NCBI GenBank assembly: GCA_964521735.1
Contig: CAZFTO010000004.1
Coordinates: forward strand, 8,566-72,565
From: an uncultured Oscillospiraceae bacterium
Lineage (GTDB): Bacteria; Bacillota; Clostridia; Christensenellales; CAG-314
DNA: 64,000 nucleotides
Reading direction: 5' to 3'
Position numbers and translations under genes: made by a program. Below are positions 1-64,000 of this stretch, piece after piece; within the stretch, counting starts at the first letter, position 1; each line of letters begins with the position of its first letter. The notes under the pieces were generated by a model. That model saw only the letters and a list, made by a program, of their open reading frames with translations. It was not told where the DNA came from and did not search any database.

Positions 1-483
1 CTCTACAACTTGGTTGGGTTCCAAACCAACTTGAAGTTTGGCGAGCAAAAACGTGTGTTTTCGCTTATTCCGGCCCTTGCGCAAGCGGAATTTGTGCGCT
101 ACGGCGTTATGCATCGAAACACTTTTATCAATGCGCCAAAGTTTTTGAACAGTGCGTTTCAACTAAAATCCAACCCAAAATTGTTTTTTGCAGGGCAACT
201 AACGGGAGTGGAAGGCTACGTCGAATCGGCCGTTTCCGGTTTGGTTGCAGGCCTGCAAGCGTACAGAATGATCAAGGGTTTGCCTTTTGTGGATTTTTCC
301 GATCAAACCATCACCGGTGCGTTGTGTCGCCACGTATCTACGGAATTTGGCGAGTATTCGCCAATGAACAGCAATTTTGGCATTTTGGCGCCGCTGGATA
401 CGTTTGTTAAAAAGCACGAAAGAAAGCAAGCTTATTCCGAACGCGCTATTGAAAAAATGAAACAAATTATATCTACTTTATAG
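1..483 (+). CDS. trmFO: tRNA uridine-5 methyltransferase TrmFO (Gid), C-terminal part; the 5' end lies outside the window
   Basis: The frame is open from base 1. The translation (FAGQLTGVEGYVESAVSGLVAGL, VMHRNTFINAP) is typical of the TrmFO/GidA family, and the gene lies upstream of hslVU as in Bacillus. Confidence 0.85.
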   Translation, partial: LYNLVGFQTNLKFGEQKRVFSLIPALAQAEFVRYGVMHRNTFINAPKFLNSAFQLKSNPKLFFAGQLTGVEGYVESAVSGLVAGLQAYRMIKGLPFVDFSDQTITGALCRHVSTEFGEYSPMNSNFGILAPLDTFVKKHERKQAYSERAIEKMKQIISTL

Positions 484-495
484 GAGGAACGAATT

Positions 496-1047
496 ATGTC
501 GGAAGTATTTGCCGATTCCATCAAGGGCACTACTATATGCGCCGTTCGTCGCGACGGAAAAATTGCCGTTGCAGGTGACGGACAAGTTACGCAAGGACAA
601 AACGTTATTATGAAAGGCAACGCCGTCAAGGTGCGCCGCATCTATAACGGAAGCGTTGTAACCGGCTTTGCGGGTAGCGTTGCCGATGCATTCACCCTTT
701 CGGAAAAATTTGAAGAAATGTTGCAAAAATTCAGCGGAAACTTGTTGCGTTCCGCCGTGGAAGTGGCGCAACTTTGGCGCAGAGACAACGTCATGCGCAA
801 ATTGGAAGCAATGATGATTGTTGCCGACAAGGAAAACGTGTTTTTGCTTTCTGGCACCGGCGACGTTATCGAACCGGACGACGGAGTGTGCGCAATTGGC
901 AGTGGTGGCAACTATGCATTGGCGGCCGCCAAGGCGCTCTATCGCAACACCGATCTTTCCGCCAAGGAAATTGCCAAAAAAGCGTTGGAAATTGCCAGCG
1001 AAATTTGTGTGTTCACCAACGGACACATAACTGTTGAGGAGGCTTAA
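496..1047 (+). CDS. hslV: ATP-dependent protease subunit HslV (ClpQ)
   Basis: 183 aa with the N-terminal GTTICAV Ntn-hydrolase motif and [11 protein letters not shown]. An AGGAGG RBS lies upstream, and hslU follows. Confidence 0.93.
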
Positions 1048-1048
1048 C

Positions 1049-2335
1049 ATGACACCTAAACAAATAGTGGCGGAGTTGGATAGATATATTGTCGGTCAAT
1101 TTCAAGCCAAAAAAGCCGTGGCAATCGCTTTGCGCAACAGATATCGCAGAAGTCGTCTTTCCACGCAAGACCGCGAGGAAATAACCCCTAAAAACATAAT
1201 CATGAAGGGCCCCACCGGCGTAGGCAAAACGGAAATTGCCCGTCGTTTGGCAAAAATAGTAAAAGCCCCGTTTTTGAAGGTGGAAGCCACCAAGTATACC
1301 GAAGTTGGCTACGTTGGCAGAGACGTGGAAAGCATGGTGCGCGATTTGGTGGAAGTATCCATCCGTTTGGTAAAGGACGAACGCTACAAGGAAGTGGAAG
1401 CGCGCGCTTTCGAACGCGCCGTGGAACACGTCGCCGATTTGATGCTTAAGCAATCTAGCGATTTGCCCGAAGGCATAACGAAGGTTGCACTTATGGACGA
1501 ACTTGCAAAACACAATCTCGACCAAATGCAAGTGGAAATTCAGGTAGCCGACGTTCCCAAACCCATCGAATTGCAAGCGGGCGGTGGCGGCGAAATTAAC
1601 ATTGGCAGCATTTTTGGCGATATAATGCCCAAAAAGTATAAAAAGCGCACGGTAACGGTGGAAGAAGCGCTAAAACTTAAATGCTCCGAAGAAAGCGAAA
1701 AGCTAATCGATTTGGATAGTGTCGAAAGCGAAGCACTGCGTCGTGCAGAAAACGACGGTGTTATTTTCATTGACGAAATGGATAAAATTGCCGGTGCAGC
1801 ATCACACAACGGTCCCGACGTTTCTCGCGAGGGCGTTCAGCGCGACATTTTGCCCATAGTGGAAGGTTGCACTGTATCCACCAAGTACGGAAATATCAAA
1901 ACCGACTATATTTTGTTTATTGCCAGCGGAGCGTTCCACGTAAGCAAAGTTTCCGATCTCATTCCGGAATTGCAAGGTCGTTTTCCCGTTTTGGTGGAAT
2001 TGGATAGTTTGTCTGCCGACGATTTTGTCAAAATTTTGACTGTTCCTGCCAACGCAATCACTCAACAATATCAAAAATTGTTGGCAGTGGATGGCATCAC
2101 TTTGCAATTCACCGACGACGGCATACGCGAAATTGCCAACGTTGCCTACGACCAAAACAACACATTGGAAGATATTGGCGCTCGTCGCTTGCAAGGCATC
2201 ATGGAACACATCGTGGAAGACGTTTCCTACGACGTTTCCGAAGAGGGCGAAAAGAAAACGGTTGTTATCGACAAGAACTACGTCCTAAATAACTTCCGCA
2301 CCGAATCTCGCAACCTCAAAAAATACGTGCTGTAA
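1049..2335 (+). CDS. hslU: ATP-dependent protease ATPase subunit HslU (ClpY)
   Basis: MTPKQIVAELDRYIVGQ, Walker A GPTGVGKTEIARRLA and IFIDEMDKI. The ATG at 1049 follows a GAGGAGG RBS. Confidence 0.95.
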   Translation: MTPKQIVAELDRYIVGQFQAKKAVAIALRNRYRRSRLSTQDREEITPKNIIMKGPTGVGKTEIARRLAKIVKAPFLKVEATKYTEVGYVGRDVESMVRDLVEVSIRLVKDERYKEVEARAFERAVEHVADLMLKQSSDLPEGITKVALMDELAKHNLDQMQVEIQVADVPKPIELQAGGGGEINIGSIFGDIMPKKYKKRTVTVEEALKLKCSEESEKLIDLDSVESEALRRAENDGVIFIDEMDKIAGAASHNGPDVSREGVQRDILPIVEGCTVSTKYGNIKTDYILFIASGAFHVSKVSDLIPELQGRFPVLVELDSLSADDFVKILTVPANAITQQYQKLLAVDGITLQFTDDGIREIANVAYDQNNTLEDIGARRLQGIMEHIVEDVSYDVSEEGEKKTVVIDKNYVLNNFRTESRNLKKYVL

Positions 2336-2340
2336 TTGCC

Positions 2341-2763
2341 ATGACGGAAAACGGCACTGTTATCGAATGTAAAAATCAGTTTGCATTGGTGCGAATAGGG
2401 CGCAATTCAGCCTGCGCTTCTTGCGGCAAATGCGGCATGACGGAAAGCCAAAAGCACGCAGATTTTTGGGTTAAAAACACTCAAAACGCCGCTGAAGGGG
2501 ACGTCGTTCAGTTGGATATTCCCGAAGGTCGTTCCGCCGCTTTGGCCTTTGTCGCTTACATTTTGCCCATCATTCCGGCATTGCTACTAATGTTTTTAGG
2601 CTTTGGTTTGGGCTGGAAAGAATGGATTTGCACCTTGGCATTTTTCGGCGGTTTGGCACTTGGTTTTTGCATAGTCGTTGTTATCGACAAAATTCGCAAA
2701 CACAAATGGGCGGCACCGTCCATGCTAAAAATTGTTGCCGCATGTGCGCAACAAAAAGAATAA
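2341..2763 (+). CDS. RseC/MucC-family (SoxR-reducing-system-like) membrane protein
   Basis: The N-terminal soluble domain carries CASCGKCG and is followed by two hydrophobic helices. Size and layout are typical of the RseC family. Confidence 0.65.
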   Translation: MTENGTVIECKNQFALVRIGRNSACASCGKCGMTESQKHADFWVKNTQNAAEGDVVQLDIPEGRSAALAFVAYILPIIPALLLMFLGFGLGWKEWICTLAFFGGLALGFCIVVVIDKIRKHKWAAPSMLKIVAACAQQKE

Positions 2764-2777
2764 TTGGAGGTTAAACT

Positions 2778-3089
2778 ATGAGTAATTTACCCGACGTATC
2801 GCAAAACTTCGACGAATTTATCAGCGAAGGTGTTGCAGTTGTGGATTTTTGGGCAACTTGGTGTGGCCCGTGCAGAATGTTGGCACCCATTTTCGAAGAA
2901 GTGTCGGCAAAAGTCTCCGCAAAATTTGGCAAAGTGGACGTAGACAACGCAATAGAACTTGCAAAGCGTTTTCAAGTGTCCTCCATTCCCAACGTTTGCA
3001 TTTTCAAAAACGGCCAACTTGTTGATAGAATCATCGGTTTGTGCGATGGAGACGAACTAACCGAAGCAATCAACAAACAATTGCAATAG
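2778..3089 (+). CDS. trxA: thioredoxin
   Basis: 103 aa with the WCGPC active site. A GGAGG RBS lies upstream. Confidence 0.93.
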   Translation: MSNLPDVSQNFDEFISEGVAVVDFWATWCGPCRMLAPIFEEVSAKVSAKFGKVDVDNAIELAKRFQVSSIPNVCIFKNGQLVDRIIGLCDGDELTEAINKQLQ

Positions 3090-3260
3090 TGTTGTTTATA
3101 GCGCTTGCAGTAAGGAAAGCAGGTTTTTTCAACCAAACTTTTTTTCAAAGACGTTGTTTCCCGAACAGCCGTTCCGTGCCAAGAGCTAGTATCAATTTTG
3201 TAAAGAGTGGTTTTTGACGTGCCACAAAAGTTTGCACAAAAAAATTAGTTAATTGTATTG

Positions 3261-3294
3261 AAAATGAGTTCGGTATTGTACCGGACTCATTTTC
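3261..3294. terminator. bidirectional intrinsic terminator-like hairpin with no gene directly attached
   Basis: aaaatgagttcgg / ccggactcatttt forms a 9 bp GC-containing core stem with an A-run on one side and a T-run on the other. Confidence 0.5.
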
Positions 3295-3572
3295 GGTTTG
3301 GTGAGGTTTTTATTGCAGCAGCAGTCAACTGTTCGCGCGTTTTTTAGCAAAGCGTTGCGTTCAAAAAGCGCTTGCAGGCAAAATAGATAAGTTTTTAAAA
3401 TTAAACAAATTATGTAAAAGCGTTGTTACAAAAAACAGCATTTTTGTGTTGTGATAGCATTTCCGTGCCACAAGTTGTGCGCTGTGGCTCAAAAAAAGGT
3501 CAGTTTTCGTTGTTGGTTTAGTGCAGCAAAACGATATTGTTCAAAAAAATTTTGTATATTGCCTAAAAACGT

Positions 3573-3601
3573 TTGACTGCGTCTATAATAGGTATTATAA
3601 T
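3573..3601 (+). promoter_or_regulatory. sigma-A type promoter of the iscR-nifS-nifU operon
   Basis: TTGACT, a 17 nt spacer, then TATAAT, about 30 nt upstream of the iscR ATG. A short inverted repeat (TCCTA-N9-TAGGA) follows and may be an Rrf2 operator. Confidence 0.55.
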
Positions 3602-3630
3602 AATCCTAGCAAATTGGTAGGAATTGTATC

Positions 3631-4035
3631 ATGAAAATGTCGTCCAAGGCAAGGTACGGGCTGTATGCCGCTGTGGAACTTGCCCAAAAGTATAACCAAA
3701 CGGAAGTGGTGCCGGTAAGCGTGTTGGCGCAAACAACCGGCGTCACGGAAAAATATTTGGAACAAATTTTGGCTTTGATGAAGAAGCAAAGGCTTGTTGT
3801 TGCGGCTCGTGGTGCGGGCGGTGGCTACAAGCTTGCCGATGCGCCGCAAAAAATAACGGTGGGGCAGGTGTTGCGTGCCGTAGAAGACAATTTGGAAATT
3901 GTCGATTGCTTGCACGAAAACTGTTCGGCAAAATGCAACTGTGTTTCGCGCAACTTGTGGGCCAAACTCTATAACAACATAAACGTCTTTTTGGATACAA
4001 TTTCTCTTCAACAACTTTCGGAGGATAATATATGA
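3631..4035 (+). CDS. iscR: Rrf2-family transcriptional regulator (IscR/CymR-like)
   Basis: MKMSSKARYGLYAAVELA is a typical Rrf2 N-terminus, and the C-terminal half has a Cys cluster (CLHENCSAKCNC). It lies immediately upstream of nifS-nifU. Confidence 0.85.
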   Translation: MKMSSKARYGLYAAVELAQKYNQTEVVPVSVLAQTTGVTEKYLEQILALMKKQRLVVAARGAGGGYKLADAPQKITVGQVLRAVEDNLEIVDCLHENCSAKCNCVSRNLWAKLYNNINVFLDTISLQQLSEDNI

Positions 4036-5213
4036 AAGTTTATTTAGATCACGCTGCAACAACCCCCTGCGACCAAGCCGTCGTTGAGGAAATGTTGCCG
4101 TATTTCACCGAAAAATTCGGCAATGCCGATAGTCAACACGCTTGCGGAAGAGAAACGGCCAAAGCTGTTGCCGATGCGCGCGAAACAATTGCTCGCATAA
4201 TCAACTGCGCCCCCAACGAATTGTATTTTACCGGCAGTGGCACCGAGGCGGATAACTGGGCGCTAAAAGGCGCTGCATTGGCGCGCAAAAACCGTGGCAA
4301 CCACGTTATTATTTCTGCAATAGAGCATCACGCAATTCTAAATTCGGCCGACTGGTTGGAAAAAGAAGGTTTTGTCGTCACAAAATTGCCAGTGGATAAA
4401 ACCGGTTTGGTAAGCGTGGAAGATTTGAAAAACGCCATAACGGATAAGACAATTTTGGTTTCCGTTATGTACGCCAACAACGAAGTGGGCACCATTCAAC
4501 CCATAAAGGAATTGGCACAAGTGGCGCACGAACACGGCGCCTTGTTCCATTCCGACTGTGTGCAAGCCGTGCCGTACCTAAAAATTGACGTAAAAGATTT
4601 GGGTTTGGATTTGATGACCATGTCCGGACACAAATTCTACGGCCCCAAAGGCGTTGGCGCGTTGTACGTTCGCAACGGCGTAAAATTAGATAAGCTTATT
4701 TGCGGTGGCGGACAAGAACGTTCGCAACGTGGTGGCACAACTAACACTCCGGCAGTTGTGGGCATGGCAAAGGCGTTGGAACTTTCCGTTGCCAATATGC
4801 AGCAAAACAATGCGCATATTGCCGCCCTGCGCGATCATTTCGTTCAACGTGTTTTGGCAGAAATTCCCTACGTTCGCTTTAATGGCAATGTGGATCATCG
4901 TGTTCCGTCCGTTGCTAATTTTAGTTTCGAATTTGTCGAAGGCGAAGGCATTCTGATGCTTATGGATTTTCACGGCGTTGCCGTTTCCAGTGGTTCGGCG
5001 TGCAGTTCGGGAAGTTTGGATCCCTCTCACGTTTTGTTGGCAATGGGCGTTCCCATTGAAATTTCGCACGGATCCATTCGTTTTTCATTTGGAAAACACA
5101 ACACTTTGGAAGAAACGGACTACACTGTTGAGGCTCTTAAAGATACCATTGCAAAACTGCGCGTAATGTCGCCTTTGTTTAACTTGCAAGAAGGAGGAAA
5201 TCACAATGTATAA
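4032..5213 (+). CDS. nifS: cysteine desulfurase (NifS/IscS type)
   Basis: 393 aa with the PLP-lysine motif SGHKFYGPKGVGALY and the catalytic loop SSGSACSSG. Confidence 0.93.
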   Translation: MKVYLDHAATTPCDQAVVEEMLPYFTEKFGNADSQHACGRETAKAVADARETIARIINCAPNELYFTGSGTEADNWALKGAALARKNRGNHVIISAIEHHAILNSADWLEKEGFVVTKLPVDKTGLVSVEDLKNAITDKTILVSVMYANNEVGTIQPIKELAQVAHEHGALFHSDCVQAVPYLKIDVKDLGLDLMTMSGHKFYGPKGVGALYVRNGVKLDKLICGGGQERSQRGGTTNTPAVVGMAKALELSVANMQQNNAHIAALRDHFVQRVLAEIPYVRFNGNVDHRVPSVANFSFEFVEGEGILMLMDFHGVAVSSGSACSSGSLDPSHVLLAMGVPIEISHGSIRFSFGKHNTLEETDYTVEALKDTIAKLRVMSPLFNLQEGGNHNV

Positions 5214-5610
5214 TCAAAAAGTTTTGGACGCGTTTGCTCACCCGCAAAACGTGGGTGTTATCGAAAACGCCGATGGCGAAGGCATGGTAGGCAATGCCAC
5301 TTGCGGCGACATAATGAAAATAACGCTAAAAATCGAAAACGACGTGATCGTGGATGCAAAATTTCAAACCTTTGGTTGTGCCGCAGCCATTGCAACCAGC
5401 AGCACTGCAACGCAAATGGTAATAGGCATGACGGTGGACGAAGCATTGAAACTAACCAACGCGCGTGTTGTGGAAGAACTGGAAGGTTTGCCTCCTCAAA
5501 AAATTCACTGCTCTGTTTTGGCGGAAGAAGCCATCAAAAAGGCAATTGAAGATTATCGCGCAAAACAACAAAACAAAATCGTCGATAAAGAACACGTCGA
5601 ATACGTGTAA
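5206..5610 (+). CDS. nifU: Fe-S cluster assembly scaffold protein NifU/IscU
   Basis: GNATCGDIM, FGCAAAIATSS and KIHCSVLAEEA carry the three conserved Cys of IscU. Confidence 0.92.
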   Translation: MYNQKVLDAFAHPQNVGVIENADGEGMVGNATCGDIMKITLKIENDVIVDAKFQTFGCAAAIATSSTATQMVIGMTVDEALKLTNARVVEELEGLPPQKIHCSVLAEEAIKKAIEDYRAKQQNKIVDKEHVEYV

Positions 5611-5671
5611 CGTCGTATAATTTTTCTTTCCCTAATCACACTAGATATAGGTCGATTTTTGGGAGGAATAT

Positions 5672-5794
5672 ATGAAAAAGATGCTTTTGGGCCTTGCGTT
5701 AGGTGCTGCTTTTGGCATGATGGTTGCGGAAATCCCCGCCGTGCAACAGGTGCTTACAAAGGGTAAGAAAAAGGTTAAAAATCTAACGAAATAG
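5672..5794 (+). CDS. 40-aa hypothetical small membrane protein
   Basis: A GGGAGG RBS sits 6 nt upstream. The product is MKKMLLGLALGAAFGMMVAEIPAVQQVLTKGKKKVKNLTK, a hydrophobic helix with a Lys-rich tail, and a strong terminator follows directly. Confidence 0.45.
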   Translation: MKKMLLGLALGAAFGMMVAEIPAVQQVLTKGKKKVKNLTK

Positions 5795-5799
5795 GTTTT

Positions 5800-5833
5800 G
5801 GGGCGTGTCGGTTTTGACATGCCCCAAAATTTT
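5800..5833 (+). terminator. intrinsic terminator of the isc operon
   Basis: ggggcgtgtc / gacatgcccc forms a 10 bp stem with one G-U pair, followed by an A/T run. Confidence 0.7.
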
Positions 5834-5911
5834 GCCTATTTTCAAAATAAATTTTCAATTTTTTGCAAAACACTGTTAAAATTCTTTTAAGTGTGCTACA
5901 ATGGTTGCATT

Positions 5912-6328
5912 ATGGGAAGAATAATGGCTTTGGACGTAGGTGACGTCCGCATAGGAATTGCCGTTTCCGATTTGATGGGTATAATTGCCAATCCGTTGGA
6001 AACATATACAAGACGTGGCGACGTGGAGCGCGACGCAAAATACGTGGCCGATTTGGCCAAAGCGCACCAAGTGGATTTGTTTGTTTCCGGCTTGCCTCTT
6101 GGCCTAAACGGCTTAGAAAACGAGCAAACGGCCAAAACACGTGCGTTTATTGAACAGTTGCAAAAGCAAACAGACGTGCCAGTCAAGTTTATGGACGAGC
6201 GTTTCACAACGCTTTCGGCCGAACGTGTGCTTATCGAAGGTAACGTGCGCAGAGAAAACAGAAAAAAAGTTATCGACAAAGTTGCGGCAACGATTATCTT
6301 GCAAAACTATTTGGATAGCAAGCGTTGA
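5912..6328 (+). CDS. ruvX: Holliday junction resolvase-like / pre-16S rRNA nuclease YqgF (RuvX)
   Basis: IMALDVGDVRIGIAVSD and LTTLSAERVL; the size is typical. The start is uncertain: 5912, 5924 and 5891 are all in frame. Confidence 0.88.
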   Translation: MGRIMALDVGDVRIGIAVSDLMGIIANPLETYTRRGDVERDAKYVADLAKAHQVDLFVSGLPLGLNGLENEQTAKTRAFIEQLQKQTDVPVKFMDERFTTLSAERVLIEGNVRRENRKKVIDKVAATIILQNYLDSKR

Positions 6329-6367
6329 CGTTGAATTATTGTAAAACAAATTTTTAGGGAGGACATT

Positions 6368-6763
6368 ATGGCAGAAAAGAAAGGTCACGGCTGTGACTGT
6401 GAACACGAACACGTTCACGATTGCGATTGCGAACACGAAGAATGTGATTGCGGTTGCGAAGACGAAGTAGTGGTGCTGCAAGACAGCGACGGCAATGACG
6501 TTGCATTCCACTACGTTTACAACATGGAACACGAAGGCAAGGAATACGTCTTTTTGCAAGCAGTAGAAGGCGATGACGTTGTGGAAATTTTCTCCGTGGA
6601 TACCGTTGAAGAGAACGGCGAGTTTTTTGACACGTTGGATCCCGTAGACGACGATTTGTACGACGTGTTGTACGAAAAGTTGTTGCTTGTTGCATCCGAA
6701 GACGCGTGCGAAGACGATTGCGATTGCGACGACGAACATTGCGATTGCTGTCATCACGAATAA
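6368..6763 (+). CDS. DUF1292-family acidic protein with Cys/His/Asp/Glu-rich N- and C-terminal tails
   Basis: It sits directly after ruvX, as yrzB does in Bacillus. The acidic core (VVLQDSDGNDVAFHYV...EYVFLQ...FSVD) is flanked by HGCDCEHEHVHDCDCEHEECDCGCEDE and CEDDCDCDDEHCDCCHHE. Confidence 0.75.
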   Translation: MAEKKGHGCDCEHEHVHDCDCEHEECDCGCEDEVVVLQDSDGNDVAFHYVYNMEHEGKEYVFLQAVEGDDVVEIFSVDTVEENGEFFDTLDPVDDDLYDVLYEKLLLVASEDACEDDCDCDDEHCDCCHHE

Positions 6764-6787
6764 TCATTCGTCAAAAACTAACAAAAT

Positions 6788-6812
6788 CCGTCTCTTCGAG
6801 GCGGGTTTTTGC
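6788..6812 (+). terminator. intrinsic terminator after the DUF1292 gene
   Basis: ccgtctc / gaggcgg stem followed by tttttgcttttt. Confidence 0.6.
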
Positions 6813-7205
6813 TTTTTCGGCCAGGCGGGGGATGCAGGGCTTTGCTTTGATAGAGGCGCATTTTTGAATTTTTTATTGCATGTGTTTTTTGCTGCTTTCG
6901 AGTACGCTTGCTTAACTGTGCATATTTGTCTTTTGTGTGTGGTATTTGTACCCAAAGGCAGGCTTGATAAAGGCGCATTGGGGAAATTTCGTTTGCTCTC
7001 GACTTTTAGTTGAAAAATATTTTGCCACTTTGCCTATTGCTTTTTCGTCCCCTTGCCACGAAGGTGGTGCATGGCTCAGTGGAATATCTGCCGTTTTTTT
7101 TCAATTGTTGCGGAAACTATTTTTTGGCAGAGTTTCACGTTCAACGTAGCGCTGCATTTTTGAGAAAAATTCTTGCCATATCAAAAAAAATATGGCCGTC
7201 TTTTG

Positions 7206-7234
7206 TTGCAAAAATAACAACCTTGTGCTATAAT
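7206..7234 (+). promoter_or_regulatory. sigma-A promoter for rpsB-tsf, leaving a leader of about 115 nt
   Basis: TTGCAA, a 17 nt spacer, then TGcTATAAT (extended -10). Confidence 0.6.
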
Positions 7235-7355
7235 TTACCAGGTTTAATTCGCATTTGCGCAATATTCGTTCGTTGTGCTCGGTTTGCCGCCGAGTTGCGT
7301 GCGGAGTTTGACGGCGCAAAGAGGTTAAAAACGATAAAAAAGGAGAATATGAAAA

Positions 7356-8114
7356 ATGGCAGTTGTATCTATGAAACAACTTCTGGAAGCAGGCGTGCAC
7401 TTTGGTCACCAAACCAGAAGATGGAACCCCAAAATGAAGAAGTATATCTATGCAGAACGCAATGATATCCACATCATCGACCTTCAACAAACGGTCGCTC
7501 AAGCAGAAATCGCTTACAAATTCGTTCGCGATATCGCAGCAGAAGGCAAACCTGTTTTGTTCGTTGGCACCAAAAAGCAAGCTCAAGACGCTATCAAGAC
7601 GGAAGCAGAACGTTGCGGAATGTTCTACATCAACAACCGTTGGCTAGGGGGCACGCTTACTAACTACAAAACCATCAAATCCCGTATTGACAGATTGAAC
7701 AAAATCAATCAAATGGAAAAACTTGGCGAACTTGAAGTTTTGCCCAAGAAAGAAGTTGCAAAAATGTTGGAAGAACGCGACAAATTGCAAGCAAACCTTG
7801 GCGGAATCAAGGATATGAAGGGAATGCCCGGTTGCATTTTCATCGTAGACCCCAAAAAGGAAGCAATTGCTGTTGCCGAAGCTCACGCTTTGAACATCCC
7901 CATCGTTGCAATTGTTGATACCAACTGCGACCCCGATCAAGCAGACGTTGTAATTCCTGCAAACGACGATGCTATCGGCGCAATCAAAGTTATCGCATCC
8001 ATTATCAGCGGCGCAGTTATCGAAGCTAAGGAAGGCGTTGTTATGACGGCTCCCGTAGACGAAGAAGCTGTTGCAGAAGAAAATACTATCAGTGAGGAAA
8101 CGAACAATGGCTAA
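7356..8114 (+). CDS. rpsB: 30S ribosomal protein S2
   Basis: [27 protein letters not shown]. Confidence 0.97.
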
Positions 8115-9039
8115 TTTCACAAGTCAAGACGTAATGAAGTTGCGTGAACAAACCGGCGTAGGCATGATGGACTGCAAAAAAGCACTTGTCGAAACAAACG
8201 GCAATTTCGAAGAAGCAGTTAAGTACCTTCGCGAAAAGGGAATGGCAAGCGCAGCCAAAAAGGCTAGCCGCGTTGCTGCGGAAGGTTTGGTTAAGTGCCT
8301 AGTTGCCGAAGACAAAAAATCGGCAGTTATGGTAGAAATCAACTGCGAAACCGACTTTGTTGCTCGCAGTGATCAATTTATAGACCTTATTGCTAACATT
8401 GCAAAACACCTGTTGCAATCCAACGCTACAACAGTAGAAGAAGCATTGGCAGAAACCTATTTTGCAGATTCTTCCAAAACGCTGAACGTTTTGATTGCCG
8501 AAGCTACGGCTTCCATCGGCGAAAAAATTTCTTTCCGTCGTTTCACCAAGTACGTTCAAAGCGAAAACGGTTTGATTGCTAGCTACGTTCACATGGGCGG
8601 CAGCATTGGCGTTTTGTGCCAAATTTCCTGCGATACCATCAATGAAGCTGTTTTGGAACTTGCTCAAAACGTTTGCATGCAAATTGCAGCAAGCAAACCT
8701 CAAGTAATTTCCGTAAACGACGTAGACGCCAGCCAGTTGGATTCCGAAAGAGAAATTTTGACGGCTCAAGCAATGAACGAAGGCAAACCCGCAGCTGTTA
8801 TTGCTAAGATGGTTGAAGGCCGCATCCACAAGTACTACAAAGAAGTTTGCTTGTTGGAACAAGAATACGTTCGCGACTCTGCTTTCAGCGTTAAGCAAGT
8901 TATTGCCGACGTTGCAAAGAACGTTGGTTGCGCAATTAACGTAGATAAATTCGTTCGTTACGAAATGGGCGAAGGCATCGAAAAACGCGTTGATAATTTC
9001 GCAGAAGAAATTGCCGCGCAACTTCATGCCGGAAAATAA
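8107..9039 (+). CDS. tsf: translation elongation factor Ts
   Basis: The ATG at 8107 follows a [29 protein letters not shown] is the UBA-like N-terminus of EF-Ts. Confidence 0.95.
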
Positions 9040-9050
9040 TAGAAAAAATG

Positions 9051-9079
9051 GGGGAACAATGTTTCGTTGTTCCCCTTTT
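9051..9079 (+). terminator. intrinsic terminator after tsf
   Basis: ggggaacaa / ttgttcccc is a perfect 9 bp stem followed by tttt. Confidence 0.75.
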
Positions 9080-9094
9080 CAAAAAGAGGTAGTT

Positions 9095-9790
9095 ATGGCA
9101 AAATACGAACGCATTTTGTTGAAAGTTAGCGGCGAAGCGTTGGCAGATGCTTGCGGCAAAGGCATAGACGTTGAATCGTGCAAACGCGTTGCAGAACAAA
9201 TCAAATCGGTTGTGGATTTGGGCGTGCAAGTGGGTGTTGTTGTTGGCGGCGGAAACTTTTGGCGTGGCAGAAGTGGCAACATGGATAGGGTCACTGCCGA
9301 TAAAATCGGCATGCTTGCCACCGTTATGAACGCTTTGGCACTGTGCGACGCTTTGAATAATTGCGGTGTGAAAAGCAAAGTGTTTTCCGCCGTTACCGTG
9401 GATAAAGTCGCATCCTACAACGTGGATGAAGCTCGCTGTCTGTTGCAAAACGGTGGCGTAGCAGTGTTCGGCGGAGGCACGGGATCTCCGTTTTTCACCA
9501 CCGATACGGCCGTTGTTCTTCGCGCATGCGAAATGAACGCGCAAGCCGTGTTCCTTGCAAAGGCTGTGGATGCAATCTACGACAGCGATCCCAAACTCAA
9601 CCCCAATGCAAAGCGTTTCGACGAAATTTCTTTTGACGAAGTTATTGCCCAAAACTTGAAAGCAATGGATCTAACTGCTACGGCCATGTGCCGCGAATAC
9701 GGCATTTCTGCCGTTTGTTTCGGCAAAGACGAACCCAACGGTTTGCTAAGAATTTTGCAAGGCGAAAAACTGGGCACCGTCATTAAGTGA
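9095..9790 (+). CDS. pyrH: UMP kinase
   Basis: YERILLKVSGEAL, VVGGGNFWRG and FGGGTGSPFFTTD. Confidence 0.95.
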   Translation: MAKYERILLKVSGEALADACGKGIDVESCKRVAEQIKSVVDLGVQVGVVVGGGNFWRGRSGNMDRVTADKIGMLATVMNALALCDALNNCGVKSKVFSAVTVDKVASYNVDEARCLLQNGGVAVFGGGTGSPFFTTDTAVVLRACEMNAQAVFLAKAVDAIYDSDPKLNPNAKRFDEISFDEVIAQNLKAMDLTATAMCREYGISAVCFGKDEPNGLLRILQGEKLGTVIK

Positions 9791-9811
9791 CGTTTTTGTT
9801 GCATTTTGGTA

Positions 9812-9840
9812 TTGAATTTTGTGCCAAAATGTAGTAAAAT
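9812..9840 (+). promoter_or_regulatory. possible sigma-A promoter upstream of frr
   Basis: TTGAAT, a 17 nt spacer, then TAAAAT. Confidence 0.4.
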
Positions 9841-9899
9841 GTGCTTTGCAGCAATTATTGTTGCTTTCATCACAAAAACACAACTACAAGGAGTATTTT

Positions 9900-10475
9900 A
9901 TGAACTACGCAAATCCTCAAATAGAAGAAATATTTTTGAACTTCGAAATGGACTGTGAAAAAGCTTTGGAATATACCAAAAGCGAATATAACCTTATGCG
10001 CGCTGGTCGTGCCAATCCCAAACTTGTGGAAGGAATAAAGGTGGATTACTACGGAGCAATGACCCCCATCAATCAAATGGGCAACATTTCCATTCCCGAA
10101 CCCCGTTGTCTTGTCATCTCTTTGTGGGATAAATCCGCATTAAAGCTAGTGGAAAAGGCAATTTTGGCAGCCAACATTGGCGTAACGCCGCAAAACGACG
10201 GCACAGTTATTCGTCTTACTTTTCCTGTTCTGACGGAAGAACGCCGCAAAGAATTGGTAAAACAAGTGAAAAAACTTGCAGAAGATACCAAAGTGGTGTT
10301 GCGCAATGCACGTCGCGACGCTTTGGAAGGATTAAAGAAGGAAAAGAACGCCAAAACAGTTTCGGAAGATTTAATTGCCGACTACGAAAAAGAAGTTGAT
10401 AAGCAACTTTCCAAACGCATCGAAGCTGTAGACAAACTTTCCAAAGATAAAGAAACTGACGTTATGTCGGTGTAG
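9900..10475 (+). CDS. frr: ribosome recycling factor
   Basis: The ATG at 9900 follows an AAGGAG RBS. LMRAGRANPKLVEGIKVDYYG and LTEERRKELVKQVKK. Confidence 0.95.
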   Translation: MNYANPQIEEIFLNFEMDCEKALEYTKSEYNLMRAGRANPKLVEGIKVDYYGAMTPINQMGNISIPEPRCLVISLWDKSALKLVEKAILAANIGVTPQNDGTVIRLTFPVLTEERRKELVKQVKKLAEDTKVVLRNARRDALEGLKKEKNAKTVSEDLIADYEKEVDKQLSKRIEAVDKLSKDKETDVMSV

Positions 10476-10478
10476 TTT

Positions 10479-10679
10479 ATGCTCAACACAAAAGAACTTA
10501 TCGGACTTGAAGTTTGCCAAGCCGCAGCTCAATTGGAGCAAGCAGGTATAACAAACTTCAAGTTTGTTTATTATACGGATAGAAGACAAGTTGAGTTTGA
10601 CAAGGAGATAGTAACGGCGGCAAATTTTGACGGCGACACGTTGAAATTGATAGTTTGTCGTTATAAATTTGATGTTTAA
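10479..10679 (+). CDS. 66-aa stand-alone PASTA-like domain protein (hypothetical)
   Basis: ELIGLEVCQAAAQLEQAGITNFKFVYY...GDTLKLIV follows the PASTA pattern (GL..A...L...G, then a beta hairpin). Its stop overlaps the uppS start (TAATG), which suggests translational coupling. The RBS is weak. Confidence 0.45.
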   Translation: MLNTKELIGLEVCQAAAQLEQAGITNFKFVYYTDRRQVEFDKEIVTAANFDGDTLKLIVCRYKFDV

Positions 10680-11368
10680 TGAATGCAGTTAATCACGTTG
10701 CAATAATAATGGACGGCAACGGCAGATGGGCTCAGAGCCGTGGCAAGCGCCGCGTAGAAGGGCACAAAGCCGGGTTGAAAACAGCAGAACGCATAATAAA
10801 CTTTTCGTTGCAAAAGGGCGTCAAGTTCATCAGTCTGTACGTTTTTTCAACGGAAAATTGGCGTCGTCCTCAATCGGAAGTGAAATCGTTGTTTTCCCTT
10901 GCCGAAAAATATCTCAATAAGTTCGCCGATTTTTGCAAAAACCGCATAAAAGTGGTGGTTTCCGGCGAGCGAGAAGGCTTGCCGCAAAGCCTTGTGCAAA
11001 AAATTCAACAAATTCAAAACGACACAAGCGGTTTTGACGGTATTTGCGTCAACTTGTGCATAAACTATGGTGGGCGCACGGATATTTGTAGCGCCGTTAA
11101 AAGGCTTATTGCCGATGGCGCAGAAGTTAACGAACAAAATTTGGCAGACAGGCTCTACAATTCCTTTTTGCCCGATCCCGACGTGATTATTCGCACCGGT
11201 GGCCACACCAGACTATCAAATTTTTTGCTGTTCCAAAGTGCCTATTCCGAGTTGTTTTTCACCGAAACACTTTGGCCAGATTTCAGCAATGAAGAGTACA
11301 ATTCCATATTGGAACGCTTTTCTTCGCGCACACGCAATTTCGGTGCGTTGCCCAAGGCAAACGGCTAG
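10679..11368 (+). CDS. uppS: undecaprenyl diphosphate synthase
   Basis: HVAIIMDGNGRWA, FSTENWRRP and IRTGGHTRLSNFLL. Confidence 0.95.
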   Translation: MNAVNHVAIIMDGNGRWAQSRGKRRVEGHKAGLKTAERIINFSLQKGVKFISLYVFSTENWRRPQSEVKSLFSLAEKYLNKFADFCKNRIKVVVSGEREGLPQSLVQKIQQIQNDTSGFDGICVNLCINYGGRTDICSAVKRLIADGAEVNEQNLADRLYNSFLPDPDVIIRTGGHTRLSNFLLFQSAYSELFFTETLWPDFSNEEYNSILERFSSRTRNFGALPKANG

Positions 11369-11388
11369 CGTTCCGTTCGGAGGATGAA

Positions 11389-12393
11389 ATGTTAAACAAA
11401 AAATCACTCATCAACCGCACGTTGGTGGGCTCTGGCGTTTTCGCAGTGATGATCGGCATGATCTTGCTGGATATATTTTTGCCAAACTATCAAAACAACC
11501 CCAACAGTTCGCAGGTCGTCAGCGGAAGAGCAATCAACGCCGTTATCATTTCCGTTTTGATTATGCTTTCCGTTTTGGAAATGCGTCGTGCAATTGGTCG
11601 CGACAGGATTCCCGATTGTTTCAGTTGGCTGCTGTGGCTCTATGCACTAGGCGTTGGCCTGTGCTACAGTTTGTTCGGTTTTGTTGGCGTTGTGTTCCTT
11701 ACGCTTATTGTGTTCGTGTGCGCAACGGTGACGGCGTTGTTCAAAAACCGTGCCGATAGCCTCATCTACATTGCGTTCATGTTGGTGTATCCCGGTTTGT
11801 TCATGGCCGCGTTGCTATATCTCAATCGTTGCGCAAGCACCTTCCCCATAACCGACCCCGACATGTTGCAATATCTCGAAACGGATATTTGGCACATTTT
11901 GGGAGAACGTCAAAGCACGCAGTTGTTGCCCTACAACGCAATTTCCCTTGCGTTTGTATTTTGCGTATCTTCGTTTACCGATATTTTTGCCTATTTTGTG
12001 GGCGGATTGTTCGGCAAACGCAAACTGTGCGAACAAATAAGCCCCAAAAAGACGATTGAAGGCGCCATCGGCGGCGTTTTTGGCGGACTTTTCGGCTCGT
12101 TCGTAGTGTTTGTTTTGTTCGATTGGCTAAAATTGTTCGGAGCGCAATTCGGATTGACTTTTTCTGGACTAAACCTTTCCCCTGTGATGGTGACAATAAT
12201 CTACGTGGTTATTGGACTTTTCGGCTCGGCAATGACGCAAATCGGCGACTTGCTTGCTAGCATGATCAAACGCTATTGTGGCATAAAGGATTATAGTCGC
12301 ATTTTGGGAGAACACGGAGGCATAATGGATAGATTCGACGGAATAATGCTAAACGCCGTTTTCGTTGCTTTCGTCTTTATGTTTGTATTGTAA
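11389..12393 (+). CDS. cdsA: phosphatidate cytidylyltransferase (CDP-diglyceride synthase), longer than usual at 334 aa
   Basis: SPKKTIEGAIGG and GDLLASMIKRYCGIKDYSRILGEHGGIMDRFD. The protein is polytopic and sits between uppS and dxr. Confidence 0.88.
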   Translation: MLNKKSLINRTLVGSGVFAVMIGMILLDIFLPNYQNNPNSSQVVSGRAINAVIISVLIMLSVLEMRRAIGRDRIPDCFSWLLWLYALGVGLCYSLFGFVGVVFLTLIVFVCATVTALFKNRADSLIYIAFMLVYPGLFMAALLYLNRCASTFPITDPDMLQYLETDIWHILGERQSTQLLPYNAISLAFVFCVSSFTDIFAYFVGGLFGKRKLCEQISPKKTIEGAIGGVFGGLFGSFVVFVLFDWLKLFGAQFGLTFSGLNLSPVMVTIIYVVIGLFGSAMTQIGDLLASMIKRYCGIKDYSRILGEHGGIMDRFDGIMLNAVFVAFVFMFVL

Positions 12394-12395
12394 TT

Positions 12396-13490
12396 ATGAA
12401 AAAAATTGCCGTTTTGGGCAGTACCGGTTCCATCGGTACTCAAACGCTAGACGTCATACGCAAAAATCCCGACAAGTTGAAAGTTTTTTCACTTGTCGCG
12501 TTTTCCAATGAGCAAAAACTTGCTCAGCAGGCCAAAGAGTTTTTGCCAAGCTATTCGGCACTTATTTCCAAAGAGGGCGCCGACTGCTTGTTGCGTGCTG
12601 TGGAAGGGTGCGACGTTGCCGTTGTGGCAACAAAGGGAATAACTGCGTTGCCTTGCGTGTTGTATTGCTTGGATCATGGCATCGACGTTGCCCTTGCCAA
12701 CAAGGAAACGTTGGTTTGCGGTGGCGAATTGGTAACTTCCCGTTTGGGAAAAGCCAAAATTTTGCCAGTGGATAGCGAACACAGTGCTATTGCTCAATGT
12801 TTGCTTGGCCGCGAAAAAGATCAGCTTTCCAAAATTTTGCTTACCGCAAGCGGTGGACCGTTTTGGAACGAAAAACATTTTTTGCACGCTGTTTCGTCAG
12901 AAGAAGCGTTGCAACACCCTAACTGGAACATGGGGGCCAAAATCACCATAGATAGCGCCACAATGATGAACAAAGCGTTGGAAGTGGTTGAAGCGCACTG
13001 GCTGTTCAACGTTCCGGTTGAAAAAATTCAAATTGTCGTGCATCCTCAAAGCGTGGTGCATTCCATGGTGCAGTTTTCCGACGGCAGCGTAATTGCGCAA
13101 ATGGCTCGTCCGGATATGCGCTTGCCAATTCAACTTGCATTGACGGAGCAAAGTGAACAAATAATTGATGAAGTCAATTTTGTCGATTTGCTCACGCTAA
13201 CTTTTCAACAATGCGATTTCAATCGTTTCCCTTGCGCAAAACTCGGTTATGAAATTCAAAACTATCCGCCCGTTTGTGCAACCATAATGAATGCGGCAAA
13301 CGACGTTTGTGTGGAAAGCTTTTTGCAAGGAAAAATGCGCTTCGATGCGTTCTATCCCACCATAATCAAAACTATCGAAAATTTTGCTTGCGCTGTGGCG
13401 GATGTTCCCGTAACGGTCGAAAACGTGTTTAAGTGGGATAAAATTGCGCGCAACTATGCTTTGAAATTGATCAGTGGAGAAATATGTTGA
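12396..13490 (+). CDS. dxr: 1-deoxy-D-xylulose 5-phosphate reductoisomerase
   Basis: KKIAVLGSTGSIGTQTLDV, LANKETLV, PVDSEHSAI and NKALEVVEAHWLF. Confidence 0.96.
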   Translation: MKKIAVLGSTGSIGTQTLDVIRKNPDKLKVFSLVAFSNEQKLAQQAKEFLPSYSALISKEGADCLLRAVEGCDVAVVATKGITALPCVLYCLDHGIDVALANKETLVCGGELVTSRLGKAKILPVDSEHSAIAQCLLGREKDQLSKILLTASGGPFWNEKHFLHAVSSEEALQHPNWNMGAKITIDSATMMNKALEVVEAHWLFNVPVEKIQIVVHPQSVVHSMVQFSDGSVIAQMARPDMRLPIQLALTEQSEQIIDEVNFVDLLTLTFQQCDFNRFPCAKLGYEIQNYPPVCATIMNAANDVCVESFLQGKMRFDAFYPTIIKTIENFACAVADVPVTVENVFKWDKIARNYALKLISGEIC

Positions 13491-14761
13491 GTTTGATTGG
13501 TTCTTTCGGCTCTGCCTTGCAGAGCATAGGGAACGTGTTGTTGGCACTCGTCATTTTGCTAGTGATGGTGCTAATTCACGAAACAGGTCACTATACCGCC
13601 GGAAAATTGCTAAAATTCAAAATTAACGAATTTGCCGTTGGAATGGGCCCCAAAATTTTGTCCAAGAAAAAGAAAAACGGCGAAGTTGTTTCGCTAAGAG
13701 TGTTGCCTTTGGGCGGCTTTTGTGCCTTCGAGGACGAAAACGGCGAAGGCACTTCGCCCGATTCCTTCAATGCGCAAAAACCGTGGAAACGCCTTATAGT
13801 GCTGTTTTCCGGTGCGTTTTTCAACTTTGTTTCGGCAATTATCATTTGCGTGATATTGTTTTGCGCCTATGGCGAAACGGTGGCAGTTGTAAACAGAGTG
13901 TACGACTATGCCCCCGCGCAAAATCAGTTGCTAGAAAGTGGCGACATAATTTATAAAATCAACGGAAAAACAGTGTTCGTGCTAGACGATATTTCTCGCT
14001 ATATGGATGACGAGATGACAATAACCGTCCTCAAATCTAACGGCGAAGAAGTTATCTACACCGGCCTTACTCGTCAATCGTTCTATTCCGTCACGGTAAA
14101 AAGTTTTTCCAAAACCTACGTTTCTGGCGGCAGGGAATTGCAAGTTGGCGATCTAATTTACAAAATCGACGGCAAATCGGTGTCGCAAAAGAACGATGCG
14201 GCTTTGTTTGCTGGGCAAGGCGAGGAAATGTTGCTAATCACAGTGGTAGCAAGCGACGGCGACTACGTCTACGAAATTGCCAAAGCAGATTTTCTAACCG
14301 ACGTGCAAATTGCCGAAACGCCCTATAACGGCATAGGAATGTCCGTTGCCTACCAAAACTATAACTTTGTGAAAGGCAAAGGGTTTGGCGTTGCATTTGG
14401 CCGAGTGTTCGGCTACTGTGCGGAAGTTGCCATGCTGGTTTTGCGCACACTTGGCGGTTTGCTTACCGGCATTGTGGGTATCGACCAAGTTGGCGGCCCC
14501 GTTTCCACGATAGTTATGACCAGTCAAGTGGTGTCCTACGGATTTTCCAGTATATTGGCAATGTTTGTGCTAATTTCCGTCAACCTTGCCGTGTTCAATC
14601 TTTTGCCCGTGCCTGCATTGGATGGCTGTCGCATGATTTTTGTGCTTATCGAATGGATTGCTGGCAAGCCGATAAACCGCAAAGTGGAAGGTTGGATAAA
14701 CACCATAGGCATCATTTTGCTGCTAGGCTTTGTGGTGTTGGTGGATTTGTTAAAACTATAA
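13484..14761 (+). CDS. rseP: RIP metalloprotease RseP/YluC (site-2 protease with PDZ)
   Basis: HETGHY (HExxH), PDZ-like repeats (GDIIYKINGK, GDLIYKIDGK) and NLLPVPALDG. Confidence 0.93.
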   Translation: MLSLIGSFGSALQSIGNVLLALVILLVMVLIHETGHYTAGKLLKFKINEFAVGMGPKILSKKKKNGEVVSLRVLPLGGFCAFEDENGEGTSPDSFNAQKPWKRLIVLFSGAFFNFVSAIIICVILFCAYGETVAVVNRVYDYAPAQNQLLESGDIIYKINGKTVFVLDDISRYMDDEMTITVLKSNGEEVIYTGLTRQSFYSVTVKSFSKTYVSGGRELQVGDLIYKIDGKSVSQKNDAALFAGQGEEMLLITVVASDGDYVYEIAKADFLTDVQIAETPYNGIGMSVAYQNYNFVKGKGFGVAFGRVFGYCAEVAMLVLRTLGGLLTGIVGIDQVGGPVSTIVMTSQVVSYGFSSILAMFVLISVNLAVFNLLPVPALDGCRMIFVLIEWIAGKPINRKVEGWINTIGIILLLGFVVLVDLLKL

Positions 14762-14806
14762 TTTTGCGCATATTTTGCAAAACGGTAGGTAAAATTCTTA
14801 TACGTT

Positions 14807-15859
14807 ATGAAAAAAATCGTAAAAAATCAAAAATTAATATTCGGAGACGGCAACGTTTCGGTGCAATCCATGACGAATTTGCCGGTTACGGACGTGGACG
14901 CAACCTGCCTGCAAATAAAAAACTTGGTTGCAAGCGGGTGTGACGTGGTGCGCATTGCTGTTCCCAACCAAAAGGCAGCGCAGGCGTTTGGCCACGTTCG
15001 CAATCAATTTCCCTCGCTACCATTGGTTGCTGATATCCACTTCGACTATCGTTTGGCGTTGGCTTCGATGGATGCCGGCGCGGATAAAATTCGCATAAAT
15101 CCCGGCAACGTGCCCGAATGGCAACTTAACGAAGTTATCGCCGCCGCAAAAGCCAACAACACAATTGTGCGTATTGGCGTAAACAGCGGATCTGTCAACA
15201 AACAATATTTGCAAGAAAACGATGGGGATAAGTGCAAAGCGCTTATTGCCAGTTTGCAAAACTACGTCAAATATTTCGAGGATAAAAATTTCACGAATTT
15301 GGTGCTGTCCGTCAAAAGCAGCGACGTGCGCGAAACGGTTCGGCTAAACCGTCTTACTTCGCAGCTTGGGTATCCGTTGCATCTAGGTGTAACGGAAGCC
15401 GGCCCAGAGGAGACGGGCTTGGTGAAAAATTGCATAGGTATTGGCAGTTTGCTGCTGGATGGTATTGGCGATACCATACGCGTTTCGTTGACGGCCGATC
15501 CCGTTCGTGAAGTTGTTGCCGGACTTAACATTTTGCGATCCATCGGTTTGCGAAAGGGCGTAACATTCGTGTCTTGTCCGCAGTGCGGCAGATGCAGCAT
15601 AAATTTGGAAGAAGTTGCCAAAGAAATTTACGAGCTAACAAAAAACGTGACGGCGCCGCTAAAAATAGCCGTTATGGGTTGCGAAGTTAATGGACCGGGT
15701 GAATGTTCCGATGCCGATTTGGGCATAGCCGGCGCCAACGGAAAAATGGTTTTGTTCCGCAAGGGACAAAAATTCAAAGTGGTGGATGCTTCTTGCGGCG
15801 TGCAAGAATTCTACCGTGAGTTTTGCACGCTAGTGGAAGAATACCAAAAACAAAACTAA
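14807..15859 (+). CDS. ispG: 4-hydroxy-3-methylbut-2-enyl diphosphate synthase (flavodoxin)
   Basis: VADIHFDYRLA, RINPGN, CPQCGRC and MGCEVNGPGE. Confidence 0.95.
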   Translation: MKKIVKNQKLIFGDGNVSVQSMTNLPVTDVDATCLQIKNLVASGCDVVRIAVPNQKAAQAFGHVRNQFPSLPLVADIHFDYRLALASMDAGADKIRINPGNVPEWQLNEVIAAAKANNTIVRIGVNSGSVNKQYLQENDGDKCKALIASLQNYVKYFEDKNFTNLVLSVKSSDVRETVRLNRLTSQLGYPLHLGVTEAGPEETGLVKNCIGIGSLLLDGIGDTIRVSLTADPVREVVAGLNILRSIGLRKGVTFVSCPQCGRCSINLEEVAKEIYELTKNVTAPLKIAVMGCEVNGPGECSDADLGIAGANGKMVLFRKGQKFKVVDASCGVQEFYREFCTLVEEYQKQN

Positions 15860-15871
15860 TTGTGGTGAAAC

Positions 15872-17512
15872 ATGATAATTGACGCACTCAACGAAAAATT
15901 CCCGCAAATGCCCGATTTGCGCGTGCGGGATATAAAGGTGGATAAGGACTCACGCAAAATTTATTGTGCCGTGAGCTATCCCGATGCGCCAAACTTATCG
16001 TCCGAAGTGGTTTCTCAGATAAAAACGGTTGTCGTTTCAACTTTCCCCAAAGGCTATCGCTACGATGTGCGTGTCGTCAACGACCGCTTCAACGAAAAAA
16101 GCTTTGCTTCGTTGCTTTTGGACGTTGTCAAAAAAAGATATCCGCTTTTTGCAAACCTAAAAAGCGATTGCTTGACGGTAAAACTAACGGGTCGTTGCAT
16201 CGTGGCAACTTTTGGTGTTAGCGAAACCACGTTACTAAACATGAAGTCGGCCAACTTTTTGTCGGAAATGAGCAAGTTTTTTGCATCGTATACTTGCTAC
16301 GACGTGCAAATTTTGGCAAACGTTGTGCAATCGGCGCACGAAGCAGATATTGCTGCGCAGGAACGATTGGTTCAACTGGCCATCAACAAAGAATTGCTAA
16401 AACCGCAACGCTATTTCAACGTTTTCGACGTGCAAAAGTGCATTGGCAAGGAAATTCCCACAAAGCCAATGTACGTTTCGGACGTGCGTTCGGCAATGGA
16501 AAACTGCGTTTTGTGTGGGAGAATTTCCGAAAAACAAATTCGCGACGTAAAAAACAATCCATCGTTGAAACTTTGCAAGTTCAACTTGACGGACGATAGC
16601 GGTGCAACCATTCCGTGTGTTACCTTCGTGCGGTTGCAAATTGACGATTTCGAAACATTGAAGCAAACGGTTGCCGACAAAACGGATGCGGAAATAATGA
16701 CAATGAGCCGCACCCGCCGTCTTTCCAACGAAAAGAAACTTAAGCTTTTTGAATTTTTGTATAACGGGCAAGAAGTTTTGTTGCGCGGAAAGGTTGCTTA
16801 TAGCGATTTTTCGCAGCGTTTGGAACTGCACTGGTACGATTTGAACAAGTGCCGCATTCAGCCGCTAAGTTCACAGCCTGTTTTCAAAAGTCAAACGCCG
16901 CAGCACTACGTGCTAGTCAGCCCAACCAAGCTAACAGAATATCGTCAAATGTCTTTTGCGCAGCTAGAAGAAAAGCCTTCCATGCTAAGCGGCAAGGATT
17001 GTGTCGTGCTGTATGCAAACACTACCGGCTATTCCGTCACGAAAGATAAAATCTACAATTTGTGCGGTGTAAAACTTACCAACGGACATCTAAGCGAAAA
17101 GTTTTCCACCTTCGTTTCGCCGGAAATTTCCCTAACCGACCAACAACTGAGCACTGCCGGCGCCACCGTTCGTTCGCTTTCCGGCAGTCCAACTTTGACG
17201 GAAATAATAGGCGATTTGTATAAGTTCGTGGGCAATGCCACTTTGGTGGGTAACGAAATTCCGAAATTGTTGGAACTGCTTAACTACTATGCTGCGCCGT
17301 TGGGCTATTCTTTCGAAAACCAAACTATGGCCTCGGCCGATTTGCTTTCGGCCCTGTTCGATGCAAGCGATTGCGACACAAAACCCAACTGCTTTGTGCT
17401 GGCCGATGTTGCCAAAGCCTTGAAGATGGATTGCAAACTGTCCGAAAGTGCCGAAGATCTTGCCGTTGCCGTTGCTACGTTTGCTTCACGCTTGGTTCAA
17501 CGCGCTCGCTAG
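15872..17512 (+). CDS. PolC-like N-terminal/OB-fold protein with a degenerate DnaQ-like exonuclease domain; no PHP or polymerase domains
   Basis: It occupies the ispG-[polC]-rimP slot. The segment IGKEIPTKPMYVSDV...CVLCGRISEKQIRDVKNNPSLKLCKFNLTDDSGATIPCVTFVR...EVLLRGKV parallels the PolC OB domain. The C-terminal part aligns to the PolC exonuclease, but DVETTG is replaced by YANTTG, HNASFD by GNEIPKL, and the H-x4-D histidine is missing. Confidence 0.6.
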   Translation: MIIDALNEKFPQMPDLRVRDIKVDKDSRKIYCAVSYPDAPNLSSEVVSQIKTVVVSTFPKGYRYDVRVVNDRFNEKSFASLLLDVVKKRYPLFANLKSDCLTVKLTGRCIVATFGVSETTLLNMKSANFLSEMSKFFASYTCYDVQILANVVQSAHEADIAAQERLVQLAINKELLKPQRYFNVFDVQKCIGKEIPTKPMYVSDVRSAMENCVLCGRISEKQIRDVKNNPSLKLCKFNLTDDSGATIPCVTFVRLQIDDFETLKQTVADKTDAEIMTMSRTRRLSNEKKLKLFEFLYNGQEVLLRGKVAYSDFSQRLELHWYDLNKCRIQPLSSQPVFKSQTPQHYVLVSPTKLTEYRQMSFAQLEEKPSMLSGKDCVVLYANTTGYSVTKDKIYNLCGVKLTNGHLSEKFSTFVSPEISLTDQQLSTAGATVRSLSGSPTLTEIIGDLYKFVGNATLVGNEIPKLLELLNYYAAPLGYSFENQTMASADLLSALFDASDCDTKPNCFVLADVAKALKMDCKLSESAEDLAVAVATFASRLVQRAR

Positions 17513-17629
17513 CGTGCATTTTGGTGGCATTTGCAATTATCAATTTTCGTTCGAAGAATTCGTCATTGCAGTTTTGCTGCAAAAATGGATAATAAATATA
17601 TAATAATATAGATTATTTTAAAAAAACCG

Positions 17630-17658
17630 TTGTCAAAGACGGTTTAGTGTGGTATACT
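17630..17658 (+). promoter_or_regulatory. sigma-A promoter of the rimP-nusA-infB operon
   Basis: TTGTCA, a 17 nt spacer, then TGgTATACT (extended -10). Confidence 0.6.
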
Positions 17659-17707
17659 AATAGCACACGGATATGCGTGGTGTATGCAAGAAACTTAATT
17701 ATTCGTA

Positions 17708-17787
17708 CACTCACCGCACGTCCTTCGCCTAGTTGAATTATTTTTGCTACGGTGAGAGTGGAGTTTTTTCTCCACTCTCAATTTTTT
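17708..17787 (+). promoter_or_regulatory. leader attenuator with alternative antiterminator and terminator structures ahead of rimP
   Basis: The terminator is tgagagtggag-tttttt-ctccactctca followed by attttttt (17753-17787). The upstream cactcaccg (17708-17716) can pair with cggtgagagtg (17750-17760), which sequesters the 5' arm of the terminator. Confidence 0.55.
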
Positions 17788-17803
17788 GGGAAAGGAGCGC
17801 AAA

Positions 17804-18259
17804 ATGGGTAAAGTTGCCGATCAGGTTTTGCAACTGGTGCAACCAATAGCAGAATCGATGAATTTGCACGTGTTGGAAGTGCTTTACGAAAAAAAATTTG
17901 ACGGAATGAATTTAACCGTCGTAATCGATAAGGAAGGCGGCGTAACAATTAACGACTGCGAAGCATTGCATCGTGCCATCGATCAGCCGCTGGACGAACT
18001 TGATCCCATCGACGTTGCCTACACGCTAAACGTTTCCTCTCCCGGCTTGGATAGGCCGCTAAAATTGGAGTGGGACTACAAGCGCAATCTCGGCAAAAAA
18101 ATCACCGTGAAATTGTATAAGCCGCTGGACGGCAAAAAAACATTCAACGGCGTGTTGGATAGCTACGATGAAAGCTCGTTCGTATTGGATACGGGCAGCA
18201 AAAAAATAACTTTTATAAAAAAAGAAACGGCGCAGGTTTTGCCGATTATTGAATTCTAG
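17804..18259 (+). CDS. rimP: ribosome maturation factor RimP
   Basis: The ATG follows an AAAGGAG RBS. It contains LNVSSPGLDRPLK and lies upstream of nusA. Confidence 0.92.
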   Translation: MGKVADQVLQLVQPIAESMNLHVLEVLYEKKFDGMNLTVVIDKEGGVTINDCEALHRAIDQPLDELDPIDVAYTLNVSSPGLDRPLKLEWDYKRNLGKKITVKLYKPLDGKKTFNGVLDSYDESSFVLDTGSKKITFIKKETAQVLPIIEF

Positions 18260-18271
18260 GAGGAAACAAAA

Positions 18272-19360
18272 ATGACCAGTAAAGAGTTTTTTCTTGCTCT
18301 TGACGAATTGGAAAAAGAAAAGGGTATTGCCAAAGAAAAGGTGATGGAAAGTGTCGAAACGGCTCTTGCCATTGCTTGCAAAAAGAATTTCGGCGAAGCG
18401 TCGAAAGTGGTTGTAAAAGCCAATCCCGAAAAATTCACTTTCCGTGCATATATTTGCAAAACCGTCGTAGAAACTGTGGAACTTCCCGAAAACGAAATTT
18501 CACTTGTCGATGCACGCGAAATCAAAAAATCCTATAAAATCGGCGACGAAGTGCTTACGGAAATCGATCCTCGCACTTTTGGCAGAATTGCCGCGCAAAA
18601 CGCTCGTCAGGTTATCATCAACAGTTTGCATCAAGCAGAAAAAGACGTAACCTACAATCAATTTGCCGATAGAGAAAGCGAACTTATCGTTGGCGTTGTC
18701 ACCCGCATCAAGGACGATGGCACAATTTTTGTTGAAATCGGCAAAAACCAAATGGAAGGCATTTTGAGCGTTCAAGAACAAATCCCCGGTGAAAAATTCC
18801 ACGTTGGTGACAGAATCAAAGTGCTTGTAAAGCGCGTTCGCGATAGCGTTGGTGGAACGCAAGTGGCACTTTCCAGAGCTAGCTACGTGTTCATCAAGCG
18901 TTTGTTCGAAAACGAAGTTCCCGAAATTCGTGCGGATATCGTCCAAATCAAGAGCATCGTGCGTGAAGCAGGCTTCCGCACCAAAATTGCCGTGTATTCC
19001 ACTGATCCGGAAATTGATGCAGTGGGTGCATGCGTAGGCAACAAGGGCGCTCGCGTTAACGCTATCGTTTCGGAAATTGGCGGCGAAAAGATTGATATCA
19101 TTCCTTGGAGCAGCGACATTTTGGATTACATCGCTCGTGCACTTTCCCCTGCAAAGGTGCTAATTGTGCAAGCCGATGAAGACAAAAAGGAAGCAAAAGT
19201 TATTGTTCCGGACGAAAAACTTTCGTTGGCAATTGGCAAGGAAGGCCAAAACGCTCGTTTGGCCGCTCGTTTAACGGGTTGGAAGATAGACGTCAAGTCC
19301 TATTCCACGGCAATGGCTAGCGGAATGTTCGATGAAGCCGGCGTTACAGACGGAGAATAA
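18272..19360 (+). CDS. nusA: transcription termination/antitermination factor NusA
   Basis: 362 aa with an S1 domain followed by two KH domains (ACVGNKGARVNAI, IGKEGQNARLAARLTGWKIDV). Confidence 0.96.
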   Translation: MTSKEFFLALDELEKEKGIAKEKVMESVETALAIACKKNFGEASKVVVKANPEKFTFRAYICKTVVETVELPENEISLVDAREIKKSYKIGDEVLTEIDPRTFGRIAAQNARQVIINSLHQAEKDVTYNQFADRESELIVGVVTRIKDDGTIFVEIGKNQMEGILSVQEQIPGEKFHVGDRIKVLVKRVRDSVGGTQVALSRASYVFIKRLFENEVPEIRADIVQIKSIVREAGFRTKIAVYSTDPEIDAVGACVGNKGARVNAIVSEIGGEKIDIIPWSSDILDYIARALSPAKVLIVQADEDKKEAKVIVPDEKLSLAIGKEGQNARLAARLTGWKIDVKSYSTAMASGMFDEAGVTDGE

Positions 19361-19363
19361 AAA

Positions 19364-19630
19364 GTGACTAAGCAAAAGAAAATCCCCGAAAGAATGTGTG
19401 TTGCTTGCCGACAAATGAAGCCGAAAGATCAGTTGTTTAGGCTGGTTGTTTCGAACGGTGCAACGGTGGATCTAACAGGGAAAATAAACGGCAGAGGTGT
19501 GTATCTTTGCAAGTGCAAGGATTGCATTGTCAAAGCAAGCAAAAACAAAAATTTTGCCAAGATGCACGGCTTTGCTTTGAGTGAAGAATTGATTTTGAAG
19601 TTGGAGAATCTACTTGAACAGCAAGATTGA
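19364..19630 (+). CDS. ylxR: YlxR-family (DUF448) RNA-binding protein
   Basis: GTG start. PERMCVACRQMKPKDQLFR and GRGVYLC, in the position after nusA. Confidence 0.88.
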   Translation: MTKQKKIPERMCVACRQMKPKDQLFRLVVSNGATVDLTGKINGRGVYLCKCKDCIVKASKNKNFAKMHGFALSEELILKLENLLEQQD

Positions 19631-19892
19631 AACGTATATCGGCTTTGCAATCAAAAAGGGTTCGGTGGTGTTCGGTTGCGACAACATTTCTCGTTATCGA
19701 AAAAAAGTCTATTTGTTGTTGGCAACCAAAACGCTATCGCCAAATTCGTTCAAGGTGCTAAACGCCTGTTCGGAAAAATTTTGTTGCAAAGTAAAAGTAA
19801 TCGAAGACTACGACTTTTTGTCGAAAAAAAATTGCAAGGCATTGGCTATTTGCGATAAGTCCTTGGCGGACGCAATATTAAGCGTGGAGTAA
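19614..19892 (+). CDS. ylxQ: L7Ae/L30e-family protein YlxQ
   Basis: TTG start. IGFAIKKGSVVFG, located between ylxR and infB. Confidence 0.75.
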   Translation: MNSKIETYIGFAIKKGSVVFGCDNISRYRKKVYLLLATKTLSPNSFKVLNACSEKFCCKVKVIEDYDFLSKKNCKALAICDKSLADAILSVE

Positions 19893-19904
19893 TTGGAGGA
19901 AGAA

Positions 19905-22487
19905 ATGGCAAACACATCTAACAAAGAGAACAAAGGTTTTGTAAATGTAAAAAATATCAAAGCCAACGTTATAGGCGTCGCTCGCGATTTGCAACAGCAA
20001 ATTGCCACGCTAAAACAAAAGGCAAGCGCGCTTACGGCCACCATTCGACTTCGTGAAACACAATTTAAGGAAGTTGAAGTTGCGCCTGTCGTGGAAGAGG
20101 TGGAAGTGAAGGTTCCCGTTGTGGAGGAAATCTCGGCTCCGGCACCTGCCCCCATAGTTGAAAAGCCGCAAGAAGTCGAAAAACAACCTGCACCGGTGGT
20201 GGAAGAACCCGCCCCCGTTGTTGTGGAAGAAAAGCCCGAACCTAAGCAGGAACAACCGGCAAAAGCCACTAAGGTTGTCACCACTTTGGAAAACGGCACC
20301 ATAAAAGTTACGTCCACCGACGAAAAGGGAAATGTTCGCATTCGCAAATTTTTGGATACGAGCGCTCAAAAGCGTCCCGAACGCACCGAAAGACCTGCTG
20401 GCCAAAACGGCCAAAGAGGTCCTCGTCCTCAACAAGGTGGCCCCCGACAAAACAATTTCGACAAAAAAGATGCGCCTGCACGTCCAGCCGGTGGCGCACA
20501 ACAAAAAACGCAACAAAAGCGTTCGTTTGCTCCCGTTGCCGATTTGCCTCGCGTAGAACCGCAAAAGAACTACGGCAACAAGAACAAAACCAAAGAACAT
20601 CCCGAAGAAAAGCGTGTTTCTGGCAAAAAAGCGTTGCTCACACGTGACTATTCGGCCGATTATGATGAAGACAGAATCGTTCGTCGCGCTCGTTCCAAAA
20701 AGAGCGAAAGCGCAAAAACGGTTGTTGCTCAAAAAATCACTAACGCCGTTGTTACCACGTCCGAAGTTCCCATCAAGGTGCTCAGCGAAAAAATCGGTGT
20801 TGCAGTTTCCGTCATCATTTCGCAATTGTTCAAAGAAGGCATCATGAAAACCATCAACGATACCGTCGATTTTGACTATGCGGAATATATTGCCGGTTTG
20901 CACGGCGTAACGCTCGAACTAAAAGCGGATAAAACAGCCGAAGAAATTCTCACTTCTTCTGAAGAAGACGACGGATTGGAAAACAACACAAAACGTCCTC
21001 CCATTGTTACTGTTATGGGCCACGTCGACCACGGCAAAACCTCCTTGCTCGATGCTATTCGTAACACAAACGTAACAAGTGGCGAAGCCGGCGGCATAAC
21101 GCAACACATTGGCGCCTACACGGTGCAAGTTAACGGCGAAACAATCACGTTTATCGATACTCCCGGCCACGCTGCATTCACTGCAATGCGTGCAAGAGGT
21201 GCCAAAATCACCGACGTTGCCATCATCGTTGTGGCGGCGGACGACGGCGTGATGCCTCAAACCATCGAAGCTATCAACCACGCAAAAGCGGCAGGGGTTT
21301 CCATTATTGTTGCCATCAACAAAATGGATAAGCCTCACGTAGACCCCGAAAGAGTAAAACAACAATTGACGGAATACGAATTGTTGGCAGAAGAATGGGG
21401 CGGCGACACCATCATGGTTCCCGTTTCTGCAAAATCCGGAATGGGCATCGACAAGTTGCTAGAAAGTGTGTTGCTTGTTACGGAAATAAAAGAATTGAAA
21501 GCCAACCCAGATAAGCGTGCAATCGGCACCGTTTTGGAAGCTCGTTTGGATAAAGGCCGTGGCCCTGTTGCAACAATTTTGGTTGCAAACGGCACGTTGA
21601 ACGTTGGCGATAGCCTAATTGCAGGTTCTGCAACGGGCAAAATCCGTGCCATGTTCGACGACAAGGGCAAAAAGGTTAAATCTGCCGGCCCGTCCATGCC
21701 CGTGGAAGTTTTGGGATTCTCCGAAGTTCCACAAGCAGGCGATTTCATGCACGTGGCCGACGAAAAATTGGTTAAGAAAGCAGCCGAAGAACGCAAGAAC
21801 AAGATCAAGCTAGAAAACGCTCGCCAAACCACGGCAGTGAACTTGAACGACTTGTTCGGACGCATTTCCGAAGGTCAGCTAAAAACTTTGAACCTAATTG
21901 TCAAAACGGACGTTCAAGGCAGTTTGGAAGCATTGAAGGCCAGCTTGGAAAAGATTTCCAACGACGAAGTGAAGGTTCGTGCTATTCACGGTGGCGTTGG
22001 TGGTGTAAACGAAACGGACGTTATGCTTGCAAAAGCATCGGAAGCAATCATCATCGGTTTCAACGTTCGTGCAGATAACAATGCAAAAACAGTTGCCGAA
22101 CAAGAAGGTGTCGACATTCGTTTGTATAACGTAATCTACGATGCAGTCGACGACGTAACTGCTGCAATGAAAGGCATGCTTGCGCCCAAGTTTAAGGAAA
22201 ACACTTTGGGCACGGTTGAAGTACGCGAAGTATTCAAAATCACCGGCGTTGGTGCAGTTGCCGGTTGCTACGTCACCAGCGGTAAAGTTGCTCGCAACGG
22301 AAAAGTTCGCATCTATCGTGATAACATCTCCGTCTACGACGGCAACATTTTGGCATTGAAGCGTTTCAAGGACGATGTAAAAGAAGTTGCCTCCGGCTAT
22401 GAATGCGGTATTTCTATCGAAAACTACAACGACATTAAGGTTGGCGACGTATTTGAAGTTTATCAAATGGAAGAAATTGCACAATGA
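19905..22487 (+). CDS. infB: translation initiation factor IF-2
   Basis: The ATG at 19905 follows a GGAGGA RBS. The N-terminus is Pro/Val/Glu-rich and repetitive. The G domain shows [21 protein letters not shown] and NKMD. Confidence 0.97.
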
Positions 22488-22843
22488 GTAACAGAATAGA
22501 AAAACTCAATTCGGAATTTAAGCGTTACATTGCAGAATTGCTCACCAAAAAGGTTAAAGATCCGCGCATAACGGAAATGTTCACCATTTTGGAAGTGGAT
22601 TGCGACAGGGAATTGGATTCCGCCAAAGTTTACGTTAGTATTTTTTCCACAAACGCAAACAAGGCGGCGGAAACCTACCTAGCAATTTGCGAAAGCGAGC
22701 CGTTCTTGCGCCGCGAAATTTCAAAAAATATGCACGTGCGCAAAGTGCCTAAGTTTACTTTTGCTTTGGATACTTCCATGGCGTACGGCCAAAAAATTGA
22801 CGAGATTTTGAATGAAATCAACAAAAACAGCAGTAACAACTAA
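22484..22843 (+). CDS. rbfA: ribosome-binding factor A
   Basis: [17 protein letters not shown]...KDPRI and VPKFTFALD. Confidence 0.92.
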
Positions 22844-23780
22844 AAAAATCGCCGAAATTTTGCGTGCCAAAACGGATATTGCGTTGTTTTCGCACACCAA
22901 TCCAGATGGCGACACCGTTGGCGCAACCATCTCGTTGTGCTTGGCGTTGCGCAAACTTGGCAAAAACGTTTCTCTTTTTTGCGATTGCCCCATGCGCGAC
23001 AGCATGCAAAAGTTTGCTCGCACGGCGGAATATTCTTCCGTTTTTCAAGGCAAATATCAAATTTTGGTAGCAGTCGATTGCGGAGACGTTTTTCGTCTTG
23101 GCGAATTTAGTGCCATCTACGACGACTTTGCCGAGACACTCACAATCGATCATCACGGCGGCGAATATTTTTCCAAATATAACTGCGTGTTGCCCTATGC
23201 CAGCACTTGTCAAATAGTTTACGAAGTAGTGCGCAATTTGGGCGTAGAAATTGATAGCGAAATTGCCACCTACTTGTATATGGGGCTTTGCACAGACACC
23301 GGCAATTTTTCCAACAGCAACACCGACAAGCCTTCTTTTTTGATGGCAGCGGATATGTGCGAACTGGGCGCCGACGTAACAAAGGTAAATCGCACCTTTT
23401 TCCAAGACACTTCTTTGCAAAAAACCAAAGTTTTGGGGCGTGCGCTTTCCAAAATTCGCACTTATTTTGGCGGCAAGTTGGCTATTGTTTTCGTCACCGA
23501 AAAGGATTTGCAGGAATGTGGCGCCGATATAAGCGCTAGTGAAGGGCTTGTTAGCTATGCAATAGCGGTGGAAACCACCGTTGCCGCAGTAAGCTTGTTC
23601 GAATACAAACCAAACGTTTTCAAAGTTAGCATGCGTGGCAAAGACTTCAACGTTCGTGACGTTTGCAAGGAATTTGGCGGCGGCGGACATCTGGTCGCTG
23701 CAGGTTGCATGATAAGCGGCTACTTGGAAGACGTTATCGAACGTGTTGTTCGTGTGTTCAGTTGGACGATGGAAGAATGA
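22812..23780 (+). CDS. nrnA: DHH/DHHA1 phosphoesterase (NrnA-like oligoribonuclease / pAp phosphatase)
   Basis: FSHTNPDGDTVGA, TIDHHG and GGGGHLVAAG. The gene overlaps the rbfA 3' end by 32 nt. Confidence 0.85.
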   Translation: MKSTKTAVTTKKIAEILRAKTDIALFSHTNPDGDTVGATISLCLALRKLGKNVSLFCDCPMRDSMQKFARTAEYSSVFQGKYQILVAVDCGDVFRLGEFSAIYDDFAETLTIDHHGGEYFSKYNCVLPYASTCQIVYEVVRNLGVEIDSEIATYLYMGLCTDTGNFSNSNTDKPSFLMAADMCELGADVTKVNRTFFQDTSLQKTKVLGRALSKIRTYFGGKLAIVFVTEKDLQECGADISASEGLVSYAIAVETTVAAVSLFEYKPNVFKVSMRGKDFNVRDVCKEFGGGGHLVAAGCMISGYLEDVIERVVRVFSWTMEE

Positions 23781-24625
23781 ATGGATTTGTTAACGTATTA
23801 AAACCCGTTGGCGCAACGGCTAGTGACGTTGTCGTGTGTCTAAAAGGTGTTTTGCACGAAAAAGTTGGCCATTTGGGAACGCTCGATCCAGGTGCGGCAG
23901 GCGTTTTGCCCGTTGCCGTCGGCAATGCTACCCGCTTGTTCAATTTTTTGACGGATAAAGTAAAAGTATATCGTGCGCACTTCACCTTTGGCAAAACCAC
24001 CGACACGTTGGATTCGTACGGAACGGTGACGTCCAGCGGCACAATTCCCACCCTGGAACAAGTAAAAAACGCTTTGCCACAGTTAGTTGGCAATTTGCAA
24101 CAATTGCCGCCGGCCTATTCGGCGCTTTCCATTGGCGGGGTGAAGGCCTATAAGCTGGCTAGGCGTGGTGTGGATGTGCAACTTAAACCACGCGAAATAA
24201 CGGTGTTTGCCTTCGATTTTGTGCGTCAGCAAAGTGACGACACGTTCGTGTTCGATATCACTTGCAGTGCCGGCACCTACATTCGTTCGCTTGCGCGCGA
24301 CTTGGCCGAAATTCTGGGCACAGTCGGGTATATGAGTTGTCTAATTCGTTTGCAATCGGGGTGTTTTTTGTTGGAAGATGCCTACACGATGGATGAAATA
24401 AAGGAAAAAAAGCAGGATTGCGTTCTCAGCGTAGATTTTGCTTTGCGCGATTTGGATTGCTGCGAACTTCCGTCGGGAGTTTTCGACGATTTGGATAACG
24501 GCAGAAAAGTGGCATGTCCCTTTGTGGATGGCTACAAAAAAATTTATTGCAATGGTGTGTTTTTCGGATTGGGCACCAACCAAAACGGAATTTTGAAGTT
24601 GCAGTACTACATGAAAAATTGGTGA
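23777..24625 (+). CDS. truB: tRNA pseudouridine(55) synthase
   Basis: MNGFVNVLKPVGATASDVV, GHLGTLDPGAAGVLPV, and an ATGA overlap with nrnA. Confidence 0.94.
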   Translation: MNGFVNVLKPVGATASDVVVCLKGVLHEKVGHLGTLDPGAAGVLPVAVGNATRLFNFLTDKVKVYRAHFTFGKTTDTLDSYGTVTSSGTIPTLEQVKNALPQLVGNLQQLPPAYSALSIGGVKAYKLARRGVDVQLKPREITVFAFDFVRQQSDDTFVFDITCSAGTYIRSLARDLAEILGTVGYMSCLIRLQSGCFLLEDAYTMDEIKEKKQDCVLSVDFALRDLDCCELPSGVFDDLDNGRKVACPFVDGYKKIYCNGVFFGLGTNQNGILKLQYYMKNW

Positions 24626-24638
24626 TTGAAGGGAAAAA

Positions 24639-25532
24639 GTGGAAGTAGTTTCGTTGGGACAAGGCTTCAATAAGCCCATCGTGTTGTGTTTGGGCTTTTT
24701 CGATTGTATGCACGTTGGACACGTCGCATTGTTGCAGCGAGCCAAAATTCTTGCGAAAAATTGCAGCGTGGCACTTTTCACTTTCGACAACAACCATTTT
24801 GAGACGCTAAAACGCCCCTCTAAGCTTATTTATACCTTCGACGAGCGTTTGGATATATACCAAGAATTGGGCGTAGACGTAACAATTCACGCCCGCTTCG
24901 ACAAAGAATTTATGTCTAAAAGCGGCAAACATTTTTTAGACGAACTTTGTTGCTACAATTTGCAAGCAGTCGTTTGCGGCGAAGATTTCACTTGCGGAAG
25001 CGATTTGATGAACGCCGCCGCTGTGCGCAAAACCCTTCAAGACGTTTGTCCGGTGGAGGTTGTCGATTTGGTCACTTCGGGTGGGCAAAAGATAGGCAGC
25101 ACCTTGGTGCGCAATTTACTAGGCCAAAACCAAGTTGCCAATGCAAACAAGTTTTTGTCGCAACCGTTTCACTTTGTCGGCACTGTGCAACACGGCAGAA
25201 GTGTGGGACACACCTTGGGTTTTCCAACGGTAAATGTTGCCGTTCCCGGCGAAAAACTTGCGCCACAAGGCGTTTACGTTGGGCAAGTTGCAGTGGATGG
25301 CACTTGTTATAAAGCTGTTGTCAACGTGGGCAATGTTCCCACTTTCGGCATAGATAAGTTTTGCGTAGAAGCGCACCTAATAAATTTCGATGGCAATTTG
25401 TATGGAAAGGCTGTCAAAATTTCTTTGCTAAGTTTTTTGCGCCCCATACAAAAGTTTGATAATGCCGAAAATTTGAAAAAACAGTTGATAAAAGACGTGG
25501 AGGTTGCAAGCCATGATAAAATTCGGCCCTAG
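24639..25532 (+). CDS. ribF: bifunctional riboflavin kinase / FAD synthetase
   Basis: GTG start. LGFFDCMHVGH and GRSVGHTLGFPTVN. Confidence 0.93.
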   Translation: MEVVSLGQGFNKPIVLCLGFFDCMHVGHVALLQRAKILAKNCSVALFTFDNNHFETLKRPSKLIYTFDERLDIYQELGVDVTIHARFDKEFMSKSGKHFLDELCCYNLQAVVCGEDFTCGSDLMNAAAVRKTLQDVCPVEVVDLVTSGGQKIGSTLVRNLLGQNQVANANKFLSQPFHFVGTVQHGRSVGHTLGFPTVNVAVPGEKLAPQGVYVGQVAVDGTCYKAVVNVGNVPTFGIDKFCVEAHLINFDGNLYGKAVKISLLSFLRPIQKFDNAENLKKQLIKDVEVASHDKIRP

Positions 25533-26376
25533 CGGAAATGGCAAAAGGTTCTACGACGAAGGGTTTTCTTCCACGGTAGATGCGCCGAAGTGGTGCGCCC
25601 TGCAAGGGCTAAACGCCTACGAATATTCCTTTGGACGTGGAATAAACGTTTCCGATGCAAAGGCGGCGCAAATAGGCGAAGAAGCAAAGAAGTTCGGTGT
25701 TGCGCTTTCCGTGCACGCGCCCTACTACATAAACTTTGCCAATCCTTCCGACGAAATGGCGGAAAAATCCTACGACTACGTTATTCGCAGTGCACTAAAA
25801 GCCAAGCAGTTTGGTGCAAATAGGGTGGTGTTTCACCCGTCTACGGTTGGCAAGATGACTCGTGAAGATGCCGTTGCGCTAACAAAAGTGCGTTTGCAAA
25901 TTTTGGCGGATAGAATTCGTCAAAACGGCTTGGACGACATGTGGTTTTGCCCCGAAACAATGGGCAAAATAAATCAAATAGGGGACGTGGCGGAAGTGGC
26001 CGATTTTTGTACCATTGCCGATTTCTATCTTCCCACTGTCGATTTTGGCCATATCAATGCTCGCACACAGGGCAGTTTGAAGACGGAAGCAGATTTTGAT
26101 CACCTTATTGACACAATACAAAATCGTTTGGGAACGGAACGCACGCAAAAGATTCACGTTCACTTTTCCAAAATAGAATATTCCGCCGGAGGAGAAGTTC
26201 GGCATTTAACCTTTGCCGACAGCTTGTACGGGCCGGAATTTTTGCCTTTGGCAAAAGTGCTAGTTCATCGCAACATGCAACCGGTTATCATTTGTGAATC
26301 GGACGGTACGCAAGCCGACGATGCAATCACAATGAAAAATATCTACGAAAGCGTATTATCGGGAGAAACAAAATGA
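25513..26376 (+). CDS. AP endonuclease family 2 / endonuclease IV-like TIM-barrel protein
   Basis: SVHAPYYINFANP, VVFHPS, CPETMGK, VDFGHINA and IHVHFSKIEY follow the endonuclease IV metal-ligand pattern with substitutions. The ATG at 25513 sits 8 nt after GGAGG. Confidence 0.65.
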   Translation: MIKFGPSGNGKRFYDEGFSSTVDAPKWCALQGLNAYEYSFGRGINVSDAKAAQIGEEAKKFGVALSVHAPYYINFANPSDEMAEKSYDYVIRSALKAKQFGANRVVFHPSTVGKMTREDAVALTKVRLQILADRIRQNGLDDMWFCPETMGKINQIGDVAEVADFCTIADFYLPTVDFGHINARTQGSLKTEADFDHLIDTIQNRLGTERTQKIHVHFSKIEYSAGGEVRHLTFADSLYGPEFLPLAKVLVHRNMQPVIICESDGTQADDAITMKNIYESVLSGETK

Positions 26377-27440
26377 AAAACACAGAAAAGCTTTTTTCGC
26401 TGGCACAAACAGACGCAATTTTGGTGATAAGCGACAAAAACAGATTGTATTTCACGGGATTTCAATCCACTTTTGGCTATTTAATTTTGTTGCCGAACAA
26501 CAAAAACGTTTTCATAACCGACCCACGCTACTACGAAATGGCAAGTGCGTTGCAAGCCGACGATTTGGACGTTTTGCAAATTGCAAACGGCATAAGCGCA
26601 ATTGGCATGGTTACGGAAATTTTGCATCAACATCAAGTCAAAGCTGTTGGTTTTGAAGATACCGAACTTACCGTGCGCGACTTCGAGGACCTAAAAAAGC
26701 AATTGTCCGATTTCGAACTTGTTCCGACAGGCGATCACATCAATTTTGTTCGCAGTTTCAAAGATGCAACGGAAATTTCCTACGTCAAAAAGGCTCAATC
26801 CATAACGGATGCCGCATTCAAAGACGTGCTTGGCGTAATAAAGGCGGGCATGACGGAACGCGAATTGGCAATCGAGTTGGAATATCTAATGGATAAGCAC
26901 GGCGCAGAAGGTTTGGCATTCGACACAATAATTGCTTCGGGCCTCAATTCTTCCAAACCACACGCGCATCCCACGGATAAGCCCTTGCAAATGGGCGATC
27001 CCATCACAATGGATTTTGGCGCACGCTACCACGGGTATTGTTCGGATATGACAAGAACGGTATTTTTGGGCGAACCTTCGGAAGAAATGCACAAAATCTA
27101 CAACGTGGTGCTAATGGCTCAAAAGAACGGCATTGCCAACGCCTACCCCGGTATGGGCGGCAAGGAGTTGGATTCCTATTGCCGCGAAGTGATAAAAGCC
27201 AATGGCTACGAACAATATTTCACTCACAGCACGGGACACAGCTTGGGCATCGATATTCACGAAGAACCCCGAGCATCAATGTATTCCACGCAAACTTTGC
27301 AAGCAGGTCAGTTTATCACCTGCGAACCTGGCATCTACGTTCCCGGTGTCGGTGGTGTTAGAATAGAAGATTTGCTACTAATTGAAGAAGATAAAGTTAT
27401 TGATTTGACAATATCTGATAAAAATATTATAATTCTATAA
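26373..27440 (+). CDS. pepP: M24-family Xaa-Pro aminopeptidase/dipeptidase
   Basis: [31 protein letters not shown] and [11 protein letters not shown], upstream of efp as in Bacillus (yqhT). Confidence 0.9.
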
Positions 27441-27465
27441 GAAACGGATAGGAGGCACAAAATTT

Positions 27466-28029
27466 ATGATTTTAGCAGGCGATTTCAGAAAGGGCGTAAC
27501 GTTCGTCTATAACAACGGTATCTACACAATTGTGGATTTCCAACACGTAAAACCCGGCAAGGGTGCAGCGTTCGTAAGAACAAAAATCAAAAACGTCGTA
27601 ACCGGCGCAGTTCGCGAAGAAACGTTCAACCCTTCGGAAAAATTCGAACTGGCTCACATTGAAAACAAAGAAATGGAATATCTCTATTCCGATGGCGATA
27701 TCTACTACTTTATGGATCCAGAAACTTACGAACAAGTTCCTCTTGCAAAAGCACAAGTAGAAGATGCTCTTATGTTCATGAAAGAAAACATGGTTGCAAC
27801 CATCAAATTCTACAAGGGCGAAGCATTCTCCGTAGAAGCCCCCAACTTCGTTGTATTGCAAATCACGCAATGCGAACCCGGCGTTGTTGGTAACACTGCA
27901 ACCAATGCAACCAAACAAGCAACGGTCGAAACCGGCTACTCGCTTATGGTTCCCATGTTCGTTAACGAAGGCGAATACATCCGCATTGATACTCGCACTG
28001 GCGAATACATGGAACGCGCAAAGGTGTAA
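27466..28029 (+). CDS. efp: translation elongation factor P
   Basis: [17 protein letters not shown] and [15 protein letters not shown]. Confidence 0.96.
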
Positions 28030-28053
28030 TAACCACTAGTTTTGCAAAATCTA

Positions 28054-28082
28054 AGCACTCGAATTTTCGGGTGCTTTTTTTG
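28054..28082 (+). terminator. intrinsic terminator after efp
   Basis: agcactcg / cgggtgct stem followed by ttttttt. Confidence 0.75.
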
Positions 28083-28583
28083 TTTGCAAAAAATGACGTC
28101 GTCTTTTTTTGTTTCCAAGTTATTTGGCGCGCAACAATCATTTGGCAAATTGCTGTCGATCGTCGCAAAAAGAATTGCCACGGTAAGTCTTTTGGCAAGG
28201 TGTTGGTTGTGTGGGGCATTTTCGTTTCTATATATTGCAAAAATTTCCTTAAGGTTTTCGAAGTATACAATCGCCTAATGCAAAATTTTGTTTTTTGTTT
28301 CTTTGTATTTTTAATTATCCAAAAGCAGAAGTTTAATTTGGCTTTTGGCGTTTATGTTTTTATCTTTGGCGTGGCAAGTCTAGTAGTTTGGCAACTTGCT
28401 GCTTTTAATTGTGAAGTGGTGCAACGCTCTGTTTTAGTTTTCATTTGCGGTTTTTCGTTTGGCACGGTTTTGCTGAAGTTGTTCTGAATGTTTTTGTTTT
28501 GCCACAACAACCGTCGTGTTTTTTTGAAAACGGTTTTGTTGTCAAGTTGGCATAATTGGCAGGCTTGTCCAATAATATGTTGT

Positions 28584-29435
28584 ATGAATTGCATCGAGTG
28601 TTTGCCGCCGGCGGCGGAAAAAGTGCTGCGCGGCCTGGAAAATATAAGGGAAATTCGTTTGCGCAACGGCAAGGGCATAAAGGTTAATATCGGCGGTAGT
28701 TGGTTTTGGGTTGGCCACAACGCACTGCTAACTTCGCCTGCAAATGCTTTGCATTTCGACGACGTGTGCGACGGTTATGTAAAAAAGGCTTGCAATCAAT
28801 CGGTTTATGCCTACGAAAAAATGCTTGCGAAAGGCTATTTCACGTTGGCCGATGGTGCGCGTGTTGGCGTTTGCGGGGTGCAGGCAGAAGACGGCATATT
28901 TCAGAGATACACTTCCTTGTGCATACGAACGGCTAATTTCGTGCATTGCTGCGTGGAAGACTTTTGTCAAAGCGTTGTTGTGGCAGGCCCGCCTAGAAGT
29001 GGCAAAACAACCTACTTGCGCGACTTGGCTTGCAAGCTTTCGCATCAGTGCGAAGTGGTTGTGGTGGACGAGCGTGGCGAAATTTCTTCCTGCGACGGTT
29101 TTGAAAAACGTTCAAATTGCGACGTATTCAAGTATGCTTCCAAACGTTACTCATTCGAAATTGCCGTGCGTTCTATGTCTCCCGATTGGATTGTTTGCGA
29201 CGAACTTACGGAATACGATTTGCCCTTGTTGCCGCTAGCTTGCGCAAGTGGTGTGCACGTTGCGGCAAGTGTTCATGCTGCAAATTTGCCGTCGCTAGAA
29301 GCACGCCTTGGTCGCTATTTGGATAACTTTCACAGCGCAGTTTTGCTGCAAAAAGATACTTTTCAAAAAACAGTCGTCACTTTGTCGTCCCCTGCCTTCC
29401 GCCCCGAACTTTCGACAAAAATGGTGGTTCAATAG
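28584..29435 (+). CDS. spoIIIAA: stage III sporulation protein AA (ATPase)
   Basis: LENIREIRLRNGK, Walker A GPPRSGKTTYLRDLA, VVVDERGEI, and CDELT as Walker B. The start at 28584 was chosen by N-terminal similarity; the RBS is weak. Confidence 0.88.
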   Translation: MNCIECLPPAAEKVLRGLENIREIRLRNGKGIKVNIGGSWFWVGHNALLTSPANALHFDDVCDGYVKKACNQSVYAYEKMLAKGYFTLADGARVGVCGVQAEDGIFQRYTSLCIRTANFVHCCVEDFCQSVVVAGPPRSGKTTYLRDLACKLSHQCEVVVVDERGEISSCDGFEKRSNCDVFKYASKRYSFEIAVRSMSPDWIVCDELTEYDLPLLPLACASGVHVAASVHAANLPSLEARLGRYLDNFHSAVLLQKDTFQKTVVTLSSPAFRPELSTKMVVQ

Positions 29436-29461
29436 CGTTTTTGGAACATTTGTAGGCTACT

Positions 29462-29905
29462 ATGACAAACATAATATTGCTAATTTGCTGTATTTCCGTC
29501 GGTTTTTTGGTAGGTAACGTCTTTCGCAAACAGTGCGTTTGCGAAGCCGACTTGTTCGGTGATGCAGTTAAATACGTTGTTGCGCTTAAACTTAACGTTG
29601 CCGGCAGGCGTGTGGAACTTGCCCAGTTCAACCAAGAATTTTTGCTTGAAGCTAGCGATACGTTTCGCTGCTATTTGCAGGGCGCAGGCAAAGTGCGCGT
29701 GCAGTCAGAGCGAAAAAAACACTTGCAAAAGTTTTTTGCCAACGTCGATTGTGCCAGTGCCGAGCAGTTGTTGCAGCACCTCGATTTCTACCACGAAATT
29801 TTTCTTGCCGATTTCCAAGCGTGCAAACAGCGCAAAAAAACTTCCTCCATCTACGTCAAGCTTGGGCTGCTTTGCGGCGCAATGGTGGGAGTATTGTTTT
29901 TGTAA
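29462..29905 (+). CDS. spoIIIAB: stage III sporulation protein AB
   Basis: 147 aa with an N-terminal TM helix. Assigned by position and size between spoIIIAA and spoIIIAC. Confidence 0.75.
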   Translation: MTNIILLICCISVGFLVGNVFRKQCVCEADLFGDAVKYVVALKLNVAGRRVELAQFNQEFLLEASDTFRCYLQGAGKVRVQSERKKHLQKFFANVDCASAEQLLQHLDFYHEIFLADFQACKQRKKTSSIYVKLGLLCGAMVGVLFL

Positions 29906-29914
29906 CGGAGAAGT

Positions 29915-30109
29915 ATGGATCTAACTGTAATTTTCAAAATAGCGGCCATCGGCATAATAACGGCCATAGTAGGCACTTTGCTCAAACGGGCCGGCAAGGA
30001 AGAAATTGCCACCGTCGTTTCCATAGCGGGGCTAGTTATTGCTTTTGTCATGTTGCTCGATTCCTTAGCGCAACTGTATCAAACGCTAAAAGGTCTTTTT
30101 GAACTGTAA
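29915..30109 (+). CDS. spoIIIAC: stage III sporulation protein AC
   Basis: 64 aa with two TM helices: IFKIAAIGIITAIVGTLLKRAGKEE. Confidence 0.88.
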   Translation: MDLTVIFKIAAIGIITAIVGTLLKRAGKEEIATVVSIAGLVIAFVMLLDSLAQLYQTLKGLFEL

Positions 30110-30495
30110 TGGATATTGTAAAAATCGTGCTGTTCGCTGCCGTGGTCGTTGTAACTGCGGTTGTGGTAAAACAGCTAAAAACGGAATTTTTTTTGCCCGT
30201 GGTTGTTTGTTCTGGTGTGGCTCTAACGGTTATGGTGTGCGACGCCTTGTTCGAAGTTGTGTATTCTTTCTACAAATTGGCTTCCGATGCCGGCATCGAC
30301 GGCGAGGCTGTCTCCTGCGTGGTTAAGGCCGTTGGCATTGGCTACTTGGCAGAATTTTCCAACGGGCTGTGTGTGGATGCCGGTTGCAAAAGCGTGGGCG
30401 ACAAAGTTTTGCTTGCCTCCAAAATATCCATATTGCTATGCGCTTTGCCTGTGGTGGAACAGCTTTTCAGCCTAATAAAAAATTTGGTAGCATGA
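30109..30495 (+). CDS. spoIIIAD: stage III sporulation protein AD
   Basis: 128 aa: MDIVKIVLFAAVVVVTAVVVKQLK and KAVGIGYLAEFSNGLCVDAG. TAATG overlap with spoIIIAC. Confidence 0.88.
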   Translation: MDIVKIVLFAAVVVVTAVVVKQLKTEFFLPVVVCSGVALTVMVCDALFEVVYSFYKLASDAGIDGEAVSCVVKAVGIGYLAEFSNGLCVDAGCKSVGDKVLLASKISILLCALPVVEQLFSLIKNLVA

Positions 30496-31655
30496 AATTT
30501 CTTTATAAAAAAAACGTTGCAATCGCGGCGTTGCTAGTGTTTGTGGCGTGTATATTTGTCGCACTGCTTTCGCCGCCAAAAGTCTTCGCCGAAGCGATGT
30601 TAGACGAAATAAACGACAAGGTAGACGAAGGCCTTGGCAATTTGGATTTTTCGGCCATGGACGAAATAAGCCGTCCGTTTTTTCAAAACTTCGTGCAAAA
30701 GGTGCGACAAATAATAAGCGGCCAGTTCGACGACACGCAATCGTTTTTTCAAGTTATAGGGCAACTTTTTGCACAAAACCTTTCCGGCATACTTCCGCAG
30801 TTGATAAGTGTGTTTTGTGTGATGGTTATTTGCGGTTTGGTTCGCAACGCTTCGGATGGTTTCATTTCTTCCGACACTTCAAAAGTGGTGTCTTTCGTGG
30901 GCGTGACGGTAGTCATAGTTTCGGTGCTAGCTTTGGTTGTGCAGGCGTTTGCCTCCGTCACGCAGCTGGTGGGCGACGTCGCTCTGCTATCCGATGCGGC
31001 AATGCCCATTTTGTTAACGTTGCTTGTGGCCAACGGTGGTGTTTCATCTTCCGTTTGTCAGCCGGCCATGGTTGTGTTTTCTTCGGTGGTTATTTCCGTC
31101 GTAAAAAACATCATTTTGCCTCTTTCGGTGTTTGCGTTGGCTTTCGTCGTTGTGGGCAACCTCTCCGAAAACGTCAAGGTGGAAAAAGCCTCGGAGTTTT
31201 TGAATAGTTGTTCTTCGTGGGTGCTTGGCATAACTTTCATGGTATTTTCCTCCTTTACGGCAGTTCAGGGAATAGCTGCCGCATCCATCGACGGCGTATC
31301 ATATCGTGCGGCCAAGTTTGCCGCCAAAAACTACGTGCCCATTTTGGGTGGCTACGTTTCCGATGGTTTGGACGTGATTGTTGCCAGCACTTCGCTAATA
31401 AAAAATGCATTCGGCGCGGTAACGATGCTGCTAGTGTTCTATCTGGTGCTAAAACCGCTAATAACGCTTGCGTGTGTAAAACTAGGTTTGCAGGCGGTGT
31501 CTGCTGCGGCCGAACCGTTGGCGGACGCAAGGTACGTAAAAATTCTTGCCGGTTTCAACAAATGCCTGACTTTTCTAACCGCACTTGTGGTGGCCGTCGC
31601 GTTTATGTTTTGTATTCTTACGCTTGTTGCAATTTCTTGCGCAAACTTTGCGTAA
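30492..31655 (+). CDS. spoIIIAE: stage III sporulation protein AE
   Basis: ATGA overlap with spoIIIAD. A signal peptide is followed by a polytopic C-terminal part (AAKFAAKNYVPILGGYVSD). Confidence 0.88.
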   Translation: MKFLYKKNVAIAALLVFVACIFVALLSPPKVFAEAMLDEINDKVDEGLGNLDFSAMDEISRPFFQNFVQKVRQIISGQFDDTQSFFQVIGQLFAQNLSGILPQLISVFCVMVICGLVRNASDGFISSDTSKVVSFVGVTVVIVSVLALVVQAFASVTQLVGDVALLSDAAMPILLTLLVANGGVSSSVCQPAMVVFSSVVISVVKNIILPLSVFALAFVVVGNLSENVKVEKASEFLNSCSSWVLGITFMVFSSFTAVQGIAAASIDGVSYRAAKFAAKNYVPILGGYVSDGLDVIVASTSLIKNAFGAVTMLLVFYLVLKPLITLACVKLGLQAVSAAAEPLADARYVKILAGFNKCLTFLTALVVAVAFMFCILTLVAISCANFA

Positions 31656-31668
31656 AGGGAGGGGGCTT

Positions 31669-32094
31669 GTGGCCAAGTGGGTTATCAGTGTTGCAGGAAT
31701 TGCCATTTTGTCGGTGCTGTCCGACGTAGTTTTGCCGGCAGGTCAAACAAGAAAGTACGTAAAAACGGTGGTTAGCGTGGTAGTTACAGTGGTTTTGGCA
31801 CAACCGTTGCTAACCTTTGCATCTTCTGGCAAAATTGCATGGGAAAACACCGTTCCGCAGCAGCATTATTTGCAGTACATTTCTCAAAGCCAAACTGCGG
31901 TCGATGCAACGCTTTTGCAAGAACGTTTGGCGGATGCTGGATTTTGTTCGCCTAGCGTAAGTTATCAAGGTCAAACACAAACCTATTTTGTCGCTTTCAC
32001 GGAAGCCTACTCGCTGCAACTTGCGCAAAAGGCCTACCAAGTGTCGTGGGATTGTTTGGGGCACGTTGTCGTTAAGTTTAGTTGGAATGAATAG
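31669..32094 (+). CDS. spoIIIAF: stage III sporulation protein AF
   Basis: GTG start after AAGGGAGG. WVISVAGIAILSVLSDVVLPAGQTRKYVKTVVSVV matches the SpoIIIAF N-terminus. Confidence 0.8.
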   Translation: MAKWVISVAGIAILSVLSDVVLPAGQTRKYVKTVVSVVVTVVLAQPLLTFASSGKIAWENTVPQQHYLQYISQSQTAVDATLLQERLADAGFCSPSVSYQGQTQTYFVAFTEAYSLQLAQKAYQVSWDCLGHVVVKFSWNE

Positions 32095-32107
32095 CAGGTG
32101 CAAATAT

Positions 32108-32599
32108 ATGAAAAAACTTATTGCAAAGTTAAAATCAATAAAAAACGGCGAGTTGTATCTTGCGGCGACGTTGGCCATTGTGGCGATGGCAATTATTTTT
32201 TGCGGAACTTCTACAAAGCAGGACAAAACCGGCGAAGTTTGCTCCGATTTTGATGCATATATTGCCTCCATGGAAAATAAAATTAGTAGCGTAGTAGAAA
32301 AAATGGATGGTTGCAAAGGCGTGGAAGTGGTCATTTCCTGCGAGGCGGTGGATCAAAAGGTTTACGCCTACCAAACGGAAACCAAAAATTCCAACGGAGT
32401 TGTTACGGAAACAAATTCGGTTGTTATGGTCAATGGGCAACCGCTAGTGCTAAAAACGTTGCCACCGGCCATTTCCGGCGTGGTTGTGGTGGTAAACTGC
32501 CAAAACGATGCCGCAACCAAAATGAAAATTAAACAATTGGTTGTAACACTGCTGCAAGTCTCTACAGACAAAGTGCAAGTGTTCACGTATAAAAACTAG
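32108..32599 (+). CDS. spoIIIAG: stage III sporulation protein AG
   Basis: N-terminal TM helix, then a ring-forming C-terminal domain (PAISGVVVVVNCQNDAATKMKIKQLVVTLL). Confidence 0.82.
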   Translation: MKKLIAKLKSIKNGELYLAATLAIVAMAIIFCGTSTKQDKTGEVCSDFDAYIASMENKISSVVEKMDGCKGVEVVISCEAVDQKVYAYQTETKNSNGVVTETNSVVMVNGQPLVLKTLPPAISGVVVVVNCQNDAATKMKIKQLVVTLLQVSTDKVQVFTYKN

Positions 32600-32611
32600 G
32601 GAGGCTCAATT

Positions 32612-33094
32612 ATGTCTAAGGGAAAGAAAATTGCATTGATGGTGGCCATGGTTTTGGTTCTAGCGGGTGCGGCCGTGCTAAACGTAACCTTGCTTGCACA
32701 AAACAACGGTCAGGCAGCAGGTGACGGCGATGCCGTGCAAACGGGTTTTTTCACAACTTCGCGTGCCGATAGGCAATCCACTCGCAACTACGAAATATCC
32801 GAGTTGAACGCCATTTTAGCAATGGAAGGGGAAGAATATGCCGAGGCGCGTCAAAAAGCGTTGCAACAAAAACAAAACATTGTTGATGCAATGGAAACGG
32901 AACTGCTGCTTGAAACGTTGCTCAAGGCGCAAGGCTTCGACGACGTGTTGGTGACGGTAAACGCATCGGCCGATAACGTCAGCGTGATAGTGGATAAGGA
33001 CGAACTAACACGTGAAGATACTGTCCGAATCTACAACATTATTGCCACGGAAGCCAGCATCGAACCCGATTACGTAAAAATACTATCCGTTTAA
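32612..33094 (+). CDS. spoIIIAH: stage III sporulation protein AH
   Basis: GGGAGG RBS, N-terminal TM helix, and a C-terminal YscJ/FliF-like domain. It is the last gene of the spoIIIA operon. Confidence 0.82.
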   Translation: MSKGKKIALMVAMVLVLAGAAVLNVTLLAQNNGQAAGDGDAVQTGFFTTSRADRQSTRNYEISELNAILAMEGEEYAEARQKALQQKQNIVDAMETELLLETLLKAQGFDDVLVTVNASADNVSVIVDKDELTREDTVRIYNIIATEASIEPDYVKILSV

Positions 33095-33152
33095 TCTTGT
33101 ATTTTGAAAAAATATGTGATATAATACTACAAAAGAATTTTGGAGAACTACC

Positions 33153-33482
33153 ATGAAAGTTGTGACAAAACGTGATTCCACGGGAAGATTGGTTTATAGC
33201 AGCGAAATTTTGCGCGATATCGTCGACTGCGCCTTGGGCGAAGTGGATGGCGTAGTAAAATTTTCCGATAATTCCAAACAGGCGCGCAATTGCATAAAAA
33301 TCGAGCAAGTGGGCGAAGAAATGCACGTCGACGTGTTTGTTAAGTTGCTTGCAACGGTTGGCGTTTCCGACGTTGCCAGCCATATTCAAAGCGCAGTTAA
33401 AGGCACCATCGAAAACATGACGGAATTCAAGGTGAAAGACGTCAACGTTCACGTTATTGGTGTGGAAGTAAGCGAAAACTAA
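33153..33482 (+). CDS. Asp23/Gls24-family alkaline shock protein
   Basis: SEILRDIVDCALGEVDGVV and VNVHVIGV, located before nusB as yqhY is in Bacillus. Confidence 0.88.
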   Translation: MKVVTKRDSTGRLVYSSEILRDIVDCALGEVDGVVKFSDNSKQARNCIKIEQVGEEMHVDVFVKLLATVGVSDVASHIQSAVKGTIENMTEFKVKDVNVHVIGVEVSEN

Positions 33483-33483
33483 C

Positions 33484-33514
33484 AAAAAAACCCTTTGGTG
33501 GCAAAGGGTTTTTC
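33484..33514 (+). terminator. intrinsic (bidirectional) terminator
   Basis: aaaaaaa-ccctttg-gtgg-caaaggg-ttttt. Confidence 0.75.
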
Positions 33515-33552
33515 TTGCTGAAAAGCACTTTGTTGCAAGTTTAGGTGAAAAT

Positions 33553-33948
33553 ATGAGAAGTTATGCAAGAGAAGCAGCATTCTGCAAAATATATTCCTAT
33601 TTGATGTGCTCCGACTACGACGGGGATTTTTCGCAATTCGATCAAACCAAATTGACGGAAGAAGATTTATCCTTCGCCGATGGTTTGGTTCGTGGTGTCA
33701 TCGAAAAAAAATCCCAGCTGGACGAAATCGTTCGCGAGTTTTCTAGGGCGTTCAAGTTGGAACGCATCTATCGTCCCGATTTGGCCGTGCTAGAATTGGC
33801 CCTCTACGAACTAACAAGTTGCGACACGCCGCGCCCCGTGGCAATTAACGAAGCGGTGGGTATCGCCAAAAAGTATTCCACCGAAAAAAGCGTTTCTTTT
33901 GTTAACGGCATTTTGGCGGCATACGTCAGGAGTGTAAACTGTGACTAA
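33553..33948 (+). CDS. nusB: transcription antitermination factor NusB
   Basis: REAAFCKIYSY, LAVLELALYEL, INEAVGIAKKY and VNGIL. Confidence 0.92.
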   Translation: MRSYAREAAFCKIYSYLMCSDYDGDFSQFDQTKLTEEDLSFADGLVRGVIEKKSQLDEIVREFSRAFKLERIYRPDLAVLELALYELTSCDTPRPVAINEAVGIAKKYSTEKSVSFVNGILAAYVRSVNCD

Positions 33949-34741
33949 AATTTTGTATGGCAAAATGGTGGCCGACGTTGCCTATGCGGAAGTTGCGCAG
34001 CACAATGCAAATTTGAAGTTGGCTACAATTGGTTTTTCGTCGCCGCAATGGCAACAATACGTTGCCGCTTTGCAAAAGAGTGCGGCGCTTTGCGGAGTGG
34101 ATATCAACAACGTCGTTGTTTCCGAAGACCTTTCTCCGCAAGATTTTTGCGCGCTTGTTTCGCAAATTTCCGCAACGGAAGTGGACGGCGTGCTGTTGCA
34201 ACAGCCTTTACCTAAAGGGTACGAACAAGCTTGCGATTGCGTTTTGCCCCAAAAGGACGTGGATTGTTTGAATTCCGTTTCGGTGGCAAAACTGTATAAG
34301 GGGCAAGATTGTTTGTTGCCGGCAACGCCTGCGGCCGTGCTAAGGCTATTGGATTTCTACAACGTGGATTTATGTGGCAAAAACGTGGTGATTGTGGGGC
34401 GTGGCAACGCCGTTGGCAAACCGCTGGCTCTTGCTTGTTTGAAGCGCAATGCCACCGTGACCGTGTGCCACACCAAAACCCAAAACCTTGCTTCCGTTTG
34501 TCGAAGTGCAGACGTGCTTATTTCCGCTTGCGGTGTTGCCGGGCTTATAACTGACGATTTCGTCACCGAAAACACCATCGTGGTGGACGTGGGACTTAGC
34601 TTTGTCAACGGCAAAACACACGGCGACGTGTCGGAAGAAGTGTTGCAAAAGGCAGCGGCTTGTTCTCCCGTTCCGGGAGGCGTTGGGCCTGTAACTCGCG
34701 CGGCGCTGTTCCTAAATTTGCTGCGCGCATCAAAAGGTTGA
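33941..34741 (+). CDS. folD: bifunctional methylenetetrahydrofolate dehydrogenase / methenyl-THF cyclohydrolase
   Basis: GTG start. KDVDCLN, PATPAAVLRLL, VVIVGRGNAVGKPLA and PVPGGVGPVT. Confidence 0.94.
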   Translation: MTKILYGKMVADVAYAEVAQHNANLKLATIGFSSPQWQQYVAALQKSAALCGVDINNVVVSEDLSPQDFCALVSQISATEVDGVLLQQPLPKGYEQACDCVLPQKDVDCLNSVSVAKLYKGQDCLLPATPAAVLRLLDFYNVDLCGKNVVIVGRGNAVGKPLALACLKRNATVTVCHTKTQNLASVCRSADVLISACGVAGLITDDFVTENTIVVDVGLSFVNGKTHGDVSEEVLQKAAACSPVPGGVGPVTRAALFLNLLRASKG

Positions 34742-34781
34742 ATTTTTACCCATTGTTTGCCAAAACAATGATTTTAAAAAA

Positions 34782-35948
34782 ATGACAATTTCCGTTTCAC
34801 AACTTAACAACTACGTTCGCGGTTTGTTGGATATCGACGGCGTTTTGAACGACCTTTCAGTTTGTGGGGAGGTGACCAACGTCAAACAATCGCGCGACGG
34901 GTGGTACTTCACTTTGAAGGACGAAAATTCCGCAATCGATTGCTTTTGCTATGCAACGTCTATGCCCGTTTCCGGTTCGATGGCGGTGGCAGAAGGCAAA
35001 TTGAATTTTTGGGCAAAGAGCGGCCGTCTTTCCTTTTTTGTGAGAAGGCTAACCGCTTCCAAAGATACGGGTGCTGCCTATTTGCAATTTTTGCAACTAA
35101 AAGAAAAATTGCAAAAGGAAGGCTTGTTCGACGAAGATCGCAAAAAGCCTGTGCCCAAGTTTTGCATGAAAATTGGTGTTGTAACCAGCGCAACGGGTGC
35201 CGTTATTCACGACATCGAAAACGTGGTGCGCCGCAGACAACCCTTTTCGGATATCGTTTTGTGCCCCGTCAAGGTGCAAGGCGTCGGCGCCGATTTAGAA
35301 ATTGCCGAAGGCATCAAAAGAATTGCCCAAACGGATGTAGACGTAGTTATCGTCGGGCGTGGCGGTGGTTCCAACGAAGATCTTTCCATGTTCAATTCGG
35401 AAGTGGTCGTTCGTGCCGTAGCGGATTGCTCAAAACCTGTCGTTTCGGCAGTGGGACACGGCGTGGATTTCACTTTGTGCGACTTTGCCGCCGATAGGCG
35501 TGCGGTAACACCTTCGGAAGCGGCGGAATTCGTCACTACCGATTGTTTACCCCTAAAAATCACACTACTCAGCCGCTTGCAAAGTTTGCAAGCCCTTTTG
35601 CAAGGCCGCTCAGATCAGCAAAAAAGCGTGGCCGTTCGGGCACTTCGCAACGTTTGCGTTTGCGTGCAAAGCAAGGTGGAAGATCGCACTCGGCGCGTGA
35701 GGTTTGCGCTAAAAACTCAAAGTTCGGCAATGCAAAATTTGCTTTCGCAACGGCAAAATTCTTTGCATAACGCAACGGCTCGACTATCTGCAGCCAATCC
35801 TGCAAACGTTTTGCAACGTGGCTATGCGTTTTTGAAAAAGGATGGTGCAAGGGTGCATTCGGCATCACAACTATGCGTTGGCGACAATCTTGTTGCCACT
35901 TTGGCTGATGGCGAGGCGGAAATGACTGTTTTGAAGGTGAAAAAATGA
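34782..35948 (+). CDS. xseA: exodeoxyribonuclease VII large subunit
   Basis: ISVSQLNNYVRGLL, GEVTNVKQSRDGWYFTLKD and IVGRGGGSNEDL. Confidence 0.94.
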   Translation: MTISVSQLNNYVRGLLDIDGVLNDLSVCGEVTNVKQSRDGWYFTLKDENSAIDCFCYATSMPVSGSMAVAEGKLNFWAKSGRLSFFVRRLTASKDTGAAYLQFLQLKEKLQKEGLFDEDRKKPVPKFCMKIGVVTSATGAVIHDIENVVRRRQPFSDIVLCPVKVQGVGADLEIAEGIKRIAQTDVDVVIVGRGGGSNEDLSMFNSEVVVRAVADCSKPVVSAVGHGVDFTLCDFAADRRAVTPSEAAEFVTTDCLPLKITLLSRLQSLQALLQGRSDQQKSVAVRALRNVCVCVQSKVEDRTRRVRFALKTQSSAMQNLLSQRQNSLHNATARLSAANPANVLQRGYAFLKKDGARVHSASQLCVGDNLVATLADGEAEMTVLKVKK

Positions 35949-36145
35949 AATTAGAAGAAAAAATTGCAAAACTAGACCAACTTGCAACGCAAATAGAAGC
36001 AAAAGACGTTGCGCTAGAAGATGCATTGAATATTTTTGATCAAAGCGTAAAATTGGCTTCGGAATGTTTGCAAACGCTTAACGATTGCAACGGAAAATTG
36101 ACAGTATTATCAGAAGAAGTGAAGAGGTTGACAGATGAAGAATAA
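35945..36145 (+). CDS. xseB: exodeoxyribonuclease VII small subunit
   Basis: 66 aa: LEDALNIFDQSVKLASECLQTL. ATGA overlap with xseA. Confidence 0.9.
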   Translation: MKLEEKIAKLDQLATQIEAKDVALEDALNIFDQSVKLASECLQTLNDCNGKLTVLSEEVKRLTDEE

Positions 36146-36947
36146 AATCACGGCAGAATTTATCGACGAATTGCTAAGAAAACACCTTCCAAAACTTTCC
36201 GACAAGGTGGAACAAGCGGTGGAATACAGTTTGTTTAGCGGTGGAAAACGTTTTCGTCCGTTGTTGCTGTTGTGCACGGCACAAGCAGTTAGCAAACGCA
36301 AAAGTTCCAATGCAGAACTTTTGGCGGTAGCTTTGGAATACGTGCACACCTATTCCCTTATTCACGACGACCTTCCTGCAATGGATAACGACGATGTGCG
36401 CCGTGGCGTTCGCACTTGCCACCTGGCGTTTGGCGAGGCAGCGGCCATTTTGGCAGGCGACGCATTACTTAACCTTGCCATCGAAGTGGCGCTATCGGGC
36501 AATCTTTCGGATAAGCACTATCAAAAGGCCTGTGCCTATTTGTTTAGATGCAGTGGTTCCAACGGCATGTTGTTTGGCCAAAGTTTGGATTTGTTCTCGG
36601 CCACGGCATCCTTCGACGATGCAAAACAAGTTGCCGTGCACAAAACAGGCGACCTTATTCGCGCAGCAATTGTTTGCGGCGCTTTGTGTGGACACGCTTC
36701 GGAAGAAGAAGTGGCCGTGTTTGAAGAAATTGCCACAAACTTCGGCATTGCATATCAAGTGGTGGATGATCTTTTGGATGCAGAAAAGTGCGAAAAATCT
36801 TTCTTGGACGTTATGTCGGAAAGAGAGTGCAAACAGTTTGCTGCCGAACTAACCAACAAAGTTTTTGCCCTTTGCGACAGTTTGCCTCAATACGATTTGA
36901 CCTTTATCAAACAATATGCACAAAAGAATTTGGAAAGAAATTTCTAG
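36135..36947 (+). CDS. ispA: (2E,6E)-farnesyl diphosphate synthase
   Basis: First DDxxD motif (LIHDDLPAMDNDDVRRG), second motif (YQVVDDLLD), and GKRFRP. Confidence 0.93.
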   Translation: MKNKITAEFIDELLRKHLPKLSDKVEQAVEYSLFSGGKRFRPLLLLCTAQAVSKRKSSNAELLAVALEYVHTYSLIHDDLPAMDNDDVRRGVRTCHLAFGEAAAILAGDALLNLAIEVALSGNLSDKHYQKACAYLFRCSGSNGMLFGQSLDLFSATASFDDAKQVAVHKTGDLIRAAIVCGALCGHASEEEVAVFEEIATNFGIAYQVVDDLLDAEKCEKSFLDVMSERECKQFAAELTNKVFALCDSLPQYDLTFIKQYAQKNLERNF

Positions 36948-36973
36948 TATTTTGCATAAATATTCAAAAATAT

Positions 36974-37002
36974 TTGCAAATATTGCATAAACGTGGTATA
37001 AT
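36974..37002 (+). promoter_or_regulatory. sigma-A promoter directly upstream of the large ncRNA
   Basis: TTGCAA, a 17 nt spacer, then TGgTATAAT, starting 27 nt after the ispA stop. Confidence 0.55.
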
Positions 37003-37009
37003 TGCATCA

Positions 37010-37737
37010 AGTAAGTTTTTTGCTTACCAACAACTAAATAAAATTCCGGTGGTGCAGTATTCTAGTCAACAGTTGACTTATTGAGGGCGGGGGTAAAAGA
37101 CCGTCGAAGAGCATATCGATGAAGTTTCTTGTGCTGGCTTTCGTTGCCCAAACGGGGGCTTGTGCTGGAAGTTAAGATTGGTGGGTAAGACGTAATGGCA
37201 TACGTTATAGCCCCATCATTCGTGGAGACTCTACAGGGTGTTTGCAGAGCACATCTTTGCAAGTACTCTCTGAGATTAAACCTGCTATGCGGTGAATTCG
37301 CTGTGTACAGAGTAGCTTGTTTTGAGTGAAATTTTGGGAGTAATGAACGGCGTGCGCTTGTTGGCCGACAACGAACGTCGACTGCTTTACGAAATGAATT
37401 TTGCAAAAGAAACTAAAGTTTGACGACTGTTGCAAAGGAAATCTTCTAGACTGTATTTCAGGCATATCGGAGATTATAGTACGGACTAAGTGGCGATTCA
37501 GTTAAACGCGCGGTGACGTCGTTTACGCGAAATGAAAAGGAAACTGCTTCTTCGGCGACGGGAAGTTTTCGTGTGGGAAATCCTACTGAACCTATGCCGT
37601 AAGGTTTATCCGATAAGTCACCACCTGTTTTTGCTTTTTCGCCAGCCTCGCCTTGCGCGAGGTTGGCTGTTAAGGGCACCTCGTTTGGCGTGCTCTAATT
37701 GGAGGCGCCGACTTTTGTCGGAGCCGTTATTTTTTAG
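37010..37737 (+). ncRNA. ole: large structured non-coding RNA, most likely OLE (ornate, large, extremophilic) RNA
   Basis: The gap between ispA and the next CDS is 830 nt and has no credible ORF. It has its own promoter and a 3' intrinsic terminator. Several strong local helices are visible, for example 37641-37667 (11 bp) and 37064-37078. The context xseA-xseB-ispA-[RNA]-membrane protein-argR-recN equals the published ole/oapA neighbourhood. The ends are approximate (+/- 30 nt). Confidence 0.7.
37704..37736 (+). terminator. intrinsic terminator at the 3' end of the ncRNA
   Basis: ggcgccgac-tttt-gtcggagcc forms a 9 bp stem with one mismatch, followed by gttatttttt. Confidence 0.6.
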
Positions 37738-37780
37738 TTAAAACACGTTGCAATGCAACGAAAATTTTTTTAGGAGAAAT

Positions 37781-38458
37781 ATGAAAAACGATTCTGTTCC
37801 ACGAAGTACCATACCCGAAGCAAATGATTGTGTGTTGGAAGATTCCGATGCTCGACCAAGCAGCCAAAGCAATTCCGATGCCTCTGTAGAGGTTGTCGAA
37901 AAGGCTAAAAAGGAAAAACCCGTCAAAAAGAAAAAGCGCAACATGTGGCCGTTAAAGGCCTTGATCATTTCTTTCACGCTGTCTTTTGTGGTGAATGCCG
38001 GTTCCGAATTGGTTTTGGAAGATTCTCAAATTTGGATTGCCGTTTTGCTAACTTTGTTGATATTGGCAATAGGCGTGGTGTTCGATATGATCGGCACTGC
38101 AACAACTTCGTGCGACGTTCAGCCCTTTTTGGCAATGGCGTCACGCAAAGTTAAGGGGGCAAAAACAGCCGTCAAGTTGGCAAAAAACCGTGACGTAGTT
38201 TCCTCGGTGTGTTGCGATATCGTTGGCGATATTTGTGGCATCGTTTCCGGTGTGTGCGCCGCATCGATTGTTGTGCAAGTCGCTCAGCTCGTTGAAGGCG
38301 CCGTGTGGAATTTCTTGCTATCCGTATTTATCTATGCAGTTATTTCCACTGCTACAATCACGCTAAAAGCGGCGTGCAAAAAGCTTGCCGTAAACAAAGC
38401 GGTGGGCATTGTTTTTGGTGTAGCAAAGTTTTTGAGCATATTTTCAAGAGAAAAATAG
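37781..38458 (+). CDS. oapA: multi-pass membrane protein, OapA-like (OLE-associated protein A) by position
   Basis: The ATG follows an AGGAG RBS. A hydrophilic N-terminus of about 55 aa carries KAKKEKPVKKKKRN. Four or five hydrophobic helices follow, with duplicated FDMIGTA and DIVGDICG motifs. The gene lies immediately 3' of the ncRNA. Confidence 0.55.
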   Translation: MKNDSVPRSTIPEANDCVLEDSDARPSSQSNSDASVEVVEKAKKEKPVKKKKRNMWPLKALIISFTLSFVVNAGSELVLEDSQIWIAVLLTLLILAIGVVFDMIGTATTSCDVQPFLAMASRKVKGAKTAVKLAKNRDVVSSVCCDIVGDICGIVSGVCAASIVVQVAQLVEGAVWNFLLSVFIYAVISTATITLKAACKKLAVNKAVGIVFGVAKFLSIFSREK

Positions 38459-38507
38459 TTAGTGGCTTGTTGCGGCAGGTGCTCGTCGCACAAGCGAAGG
38501 AGTGCCT

Positions 38508-38951
38508 ATGTCTCGTTCTGCAAGACAATCAAAAATTTTGGACGTAATTGGCCAAAACAGCATCGAAACGCAAGACGAACTTGTTGCCGCGCTAAGGGAA
38601 GACGGATTCGACGTCACCCAGGCAACAGTATCGCGCGACGTTAAAGAATTGGGACTTATAAAAATTCAGGATGCCAACGGCCGCTATCGCTATGCAACGC
38701 AACAAAAAACGGCAAAACTTTCCGGCAAGTTGCTAACGGTGCTACGTGAAGCCGTTATTTCCGTTGTAACGGCGGAAAACCTTATTGTCGTTCACACCAT
38801 AGCCAACGGTGCGCACGCCGTATCCGAAGCGGTGCAACAACTTTCGCTCAACGTTTTGGGCGTGCTGGCCGATGGTGACACAGTGCTTATTATTTGTGCT
38901 TCCACAACGGAAGCAAACTTGGCTGCGCAAAAGATAAACCAACTAATTTAA
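38508..38951 (+). CDS. argR: arginine repressor
   Basis: RQSKILDVIGQNSIETQDELVAALREDGFDVTQATVSRDVKELGL and GTIAGDDT-like LADGDTVLII. The ATG at 38508 sits 7 nt after AAGGAG. Confidence 0.93.
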   Translation: MSRSARQSKILDVIGQNSIETQDELVAALREDGFDVTQATVSRDVKELGLIKIQDANGRYRYATQQKTAKLSGKLLTVLREAVISVVTAENLIVVHTIANGAHAVSEAVQQLSLNVLGVLADGDTVLIICASTTEANLAAQKINQLI

Positions 38952-38955
38952 CAGT

Positions 38956-40665
38956 ATGATCAAAAAAATTGAAATTCGCAACATTGCGCTGATAGACCAA
39001 ATAGAAATTGATTTTTCCGACGGCTTGACGGTTCTTTCCGGCGAAACCGGCAGCGGCAAATCCATAATAATCGATTCGCTTGCATTCGTTTTGGGAGATA
39101 GGGCCGATAAAACCCTTATCAAGTACGGCGAGGACGAAGCATCCGTCTCCGCACTTTTTGAGGTGGACGAAACTTGTGCCGTGTTGGATAAGCTAGAAGA
39201 ATACGGCTACGGCAGAGATACGGAAATTTTGGTCAGTCGCAAAATGTCCGTTGCCGGCAAAAACGAAATTCGCATACAGGGCAAAACGGCTACGCTTGCT
39301 ATTTTGAAGGACGTTTGCGCCGAATTGGTGGATATTTTTGGGCAAGGTCAACACTTGGCGTTGCTCAACGAAAAGAAGCAACTGGAAGTTTTGGATAGTT
39401 TTTGCAATTTTGGCGGTGCAGACGAAAAGCTCAAAACGCAACTAGCTCCGCAATTGTTGCAGCTTAACAAACAACTTAAATCGTTTGGCGGAACGGATGC
39501 CGAGCGCGAACGTTTAGCGGACGTTTTGAAATATCAAATTGACGAAATTACCCGCGCGGAACTGGACGAAGCGGAAGAAGAAGAACTGCTTGCAAAGCAT
39601 AAGCGTTTTGTCAATGCCGAAAAAATTGCTCAGGCGTTGTCTCAATCCATAGAAGCGTTGGATGGCACGATGGGCGCCATAGGTCAAATTTCCACGGCTA
39701 AAAGCGCGTTGCGCGGCATTTCTTCGGTGGAAGAAACAGCCGATGGTTTGCACCAAAGGCTAGATTCCGTCGGGCTTGAACTTTCCGACGTGGCTGCCAC
39801 ATTAACCGACGTTTTGGACGGTTTGGATTTTAGTCCATACGAAGCCGATCGCATCGAAAACCGCTTGGAAAACATCAAAACCATAAAGCGCAAGTACGGC
39901 GGAACAATTGCCGATGCATTGCGGTTTTTAAGCGATGCGCAAACCAAATATGACGATTTGGTCAACGCTTCGGATAAAATTGAAAAACTAAACAAGCAAA
40001 AGAATGAAGTTTTGCAGGAAATGTATCAACTTTCTTTGCAAAAATCCCAAGAGCGCCAACGCGCGGCCGATCAGCTTGCGCAACGCATAATGAGAGAACT
40101 TGCCGATTTGGGCATGAAGGGCACCAAATTTCAAGTGCAATTCAACCAAACGCCCACTTTGGAAGAGTATTCCCATTCCCCATCGGCAAACGGCTTCGAC
40201 GAAGTGGTGTTCTTAATGTCGGCAAACGTCGGCGAACCGCTAAAACCGCTTTCTAAAGTTATTTCCGGTGGCGAAATGTCTCGCTTTATGCTAGCAGTTA
40301 AAAACATCACGGCGCAAGCGGAAAAAATTCCCACTATGGTGTTTGACGAAATTGATACCGGCATTTCTGGCAATATGGCGCAAATGGTGGCGGTAAAGTT
40401 GGCCAACGTGTCGGCGGATAGAGAAAACGGCTTCCAGTGCATTGTTATAACGCACTTGCCGCAAATATGCGCAATGAGCGACAACGCTCTCTACATCGAA
40501 AAGCAACAACAAAACGGCAAAACGCTCACGCGCGTTGTTCCCTTGACGGATCGCAACAGTCGCGCGGAAGAAGTTGCCCGTCTTATGGGCGGCGTGGGAC
40601 AATCGGCCTTGGTGGGCGCAAACGAACTGCTGGATTGGTCGCAAAACTACAAGGCATCTCGCTAG
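38956..40665 (+). CDS. recN: DNA repair protein RecN
   Basis: LSGETGSGKSIIIDSL (Walker A), the signature SGGEMSRFMLA, and MVFDEIDTGISG. Confidence 0.96.
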   Translation: MIKKIEIRNIALIDQIEIDFSDGLTVLSGETGSGKSIIIDSLAFVLGDRADKTLIKYGEDEASVSALFEVDETCAVLDKLEEYGYGRDTEILVSRKMSVAGKNEIRIQGKTATLAILKDVCAELVDIFGQGQHLALLNEKKQLEVLDSFCNFGGADEKLKTQLAPQLLQLNKQLKSFGGTDAERERLADVLKYQIDEITRAELDEAEEEELLAKHKRFVNAEKIAQALSQSIEALDGTMGAIGQISTAKSALRGISSVEETADGLHQRLDSVGLELSDVAATLTDVLDGLDFSPYEADRIENRLENIKTIKRKYGGTIADALRFLSDAQTKYDDLVNASDKIEKLNKQKNEVLQEMYQLSLQKSQERQRAADQLAQRIMRELADLGMKGTKFQVQFNQTPTLEEYSHSPSANGFDEVVFLMSANVGEPLKPLSKVISGGEMSRFMLAVKNITAQAEKIPTMVFDEIDTGISGNMAQMVAVKLANVSADRENGFQCIVITHLPQICAMSDNALYIEKQQQNGKTLTRVVPLTDRNSRAEEVARLMGGVGQSALVGANELLDWSQNYKASR

Positions 40666-40753
40666 CACTTTTGCCGTACCTGAAAATTCGAAGCCAACGT
40701 CGTTTTTAGTGCGGAGTTGGGTTTTACAATCAATGCTAATCAACTATGCAATC

Positions 40754-40783
40754 AACCCCGATATTCAATTCGGGGTTTTTGTT
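40754..40783 (+). terminator. intrinsic terminator after recN
   Basis: ccccga / tcgggg stem followed by tttttgttt. Confidence 0.65.
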
Positions 40784-41148
40784 TGCAATTTTTTTGGGAT
40801 TGTTCCGGCTAGCCGTGTTTTGTGTTTTTGCACTAATTTGGCAACAACTATTGTTTTTGTGTCGCCAATCAAGGCGCTGTGCTAGCCGTTATTTTGTTTG
40901 TGGCTGTTGTTCATAACACACCTAAATTTTCGTTTGCCCAACGCCTTGCATCTATCAGTTTTGTTTGCATACTTAGGTAACCCACTCCGATTGCTATAAA
41001 TTTTTTTACTTGCAGTTTTATGTTTTTATTATTTTCACCATATAATTTTTTCGTTTTGGTCGTCATCTAACCGTCAATTTTCATCAACTCTACGCGTAAG
41101 GCCGCAAATTTTGGCCTCTATTGCTTGAATATTGTCCAAAATTGCCTC

Positions 41149-41177
41149 TTGAAAAGTCGCTTGCAGAATGGTATACT
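41149..41177 (+). promoter_or_regulatory. sigma-A promoter giving a leader of about 235 nt for the flavoprotein gene
   Basis: TTGAAA, a 17 nt spacer, then TGgTATACT. The core tggtatactaata is identical to the one in the rimP promoter. Confidence 0.55.
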
Positions 41178-41416
41178 AATATGCAGTAGTGAAGTAGAAC
41201 TTTTATCTAGCAACAAAATTTTTGCAAATTTTTTGTTTTACACTTCACGGCGTGAACCCGTCCGGCACAAGACTTATTGCAAACAAGTGTTAACTTATCA
41301 TGCAAAATAAACGTTGTTTATTGCAAAGCGCAGAGATTGGCATACAAAAGGCGTTTTGCAAGGTACCAAACAAAAACTGTTTGCAAACTTAACAAAAAAA
41401 CACAAACGGAGGAAAT

Positions 41417-42784
41417 ATGACAAATTGTGACGTATTGATTATCGGTGCGGCAACGTCCGGTTGCTATTTGGCAAAACTTTTGGCGCAAAAGGGCGCTAGT
41501 GTTATCGTTGCCGACAGGCTAACGGAACAAACGCTTGGCAACAGGTTGGATATTTTCCACATGACGCGCCGCGAAATGAAAAAATACGATTTACCCTGTC
41601 CGCAAAAGGGCGACGGCATCTACGAATTTGAATTTGCCGATAACTACACCTATTCGCCGCACGGCAACTACCCTAAGTATAACTACGACGAAGTGGTTGG
41701 CATGCACATGGCCAAATACATTGCTCTTATGAAAAGTCAAGCGGAACAAGCCGGCGCAAGCTTTTTGTTCGGGCATGATTTTCAAAAGTTTATTTTCCAA
41801 GACGGAAAAATTGTGGGCGCCACCTTCGCCGCGGATGGCCAAACGCAGGATATTTTTGCCAAAGTGGTTGTGGATTGTTCCGGCGCGGATGCAAAACCCA
41901 GAACGTCCCTGCCTGATGGTTTTTGGGTGGATAACTTCCCGCTGGGCGGCAACGACAAATTCTACGTGATTTTGCGTTACGTAAAACTAAAAAATCCCAA
42001 AGATTTTGTTGATGCTTCGGGCAAATTTGTTTGTCGCGGATGGACGTACTACAAGGCATGGTTGGCACCTTGTTCTTCCGACGGTTCCGATGCCATTTTG
42101 GGCATAGGCGCTTGCACAAGCTACGATCACGGCGAAGAAGTGTTTGCCACGTTGCAACAAAACGTTGCCTTGCCAGAACACGAAGTGGTGCGCTACGAAA
42201 GGGGCACAACGCCTTATTCTCGCCCGCCCTATTCTTTTGTTGCCGATAACTTTGTTGTTTGCGGTGACGCTGGTGCACTAACAAAACCCAACAACGGCGA
42301 AGGCGTGACCAGTAGCATGGAACAAATGCTTATCGTTGCAGACGTTGTAGGTGAAGCGTTGCGTAGTGGCGACACCTCTGCAAATGCGCTGTGGCCCATA
42401 AACGTGCGCTACAATTTGGTGCAAGGTGCGGATTTTGCTTCCACACGCGCATTGTTCACAAAGGCCGTTCGTGCCAAAATAGAAGAGTGGGAATATTTGT
42501 TCAAAAAGTCCGTCATTTTTGACGACAGGTTTTTCGACGGAGGAAAAACCATGCCGCCCTCCACAACGCCTGTTCGGGATGCTTTGCACCTTGTGTTTGG
42601 TATTTTGGGCGGAGTGCTTAGTGGCAAAGTTAGTTGCAAAACAATCGGCGCATTTTCCGACGGTCTAAAATTGGGTAAAAAACTTAAAAAACACTATTTG
42701 CGTTTTCCAACAAGCCCCGATGGTTTTGATGCATGGAAGAAAAAAGCCGATAAACTTTGGAACAAAGTTGGCAAAATGCAGTAG
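41417..42784 (+). CDS. FAD-dependent oxidoreductase, geranylgeranyl-reductase-like family
   Basis: The dinucleotide fold DVLIIGAATSGCYLAKLLAQKGASVIVADR and CGDAGALTKPNNGEGV, which corresponds to the GDAAG..P..GEG motif of the GGR/FixC family. GGAGG RBS. Confidence 0.7.
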   Translation: MTNCDVLIIGAATSGCYLAKLLAQKGASVIVADRLTEQTLGNRLDIFHMTRREMKKYDLPCPQKGDGIYEFEFADNYTYSPHGNYPKYNYDEVVGMHMAKYIALMKSQAEQAGASFLFGHDFQKFIFQDGKIVGATFAADGQTQDIFAKVVVDCSGADAKPRTSLPDGFWVDNFPLGGNDKFYVILRYVKLKNPKDFVDASGKFVCRGWTYYKAWLAPCSSDGSDAILGIGACTSYDHGEEVFATLQQNVALPEHEVVRYERGTTPYSRPPYSFVADNFVVCGDAGALTKPNNGEGVTSSMEQMLIVADVVGEALRSGDTSANALWPINVRYNLVQGADFASTRALFTKAVRAKIEEWEYLFKKSVIFDDRFFDGGKTMPPSTTPVRDALHLVFGILGGVLSGKVSCKTIGAFSDGLKLGKKLKKHYLRFPTSPDGFDAWKKKADKLWNKVGKMQ

Positions 42785-42857
42785 CTTTCGCCCGTTTTCG
42801 TGTAAATTGACTTCAACAAACGGCTTTTAACTACTGAGGATAAATAATGCACACAAA

Positions 42858-42889
42858 TTGAGTTCGACAACCGTCGGGCTCAATTTTTT
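42858..42889 (+). terminator. intrinsic terminator after the flavoprotein gene
   Basis: ttgagttcgac-aacc-gtcgggctcaa forms an 11 bp stem with two G-U pairs, followed by tttttt. Confidence 0.7.
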
Positions 42890-43025
42890 CGTTTGAGAAA
42901 ATGCATTTTTCACTTTGCGTTGGCGCCTTGCAATAAGTTTAGCAACGGCTCGGCGTGTTGGTAAGGCAAACTGCCAGTGACGTTGCTTTTCGCTTGAGCA
43001 GGCGCTAGCGAAAAAATGTAATGGT

Positions 43026-43054
43026 GAATATATCACGGCGGTTGTGGCAAACTA
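43026..43054 (+). promoter_or_regulatory. possible forespore (SigF/SigG-type) promoter for spoIVB
   Basis: GAATA-N17-CAAACTA resembles the SigG consensus as I recall it (GnATA-N17/18-CATAnTA). This is a weak call. Confidence 0.25.
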
Positions 43055-43079
43055 ACTTCGTATAAGGAGAGGTGAACGG

Positions 43080-44201
43080 ATGAAGCGAAAGTTGCCCTTG
43101 TTGATGCTTTTTGTTGCAATTTGTTTGTGCGTGGCGTTTTGCTTACCATTTAGTCAGGTTGTTTCGTCACATTTTGTAAAGGCGGTGGAAGTTTCTGCCG
43201 CGGGCGACAGTCCGCTGCAATTTTTGGATGACGTTGCCGATTTGTTCGTTGGCACAAACGCTTGTGCTAAAATTGATGAGCAAGTGTATTTGGGAGGTTA
43301 TCCGCTTGGGATAACCATAGATGGCGATGGTGTCACGGTGATAGGCCTAAACGAATTTTTCAACGAGGAGGGCAATCTGTGTTGTCCGGCGTTGGATGCG
43401 CAGTTGCAACTTAACGACGTTGTTTTGGAATTGGACGGAAAAAAGATATTCAATTCTGCAAAACTTGCCGAAATTGCCATGAGCAGCAAAGGCAAAAATT
43501 TGCCGCTAACCTACCTGCGCGACGGTCAAATGCGCACGACAACGATAACTCCACAAAAGGATTTGTCCGCCGGTCACTATCGTTTGGGGTTGTGGACTCG
43601 CGATTCGTCTAGCGGCGTTGGCACCTTGACGTATGTAAGAAAAAATCTTTCTTTCGGCAGTCTTGGTCACCCCATAACTGCGCCTAGTGGCGAAATGGTT
43701 TGTTGCAAAAACGGCGGTGTTTTCAACTGCACCATAAACGGTGTAGAAAAGGGCAAGCGTGGTGCCGCCGGCGAGCTTAAAGGCAGTTTTTCCTACGAAA
43801 AGCGCATTGGCAATTTGTATGCCAACAACAAATACGGCGCATTTGGCAACTTTTCGTCCGTGCCGGAATTTTGCAACAACGGCAACGTGGTGCAGGTGGC
43901 GGACGTTAGCGAAGTTGTGCCTGGCAAGGCGGAAATTTATTGCACTTTGCAGGATAATTCGCGGCAAAAATATCAAATAGAAATTGTAAAGGCCACGCGG
44001 CAAACGTCGCCTTCGGATAGAGGCATGGTTATTCACATCACGGATAGGCGCTTGTTGGAGCAAACTGGCGGCATCGTGCAAGGCATGAGTGGCAGTCCTA
44101 TCGTGCAAAACGGCAAATTGGTTGGCGCAGTTACGCACGTTTTTGTCAACGACCCAACGCGCGGCTACGGTATATACGCAAAGTGGATGCTGTGCAACTA
44201 G
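43080..44201 (+). CDS. spoIVB: SpoIVB peptidase (S55)
   Basis: Signal anchor, PDZ segment (LQLNDVVLELDGKKI), catalytic region GIVQGMSGSPIVQNGKLVGAVTHVFVNDPTRGYGI, and a position after recN. Confidence 0.92.
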   Translation: MKRKLPLLMLFVAICLCVAFCLPFSQVVSSHFVKAVEVSAAGDSPLQFLDDVADLFVGTNACAKIDEQVYLGGYPLGITIDGDGVTVIGLNEFFNEEGNLCCPALDAQLQLNDVVLELDGKKIFNSAKLAEIAMSSKGKNLPLTYLRDGQMRTTTITPQKDLSAGHYRLGLWTRDSSSGVGTLTYVRKNLSFGSLGHPITAPSGEMVCCKNGGVFNCTINGVEKGKRGAAGELKGSFSYEKRIGNLYANNKYGAFGNFSSVPEFCNNGNVVQVADVSEVVPGKAEIYCTLQDNSRQKYQIEIVKATRQTSPSDRGMVIHITDRRLLEQTGGIVQGMSGSPIVQNGKLVGAVTHVFVNDPTRGYGIYAKWMLCN

Positions 44202-44259
44202 TTTTGCGCATATTGCCTCAAAATGTAATTTTTTGCAAAGGGCGTTCATATATGGTTGT

Positions 44260-44835
44260 ATGAACGTCTTTTCTGTTGGACTATTTGCGCAAGAGGCATG
44301 GCAGCGTTTGCGTTTGGAAAAACTAAAACTGTTGGTGTGTTGTTTGTGCGTTGCAGTAGGAACTGTGCTGGGCATCGTGCTGTTCAATGCCACGCAGTGC
44401 CAGTGGTGGGGAACAAACCGATTCGACTATGCCTTCAAACTTATGCACGGCGGATTTTTTGCTTTGCTGGTTTCGTATGCGGCGTGCGTGGCGCTTGTTG
44501 CTGCGCCGCTTTCGCTTGGTTTTGCGTGGCAATGGGCGTGGTTTGTGCCCTACGTAGTGGCGTTTGTAACGGCCATTTATTTTGGTGCCAACTGCGGTGC
44601 TGTGCTGGTTTACGACGGCTTTTTGGGCGCGCTCTACGTGATATTCGTTTTGCTTGTGGAACTTGCCGCAAATGCATTTTGTTGTTTTTGGGCGGCAACG
44701 GATTGTTGTTGCAGTGGTAGTTTTTGGCCGTTATCTAGGCAGGCAAAAGAAGTTGTTGCTATGCAAATTGTTGCCGTTTTTGTGAAATTGTTTGTTAATT
44801 TTGTGTTATTGCGCGGGATAACTGCTTTAATTTGA
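44260..44835 (+). CDS. polytopic membrane protein, possibly SpoIIM-like
   Basis: 191 aa with five or so hydrophobic helices. It neighbours deoB, and spoIIM lies near drm/deoB in B. subtilis. No diagnostic motif was recognised. Confidence 0.35.
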   Translation: MNVFSVGLFAQEAWQRLRLEKLKLLVCCLCVAVGTVLGIVLFNATQCQWWGTNRFDYAFKLMHGGFFALLVSYAACVALVAAPLSLGFAWQWAWFVPYVVAFVTAIYFGANCGAVLVYDGFLGALYVIFVLLVELAANAFCCFWAATDCCCSGSFWPLSRQAKEVVAMQIVAVFVKLFVNFVLLRGITALI

Positions 44836-44882
44836 TTGTTAAATTTTGGTGAGTTTGGTATAATACAGCTAGGAGAAAAGAA

Positions 44883-46031
44883 ATGAGAGCTTTTATATTG
44901 GTAATTGACGGTTTTGGAATCGGCGCCATGCCCGATTGCAAAAAGTTTAACGATTTTGGCGCAAACACACTAAAAAACATTCGCGCCGCATACGATTTGG
45001 ATATTCCCAATTTGCAAGACATGGGTTTATATTGTATTGACGGCACCTATAACGACGATCGTGAACCCTGCGCTGCTTTTGCAAGATTGGAAGAACTTTC
45101 TAAGGGAAAGGATACGACGGTTGGCCACTGGGAAATGGCCGGTGTAATCACAAATGAGGCTATGCCCACCTTCCCCAACGGTTTTCCTAAGGAATTTGTT
45201 GCTCGTTTGGAAAAAGAATTGGGCACCAAAATTTTGTGCAACAAGCCGTATAGCGGCACGGAAGTGATAAAAGACTATGGTGAAGAACATCTAAAAACAG
45301 GCTATCCCATTGTTTACACTTCGGCCGATAGTGTTTTGCAAATTGCCGTGCACATGGATAAATATACCATCGAAGAACTGTACGACATGTGTGAAAAAGC
45401 TCGTGCGTTGTGCGTTGGCAAGTACGGCGTTGGCCGCATTATTGCTCGCCCCTTCACGGGAGAATATCCCTTCACTCGCACTGCGGAAAGAAAGGATTTT
45501 TCCCTCAATCCTCCTGCAAAAACCATTTTGGATTTTGTTAGCGATGCAGGGTTGTCTAGCGTTGCCGTTGGCAAAATAGAATATATTTTCAACGGACAAG
45601 GCATCACTAGAAGTATCCATACCGAAAGCAACTTGGATGGGCTCAACAAAACCATCGAAATTGCAAAAGAAGATTTTGACGGTTTGGTGTTTGTAAACTT
45701 GGTGGATACCGACATGAAGTTCGGCCACCGCAGAGACGTTTTCGGCTATGCCGAAGCGTTGGAAGAAATTGATGCCAAGGTTGGCGAATTGGTGAAAGTG
45801 ATGAATCACGACGACGTGTTGTATATCACTGGCGACCATGGTTGCGACCCCACACACAAAACTCACACCGATCACACACGCGAATACACTCCGTTGCTTA
45901 TCTACGGATGCGAAGTTGTTCCCACAAATTTGGGCACATTAAAGGGTTTCGACGTTATTTGCGACACCATAAAGGAACAGTTGGAAATCGGCAACGGCGC
46001 AAAATCCGTTTGGGAAAGAATCACACGCTAA
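44883..46031 (+). CDS. deoB: phosphopentomutase
   Basis: MRAFILVIDGFGIG, GKDTTVGHWEMAG, NLVDTDMKFGHRRD and GDHGCDPT. Confidence 0.95.
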   Translation: MRAFILVIDGFGIGAMPDCKKFNDFGANTLKNIRAAYDLDIPNLQDMGLYCIDGTYNDDREPCAAFARLEELSKGKDTTVGHWEMAGVITNEAMPTFPNGFPKEFVARLEKELGTKILCNKPYSGTEVIKDYGEEHLKTGYPIVYTSADSVLQIAVHMDKYTIEELYDMCEKARALCVGKYGVGRIIARPFTGEYPFTRTAERKDFSLNPPAKTILDFVSDAGLSSVAVGKIEYIFNGQGITRSIHTESNLDGLNKTIEIAKEDFDGLVFVNLVDTDMKFGHRRDVFGYAEALEEIDAKVGELVKVMNHDDVLYITGDHGCDPTHKTHTDHTREYTPLLIYGCEVVPTNLGTLKGFDVICDTIKEQLEIGNGAKSVWERITR

Positions 46032-46047
46032 ATTTGTTTTGCATATT

Positions 46048-46079
46048 GCACCTCGAAATGTTTTTCGGGGTGCTTTTTT
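46048..46079 (+). terminator. intrinsic terminator after deoB
   Basis: gcacctcgaaa-tgtt-tttcggggtgc followed by tttttt. Confidence 0.75.
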
Positions 46080-46082
46080 GTT

Positions 46083-46112
46083 GCATAGTGCTGCCACAAC
46101 TGCAAATACTAT
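46083..46112 (+). promoter_or_regulatory. possible SigE-type mother-cell promoter for the dacB-like gene
   Basis: gcATAgt-N15-aATActaT compared with the recalled SigE consensus kmATAtt-N14-cATAcanT. This is a weak call. Confidence 0.25.
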
Positions 46113-46142
46113 TGGTGAAAAATAAAATTTGGATGGTGTGCT

Positions 46143-47267
46143 ATGAAAAAGATAATTCTCGCTGTTTTGTTTTGTATTTTTTGTGCGTGTGCACTGGCCC
46201 CCACAATGGCTTTTGCCGAAAATACGCCTGCAGTTTCTGCAAAAGAGGCAATTTTGACAACCTGCGACGGCCAAGTGCTTTTCGAAAAGAACAGTACGGA
46301 AAAACGTCCTATTGCCAGCATGACAAAAATAATGACTTTGTGTTGCATCTACGACGGGGTGGAAAGTGGAAGAATTTCGCTAGACGACGACGTTCAGGTT
46401 AGTGCGCGCGCCGCATCCATGGGCGGTTCGCAGGTGTTTTTGGAGGCGGGTGGCATCTACAAGGCCGAACAACTTGTAAAATCCATAATAGTTTGTTCGG
46501 CAAACGACAGTTGCGTGGCCATGGCCGAACACCTTTGCGGCAGCGTGGAAAGTTTTGTTGCGCAAATGAACGACAAAGCAAAAGAGTGGGGACTTGTGGC
46601 CACTCATTTCGAAAATTGCACGGGTTTGCCGCACGTAAGTCAGTTTTCCTGTGCAAAGGACGTTGCCGTGATGCTATCCAAGCTTATGCGCTATCCGCAT
46701 TATTTTGACTGCGCTTGCGTTTGGATGGAAGATTTTGTTCACCCCAGCGGCCGTGTTACCGGTATGACCAACACAAACAAACTTGTGCGGTTCTACGAGG
46801 GGTGCGACGGCGGCAAAACCGGTTTTACCAACGAAGCAATGCACTGTTTGGCAGCAACGGCCAAGCGTGGCGACACTCGTGTAATTGCTGTGGTGGTGGG
46901 CGCCGAATCCAGCAAAACTCGTTTCAAGGAAGTTTCGGGAATGTTCGATTTCGCCTTTGCAAACTATCAAAACAAAGTGTATGTCAAGTGCGGCGAAAGT
47001 GTGCAAAACTTTTGCGTTGCCGGCGGCAAAAATGAAGTTTGCGCAGTTGCATCCCAAAACCTTTGTTCTTTTGGCAAAAAGGGGCAACGATTGCAAATGC
47101 AAGTGGAGCTGGCCGAAAACTTACGCGCGCCGCTTGCAGCAGGGCAAAAGGTGGGTGTCGCTCGCTTAGTTGACGGAGACAAAACCGTTGCCGAAGTGGA
47201 CTTGGTCAGTCAAACGGCGATTAGCAGAAAATCCGTTTGGGACTACGTTAAAGAAATTGTGCGTTAA
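46143..47267 (+). CDS. dacB: D-alanyl-D-alanine carboxypeptidase (S11, DacB-like)
   Basis: Signal peptide, SMTKIM (SxxK), SAND (SxN) and KTGFT (KTG). Confidence 0.9.
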   Translation: MKKIILAVLFCIFCACALAPTMAFAENTPAVSAKEAILTTCDGQVLFEKNSTEKRPIASMTKIMTLCCIYDGVESGRISLDDDVQVSARAASMGGSQVFLEAGGIYKAEQLVKSIIVCSANDSCVAMAEHLCGSVESFVAQMNDKAKEWGLVATHFENCTGLPHVSQFSCAKDVAVMLSKLMRYPHYFDCACVWMEDFVHPSGRVTGMTNTNKLVRFYEGCDGGKTGFTNEAMHCLAATAKRGDTRVIAVVVGAESSKTRFKEVSGMFDFAFANYQNKVYVKCGESVQNFCVAGGKNEVCAVASQNLCSFGKKGQRLQMQVELAENLRAPLAAGQKVGVARLVDGDKTVAEVDLVSQTAISRKSVWDYVKEIVR

Positions 47268-47278
47268 CACGCAAGTTG

Positions 47279-47306
47279 CGGGGCAGTTATTGCCCCGTTT
47301 TGTTTT
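47279..47306 (+). terminator. intrinsic terminator after dacB
   Basis: cggggca-gttat-tgccccg followed by ttttgtttt. Confidence 0.75.
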
Positions 47307-47403
47307 GCAAAGGCAAAATTGGCAGTTTTGCTTTGGCAAAACAGTTTTCGGCATTATATATTGTGTTTGACTTTACAATGGAAATTTGATATAATTAACC
47401 AGT

Positions 47404-48114
47404 ATGTATATCTATCGTTTACTAACTGCAAACGGCGGAACTATCAGTCGCGAAGGAATGTTGAACGTGGCAGCCTTTGTGCTAGCAATTGTTTTTGCTC
47501 TTACTTTGCACGAAATTGCGCACGGGCTTGTTGCGCTTTGGAACGGTGATCCCACCGCAAAATATAACGGCAGGTTGTCGGTAAACCCACTAAAGCACTT
47601 CGATTTGTTTGGGCTTTTGATGATGCTGCTTGTTGGTTTTGGATGGGCAAAACCTGTTCCCGTCAATCCAAACAATTTCAAAAATCGCAAGTTGGGATGC
47701 GTTACGGTTTCTGCCGCGGGCATTGTCACCAACTTGTTGTTGGCCTTTTTGTTTGCATTGCCGGCCGTAGTGTTGGGGCAAATTGGCGTGGTTGCTGGCA
47801 CGGCAAAATACTATTGGGTGTATTTTGGCTATTTCTTTTGCTATTGCATGACGGCGCTAAACGTTTCCTTTGCGTTGTTCAATCTGTTGCCTCTTTATCC
47901 GTTGGATGGCTATCGTTTGTTGGCTTGTTTTGTCAGCGAAAACAACGGTTTTATGCGTTTTGTGCGTAGGTACAGTTTGTATATAATGCTTGTGTGCATA
48001 GTTTGGGACTATATTCCCATTGTTTCCACCTATTCGCCTTTCAATTTGCTTATAGGTTGGGTTGGCGACAAAATTCAAAGCGGTTTTTGCGCTTTTTGGA
48101 GGTTGATTGTATGA
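47404..48114 (+). CDS. M50-family site-2 metalloprotease
   Basis: LHEIAHGLVA (HExxH) and NLLPLYPLDGYRL; the protein is polytopic. Confidence 0.88.
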   Translation: MYIYRLLTANGGTISREGMLNVAAFVLAIVFALTLHEIAHGLVALWNGDPTAKYNGRLSVNPLKHFDLFGLLMMLLVGFGWAKPVPVNPNNFKNRKLGCVTVSAAGIVTNLLLAFLFALPAVVLGQIGVVAGTAKYYWVYFGYFFCYCMTALNVSFALFNLLPLYPLDGYRLLACFVSENNGFMRFVRRYSLYIMLVCIVWDYIPIVSTYSPFNLLIGWVGDKIQSGFCAFWRLIV

Positions 48115-48920
48115 GCGCGGATTTTGAACAACAATATATGTTCGATAACAACGACGAATCTGCGTTGGAATTGAAGCTTACCAACTTCAACGGCCCGTTG
48201 GATTTATTGTTGGAATTGGTTAAAAGCAACAAAATTGAAATAAAAGATATTTTCGTTTCGCAAGTTACCGAACAGTTTTTGCGCTACATGGATCAACTTT
48301 CCGAATTGGACGTGAACAAGGCTGGGGAATACATGGCCATGGCGGCAACACTGCTGGAAATAAAGGCGCGTGCACTTATACCTGTTTTGGAACAAGCCAA
48401 CGACGACGAAGAATCCCCAGAAAAAGTTCTTATTCGTCAATTGGAAGAATACAAGGTGTTCAAGGAAATTGTATCCGATTTAAAAGAGTGCGAAAACGTC
48501 GACCGTTTCTACCGCGAGCCGGATAAAAACGTTGGCAAATCGGTTACGGTGATAAAAGATAATTTAAGCGTCGAAGGTTTTATGGAAGCATTTTCTAAGT
48601 TTCTTATGAAAATGCAACTAAAATCGCAAGCGGACGTTTCGCGCACCATGGTGAAAGAAACATTTTCGGTTGCGCAAAAAGTAAGGCTAATAAGGGAAAT
48701 TTTGAAGGAAGAAGATAACTTCAAATTTTCGCAACTTTTTCAAGAAGGTACCGGCACTAACGAATATATCACAACTTTTTTGGCGGTATTGGAACTGTTG
48801 AAGTTGCAAATTATCCGTGTGGAACAGGCCGAACTTTTTGAAGATTTTCAAATAATCAAACGCCCCGAAAGCGAAAACGTCGAGGCAGTAGTGGAGGATA
48901 GTTATGAGTCGTTTGAGTAA
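48111..48920 (+). CDS. scpA: segregation and condensation protein A
   Basis: ATGA overlap with the preceding gene. LTNFNGPLDLLLELVKSNKIEIKDI and AATLLEIKARAL. Confidence 0.92.
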   Translation: MSADFEQQYMFDNNDESALELKLTNFNGPLDLLLELVKSNKIEIKDIFVSQVTEQFLRYMDQLSELDVNKAGEYMAMAATLLEIKARALIPVLEQANDDEESPEKVLIRQLEEYKVFKEIVSDLKECENVDRFYREPDKNVGKSVTVIKDNLSVEGFMEAFSKFLMKMQLKSQADVSRTMVKETFSVAQKVRLIREILKEEDNFKFSQLFQEGTGTNEYITTFLAVLELLKLQIIRVEQAELFEDFQIIKRPESENVEAVVEDSYESFE

Positions 48921-49545
48921 CGTTATCAAATCCATTTTGTTCCTTTCTGGAAAGCCGGTGGAACAAAAGTTTATTCAAGAAAAATTGGAAGTTTCCGCAA
49001 AGGAAATGCGGGATGCGGTAAACGAAGTGGCCGAAGAATTTTCTGGCGAAAACGGCATCAACTTGTTGCGTTTCAACGGCAAATTGCAGCTTGCTACCAA
49101 TTCGGATTATTCCAAGGAAGTGGAAAGCGTGTTGAACCCGATAAAGGAAAAGGAATTGACCAACGCCATGCTGGAAACGCTTGCCATCATTGCCTATAAG
49201 CAACCGGTAACTCGTTTGGACGTGGAAGAAGTTCGCGCGGTAGATTGCACCTATTCCTTGCAAAACCTAACTCGTTTGGGCTTAGTGGAAGCAGTTGGCC
49301 GCAAAGATACAATCGGTCACCCCGTTTTGTTTGCAACTACGGACGAATTTTTGAAGCGTTTTTCCATTGGTGACGTTTCGGAATTGCCCGACTACGAAAC
49401 GCTGTTGGAAAAACTAAAAGACATTGCCGAAAACGGCGGCAAAACAGTGGAAAAACCCATGTTCGACTCGGCGCCGGTGGAAGTTCCTCAAACGGAAGAA
49501 GTGCCGGAATTTTTGCAAGGCGAACAACTTGAAAGCGTGGAATAA
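48904..49545 (+). CDS. scpB: segregation and condensation protein B
   Basis: IKSILFLSGKPV, LETLAIIAYKQPVTRLDVEEVR and GHPVLFATTDEFL. Confidence 0.92.
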   Translation: MSRLSNVIKSILFLSGKPVEQKFIQEKLEVSAKEMRDAVNEVAEEFSGENGINLLRFNGKLQLATNSDYSKEVESVLNPIKEKELTNAMLETLAIIAYKQPVTRLDVEEVRAVDCTYSLQNLTRLGLVEAVGRKDTIGHPVLFATTDEFLKRFSIGDVSELPDYETLLEKLKDIAENGGKTVEKPMFDSAPVEVPQTEEVPEFLQGEQLESVE

Positions 49546-49565
49546 ACTCGCAACAACATCATCAG

Positions 49566-49593
49566 CCCCAAGATAACCGTCTTGGGGTTTTTT
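49566..49593 (+). terminator. intrinsic terminator after scpB
   Basis: ccccaag / cttgggg stem followed by tttttt. Confidence 0.7.
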
Positions 49594-49619
49594 GCTGCCT
49601 TTTTTGCATATAACGGGCC

Positions 49620-50144
49620 GTGTTGCGGCACAATATAAGTGCTATGACAATTGCAACCGTGGCCATGCTGGTGCTAACCTTGTGTTGGGTTCCATTGCGC
49701 ATTTCTGTGCGTTTTCTATTGGACGAAAACAAGCGTTTGTTGTTGAAAGTAAAATTGTTTTTTCTGCCCGTAATGGAAGAAAAACTGGTGCTTTCGGGCA
49801 GATATTTGCATTGCAACGGCACTGTGGATGAATGCGTGGATTTAGCATCCGGCGGCACAAATTTGGATATTTTAAGAGCAATAACGTTGCAAAAAGTAAG
49901 TGTTGTTTTTGCAACAAACTATGCTATGTCGCCGATAGTTGGCGTTGCACAAATGTCGGCAATTTTTGTTGCCAGGTTGTTGTGTGTTGCAAACACAAAT
50001 TGCAAAGTGGCAATTTTCACAACGTTTGCGCTAAAAAACACGGTGCATGGCAGCATTGTGATTTCCGTCACTTTGGCGGAAATTTTGGTTGCACTTGCAA
50101 AAAGCAAAATTAAATGGCGTTTGAATGGCGACGTGGGGAGGTAG
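49620..50144 (+). CDS. hypothetical protein, YtfI/DUF2953-like by position
   Basis: GTG start and an N-terminal hydrophobic helix. It lies immediately upstream of ytfJ, as ytfI does in B. subtilis. No strong motif was recognised. Confidence 0.4.
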   Translation: MLRHNISAMTIATVAMLVLTLCWVPLRISVRFLLDENKRLLLKVKLFFLPVMEEKLVLSGRYLHCNGTVDECVDLASGGTNLDILRAITLQKVSVVFATNYAMSPIVGVAQMSAIFVARLLCVANTNCKVAIFTTFALKNTVHGSIVISVTLAEILVALAKSKIKWRLNGDVGR

Positions 50145-50146
50145 AA

Positions 50147-50518
50147 ATGGATCAACAAATTTCGGATATAGTGGAAACGGCCGTTTCCAATTTAAGCAAG
50201 GTTGCGGAAGTAAACACGATAATAGGCAAACCCATTGTAACGATGGACGGAACAACCATAATGCCTATTTCGCAGGTTACTTTTGCGTTTATGGCAGGCG
50301 GCGGCGAATATGGCAACAAAAATTTTCCACGCAAATTCATTGGTGATGCTGCTAGTGGCAATTTTGCTGGCGGTTCGGGTGGTGGCGCAACGCTTACGCC
50401 AGTTGGATTTCTGGTTGTCGATCGTGACGGCGTGCGCGTGCTAGATGCCGATAATTCCAACACGGTGGATAAAATTTTCGACGTTGCAAAAGACTTTGTC
50501 AAAACTTTCAAAAACTAA
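50147..50518 (+). CDS. ytfJ: sporulation protein YtfJ (GerW family)
   Basis: IIGKPIVTMDGTTIMPISQVTFAFMAGGGEYG and GGGATLTPVGFLVV. Confidence 0.88.
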   Translation: MDQQISDIVETAVSNLSKVAEVNTIIGKPIVTMDGTTIMPISQVTFAFMAGGGEYGNKNFPRKFIGDAASGNFAGGSGGGATLTPVGFLVVDRDGVRVLDADNSNTVDKIFDVAKDFVKTFKN

Positions 50519-50522
50519 AAAT

Positions 50523-51545
50523 ATGAAAAACGTTTTGCTTGTTATCCTGCTTGTTGCAGTGTGCGTGTGTTGCGTGGGGTCGGTGGCAACCGCAGAGAAT
50601 GGTTTTTCCACAACGGCGCAGGCTGCATGTGTAATGGAACGGTCAACTGGCCGCGTGCTTTTCGAAAAACAGGCCGATTTGCCCTTGCCCATGGCCAGCA
50701 CCACAAAAATAGTAACGGCACTAACGGTGCTAAACGCCTGCCCACGCGCCGACGAAGTGGTTGTTGTTCCTAAACAAGCAGTGGGCGTGGAGGGATCGTC
50801 CGTCTATTTGCGTGAAGGAGAAAAACTAACGGTAGAAGAACTGCTGCTTGGGCTTATGCTGCGCAGTGGCAACGATTGCGCCGTTGCCCTTGCCTTGCAC
50901 GTTGGCGGAAGCATCCAAGCGTTTGCTAGTATGATGAACCAAACGGCAAGTAGGTGTGGTGCAACAAATAGCAATTTCGTTACGCCACACGGCTTGCACA
51001 ACGAAAAACACTACACTTCTGCGCGAGATTTGGCAAAAATAACTTGTGTTGCCTTGCAGAACCAGCTTTTCAGGGAAATTGTAGGCACCAAAAGTGCAAA
51101 AATTTCTAACGATGGTTTTGAATACCAACGATTGCTCACAAACAAAAACAAACTGCTAAACAGTTTCGAAGGTGCCGATGGTGTAAAAACAGGCTATACA
51201 AAAAAAGCCGGACGGTGTTTTGTGGGCAGCGCAACACGTAACGGAATGCAAGTGGTGGTTGTTGTGTTGAATTGTGGCCCCATGTTCGACGAAACGGCCA
51301 ATATGCTAAACGCCGCATTTTCTAACTACACTTTGCAATGCATTGTTCCCAAAAACAAGCTTTGCGGCGTCATTTACTTCAAGGGCAGGCCTACCTACTA
51401 CTATTGCGACAAAAGTTTTTGCTATCCGCTAATGGCCGGCGAAAAACTATCCACCAAAATTATTTTGGAAAACAATTGCCAGCAATTGCAAGTTTTGCAT
51501 GGCGGCGAAGTTGTGTGGCAGAGGAAACTTGTTGCTTGTCAATAA
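50523..51545 (+). CDS. D-alanyl-D-alanine carboxypeptidase (S11, second paralog, DacF-like)
   Basis: Signal peptide, STTKIV (SxxK), SGND (SxN) and KTGYT (KTG). Confidence 0.9.
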   Translation: MKNVLLVILLVAVCVCCVGSVATAENGFSTTAQAACVMERSTGRVLFEKQADLPLPMASTTKIVTALTVLNACPRADEVVVVPKQAVGVEGSSVYLREGEKLTVEELLLGLMLRSGNDCAVALALHVGGSIQAFASMMNQTASRCGATNSNFVTPHGLHNEKHYTSARDLAKITCVALQNQLFREIVGTKSAKISNDGFEYQRLLTNKNKLLNSFEGADGVKTGYTKKAGRCFVGSATRNGMQVVVVVLNCGPMFDETANMLNAAFSNYTLQCIVPKNKLCGVIYFKGRPTYYYCDKSFCYPLMAGEKLSTKIILENNCQQLQVLHGGEVVWQRKLVACQ

Positions 51546-51984
51546 AAACTGCCTTTTGTTTGACGTTTGCAATAACAGTCTAGGGCTTGCAGGCTACGCC
51601 GTACCCAATGCTGCCGACAAATCCACACTGCTCGTCAAAAGAACATCCGTTCGTCATGTCGGCGGTGCAAACGTCTAGCCTATTGCAGGCAAACAACTTG
51701 CAAACGCAAATTTGCTAAACTTTTCTGCCGAGGTCAACACGGGCAACTTGGTTTATATGTAACGATTCAAGGTTCTTCACTTTTTGCGTTTCAATTTCCG
51801 TTTTGAAATTGTTGGCATTTAATTTCGGCATTTCTTTGTTTGAAGCAAGACAACAAGTCAAAAGTGTTAGCCTTTGCGCCAAAATTTAATGGTGGATACG
51901 CAACAATATATATAGTTTGTCTGTATACACTTAGACGGCGATGCACTTTTGCTGCGCAACCCTTCAATCACTTGCTTTTTTTTG

Positions 51985-52018
51985 AAAAAAAGGTTACTAT
52001 TGTAGTAGCCTTTTTTTG
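51985..52018. terminator. bidirectional intrinsic terminator-like hairpin 24 nt upstream of the rluB ATG
   Basis: aaaaaa-aggttacta-ttg-tagtagcct-ttttttt forms a 9 bp stem with one G-U pair. Confidence 0.55.
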
Positions 52019-52041
52019 TTATAAAGGTTCTGGGGGTTACT

Positions 52042-52746
52042 ATGACAAGACTCAACAAGTATTTGGCCGATTGCGGCGTTGGAAGTCGCCGAGAATGCGA
52101 CAAATTGATTGCCGATGGAAAAGTTAAAATCAATGGCAAAGTGGCAACGCTGGGCGGAATGGTGGAAGATAACGATCAAGTTTCTGTAAACGGCAAACGT
52201 GTTGCCGCAAAAACCAAAAACTACTACGTTATGTTGCACAAACCCAAAGGTTGCGTAACCACCGTAAAGGACGAGTTGGGCCGCAAAACAGTTATGGATT
52301 TTGTGGACTTGAAGGCTCGCTTGTTCCCTGTTGGAAGGCTAGATTACGACACGGAAGGTTTGCTGCTGCTAACCAACGATGGAGATGTGGCAAACAAGCT
52401 AACTCACCCCAAAAACAGCGTGGAAAAGGTGTACGTTGCAAGAATATCCGGCAAGTTGACGGAAGCGGAACGCCGCCAGCTGGAAAAAGGCGTGGAAGTG
52501 GATGGATCTATGACGGCTCCTGCAAAGGTAAAAATTTTGCAAGGTGACGAACACCACACGCGCGTGGAAGTAACCATAACGGAAGGCCGCAACCATCAAG
52601 TAAAAAAGATGTTCGAATGTGTTGGCAAAGAAGTGGAATTTTTGAAGCGTGTTGCCGTTGGCCAAATTCACCTAGGTGGTTTGCAACGCGGAAAATGGCG
52701 TTTCCTGAACGACAAAGAACAAGCCTATTTGCAAACGCTCAAATAA
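52042..52746 (+). CDS. rluB: 23S rRNA pseudouridine synthase RluB (RsuA family, S4 domain)
   Basis: RLNKYLADCGVGSRRECDKLI and GRLDYDTEGLLLLTNDG. Confidence 0.92.
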   Translation: MTRLNKYLADCGVGSRRECDKLIADGKVKINGKVATLGGMVEDNDQVSVNGKRVAAKTKNYYVMLHKPKGCVTTVKDELGRKTVMDFVDLKARLFPVGRLDYDTEGLLLLTNDGDVANKLTHPKNSVEKVYVARISGKLTEAERRQLEKGVEVDGSMTAPAKVKILQGDEHHTRVEVTITEGRNHQVKKMFECVGKEVEFLKRVAVGQIHLGGLQRGKWRFLNDKEQAYLQTLK

Positions 52747-52766
52747 CAATAACAGAAGAGGAAACT

Positions 52767-53516
52767 ATGAAAATTTTGTTAACTAACGATGACGGAATTG
52801 AAAGTGTCGGTTTGCAGCTGTTGTGCCAAAAACTTGCACAAAAGGGGCACGAAGTTTACGTTGTTGCGCCACAAGGACAGCGCTCGGCAACTTCGCACTG
52901 TGCCAATTTCTACAAAAAAATCTACGTAAAAAAGCAGGGCGAATATCACGGCGCAACTGCGGCTTATGCTTGCACCGGATCTCCGGCCGATTGCGTAAAG
53001 TTTGCCGAAAGTGTTTTGCAAATCCCCTTCGATTTGCTTGTTTCCGGCCCTAACAACGGCGAAAACACCGGCAATGCCATTTTGTATTCCGGCACCATAG
53101 GCGCGGCGGAAGAAGGCGTTTTGTGCGGATACAAGAGCATTGCTCTTTCCCGCTTGGGACGTGACGGCAGCTACCAATCCACCGTGGAATATTTTGTGCA
53201 AAACGTGGAAGAGTTTGCGCAAGTGGACATCCCTCACACGCTAGTCAACATAAACGTTCCCGATTTGCCCACCGAGCAAATAAAGGGCGTAAAAGTTGTG
53301 CGTGAAAGCACCGGCAAGTTGTATAAGGACTACATGGAAAAGCAACCAGACGAAGAAGATTGTTGGGTTAGCACCGGTTTCCGTGTGGAACTTTCCGAGA
53401 CGGAACGAGATACCGACGTGTTGACTTCGGAAGACGGCTACGTCACCATCACGCCACTAACCGTTTTGCGCACCAATTTGCAAGCGCTGTCGCAACTTAA
53501 AAAGTTTGAAAAATAA
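52767..53516 (+). CDS. surE: 5'/3'-nucleotidase SurE
   Basis: MKILLTNDDGIESVG, SGPNNGENTG and SGTIGAAEEG. Confidence 0.93.
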   Translation: MKILLTNDDGIESVGLQLLCQKLAQKGHEVYVVAPQGQRSATSHCANFYKKIYVKKQGEYHGATAAYACTGSPADCVKFAESVLQIPFDLLVSGPNNGENTGNAILYSGTIGAAEEGVLCGYKSIALSRLGRDGSYQSTVEYFVQNVEEFAQVDIPHTLVNINVPDLPTEQIKGVKVVRESTGKLYKDYMEKQPDEEDCWVSTGFRVELSETERDTDVLTSEDGYVTITPLTVLRTNLQALSQLKKFEK

Positions 53517-53538
53517 CACTGTTAACAAAGGAACTTCA

Positions 53539-54753
53539 ATGAAAATTGCAGTGATCGGGGCAGGCCCTGCCGGAATGATGGCGGCGTTGACTGCGGCGCA
53601 AGAAGGTGCCAAAGTTACGCTTTTCGAAAAGAACGAAAAAACCGGCAAAAAACTTTATATAAGCGGAAAAGGTCGTTGCAATTTTACCAACGATTGTTCT
53701 GCCAACGAATTTTTACAAAACGTCGTTAGTAACGCCAAATTTATGCAAGGCGCCATACGGCGTTTTTCTCCGTCCGATGCAATAAACTTCTGCCAAAGCA
53801 ACGGCCTTGCCATGAAGGTGGAACGAGGAAACCGCGTGTTTCCGCAATCGGATAAGTCTAGCGACGTGATAAAAACCTTCAACAAAGTTTTGTTGCAAGC
53901 AGGAGTGGAAGTGCGGCTCAATTGCCCCGTGCTTTCCGTTACCAAGCGGGAAAATTTTGTACTGCAAACGGAAAAAGGCAACGAGCAATTCGATAAGGTT
54001 ATTGTGGCGACGGGCGGTTATTCCTATCGTGCCACCGGTTGCGACGGCTTTGGATACCGGGTGGCAAAAAGTTTTGGACACACGCTTGTTCCATTGCGTG
54101 CGGCATTGTGCCGAATATTGTGCAGCGGCACAAAGGCGCTGGAGGGATTGTCTCTTAAAAACGTGCAGGTATCCTTCGTGTTGAACGGAAAAACCGTTGC
54201 TTCCGAATTTGGAGAAATGCTTTTCACCGACGACGGTGTTTCCGGCCCGTGCGCGTTAACCCTTTCTTCGCTTATAAATTCTGTCAGCACAAAGGGCGGA
54301 AAAATCAAAATAGATTTGAAGCCGGCATTGGACGAACACACACTGGATGCTAGGATTCTTCGTGATTTTCAACAAAATTCCAACAAAAATTTTGGCAATG
54401 CGCTAGGTGGATTGTTGCCCGAACGTCTTATAGAAGAAGTCGTTCGCCAAAGCGGAGTTCCGTTTGGCAAAAAAGTGCATCAAGTAACGGCGGAAGAGCG
54501 CGCAAGGCTTGTTGCTGCATTGAAAGGGCTAAGTTTCGATTGCAACGGTTTGGATGACGTGAATTTTGGCATTGTCACAGCGGGCGGCGTTTGTGTTAAG
54601 GAAGTTTCTCCTTCCACAATGCAAAGCAAGTTGACGGAAGGCTTGTATTTTTGCGGCGAAGTGTTGGATATTGATGCTTTCACTGGTGGTTTCAACATTC
54701 AAATTGCATTATCTACCGGTTTCGTTGCCGGGCTTTCTGCATGCAAAAGCTAA
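53539..54753 (+). CDS. NAD(P)/FAD-dependent oxidoreductase, HI0933/YhiN (BaiN-like) family
   Basis: MKIAVIGAGPAGMMAA, SGKGRCNFTN, and GEVLDIDAFTGGFNIQ at the C-terminus. Confidence 0.85.
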   Translation: MKIAVIGAGPAGMMAALTAAQEGAKVTLFEKNEKTGKKLYISGKGRCNFTNDCSANEFLQNVVSNAKFMQGAIRRFSPSDAINFCQSNGLAMKVERGNRVFPQSDKSSDVIKTFNKVLLQAGVEVRLNCPVLSVTKRENFVLQTEKGNEQFDKVIVATGGYSYRATGCDGFGYRVAKSFGHTLVPLRAALCRILCSGTKALEGLSLKNVQVSFVLNGKTVASEFGEMLFTDDGVSGPCALTLSSLINSVSTKGGKIKIDLKPALDEHTLDARILRDFQQNSNKNFGNALGGLLPERLIEEVVRQSGVPFGKKVHQVTAEERARLVAALKGLSFDCNGLDDVNFGIVTAGGVCVKEVSPSTMQSKLTEGLYFCGEVLDIDAFTGGFNIQIALSTGFVAGLSACKS

Positions 54754-54875
54754 AATTTTGTTCGGCTAAAAGCAGTTTTAGGCGTCGATTCGTTGACTTT
54801 TTTATATCGTGTTGCTAAAATAACAAAGATGTTTTCACTGGTTTGGCGCAATTTGCGCTACCAAAGAGGTGTTAA

Positions 54876-55607
54876 TTGAATAAATTTGTAACATTTCTAG
54901 TCAGCATAGCAAAAGTTTTGGTGCGTCCGTTTTTTCCCGTTAAGTACTACGGCGAGCGCAAACTGCCAATGAAAAAGACTTTGCTTGTTGGCAATCATAT
55001 TTCCGGCTGGGATCCGCTTGTTTTCAGCATGTGGTGCAAAACTTGGGTTTCATTCGTATATAAGGCCGAATTCCGCAAGTCTGCATTTTTGCGCTGGGTG
55101 TTCGACGGCCTTAATTTTGTTCCCGTCAAGCGTGGCGAAGTGGATTTGTTTGCGACAAAATCCATAATGCGTTTGCTCCACGAAGACAGGATTGTTGGCA
55201 TTTTCCCCGAAGGAACACGCAACCCCGACGTGGATTGTCTGCAAAATTTTCACACTGGCGCGGCATTGTTTGCAATAAAAACAAAGTCGCCCATTCGTGC
55301 ATTCTACACCTGGGAAAAAGCAAAAGCTTTTCGCAAAAACTACATAATTGTGGGCGACGAATTCACTTTGGAAGAATTCTACGACAAACCCGTCACCAAG
55401 GAAACGTTGGTGCAAGCCACGGCTGTTATCAAACAACACGTGGACGATTTGCGTGTGCAACTCAACGGAATTTTGCAGGAAAAAGGCATTAAGCGTCGTC
55501 CTCGCACAAGAAAAGAAACGGAAAAAATCAAACGCTACAACGAAAAACAAAAGACTTTGGCTAAAGAACTTGCCAAACAACAATCGTCCAAGGAGGATTG
55601 CGAGTGA
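54876..55607 (+). CDS. plsC: 1-acyl-sn-glycerol-3-phosphate acyltransferase
   Basis: TTG start after AGAGG. GNHISGWDP (HxxxxD) and IFPEGTR. Confidence 0.88.
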   Translation: MNKFVTFLVSIAKVLVRPFFPVKYYGERKLPMKKTLLVGNHISGWDPLVFSMWCKTWVSFVYKAEFRKSAFLRWVFDGLNFVPVKRGEVDLFATKSIMRLLHEDRIVGIFPEGTRNPDVDCLQNFHTGAALFAIKTKSPIRAFYTWEKAKAFRKNYIIVGDEFTLEEFYDKPVTKETLVQATAVIKQHVDDLRVQLNGILQEKGIKRRPRTRKETEKIKRYNEKQKTLAKELAKQQSSKEDCE

Positions 55608-57646
55608 TAAAGGTTTGGTTGCCAAAAGAATACGGCTTTTGTTCCGGCGTGTCTTCTGCAATCGAAAAAGCCTTGTCTCTAAATCGCAAGGCTTTTTGTC
55701 TTGGAAGATTGGTGCATAACGGCACTGTGGTGGAACAGCTAAATAAGCAAGGTGTTGTCACTGTTTCCAGCGTGGAAGAAGTTCCCGATGGGGAAACGCT
55801 AATCATCCGCGCGCACGGTGCTCCACCGGAAGTGTTTAGTCGCGCTGCCGAAAAGGGGCTGACGGTGGTGGACGCAACCTGTCCGTACGTCAAGGCCATT
55901 CAGCAAAAGGCAAAAAAATATCACGATAACGGCTACCTGATTGTTTTGGTTGGAGAAAAGGATCATCCGGAAATTATGGGCATAAACGGTTGGTGCAACA
56001 ATCAAGCAATAGTGTTCGACGGCAAAAGTGAAATAAGCTTGCCTAAGTGCGAAAAAGCGTTGGTGATGTTCCAAACAACTTTCGACACAAGTTGTTTCGA
56101 AAAAAGTCTGCAAAATATTCGTTCGAATTGCGTCAAAACGCTTGAAATATTCAACACAATTTGTTATACTACTATACAAAGGCAGTACTATGCCCAAATG
56201 CTATCCAAACGGTGCGATCTTGCAATCGTGGTTGGGGATAAAGGAAGTTCCAACACGCGCCGGTTGCTGGAAATCACTTCGCAAAACTGCAAGTCGGTTT
56301 TGTGCGATGGTAGCGACGTGCAGAGTATTGACTTTAATAATTACGGAAACGTATGCTTGGTTTCCGGTGCGTCAACTCCGACCGAGTTGATCAAGGGGGT
56401 TTTGGAAAGAATGGTTGAAATTGCAAAAGACGCCGTTGCAGTAGAAACGGCAGTATCCGAGGAAATCGTTAAGGCTAACGAAGTTGTGGCAACGGAAGTT
56501 GTTTCTGAGGATTCACACACGACAGAAGAAAAGGTTATGGACAAAGACGAGGCTATGCTTGCAGCAGCTGTTTCCAGCATGCGCGAAGGTCGCTACAAAG
56601 TTGGCCACGAAGTTAAATGCCACGTTGTGCAAGTAAGCGCAGACGGCGTTTACGTTCGTATTCCCGGATGGAAGACGGAAGCGTTCATTCCCAACGAAGA
56701 ATTGGTTTTGGAAGGCGACTATGCCGAATTCAAGGCCGGTTTGAAAGAAGGCGCAAACCTTGTTTGCTCCATCATTTCTACGGAAAGCGGAATCACACTT
56801 TCCAGAAAAGCTATTGAAGAAAAGTATAAGGACGACAAACTTGTTGACGGCATCAAGGAAGGTCAAGAATTTTCCGTCGTCATGACCAGAGTTGGCAAAA
56901 GCTGCCTAACCGGTCGTTTGGGAAGCTACACGGTAGTTGTTCATGCTTCTCAAATCAAAATTGGTTTTGTTAAGAACCTTGAACAATATGTTGGCAAAAC
57001 TTTGCGCCTTGTTTCCTCGGCAGACAAAGTTGACGACAAGAAACACGTTATCTATGCAAGCCAAAAAACCATTTTGCTTGCAGAAAAGAAAGCAAAAGAA
57101 GACGAATTCTGGAACAACATTGAAGAAGCAGAAATCGTTGAAGGCAAAGTTCTTCGCTTTGCAAGCTTCGGTGCTTTCGTAGACGTTCGTGGTTTCGATT
57201 GCTTGGCACACACGACAGATCTTTCTTGGGATCGCGTAAATGCTCCTGCAGACGTTTTGGAAATCGGTCAAACCTACGAATTCGTAGTGTTGGCATTGGA
57301 TAGAGAACACAACAGAGTATCCTTGGGCTACAAACAACTTCAACCCAAACCTTGGGAAGTTGCCGAAGAAAAGTTTCCCGTAGGCACTGTTGTTAAGGGC
57401 AAAGTTGCAAGACTTATGCCTTACGGCGCGTTTATCGAATTGGATAAGCACATCGACGGTTTGCTTCACGTTTCCAACTATTCTTGGGATTGGATCGACG
57501 ATATCACCAAGGTTTTGAAAGTTGGTGACGAAGTGGAAGTTGAAGTGTTGGAATTCGACGCTGAACACAAACGCATCACTCTTTCCAGAAAAGCTTTGCT
57601 CGAAAAACCCGAAGAAGTTGTAACCAGACCGAGCAACAACGACTAA
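55604..57646 (+). CDS. ispH: fusion protein: 4-hydroxy-3-methylbut-2-enyl diphosphate reductase (IspH/LytB) plus ribosomal protein S1-like repeats
   Basis: The N-terminal half is IspH (YGFCSGV, IIRAHGAPPEV, DATCPYV, GEKDHPE, SSNTRRL). The C-terminal half has four S1/OB repeats (for example GKVLRFASFGAFVDV and GKVARLMPYGAFIEL). GTG at 55604 sits 7 nt after AGGAGG; TTG at 55598 is also in frame. Confidence 0.9.
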   Translation: MIKVWLPKEYGFCSGVSSAIEKALSLNRKAFCLGRLVHNGTVVEQLNKQGVVTVSSVEEVPDGETLIIRAHGAPPEVFSRAAEKGLTVVDATCPYVKAIQQKAKKYHDNGYLIVLVGEKDHPEIMGINGWCNNQAIVFDGKSEISLPKCEKALVMFQTTFDTSCFEKSLQNIRSNCVKTLEIFNTICYTTIQRQYYAQMLSKRCDLAIVVGDKGSSNTRRLLEITSQNCKSVLCDGSDVQSIDFNNYGNVCLVSGASTPTELIKGVLERMVEIAKDAVAVETAVSEEIVKANEVVATEVVSEDSHTTEEKVMDKDEAMLAAAVSSMREGRYKVGHEVKCHVVQVSADGVYVRIPGWKTEAFIPNEELVLEGDYAEFKAGLKEGANLVCSIISTESGITLSRKAIEEKYKDDKLVDGIKEGQEFSVVMTRVGKSCLTGRLGSYTVVVHASQIKIGFVKNLEQYVGKTLRLVSSADKVDDKKHVIYASQKTILLAEKKAKEDEFWNNIEEAEIVEGKVLRFASFGAFVDVRGFDCLAHTTDLSWDRVNAPADVLEIGQTYEFVVLALDREHNRVSLGYKQLQPKPWEVAEEKFPVGTVVKGKVARLMPYGAFIELDKHIDGLLHVSNYSWDWIDDITKVLKVGDEVEVEVLEFDAEHKRITLSRKALLEKPEEVVTRPSNND

Positions 57647-57735
57647 TAAATTGATAACTACCGTTTTCTAGGAACGCAGAGAACACTCCGACCCGTCTCT
57701 TGGATTGCGGCAAATAAAAGAAGGAGAAAACTATT

Positions 57736-57996
57736 ATGGAACTCACAAAACAAGAAATCATTGCTAAATTCGGCAGAAAAGAAGGCGACACGGGTTCTCC
57801 CGAAGTTCAAATTGCTTTGCTTACGCAACGCATCAATCACCTTACCGAACACTTGAGAACACACCAAAAGGATCACCACTCCAGACGCGGTCTGTTGCAA
57901 ATGGTTGGTCACAGAAAAGGCCTGTTGGATTATCTCAAGCAAACCGATATCGAAAAATATCGTCAAATCATTGCTGAATTGGGATTGAGAAAATAA
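57736..57996 (+). CDS. rpsO: 30S ribosomal protein S15
   Basis: [24 protein letters not shown] and [10 protein letters not shown]. Confidence 0.97.
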
Positions 57997-58122
57997 CAAA
58001 AAAATGGGGTGGGGCGGATGTTTCATCGCGCCCTGTCCTTTTTTTTGCAAATTGGCTAGACTATTGCCGAAAGGTGACATGAGTTGCCTTTCGAATGGAA
58101 AAAATACAAGGAGAAACTTTAA

Positions 58123-60246
58123 ATGGCAAATTTCAGAAAGATTGACGGACAGGTTGGCAATAGGCCTTACCACGTTTTCGAAACGGAAATTGGTGGCAGA
58201 ACAGTCCGCGTGCAAATCGGCAAATACGCCGAACAAGCTAACGGCTCTTGCATGGTTCAATGCGGAGAAACGGTGGTTATGACCAACGTTACGTTGGCAG
58301 ACAAACCCAGAGATGGAATTGACTTTTTCCCTTTGGGAGTAGACTTTGAAGAAAAAATGTATTCTGTCGGCAAAATCCCCGGCGGATTCAAAAAACGCGA
58401 AGGCAGAGCTAGCGACAAAGCTATTCTTACTTCCCGTCTTATCGACCGTCCTATTCGTCCTTTGTTCCCCAAAGGATTTTTGAACGACGTATCCGTTATT
58501 GCAACCGCAATGTCGGTAGAACCGGATATTCAACCGGAAGTTTACGCAATGATGGGCAGCTCGATCGCACTAACCGTTTCGGATATTCCTTTTGCAGGAC
58601 CTACCGGCAGCGTTGTGGTAGGCTACGTAGATGGCAAGTACGTTATCAACCCCACTCAAGAACAAAAAGAACGCAGTTTGCTAAACCTTAACTTGGCAGG
58701 CACCAAAGATGCCATCATGATGGTAGAAGCAGGCGCAAACGAAATTTCCGAAAAGGAAATGTTGGATGCAATTTTGTTCGGTCACGAAGCAATCAAAGAA
58801 CAATGCGAATTTATCGAATTTATTCGTGATAGCATTGGCAAACCCAAGGCAGAAATCGAATTGCACCTTCCCCATGCAGAATTCGAAGCAGAAGTGCGCG
58901 AATATGCAGACGAAATGTTGACGGAAGCTTTGAAAACTTTCGACAGATACGAACGTCAAGCTAACCAAGACGCCGTAGAAAAGAAAGTTTGCGAACACTT
59001 CGAACAAGTTCACCCCGAAGTTGTTGCAGAAGTTGGCGACATTTTGTACAAAATGACAAAAGAAAAGGTTCGCGCTCGCATTTTGAACGAAGGCATTCGT
59101 CCCGACGGAAGAGGCCTTACGGAAATTCGCCCCATTTGGTGCGAAGCAGGCATTTTGCCTCGCGTTCACGGCAGTGGCGTGTTCACTCGCGGAATGACAC
59201 AAGTTATCACTACCTGCACATTGGGAACCATTTCCGAAGTGCAAAAGTTGGAAAACTTGGATGGCAACGACACCTACAAGAGATACATGCACCAATACAA
59301 CATGCCCGGCTATTCCACAGGCGAAGCAAAACCCTTGCGCAGCCCCGGCAGACGTGAAATTGGTCACGGTGCACTTGCAGAACGTGCGTTGGAACCCGTT
59401 ATCCCCAGCGAAGAAGAATTCCCCTATGCAATCAGAACCGTTTCCGAAGTTGTTTCCAGTAACGGCAGCACTTCGCAAGCAAGCATTTGCGGCAGCACAC
59501 TTGCCCTTATGGATGCAGGTGTTCCCATCAAAGCACCCGTTGCAGGCATTGCTATGGGCTTGATGAAGTCGGAAGACGGCAGCAAAGTTGCTATTTTGTC
59601 GGATATTCAAGGTTTGGAAGACTTCCTTGGCGATATGGACTTCAAAGTTGCAGGTACCGCAAAAGGCATCACTGCAATTCAAATGGATATCAAAATTAAG
59701 GGAATTGACGAAAATATTTTGAGAACGGCTTTGGAACAAGCTCGTCAAGGCAGATTGTACATTTTGGATAAGATGTTGCAAGTTTTGCCCGAACCCAGAA
59801 AAGAACTTTCTCAATATGCTCCCAAAATCATTTCCTTCAATATCGATCCTGATAAGATTCGCGAAGTTATCGGTAGCGGCGGAAAGGTTATCAACAAGAT
59901 TATCGACGAAACCGGCGTTAAAATTGATATCACCGACGACGGCACAGTGTTCATTGCAACGGCAGATGCAGCAATGTCCGAAAAGGCAAAGAAAATGGTG
60001 CTTGCAATTGCAAAAGATCCCGAAGTTGGCGATGAATTTACCGGCCCCGTTGTTCGCATTTTGGATTTCGGCGCATTCGTAGAAATTGCTCCCGGCAAAG
60101 ACGGAATGATCCACATTTCCAAGCTTGCTAAGGAACGTGTTGAAAAGGTAACCGACGTTGTGAACGTTGGCGACACCGTAGTTGTCAAAGTTATCAAGAT
60201 TGACGAAAAGGGCAGAATCGACCTCAAGTTGGTTAAGAAACTGTAA
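58123..60246 (+). CDS. pnp: polyribonucleotide nucleotidyltransferase (PNPase)
   Basis: 707 aa with two RNase PH domains, then KH (IGSGGKVINKI) and S1 (GPVVRILDFGAFVEI). Confidence 0.97.
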   Translation: MANFRKIDGQVGNRPYHVFETEIGGRTVRVQIGKYAEQANGSCMVQCGETVVMTNVTLADKPRDGIDFFPLGVDFEEKMYSVGKIPGGFKKREGRASDKAILTSRLIDRPIRPLFPKGFLNDVSVIATAMSVEPDIQPEVYAMMGSSIALTVSDIPFAGPTGSVVVGYVDGKYVINPTQEQKERSLLNLNLAGTKDAIMMVEAGANEISEKEMLDAILFGHEAIKEQCEFIEFIRDSIGKPKAEIELHLPHAEFEAEVREYADEMLTEALKTFDRYERQANQDAVEKKVCEHFEQVHPEVVAEVGDILYKMTKEKVRARILNEGIRPDGRGLTEIRPIWCEAGILPRVHGSGVFTRGMTQVITTCTLGTISEVQKLENLDGNDTYKRYMHQYNMPGYSTGEAKPLRSPGRREIGHGALAERALEPVIPSEEEFPYAIRTVSEVVSSNGSTSQASICGSTLALMDAGVPIKAPVAGIAMGLMKSEDGSKVAILSDIQGLEDFLGDMDFKVAGTAKGITAIQMDIKIKGIDENILRTALEQARQGRLYILDKMLQVLPEPRKELSQYAPKIISFNIDPDKIREVIGSGGKVINKIIDETGVKIDITDDGTVFIATADAAMSEKAKKMVLAIAKDPEVGDEFTGPVVRILDFGAFVEIAPGKDGMIHISKLAKERVEKVTDVVNVGDTVVVKVIKIDEKGRIDLKLVKKL

Positions 60247-60262
60247 TCATTGCTAAGCAAAA

Positions 60263-60291
60263 AGCCTCGACTGTTGTCGAGGCTTTTTTTC
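60263..60291 (+). terminator. intrinsic terminator after pnp
   Basis: agcctcgac-tgtt-gtcgaggct is a perfect 9 bp stem followed by ttttttt. Confidence 0.8.
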
Positions 60292-60611
60292 TGCAAATTT
60301 TTGTTGAAAAGGCACCGCATGGCGGTGTTTTGTGAAATATGCAAGGGCTTTTGTGTTTTTTATAACTTGTTTTACCCAATATGCAATCTAATTTTAGGGC
60401 AAGCAAAGGGCTTTTATAATGCCGTTCGTTCGTGGTGCAATGTCTGTTTGGGCGGCAATTAAGCTTGTTGCAACGCTTGTAGTGGTGGCAGTTTGTGCGC
60501 TGCTGTTATGTTTTTTTTTGCAACTCACAAACATTTCACTTTTTTGTTTATTGCCAGGTTGCAATTCTCGGCTCAAAATGCGTCATTTGCCCAAATTTGG
60601 CGATACGTTAT

Positions 60612-60653
60612 CAAAAAAATGCGTCCGCTTCGTCAAAAACGGTGCGGACGCAT
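60612..60653 (-). terminator. intrinsic terminator of the minus-strand PAP2 gene
   Basis: On the minus strand, atgcgtccgc ... gcggacgcat forms a 10 bp stem followed by ttttttt. Confidence 0.7.
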
Positions 60654-60676
60654 CAATTATTTCGGTTGCTATGTTT

Positions 60677-61726
60677 CTAGTTTTCGGTTGCTTCTGCAAC
60701 GGTGGTAGTCGTTTCGTCTTCGACAACTTCAACAACGTCTTGTTTAAGCCAGCCAATTTTTTTCCACAATTTTTCCGTTTGTGCAAACAACAAGGGATAA
60801 ACGCCCAGCAGTGCAAACACAACCACGGCATATCTAAGCACGCGGAAAATGTGCTCAAACCAAACGTGATTGCCGTCTTCGAACCATCTAACCATTTCGC
60901 CGTCAACCAGCACTTTTTCGCCGAAGATTCCCACAAACTCTTTAAGTCCAGAGTTCAACCCAAGGAACAGTGCGCCGCCCACGCCAACGCGCAAAACAAT
61001 GCGCCACCAAACTTTTGTGTTTTCAAACTTTACTATTTTTTCTTCAAACAACATTCCGCAAGCAAAACCAAGCGCAATGCCGTAAGCGGTGAAAAAGTCG
61101 TTTGTAGTGCAGTAGAAAAATCCTGCCAATCCAACAATCAGCACGCCGCCGTAGATATAGTACTTGCTAGGTGCAATTTTCAACAGCCAATCCATAAGGA
61201 AAATTACGCCAACGCCCAATGCTAGGCCTGCAATAACGTCGGTGGGATAGTGCGCCCCAAGGTAGTTGCGCGAAAGTGCCACCAAAACTGGAATGATAAT
61301 GCAAACCGCCCAAAGCCATTTCTTCTTTTTGTCCTTATAGGCAAACGCCGTTCCCAATATCACAGAAGCCGAACCGGACGAGTGTCCGCTGGGGAAAGAG
61401 TATCCATCCACGTCACGCAGGTTTTGCACGCTTTCGTGCGCATCGAAGGGCCGTGTTCGGCAAGCAATGTTCTTAATCATCGGGTTAAGCAACGTGGTTG
61501 TCAACATAAATATTCCAATTCTTTCGCCACGTTTTTTATCTAGACCCCAATACACAAAGCCCATAACGCCAACCAAAATCGTTTCTTCACCGAACATGGA
61601 AATGAAGTTCATCAGGTAGTATAAAAAGCTGCCTTTGCCGCCCAGGCTTTGCAACCACAATATGTAGGGAATTTCAAAGGGCAATTCCCATGTGGAGCCT
61701 ATGGCCGCGCCAATTATTCCAAGCAT
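60677..61726 (-). CDS. PAP2-family phosphatase fused to an additional C-terminal membrane domain
   Basis: KNIACRTRP, SFPSGHS and SRNYLGAHYPTDV match the PAP2 motifs KxxxxxxRP, PSGH and SRx5Hx3D. 349 aa, polytopic, with an AAGGAGG RBS. Confidence 0.85.
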   Translation of the reverse strand: MLGIIGAAIGSTWELPFEIPYILWLQSLGGKGSFLYYLMNFISMFGEETILVGVMGFVYWGLDKKRGERIGIFMLTTTLLNPMIKNIACRTRPFDAHESVQNLRDVDGYSFPSGHSSGSASVILGTAFAYKDKKKKWLWAVCIIIPVLVALSRNYLGAHYPTDVIAGLALGVGVIFLMDWLLKIAPSKYYIYGGVLIVGLAGFFYCTTNDFFTAYGIALGFACGMLFEEKIVKFENTKVWWRIVLRVGVGGALFLGLNSGLKEFVGIFGEKVLVDGEMVRWFEDGNHVWFEHIFRVLRYAVVVFALLGVYPLLFAQTEKLWKKIGWLKQDVVEVVEDETTTTVAEATEN

Positions 61727-61749
61727 AATTTTCCTCCTTTGTTTTTAAC

Positions 61750-61778
61750 ATTTTACCATGCCAAACAAAATTTTTCAA
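61750..61778 (-). promoter_or_regulatory. sigma-A promoter of the PAP2 gene (minus strand)
   Basis: Read on the minus strand: TTGAAA, a 17 nt spacer, then TGgTAAAAT. Confidence 0.5.
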
Positions 61779-62201
61779 CACTATATCTAAAATTGCTTGC
61801 ATAAAGTCATTTTTCTTGTTTGACAAAACAAAGTTTTTGCACATCAAAAAGAGGAAAAAGCTCAAATTTAAGTCGCCAGTCAGGGATGTTGTTCATCGTT
61901 TGTTTTATTATTTATGCAGCTAGACTTTGATCAATCAAAACTTAATGCTGCTTATGCCTTATCACAAGGAACACAAAAATATCCAAACGCTATGTGCGTG
62001 CTTCCAAAATTGCGTAAAACCTTTTTTCTTTCAAGCTTTTTCAAATTGCATCATGCAAAAAACAAAAACTTTCGTTTTGCTGTTTTTCGGCATTTTATTC
62101 ACCAAAACATCTAAAACAAATCTGCGGAAAGCAAAGTCATTTTAGCATCCAAAACCATTTGTTTGGCAAAGCCATTGCTTGCCGTCCTTGCAAAAGCGGT
62201 G

Positions 62202-62226
62202 CACGGCAACAAAAAAGGCTTCCCTG
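62202..62226 (-). terminator. intrinsic terminator of rpmB (minus strand)
   Basis: ggcttccc / gggaagcc stem with a T-run on the minus strand. Confidence 0.75.
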
Positions 62227-62250
62227 TGGGAAGCCGATAATTGCGAACTA

Positions 62251-62436
62251 CTAGTCCTCTTTGTTTGCCGTTCTTATGCAACGAGTGCAAACATATTCAG
62301 TGGATTCTTTTCCGTTGATTTCCACCTTAACTTTTTTGAGGTTGGCGCTGTAGGTTTTGGGAGTCTTTCTGTTAGAGTGGCTCACAAGGTTACCAGACAT
62401 TTTGCCTTTACCGCAAATTGCACATACTTTTGACAT
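62251..62436 (-). CDS. rpmB: 50S ribosomal protein L28
   Basis: MSKVCAICGKGKMSGNLVSHSNRKTPKTYSANL. The ATG at 62436 follows a GGAGGTG RBS. Confidence 0.95.
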   Translation of the reverse strand: MSKVCAICGKGKMSGNLVSHSNRKTPKTYSANLKKVKVEINGKESTEYVCTRCIRTANKED

Positions 62437-62594
62437 ATTTACACCTCCGTGCAAGTAGAATAGTTTAATTTAATCATGCTTATAGATAATATCATTTTTT
62501 AATAAATTTGGCAAGCAAAATACAACAAAAAAAAGTATTAGGTCAAATTTTGTGTATTTTTTCGCGTTTCGACGATTTTTGAGGGAAAATATAC

Positions 62595-62623
62595 TTGAAA
62601 TATTTCTTGTATTGTTGTAAAAT
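62595..62623 (+). promoter_or_regulatory. sigma-A promoter of the asp23-yloV operon
   Basis: TTGAAA, a 17 nt spacer, then TAAAAT. Confidence 0.5.
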
Positions 62624-62649
62624 ATAACGGAAAGGGAGGTGAAATTCCA

Positions 62650-63000
62650 ATGGCATTGCGCACAAATAATTCTTACGGAACTATTACCGTATCCGATGAC
62701 GTTATTGCATCTTTGGCAGGACACTTGGCTTTGGAGTGTTACGGCGTTGTGGAAATGGTGCCTTTTGGTTTTTCCGATTCCCTCACGGATCTTTTCAAAC
62801 GCAATGGTACCAGCCGTGGTGTGCGAGTTGCAACCAAGGGCGACAGAATTTTTATCGACTTGTTCGTAAAGTTCAAATACGGTTTGCCAATTTCGGCTAC
62901 TAGCGAAAGTTTGAAACGTACCGTGAAATACGGTTTAGAGCACTTCACCGGCATGATTGTCGATTCCATCGACGTGCACGTGGTGGGCGTAAAACTGTAA
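62650..63000 (+). CDS. Asp23/Gls24-family protein (YloU-like)
   Basis: GTITVSDDVIASLAGHLALECYGVV and IDVHVVGV, divergent from rpmB as in Bacillus. Confidence 0.9.
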   Translation: MALRTNNSYGTITVSDDVIASLAGHLALECYGVVEMVPFGFSDSLTDLFKRNGTSRGVRVATKGDRIFIDLFVKFKYGLPISATSESLKRTVKYGLEHFTGMIVDSIDVHVVGVKL

Positions 63001-63036
63001 CCATTTTTACAATCGCTAAATTCCGAGGAGAGCATA

Positions 63037-64000
63037 ATGTCTTCTGCATATTCAAATACAACGCATATAACGGCATCCGTTATGAAAAGAATGTTTATTT
63101 CCGGCGGCAAAATGTTGGAAGTAAACAAATCACAAGTGGACGCGTTGAACGTGTTCCCTGTTCCCGATGGTGATACCGGTACGAACATGTCCCTCACAAT
63201 GATGTCGGCAGTTCGCGAAATAAATTCACTCACAAGCACCAGCATGGCAGAATTTGCCGATAGACTTTCTAAGGGCGCATTGAAGGGCGCACGCGGAAAT
63301 TCCGGCGTTATTTTGTCGCAAATTCTAAAAGGTTTTGCCAACGTCATTTCTTCTTGCGAAGAAGTTGACGCCCGTCAGTTTGCAAAGGGCCTCCGCGCGG
63401 GGGCAACCCTTGCCTACAGTGCTGTTTCCAAACCCAAAGAAGGCACAATTTTGACGGTTATTCGTTGCATGGCCGAAGAAGCCGTGGACGTGGCCAAACG
63501 CACCAACAGCATCGAAAAACTTATGAACGCCGTTTTGGAAAAAGGCGAAGAAACGCTTGCTCAAACGCCCGACATGTTGGACGTTTTGAAGAAGGCCGGT
63601 GTTGTGGATAGCGGCGGATTTGGCCTTATCACGCTGTTCAAGGGCCTTATCATGGGCTATTTGGATCGTGAAATTACCGGCGCCGAAGAATACGAGCTTG
63701 TGGAAACCAAGCAAAAGAAAGCCACCGATTCCGATTTCCCCGACGATTCCGAACTGTTTGTAGACTACGAATCTTTGGGTGAACTGGATTTTGGCTACTG
63801 CACGGAGTTTTTCATTATCAACATCAAAAAGCGCACAACCGTCACAGATATTGACAAGTTGCGCGATTATTTGAACGAAATTGGCAACTCTGTTATCTGC
63901 ATTGGCGATTTAAGCTTGATAAAAGTGCACGTTCACACCAACAACCCCGGCAAGGCGCTTTCCAAGGCGTTAACTTTGGGCGAATTGGATAAGGTAAAAA
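63037..64000 (+). CDS. yloV: DAK2 domain-containing protein YloV, N-terminal part; the 3' end lies outside the window
   Basis: The ATG at 63037 follows GAGGAG. ALNVFPVPDGDTGTNM and KGARGNSGVILSQ. The frame stays open to the end of the window, so the gene is absent from the supplied ORF track. Confidence 0.9.
   Translation, partial: MSSAYSNTTHITASVMKRMFISGGKMLEVNKSQVDALNVFPVPDGDTGTNMSLTMMSAVREINSLTSTSMAEFADRLSKGALKGARGNSGVILSQILKGFANVISSCEEVDARQFAKGLRAGATLAYSAVSKPKEGTILTVIRCMAEEAVDVAKRTNSIEKLMNAVLEKGEETLAQTPDMLDVLKKAGVVDSGGFGLITLFKGLIMGYLDREITGAEEYELVETKQKKATDSDFPDDSELFVDYESLGELDFGYCTEFFIINIKKRTTVTDIDKLRDYLNEIGNSVICIGDLSLIKVHVHTNNPGKALSKALTLGELDKVK

What the first reader, a model, noticed from the sequence alone, without database searches (positions are those of the whole stretch)
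15872..17512. A truncated, catalytically dead PolC-like protein occupies the conserved polC slot
In Clostridia the order dxr-rseP-ispG-polC-rimP-nusA is highly conserved. Here the slot holds a 546-aa ORF instead of a PolC of roughly 1400 aa. The middle of the protein mirrors the PolC OB-fold segment (IGKEIPTKPMYVSDV...CVLCGRISEKQIRDVKNNPSLKLCKFNLTDDSGATIPCVTFVR...EVLLRGKVAYSDF). The C-terminal third or so aligns with the PolC/DnaQ 3'-5' exonuclease fold. However, ExoI DVETTG is YANTTG, ExoII HNASFD is GNEIPKL, and the ExoIII histidine is missing (SESAEDLAVAVA). There are no PHP, palm/fingers or tandem HhH regions, and the downstream DNA holds no polC remnants; a promoter and the rimP leader follow directly. 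The options are an evolved non-catalytic PolC paralog (a clamp, template or primer-end binder), a split polC, or a decaying duplicate that still keeps a long intact frame.
Basis: partly seen in the sequence, partly recalled or inferred. Interest (0 to 1): 0.65.

Follow-up and report, generated by a model that had tools for sequence, protein, structure and literature searches.

The report
Dead PolC remnant in PolC-less Clostridia
A gut Clostridia lineage has cut its main replicative polymerase gene polC down to a 546-residue N-terminal piece with a dead proofreading domain, and this is one branch of a large, apparently unreported clade that has lost the PolC polymerase and keeps only DnaE.

Summary
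ORF 15872-17512 (546 aa) sits between ispG and rimP-nusA-infB, where relatives carry a ~1400-aa polC. All three domains are PolC-derived: the N-terminal domain (hhalign 97%), the OB fold (1.6 Å to PolC 3f2b) and a DnaQ-like Exo fold (top Foldseek hit: PolC 9qpc). PHP and all polymerase domains are gone, and all five DEDDh positions are replaced.

It is neither a misassembly, nor a split gene, nor decay:
- Independent metagenome contigs reproduce the locus without indels.
- The genome holds one C-family polymerase, a DnaE with an intact PHP site.
- dN/dS is 0.05-0.13, including the dead Exo domain.

The organism is Candidatus Fimimonas (Christensenellales, CAG-314). About half the order (211/401 genomes, 16 families) lacks PolC and carries a ~500-560-aa short form in the same slot. 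A seven-marker tree needs only one change. Every other short form, including four sister genera, keeps DEDDh, and nearly all carry a clamp-binding-like QxxLF motif in the linker. They look like ε-like proofreaders derived from PolC. Only Fimimonas lost catalysis, after fast Exo evolution (stem 1.2 subst/site) and a 32-aa OB insertion.

The most likely function here is a non-catalytic replisome accessory, with proofreading left to the DnaE PHP domain. That function is inferred, not shown.

The parts
15872..17512 (+). Whole ORF, 546 aa plus stop: the PolC remnant (NTD-OB-linker-dead Exo)
   Evidence: homologs of 39-96% identity in all 25 genomes of the genus
15872..16387 (+). N-terminal domain (aa 1-172), two alpha/beta subdomains, homologous to the PolC-specific NTD
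   Evidence: hhalign of separately built profiles, short forms vs PolC NTDs: probability 97.3%, E=2.6e-11, 136 columns; secondary structure
16400..16870 (+). OB-fold domain (aa 177-333), homologous to the PolC OB domain
   Evidence: Foldseek to 3f2b at rmsd 1.6 Å over 126 columns; PF01336 in 32 of 68 members
16634..16759 (+). Helical insertion of about 32-42 aa in the OB domain (aa 255-296), specific to this genus
   Evidence: alignment of 43 short forms and PolCs; helices H260-266 and H272-294 in the model; dN/dS 0.00-0.06 in close pairs
16871..16987 (+). Linker (aa 334-372) in place of the N-terminal half of the PolC PHP domain; mostly coil
   Evidence: alignment; pLDDT 65-85 and coil in the model
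16946..16960 (+). Q359-M-S-F-A363: weakened version of the QxxLF clamp-binding-like motif seen in the other short forms
   Evidence: Q invariant in 73 of 73 short forms; Qxx[LIMF][FL] in 23 of 25 representatives outside this genus, where the genus has Q-x-[SN]-[FL]-x. Clamp binding is inferred, not tested
16988..17509 (+). DnaQ/PolC-type 3'-5' exonuclease fold (aa 373-546) without catalytic residues
   Evidence: NCBIfam PolC and DnaQ models; Foldseek hits to DnaQ, epsilon and the PolC exonuclease; catalytic columns
17012..17029 (+). ExoI remnant YANTTG (D>Y381, E>N383)
   Evidence: E>N in 63 of 66 genus members
17249..17269 (+). ExoII remnant GNEIPKL (H>N461, N>E462, D>L466)
   Evidence: D>L or I in 58 of 66
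17441..17467 (+). ExoIII remnant SESAEDLAV (H>E526, D>L530)
14807..15859 (+). ispG, upstream neighbour; marks the conserved polC slot
   Evidence: NF001540, 389 bits against a cut-off of 345; synteny across the order
17513..17785 (+). 273-bp intergenic spacer; promoter-like site 17630-17658 and terminator-like hairpin 17753-17780; no polC remnant
   Evidence: site count not above chance; no Rfam match
17786..19360 (+). rimP (17786-18259) and nusA (18272-19360), downstream neighbours

Best explanation
The ORF is what remains of polC itself. In the common ancestor of a large clade of Christensenellales, polC lost the PHP domain and the whole polymerase (palm, thumb, fingers, HhH). What was left is NTD-OB-linker-Exo, at the original locus between ispG and rimP. 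These bacteria replicate with DnaE as their only C-family polymerase.

In almost all of the clade the remnant keeps an intact DEDDh exonuclease and has a QxxLF motif in the linker. It most likely acts as a clamp-tethered proofreading subunit working in trans, analogous to E. coli epsilon.

In the genus of this window (Candidatus Fimimonas) all five catalytic positions were replaced during a burst of change in the Exo domain. The OB domain gained a helical insertion, and the linker motif weakened to Q-x-[SN]-[FL]-x. Since then the whole protein has been under strong purifying selection.

Here it therefore most likely works as a non-catalytic replisome accessory. It would keep the binding roles of its domains: OB to single-stranded template, NTD to the clamp loader, linker to the beta clamp, and the Exo fold docking on DnaE or on the primer end. 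Proofreading would be done by the intact PHP domain of DnaE.

Shown: domain homology, loss of the catalytic residues, absence of PolC, a single origin, and purifying selection. Inferred: clamp and clamp-loader binding, a replisome role, and PHP proofreading.
For: Domain homology to PolC:
- NTD, OB, Exo.

Positional orthology:
- ispG-[short form or polC]-rimP-nusA-infB is found across 40 loci of the order.

No PolC:
- 0 of 25 genomes of the genus have it.
- 211 of 401 genomes of the order lack it, consistently within families.
- There is exactly one DnaE in the window genome and in closed genomes of the clade.
- tblastn finds no remnants.

Not an assembly artefact:
- An independent 8.2-kb contig covers the locus with no indels; the ORF SNPs are 11 synonymous and 5 non-synonymous.

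Single event:
- The seven-marker tree separates short-form from PolC genomes on one branch with 100% SH-aLRT; 0 of 500 label shuffles do as well.

Catalysis:
- DEDDh is intact in all short forms of 15 other families and of 4 sister genera. It is lost only in this genus, in 66 of 66 sequences.

Linker motif:
- Q is invariant in 73 of 73 short forms, and the other short forms have a canonical QxxLF motif.
- The genome's DnaE has its own QMSIF motif.
- E. coli alpha and epsilon both carry clamp-binding motifs that bind beta2 simultaneously (PMC3664792).

Selection:
- dN/dS is 0.05 (Exo 0.08) and 0.13.
- The Exo stem branch is 1.2 subst/site. Exo identity to sister genera is 26-29%, against 44-53% among active forms at equal marker divergence.

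Proofreading back-up:
- All nine PHP metal ligands of DnaE match Taq and M. tuberculosis DnaE1.
- Clostridial DnaE1 PHP domains are generally scored as active (PMC12926913).

NTD role:
- The PolC NTD has been proposed to contact the clamp loader (PMC3919608).
Against: - No interaction has been tested. The clamp-binding motif is a short linear motif that arises easily by chance in a single protein; only its conservation at one aligned position argues for it.
- In this genus its fifth position is no longer F or L, so clamp binding may be weak or lost.
- All genomes are MAGs of uncultured bacteria, and no expression data were found (one search returned DNA runs only).
- The tree is unrooted. The direction PolC to short form rests on PolC being general in other Clostridia (281 of 288 genomes) and in the literature.
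- An active PHP domain is inferred from residue conservation alone.
- Thirteen or fourteen of 25 genomes of the genus also carry a stand-alone ~200-aa DnaQ-like gene that could be the real proofreader there.
Confidence: 0.6

Rival explanations
1. The protein has been repurposed for a role outside the replisome. With its OB fold and a dead nuclease fold it could be, for example, an ssDNA- or RNA-binding regulator or a repair or recombination accessory. It would sit in the old polC slot only for historical reasons.
For: - There was a burst of change in the Exo domain.
- The OB insertion is genus-specific.
- The linker motif has weakened.
- A set of nearly invariant cysteines is new to the OB domain of this genus.
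All of these point to a change of function, not simple retention.
Against: - The NTD, the OB fold and the invariant Gln of the linker motif are kept.
- The gene stays next to the rimP-nusA-infB housekeeping block in all members.
- No new domain or partner gene has appeared.
Confidence: 0.25
2. It is a pseudogene, or a decaying remnant that happens to keep an open frame.
For: All catalytic residues are lost, and sequence-level matches to known families are weak.
Against: - dN/dS is 0.05-0.13 in every domain.
- The frame is intact, at 526-558 aa, in about 66 homologs down to 39% identity.
- There are 18 invariant and about 65 nearly invariant columns.
- SNPs between natural strains are 11 synonymous and 5 non-synonymous, with no indels.
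Confidence: 0.03
3. It is a split polC or an assembly artefact: the polymerase part is encoded elsewhere or was lost in binning.
For: The window genome is a 62-contig MAG, 93.9% complete.
Against: - 0 of 25 genomes of the genus and 0 of about 200 short-form genomes have PolC.
- A one-contig genome and six genomes of 3-9 contigs from the clade hold one full-length DnaE-type polymerase each. The closed genome (G286) also has a 315-aa open frame that matches only the first ~109 positions of the polymerase-core model, which was not followed up.
- Independent assemblies give the same stop codon and the same junction to rimP.
- tblastn finds no remnants.
Confidence: 0.02
4. It is still a nuclease, or another enzyme, using a rebuilt active site.
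For: Some replacement residues are themselves conserved (N383 in 63 of 66; D392 and D448 invariant).
Against: - D392 and D448 are also conserved in the active forms, at non-catalytic positions.
- The other replaced positions vary freely within the genus: ExoIII H becomes V, A, N, E, T or D, and ExoIII D becomes T, V, K, L and others. A rebuilt site would not vary like that.
- It is established knowledge that DEDDh enzymes need all four acidic ligands to hold two metal ions.
Confidence: 0.05

Closest known systems
PolC, the Gram-positive replicative DNA polymerase III alpha (e.g. E. faecium 9qpc, G. kaustophilus 3f2b; NCBIfam NF001688 / TIGR01405)
   Same: - Same genomic slot (ispG-polC-rimP-nusA).
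- Homologous NTD, OB and Exo fold, in the same order.
- PolC is the best Foldseek hit and the top NCBIfam model.
   Different: - Lacks the PHP domain, palm, thumb, fingers, the clamp-binding region and the HhH repeats, about 900 residues in all.
- The Exo domain is not inserted in a PHP domain.
- The catalytic DEDDh set is lost.
- It scores 47.8 bits against a cut-off of 873.
Short PolC-derived NTD-OB-QxxLF-Exo proteins of the other PolC-less Christensenellales (unnamed; annotated 'hypothetical protein')
   Same: - Orthologous: same architecture, same slot, single origin.
- Invariant Gln in the linker motif.
   Different: - Those proteins keep the intact DEDDh set and a canonical QxxLF motif.
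- This genus has lost all catalytic residues, weakened the motif, and gained an OB insertion of about 32 aa.
E. coli DNA polymerase III epsilon subunit (DnaQ)
   Same: - A DnaQ-fold module separate from a DnaE-type polymerase.
- A clamp-binding-type motif sits next to the Exo domain (epsilon carries one; PMC3664792).
- Epsilon also has a structural role in the core-clamp complex.
   Different: - Epsilon is active, has no NTD or OB domain, and binds the alpha PHP domain through a C-terminal tail.
- Its motif lies after the Exo domain, not before it.
- It has an independent evolutionary origin.
Exo-less PolC variants of Clostridia and Negativicutes (Timinskas et al. 2014, PMC3919608)
   Same: They show that the PolC Exo module and the polymerase module can be separated during evolution in this class.
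   Different: They are the reciprocal case: the polymerase is kept and the Exo domain is lost. Here the polymerase is lost and the Exo fold is kept.
Inactivated DnaQ-like exonuclease domains in polymerases (Pol I orthologs, PolA2, PolB2; PMC12926913)
   Same: A DEDD fold kept as a structural domain after the acidic ligands were lost.
   Different: Those domains remain fused to an active polymerase. [quoted passage not shown]

Membership tests
[quoted passage not shown] | Whole-protein score above the curated cut-off | tested here: not met
   47.8 bits against 873; 36 bits against 1043
[quoted passage not shown] | Polymerase core (palm/thumb/fingers, PF07733) and tandem HhH | tested here: not met
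   No Pfam hit. The model match covers only positions 414-509. The protein ends right after the Exo domain.
[quoted passage not shown] | PHP domain split by the Exo insertion | tested here: not met
   No HxH...D or DHG motifs. About 39 aa of linker stand where PolCs have the N-terminal half of PHP.
[quoted passage not shown] | PolC-specific N-terminal domain followed by an OB fold | tested here: met
   hhalign 97.3%, E=2.6e-11; Foldseek to 3f2b OB at rmsd 1.6 Å; PF01336 in 32 of 68 members
[quoted passage not shown] | Genomic position between ispG and rimP-nusA | tested here: met
DnaQ / DEDDh 3'-5' exonuclease (PF00929, TIGR00573) | RNase T / DnaQ fold | tested here: met
   Foldseek hits to DnaQ, epsilon, the PolC exonuclease and RNase T, with target-normalised TM-scores (TMt) of 0.6-0.73
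DnaQ / DEDDh 3'-5' exonuclease (PF00929, TIGR00573) | Four acidic metal ligands plus the general-base His (ExoI DxE, ExoII D, ExoIII Hx4D) | tested here: not met
   Y381, N383, L466, E526 and L530 in the window protein; lost in 66 of 66 genus members
DnaQ / DEDDh 3'-5' exonuclease (PF00929, TIGR00573) | Score above the family cut-off | tested here: not met
   PF00929 gives no hit for the window protein. TIGR00573 scores 26.7 bits against 71.5.
Beta-clamp-binding proteins (QL[SD]LF-type motif) | Exposed penta- or hexapeptide Q-x-x-[LMIF]-[FL] | tested here: inconclusive
   The window has QMSFA in a coil linker. Q and the fourth position fit; the fifth does not. Orthologs in other families have a canonical QxxLF.
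Beta-clamp-binding proteins (QL[SD]LF-type motif) | Physical binding to the DnaN hydrophobic cleft | not testable with these tools
   Complex prediction and binding assays are not available here.
PolC-derived short form of PolC-less Christensenellales (new, unnamed) | NTD-OB-linker-Exo architecture of about 500-560 aa in the polC slot, in a genome with DnaE as its only C-family polymerase | tested here: met

The most novel reading that the evidence does not exclude
A major clade of gut Clostridia (at least 16 GTDB families of Christensenellales) has abandoned the PolC polymerase and runs a DnaE-only replisome. The leftover N-terminal half of PolC has become a separate clamp-tethered subunit, a convergent re-invention of the alpha-epsilon arrangement. 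In Candidatus Fimimonas this subunit has become a pseudo-enzyme that is still needed. That would mean its essential role is architectural (coupling DnaE, the beta clamp, the clamp loader and the template), not proofreading.
Probability: 0.35. Interest if true: 0.85.

Novelty: new variant of a known kind. Interest (0 to 1): 0.74.

Why it matters
**Classification of bacterial replisomes.** Current surveys recognise only three replicase set-ups: DnaE1 alone, PolC+DnaE1 and PolC+DnaE3. They treat Clostridia as PolC+DnaE1 (PMC3919608, PMC12926913) and place PolC at the root of Firmicutes (PMC11040001). Here a large, abundant gut clade of Clostridia has lost the PolC polymerase but kept its front half. 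This gives a natural series: full PolC, then an active short form, then a dead short form.

**Open questions it makes testable.**
- What the PolC N-terminal and OB domains do. The NTD is unresolved in the E. faecium cryo-EM structures and was removed for the G. kaustophilus crystal structure; neither domain's role is established.
- Whether a proofreading subunit has an essential non-catalytic role.
- Whether gene-strand bias really depends on PolC.

**Practical relevance.** PolC-targeted antibiotics such as ibezapolstat (PMC12592400) should have no target in these commensals.

Tried and rejected
- **Pfam on the window protein alone:** only a spurious sub-threshold FGGY_N hit. Homology needed NCBIfam, structure and profile-profile methods.
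- **Earlier scan notes:** none for this stretch or its relatives.
- **Rfam for a rimP leader:** only a chance-level DicF hit (E=0.3).
- **Promoter scan:** no more sites than in shuffled sequence.
- **Expression:** the run search with kind 'any' returned DNA metagenomes only; the RNA-only search that its output suggests was not run.
- **dN/dS for pairs below about 76% identity:** dS is saturated (nan or above 1.5), so only the two closest pairs were used.
- **A stand-alone DnaQ taking over proofreading in this genome:** the only other DEDD domain is the N-terminus of a 741-aa exonuclease-hexokinase-like fusion, so this is not supported for G000.
- **PolC loss being common across Clostridia:** 281 of 288 high-quality genomes outside the order have PolC. 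Of the seven exceptions, one is a fragment at a contig edge and three (one genus) carry ~1090-aa PolC-like frames; the remaining three show only a DnaE-type match, one of them with an additional 415-aa Exo ORF, and are unexplained.
- **First alignment attempt:** one search used wrong-strand PolC translations; this was corrected.
Full report
**1. The observation**

The window holds an ATG-initiated ORF at 15872..17512 on the + strand, 546 aa. NCBIfam identifies the neighbours as uppS, cdsA, dxr, rseP and ispG upstream, and rimP, nusA and infB downstream. The ORF therefore sits exactly where Clostridia normally carry polC.

On sequence alone the PolC signal is weak:
- Pfam finds nothing.
- The NCBIfam PolC model matches only its Exo segment (model positions 414-509, E=4e-13), at 47.8 bits against a cut-off of 873.
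- The PDB sequence search finds E. faecium PolC at E=1e-3.

**2. Domain anatomy**

An AlphaFold2 model built from 68 homologs is confident (mean pLDDT 87). Its pTM of 0.51 suggests flexibly linked domains.

- Foldseek's best hit in the PDB is full-length E. faecium PolC (9qpc, E=3e-13, 441 aligned columns).
- The OB region superposes on G. kaustophilus PolC (3f2b) at 1.6 Å over 126 columns.
- The C-terminal domain matches DnaQ, epsilon and the T. maritima PolC exonuclease.
- PF01336, the OB family found in PolC, hits 32 of 68 family members.
- The N-terminal 172 residues have no solved counterpart, because the PolC NTD is disordered in the known structures (PMC12592400). A profile of the short-form NTDs, aligned separately, matches a profile of PolC NTDs from the same order with hhalign probability 97.3%, E=2.6e-11, over 136 columns.

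The architecture is therefore PolC NTD (aa 1-172), PolC OB (177-333), a 39-aa coil linker (334-372) and a PolC/DnaQ Exo fold (373-546). The N-terminal half of PHP is missing, as is everything after the Exo domain: the C-terminal half of PHP, palm, thumb, fingers and HhH.

**3. The exonuclease is dead**

I aligned the ORF with 13 PolCs of the same order and 25 short forms from other lineages. The ExoI D and E, the ExoII H/N and D, and the ExoIII H and D correspond to Y381, N383, N461/E462, L466, E526 and L530.

Across 66 homologs of the genus:
- ExoI E is N in 63.
- ExoII D is L or I in 58.
- The ExoIII positions vary freely.

A two-metal DEDDh site cannot form without its acidic ligands; that is established enzymology.

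**4. Not an artefact, a split gene or a pseudogene**

*Assembly.* Contigs from independent gut metagenomes, including one of 8.2 kb from a different study, cover ispG, the ORF and rimP with 18 substitutions and no indels. Sixteen of those substitutions fall in the ORF: 11 synonymous and 5 non-synonymous.

*Split gene.*
- The genome (1.49 Mb, 62 contigs, 93.9% complete) contains one C-family polymerase, an 1189-aa frame on contig C8.
- That protein passes the curated cut-off for DnaE-type Pol III alpha (NF005298, 1328.6 against 1260 bits).
- tblastn with two full PolCs finds only this DnaE (about 23% identity) and the Exo part of the ORF.
- One closed and six nearly closed genomes of the wider clade each hold exactly one full-length DnaE-type polymerase.

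*Pseudogene.* Nei-Gojobori dN/dS for the two unsaturated pairs is 0.05 (dS 0.45; NTD 0.05, OB 0.03, Exo 0.08) and 0.13 (Exo 0.13).

**5. Who carries it, and how it arose**

Record titles and Gilroy et al. (PMC8035907) identify the genus as Candidatus Fimimonas: GTDB CAG-1435, family CAG-314, order Christensenellales. NCBI misfiles it under Myxococcaceae.

- All 25 sampled genomes of the genus carry the ~546-aa protein, and none has PolC.
- Across 401 genomes of the order, 190 have a full PolC and 211 do not. Among high-quality genomes, 183 of 346 lack it; by genus, 80 of 173 lack it. Presence is consistent within families.
- A profile of short forms gives a bimodal result. Sixteen families have a full-length match in frames of roughly 500-560 aa (E ≤ 1e-60). 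PolC families match only at 1e-22 to 1e-53.
- In 40 fetched loci the short form or polC lies directly after ispG and usually before rimP-nusA-infB.
- A maximum-likelihood tree of seven neighbouring markers (2790 columns, 43 genomes) puts all short-form genomes on one side of a single branch. SH-aLRT is 100, one change suffices, and 0 of 500 label shuffles do as well.

Because 281 of 288 high-quality Clostridia genomes outside the order have PolC, and the literature places PolC at the base of Firmicutes (PMC11040001, PMC3919608), the direction of change is loss.

**6. What the short form is elsewhere, and what changed here**

Every short form outside Fimimonas keeps the full DEDDh set. That covers 15 other families and four other genera of CAG-314. 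Their Exo domain scores best against the PolC model, at 172-195 bits.

In the linker just before the Exo domain all 73 short forms share an invariant Gln. Of the 25 non-Fimimonas representatives, 23 read Q-x-x-[LIMF]-[FL] in the joint alignment. Examples are QADLF, QTSLF, QLDLF, QSNIF and QANLF. One of the other two reads QMSAF in the earlier alignment, and one is misaligned. This is the form of the beta-clamp-binding pentapeptide, whose consensus QL[SD]LF is established knowledge. The genome's own DnaE has QMSIF at the usual internal site. In E. coli, alpha and epsilon both carry such motifs and bind the clamp simultaneously (PMC3664792). I therefore read the active short forms as epsilon-like, clamp-tethered proofreaders derived from PolC. 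This is an inference from motif and ancestry.

Fimimonas is nested inside CAG-314, sister to two genera with active sites intact. Its lineage shows several changes:
- Loss of all catalytic residues.
- A weakened linker motif, Q-[MLI..]-[SNT]-[FL]-[AVT..].
- A helical insertion of about 32 aa in the OB domain, unique to the genus.
- A set of nearly invariant cysteines.
- A burst of Exo-domain evolution. The stem branch is 1.2 substitutions per site, against 0.05-0.25 for other internal branches. Exo identity to sister genera is 26-29%, while active Exo domains stay 44-53% identical, even though marker proteins are equally diverged (53-57% against 48-61%).

Strong purifying selection followed. 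This is the pattern of a change of function, not of decay.

**7. Who proofreads**

The DnaE PHP domain keeps all nine metal-binding positions when aligned with Taq and M. tuberculosis DnaE1. Clostridial DnaE1 PHP domains are generally scored as active (PMC12926913). The only other DEDD domain in the genome is the N-terminus of a 741-aa exonuclease-hexokinase-like fusion. About half of the other Fimimonas genomes also hold a stand-alone ~200-aa DnaQ-like gene. Redundancy with the PHP domain plausibly allowed the Exo site to die.

**8. Mechanism proposed, and its limits**

I propose, at confidence 0.6, that the protein is a non-catalytic replisome accessory that keeps the binding functions of its domains. 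These would be the OB fold on template ssDNA, the NTD on the clamp loader (as proposed for PolC in PMC3919608), the linker on the clamp, and the Exo fold on DnaE or the primer end.

- The main rival (0.25) is that it has been repurposed outside the replisome.
- Pseudogene (0.03), split gene or artefact (0.02) and a rebuilt active site (0.05) are poorly supported.
- None of the interactions could be tested here, all genomes are MAGs, and no RNA data were found.

**9. Comparison with what is known**

It fails membership of PolC: no PHP, no polymerase core, and a score far below the cut-off. It also fails membership of the active DEDDh exonucleases, because the ligands are absent. It does share PolC's NTD, OB, Exo fold and locus.

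It belongs to an unnamed family of PolC-derived short forms, of which it is a catalytically dead variant. I found no paper describing PolC-less Bacillota with such a remnant. [quoted passage not shown]

**10. Verdict**

It is a new variant of a known kind, embedded in a larger and apparently unreported loss of PolC. Interest: 0.74.

Noticed in passing
G000 contig C7:24987-27209 (L024), outside the window: A 741-aa ORF fuses an intact DEDDh exonuclease domain (FDIEA..., HNSEDDA) to a hexokinase/ROK-like C-terminal part (DAGGTNFR). It is the only other DEDD domain in the genome.
   Followed up: partly
Christensenellales families f26 and f39 (e.g. G049:C10:171861-172388, G062:C2:46662-47216): These families have neither PolC nor the ~520-aa short form. 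They hold only Exo-containing ORFs of 450-466 aa or about 200 aa, plus DnaE. This may be a further stage of reduction.
   Followed up: partly
L083 and L089 (family f33; genomes of 0.8-1.2 Mb, 98-100% complete): In this very small-genome family the short form is kept between rseP and rimP, but dxr and ispG are missing from the locus.
   Followed up: no
Genus g230 of another Clostridia order (G484, G511, G635; e.g. G635:C38:10243-12132): All three genomes lack a standard PolC. G484 and G635 carry ~1090-aa frames, and G511 an 819-aa frame, that match PolC around positions 587-738; only the G635 frame is also shown matching 22-421. They skip the Exo region, so this looks like an Exo-less PolC, the reciprocal of the window's case.
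   Followed up: partly
Whole genome G000 (23 contigs of at least 20 kb): About 76% of the 897 ORFs called on contigs of at least 20 kb lie on the locally G-rich strand, and single contigs are 84-100% co-oriented. Gene-strand bias therefore seems high even though PolC is gone. The estimate is crude and partly circular, because gene orientation itself contributes to the skew.
   Followed up: partly
Genus-level relatives (e.g. G018:C16:17392-17886, G006:C5:28348-28878): Thirteen or fourteen of 25 Fimimonas genomes hold a stand-alone ~190-250-aa DnaQ-like ORF that scores up to 147 bits against the PolC Exo region. The window genome has none.
   Followed up: no
Record titles of L027-L029, L037 and L046: NCBI taxonomy files Candidatus Fimimonas under Myxococcaceae, and several MAGs are labelled 'Corallococcus sp.'. 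GTDB and the describing paper place the genus in Christensenellales, family CAG-314.
   Followed up: yes
window 16505-16852 (aa 212-327 of the ORF): Cysteines C212, C215, C235, C249 and C327 are invariant or nearly so in the OB domain of the genus. C212 is genus-specific. They may form a metal site or a buried cluster.
   Followed up: no
window 17753-17780: A strong terminator-like hairpin (11 pairs, followed by a T-run) ends 6 nt before the rimP start at 17786. It could be a leader attenuator of the rimP-nusA operon, but no Rfam family matches.
   Followed up: partly
G006 (C2:79567-81204 and C23:7073-8710); L030 and L064 (both from the same MAG, CAZHUH01): Two contigs of one MAG each carry a copy of the short-form gene with the same score. 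This is either a real duplication or redundant binning (the MAG has 5% contamination).
   Followed up: no

Follow-up and report, generated by a model that had tools for sequence, protein, structure and literature searches.

Our data identify positions 37033 to 37640 (+ strand) of the analyzed window, a 64-kb stretch of DNA from an uncultured gut Clostridia bacterium, as a full-length-type gene for OLE RNA (ornate, large, extremophilic; a noncoding RNA of Bacillota) in its usual site between ispA and oapA, an assignment that we place at a probability of about 95%. The interval matches the Rfam OLE family (RF01071) at 447.9 bits (E 3e-128; gathering score, 50), and the covariance-model scan covers model positions 1 to 616 of 616, so that the match is not truncated, with 13 consensus positions deleted in this copy. 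It is the sole Rfam match within the 64-kb window, and the original prediction of an OLE-class RNA between ispA and a membrane protein gene is thereby confirmed over the full model by the Rfam check that it had proposed. The additional suggestion that this copy is longer than ~600 nucleotides (nt) fails for the OLE RNA proper, as the core has the ordinary length of 608 nt, but holds for the predicted transcription unit of ~727 nt (~37009 to ~37735), in which the core is extended by a leader (~24 nt) and a 3' tail (~95 nt). When positions 36940 to 37800 were scanned permissively with Rfam, no further RNA family emerged in the leader or the tail, and only subthreshold noise was seen. The window copy is a routine full-length member of a known RNA class, and its only unusual feature is the 3' module, a small clade-specific variation.

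The fold of this RNA is supported both by the copy itself and by its relatives. Structure mapping found 154 of the 159 consensus pairs of the OLE model present, 141 of them canonical, with 5 lost. Across 31 relatives, 89.2% of the cells are paired, compared to 41 to 47% when the partners are slid, and compensatory (double) changes were found at 106 of 160 OLE pairs, a level reached by 0 of 500 shuffles; the covariation check suggested along with the original identification thus supports it as well. Long near-invariant OLE blocks, such as GGUGGUGCAGUAUUCUAGUCA, AUCGAUGAAG, and GGAAAUCCUACUG, are identical to the Rfam consensus, and their columns are invariant in the alignment of relatives. Open reading frames of 44 to 114 amino acids (aa) do exist on both strands of the interval and could be read as encoding one or more small proteins. 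We consider this extremely improbable, since the structured-RNA model is matched over its full length, substitutions track base pairing and not codon constraints, relatives carry indels with lengths not divisible by three (the first hairpin of the 3' tail being one such place), and OLE is treated as noncoding by Rfam and the literature.

The OLE RNA is closed by helix P1, in which the 5' half GGUGGUG (37048 to 37054, +) pairs with CACCACC (37619 to 37625) as an inverted repeat; this helix is 100% paired in the 31 relatives, with UA-to-CG changes at one pair. The block AUCGAUGAAG (37115 to 37124, +) is the conserved joining region of the k-turn, which in Halalkalibacterium (Bacillus) halodurans is bound by OapC (YbxF) (PMC9723947, PMC12286853), and by analogy we regard it as the putative OapC k-turn strand. 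Structure mapping placed a long G-U-rich hairpin at 37125 to 37171 (+), labeled P5/P5.1 according to our reading of the literature numbering, which is 95% paired in relatives. The previously noted 10-nt direct repeat CTTGTGCTGG (37128 to 37137 and 37159 to 37168) is indeed present, and its two copies are the arms of this one hairpin, paired with each other. The stem at 37189 to 37208, also pointed out beforehand, proved to be a consensus OLE hairpin that is 100% paired in the 31 relatives and carries compensatory changes at 4 of 5 pairs. The 6-bp stem described at 37064 to 37078 is a real palindrome but lies outside the Rfam consensus structure.

In the remainder of the molecule, the GGCC palindrome at 37363 to 37366 (+), in the loop of a P9.3-type hairpin, aligns to the consensus GGCC loop. 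In the literature on H. halodurans and Clostridium acetobutylicum, OLE RNA dimerizes via a GGCC kissing loop, which joins two OLE molecules in the cryo-electron microscopy (cryo-EM) structure from C. acetobutylicum (PMC12286853). The P13 hairpin (37504 to 37524, +), located by structure mapping, has a bulged C37509, a GUGA tetraloop (37513 to 37516), and compensatory changes at all 8 pairs in relatives. As the primary type of OapB site is defined by a GNRA tetraloop on a P13 stem that has one bulged nucleotide (PMC7936274), the features that define such a site are all found here, making this hairpin a predicted OapB site. A P14.1-type hairpin, the weak second OapB site type (PMC7936274), maps to 37546 to 37566 (+) and has a GCGA tetraloop (37555 to 37558). 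A long-range complementarity between 37123 to 37134 and 37403 to 37414 was dismissed as chance, as it shows no covariation in the alignment of relatives. We likewise rejected the idea that this copy is one of the reduced OLE forms. OLE variants 1 (TANB77) and 2 (RF39), which come from a similar habitat, namely gut Bacillota metagenome-assembled genomes (MAGs), have P7 to P9 shortened or missing and have lost the P13 OapB site (Fernando and Breaker 2024, PMC11332333), while the window copy spans all 616 model positions, lacks 5 of 159 pairs, and has its P13 site intact.

Domain matches around the RNA reproduced the gene order described in the original prediction and gave asp23-nusB-folD-xseA-xseB-ispA upstream and the membrane protein gene followed by argR-recN downstream. 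The ispA gene, encoding FPP synthase (farnesyl diphosphate synthase), occupies 36135 to 36947 (+, stop included; PF00348, E 4e-43; NF045485, E 1e-63), and the next coding sequence starts at 37781, both boundaries having been given correctly from the start (open reading frame, domain matches). The ATG at 37781 is preceded by AGGAG 8 nt upstream. Further downstream are argR (38502 to 38951, +; PF01316, PF02863, NF001680) and recN (38956 to 40665, +; TIGR00634, 474 bits, above the cutoff). The order ispA-OLE-oapA-argR(-recN) recurs in related loci, the nearest of which are Clostridia gut MAGs. In H. halodurans, OLE presumably has xseA-xseB-ispA upstream and argR-recN downstream as well, with dxs and other genes, which in Bacillus presumably separate oapA from argR, being absent from that position in the window. 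Hosts of OLE are Gram-positive Bacillota, usually anaerobes that form spores. The window contains spoIIIAA, spoIIIAE, spoIIIAG, spoIIIAH, and spoIVB, and these spoIIIA and spoIVB genes fit the reported link of OLE to spore-formers (PMC11332333). No oapB (ybzG) or oapC (ybxF) gene was found within the 64-kb window; a genome with OLE would be expected to encode both and to be without mpfA. Separately, one 92-aa open reading frame in the window has a weak L7Ae-family match only.

Since OLE lies directly upstream of the homolog in 77 of 80 related loci, as determined with our own profile and tblastn, we identify the 225-aa membrane protein encoded at 37781 to 38458 (+; 657 homologs) as OapA, the OLE partner it had been proposed to be. 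An Rfam check placed OLE directly upstream in each of the 17 close loci that could be tested. The protein has the architecture of OapA, with a variable hydrophilic N terminus, the basic cluster KKKKR at residues 49 to 53, and about four hydrophobic, presumably transmembrane, helices (hydropathy segments ~57 to 79, 86 to 104, 141 to 165, and 170 to 193). In the alignment of homologs, ASRKVKGAKTAV and DIVGDICG stand out as conserved motifs, and ASRKVKGAKTAVKLAK is also conserved. The CNNM transmembrane domain PF01595 gave matches in 19 of 21 OapA family members at E values of ≤0.1 (best, 1.8e-6), the window protein itself scoring 15.4 bits (E 0.015), below the cutoff of 28.4. Such weak but consistent matches to the MpfA/CorB/CNNM Mg2+ transporters across the family are what the literature reports for OapA. 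Unlike these transporters, the OapA family here has no CBS or CorC domains. Searching PDB sequences with the OapA profile yielded nothing relevant. The AlphaFold2 model, built from a 21-sequence alignment, is all helical over residues 56 to 222 and of low confidence (mean pLDDT 60, pTM 0.45); when this low-confidence model was compared to the PDB with Foldseek, no match had an E value of <0.4, and archaeal CorB (MtCorB) ranked seventh (E 1.1).

A sigma-A-type promoter with an extended -10 element, TTGCAA-17 nt-TGgTATAAT, precedes the RNA at 36974 to 37002 (+) and has 10 of 12 consensus matches plus the TG. By itself, the promoter scan is within chance (5 sites in 3 kb versus 3.7 ± 2.3 in shuffles). 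The promoter is credible because its position is conserved in the related loci L083 to L085, L215, L088, and L003, the flanks of which have otherwise diverged. Most related loci have promoter-like sites ahead of OLE, and experiments in B. halodurans have shown activity of a proximal OLE promoter (Wallace et al. 2012, PMC3413148). Thus, the suggestion that this copy carries its own promoter holds insofar as the promoter is present and conserved, but, given this precedent and the related loci, it is nothing out of the ordinary. Judged from spacing only, transcription is predicted to start at ~37009 to 37010. A small hairpin just after the predicted start (37011 to 37027, +; dG -5.2, z -1.3) is not significant alone, and most close relatives have a hairpin of unrelated sequence at the same place; the conserved element ACAACUAAAUAAAA follows it. 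We also considered an ARG box, as TGCATAAATATTCA at 36953 to 36966 fits the ArgR operator consensus, with argR itself located downstream, and rejected it, since the match is within chance (2 hits versus 1.67 expected) and the site is absent in L215, L088, and L003.

The 3' tail consists of three hairpins, H1 to H3, which are predicted in all seven sequence versions when each is folded separately. H1 (37641 to 37667, +), previously noted as an 11-bp stem, is borne out as such, with a dG of -22.3 kcal/mol and a z score of -5.1, a stability matched by 0 of 200 shuffles. Over the seven versions, it is 96% paired, and 4 of its 11 pairs show compensatory changes. H2 (37673 to 37696, +), with 7 bp and an inner 2 bp, is likewise predicted in all seven versions; there is almost no variation in its 3' arm, UUUGGCGUGCUCU, changes in H2 are one sided only, and its value of 59% paired in the alignment reflects a one-column register shift in MAFFT. 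H3 (37704 to 37735, +; dG -15.6 kcal/mol, z -3.5) is terminator-like, with the G+C-rich stem GGCgCCGAC-UUUU-GUCGGaGCC at 37704 to 37725, comprising 8 bp and one G-A mismatch, and directly after it the interrupted U-tract GUUAUUUUUU. The hairpin and U-tract of the intrinsic terminator originally placed at 37704 to 37736 are therefore present, and from them we infer termination itself. H3 was missed by a strict terminator scan because of its stem mismatch and was found by a looser one. Its stem, including the G-A mismatch, is invariant in seven of seven versions, each of which has a U-rich tail. A plain terminator is not usually conserved so strictly that even a mismatch stays unchanged.

The tail is conserved across these seven versions and is confined to close relatives. 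It is missing from most OLE loci, with a median ole-oapA spacer of 22 nt and a terminator-like site in 5 of 61 loci, compared to a spacer of 140 nt in the window, and spacers differ even in the close relatives L003, L089, and L216. A metagenome scan with the H3 pattern GGCGCCGACN{4,5}GTCGGAGCC yielded no further examples of the tail among the matches listed, which were G+C-rich chance matches, mostly from soil, with no OLE motifs nearby. A perfect palindrome, CGTTGCAATGCAACG (37746 to 37760; dG -6.7, z -2.3), immediately precedes the ribosome-binding site of oapA. It occurs only in the window and in the 95%-identical loci L083 to L085 and is absent from L086, L087, L088, and L210. Being unconserved beyond such relatives, it was rejected as an operator or second terminator and is probably of no importance.

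Considering these elements, we propose a model for transcription of the locus in which both transcript ends are predictions made from the sequence. Transcription would start from the dedicated promoter at ~37009, and, because a scan found nothing terminator-like on the + strand between the ispA stop and the promoter (36948 to 37002), read-through from ispA may also contribute to OLE. Most transcripts would end at H3 near 37735, giving a primary RNA of ~727 nt whose ends may be shielded by the leader hairpin on the 5' side and by H1 to H3 on the 3' side. As mature OLE in B. halodurans is a single ~600-nt band with 5' ends near P1 (PMC3413148), the leader and tail may be trimmed here. Downstream of the OLE promoter, the scan detected no promoter-like site at 37003 to 38063 on the + strand. 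Since such a site is missing between 37003 and oapA, oapA-argR-recN would rely on read-through of an imperfect terminator with a mismatched stem and an interrupted U-tract. The outcome would be OLE RNA far in excess of OapA mRNA.

It is conceivable that OLE is mainly the long structured 5' untranslated region (UTR) of the oapA-argR-recN mRNA rather than an RNA of its own and that H3 does not terminate. In most related loci, a gap of 2 to 30 nt without a terminator separates the end of OLE from the oapA start codon, such that the two are physically one transcript, and some cotranscription with the neighbors occurs in B. halodurans (PMC3413148). However, the H3 stem is stable, conserved, and followed by a U-tract, and B. 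halodurans OLE accumulates as one highly stable band (half-life, ~3 h) at levels well above those expected of an mRNA (PMC3413148). We therefore view the 5'-UTR scenario as very unlikely.

Two further hypotheses concern the role of the tail itself. In the first, the tail acts as a conditional attenuator, wherein a protein or ligand signal switches the pairing of H2 and H3 and thereby regulates read-through into oapA-argR-recN. Without a promoter-like site of its own, oapA depends on transcription passing H3; moreover, the H2 3' arm and the whole of H3 with its mismatch are invariant while their neighbors drift, suggesting sequence-specific recognition, and, as we read the sequence, pairing would be possible between GGCG of the H2 3' arm and CGCC of the H3 5' arm. 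This alternative pairing would comprise only 4 to 5 bp, though, and every version has the same H1/H2/H3 ground state. The tail also has no Rfam match (best, 17.9 bits versus a threshold of 114), and the evidence comes from only seven sequence versions of one narrow clade. Such an attenuator is, on balance, unlikely.

In the second hypothesis, the tail is an added domain of the OLE particle, serving as a protein site or as a protector of the 3' end, and the mature long-form OLE measures ~700 nt. The covariation in H1 and the retention of the structure are consistent with this, as are the start of the tail directly after closing helix P1 and the flexibility of the OLE 3' half, whose role is open (PMC12286853). 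On the other hand, the tail-less state of most OLE loci and the spacer differences among close relatives argue against an integral domain, and GNRA loops or k-turn motifs are not evident in H1 to H3, leaving this scenario quite unlikely. More broadly, it is conceivable that a narrow gut Clostridia clade gained a conserved three-hairpin 3' module that separates ole from oapA and, either as a regulated attenuator or as a protein-binding extension, might set the OLE:OapA ratio, constituting a "long-form" unit that is undescribed in the searchable literature. While possible, this reading is doubtful.

Comparison with characterized systems places the window copy close to OLE of H. halodurans (RF01071; Puerta-Fernandez 2006; Wallace et al. 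2012, PMC3413148), with which it shares the family, over a full model match, an oapA gene immediately downstream, a dedicated proximal promoter of the same kind, and both the P13 bulge and GNRA OapB site and the k-turn strand. The hosts differ, H. halodurans being an alkaliphilic Bacillus and the window host an uncultured gut Clostridia bacterium with 45% G+C, and the ~95 nt of three hairpins with a terminator-like end between OLE and oapA is a further difference. With the 577-nt OLE of C. acetobutylicum, which was solved as a homodimer by cryo-EM (PMC12286853), the GGCC palindrome, k-turn region, and 5' domain helices can be aligned via the Rfam model, although the window RNA has 608 nt according to the model plus the 3' tail. 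In the H. halodurans and C. acetobutylicum literature, OLE, an abundant and very stable RNA, binds OapA at the membrane in a particle that also includes OapB and OapC, and the OLE particle helps cells withstand alcohol, cold, excess Mg2+, and poor carbon sources.

OLE is among the largest bacterial noncoding RNAs with a chemistry that is still unknown, and each well-defined locus is thus of some use for comparative work. The window copy adds little in this respect, since annotation with Rfam would readily pick it out as a standard full-length OLE; an earlier survey of 2,822 OLE genes had already covered gut Clostridia MAGs. It may be of modest use for considering the balance between RNA and protein, as its clade has a conserved terminator-like module between ole and oapA in place of the 2 to 30 nt seen in most genomes. 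If this module terminates transcription, ole and oapA would be partly uncoupled in this clade.

An Rfam 15 scan of the whole window at gathering thresholds gave OLE (RF01071) as its single match in 64 kb, at 37033-37640 on the forward strand, with 447.9 bits against a gathering score of 50 (E = 3.1e-128). This match spans model positions 1 to 616 of 616 and is not truncated, which bears out the assignment to the OLE class made in the original prediction from the sequence alone. Besides OLE, the scan returned no tRNAs, riboswitches, or ribosomal-protein leaders in the 64 kb, though rpsB, rpsO, infB, and pnp are present. When the model structure was mapped onto this copy, 154 of the 159 consensus pairs were present, 141 of them canonical. 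We furthermore aligned the copy with 30 OLE genes of related loci and counted pairs for the model structure plus the closing helix P1 (37048-37054 with 37619-37625). In this alignment, 89.2% of cells were paired, compared with 41 to 47% when the partners were slid by 1 to 3 columns, and changes on both sides were seen in 106 of 160 pairs. The covariation score was 0.453 against 0.193 in shuffles, a value reached by 0 of 500 shuffles. The proposed covariation test is clearly positive, and 37033-37640 is an OLE gene. Among the local helices picked out beforehand, the stem at 37189-37208 corresponds to a consensus hairpin that covaries (helix 5), whereas the palindrome at 37064-37078 lies in a stretch left unpaired in the Rfam structure. 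The 10-nt direct repeat is indeed found at 37128 and 37159, and structure mapping puts one CTTGTGCTGG copy in each arm of a single long G-U-rich hairpin, where the two pair with each other.

Fernando and Breaker (PMC11332333) distinguished full-length OLE RNAs from two reduced variants, both common in gut metagenome-assembled genomes (MAGs), variant 1 with a short P7-P9 and without the OapB site and variant 2 without P7-P8. In contrast to both, the window OLE is of the full-length type, with 13 consensus positions deleted. Structure mapping showed a single bulged C37509 and a GUGA tetraloop (37513-37516) in the P13 hairpin (criteria from PMC7936274) and a GCGA loop (37555-37558) in the neighboring hairpin. 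The model alignment located the k-turn strand AUCGAUGAAG at 37115-37124 (criteria from PMC9723947 and PMC12286853) and, at 37363-37366, the GGCC loop, the site of the kissing contact between dimer partners in the OLE cryo-EM structure (PMC12286853).

Between the ispA stop at 36947 and the next ATG at 37781, which is preceded by AGGAG 8 nt upstream, lies a gap of 833 nt. The gene at 37781-38458 (+) encodes a 225-aa protein with 657 homologues; Pfam and NCBIfam searches at default thresholds gave no match for it, and its family conserves ASRKVKGAKTAV, DIVGDICG, a cluster rich in lysine, and some four hydrophobic helices. Searching one genome for each species yielded 80 loci that encode relatives. 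Rfam placed OLE directly upstream and on the same strand in 17 of 17 close loci with enough room, and a profile built from these OLEs, together with tblastn, recovered the pair in 77 of 80. Since OLE lies directly upstream of its homologues, the protein falls under the operational definition of OapA, as had been predicted for this downstream membrane protein. A relationship between OapA and the CNNM/MpfA transmembrane domain has been reported and appears weakly visible here at the sequence level, with PF01595 matching 19 of 21 family members at E ≤ 0.1 (best, 1.8e-6; window protein, 0.015). The AlphaFold2 model of the window OapA is of low confidence (pLDDT 60), and a Foldseek search with it returned nothing significant. 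This same protein also occurs on contigs assembled from metagenome runs SRR17221326 and SRR22923251. Some MAGs carrying a Clostridia-type OLE-oapA (P0015, P0056, and P0117; taxid 2840648) are named "Corallococcus sp." or "Candidatus Fimimonas," a genus that NCBI places in Myxococcaceae, in what looks like a taxonomy labeling error.

The claimed gene order also held, with asp23, nusB, folD, xseA, xseB, and ispA upstream and the membrane protein, argR, and recN downstream, and ispA-OLE-oapA-argR(-recN) was found again in many of the 80 loci. The window covers a conserved housekeeping region of a Clostridia-type genome (45% G+C), with many isoprenoid genes (uppS, dxr, ispG, ispA, and ispH). The spoIIIA operon and spoIVB are present as well, in line with the correlation reported between OLE and spore formers. 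A geranylgeranyl-reductase-family flavoprotein follows recN (41417-42784, +; archaeal-type DGGGPL reductase model, 125 bits, below cut-off), a position also kept in relatives L001, L083, L086, and L087, which adds to the isoprenoid-lipid flavor around OLE. Elsewhere, 55598-57646 (+) encodes a 682-aa fusion of IspH/LytB (residues 7 to 272) with at least two S1 RNA-binding domains, one at residues 592 to 665. In the expected polC slot, after ispG and before rimP-nusA, a 546-aa open reading frame (ORF) (15872-17512, +) matches the PolC/DnaQ 3'-5' exonuclease at residues ~366 to 535 only; its first 360 residues are without any match, and rimP at 17786 leaves no space for the remainder of PolC. Between ylxR and infB, in the position of ylxQ, a 92-aa ORF (19614-19892, +) gave a weak L7Ae-family NCBIfam match (E = 3.6e-4; 20.6 bits, with the cut-off at 77) and no match in Pfam; it deserves attention since OapC, the OLE partner that binds k-turns, belongs to the L7Ae family.

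The predicted promoter, TTGCAA-17-TGgTATAAT at 36974-37002, was recovered by our scan (10/12 plus an extended -10). Taken alone, the scan does not exceed chance (5 sites in 3 kb, with 3.7 ± 2.3 expected), and it is conservation that lends the promoter credibility: TTTGCA, a 17- to 18-nt spacer, and TGnTAyAAT recur at one position in the window, in 95%-identical L083-85, and in the more distant L215, L088, and L003, while the surroundings diverge. Most related loci have promoter-like sites upstream of OLE. A promoter of its own is nevertheless not new biology, as the proximal promoter of Bacillus halodurans OLE lifts expression >100-fold, and the RNA there runs as one highly stable band (half-life, ~3 h) (Wallace et al. 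2012, PMC3413148). Since the scan found nothing terminator-like in the stretch from ispA to the promoter, transcription from upstream may also run on into OLE, as has been described in B. halodurans (PMC3413148). A small hairpin at 37011-37027, after the predicted start and upstream of the Rfam model start, is not significant alone; hairpins of unrelated sequence occupy the same position in L004, L009-L013, L215, and L088, with a conserved ACAACUUAAUAAAA downstream, and it may be a 5'-end stabilizer. An ARG box was considered at 36953-36966, where TGCATAAATATTCA, 8 nt upstream of the OLE -35 and with argR downstream on the same strand, is exact to the degenerate ArgR-operator consensus. This candidate was rejected: the 64 kb hold 2 matches at ≤1 mismatch against 1.67 expected, and the match is conserved in the nearest relatives only.

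The suggestion that this copy exceeds the usual ~600 nt applies to what follows OLE and not to its core, which at 608 nt is of typical size; the extra length lies downstream, in a spacer of 140 nt from model end to oapA start codon. Among 61 related loci with both ends placeable, this spacer has a median of 22 nt, is ≤30 nt in 37, exceeds 110 nt in only 4, and contains a hairpin plus U-run in only 5. The window's own clade (OapA 66 to 95% identical; L083-85, L086, L215, L087, L210/211, and L088) shares a design of U-rich linker, three hairpins (H1, 37641-37667; H2, 37673-37696; H3, 37704-37735 with its tail), and U-rich tail, and 7 of 7 sequence versions, folded singly, give all three. The predicted 11-bp H1 stands (dG -22.3 kcal/mol, z -5.1), being 96% paired with compensatory changes in 4 of 11 pairs. 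H2 keeps its pairing via one-sided changes, its low paired figure being due to a one-column register shift in the alignment. An extra functional domain is an alternative reading of this paired tail, for which an Rfam search gave no family matches. Slightly farther relatives (L003, L089, and L216) have long spacers of other sequence, and a palindrome at 37746-37760 is limited to the nearest relatives.

The terminator-like hairpin at 37704-37725, followed by GUUAUUUUUU, likewise proved sound (dG -15.6, z -3.5); a single G-A mismatch hid it from our strict terminator scan. H3 is invariant across the clade versions, this mismatch included. What the analysis shows is an OLE gene accompanied by oapA as its partner, with a promoter and a terminator-like 3' module that are both conserved. 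We propose that transcription starts near 37009 and mostly ends near 37735, which would give a primary RNA of ~727 nt with structured, protected ends. Because no promoter-like site was found between 37003 and oapA, oapA-argR-recN would be supplied by leaky passage through the imperfect terminator, leaving the RNA in large excess over OapA mRNA. Less likely alternatives to such leaky termination are a regulated attenuator at the same hairpins or no termination at all. According to the literature, OLE dimerizes and is bound at the membrane to OapA, OapB, and OapC (including PMC12286853), and the particle helps cells withstand alcohol, cold, excess Mg2+, and poor carbon sources (including PMC11332333).

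Metagenome contigs often break within or right after OLE, as in L001, L002, L086, L087, L089, and L211, which end 170 to 410 nt upstream of oapA. Near-identical OLE genes of coresident species likely collapse assembly graphs as rRNA does, and OLE loci may thus be underassembled in MAGs.

In conclusion, the original prediction is correct and well observed, and the locus is a known RNA class in routine form, rediscovered. The 3' module is its only unusual feature, and novelty is restricted to this clade-specific element.
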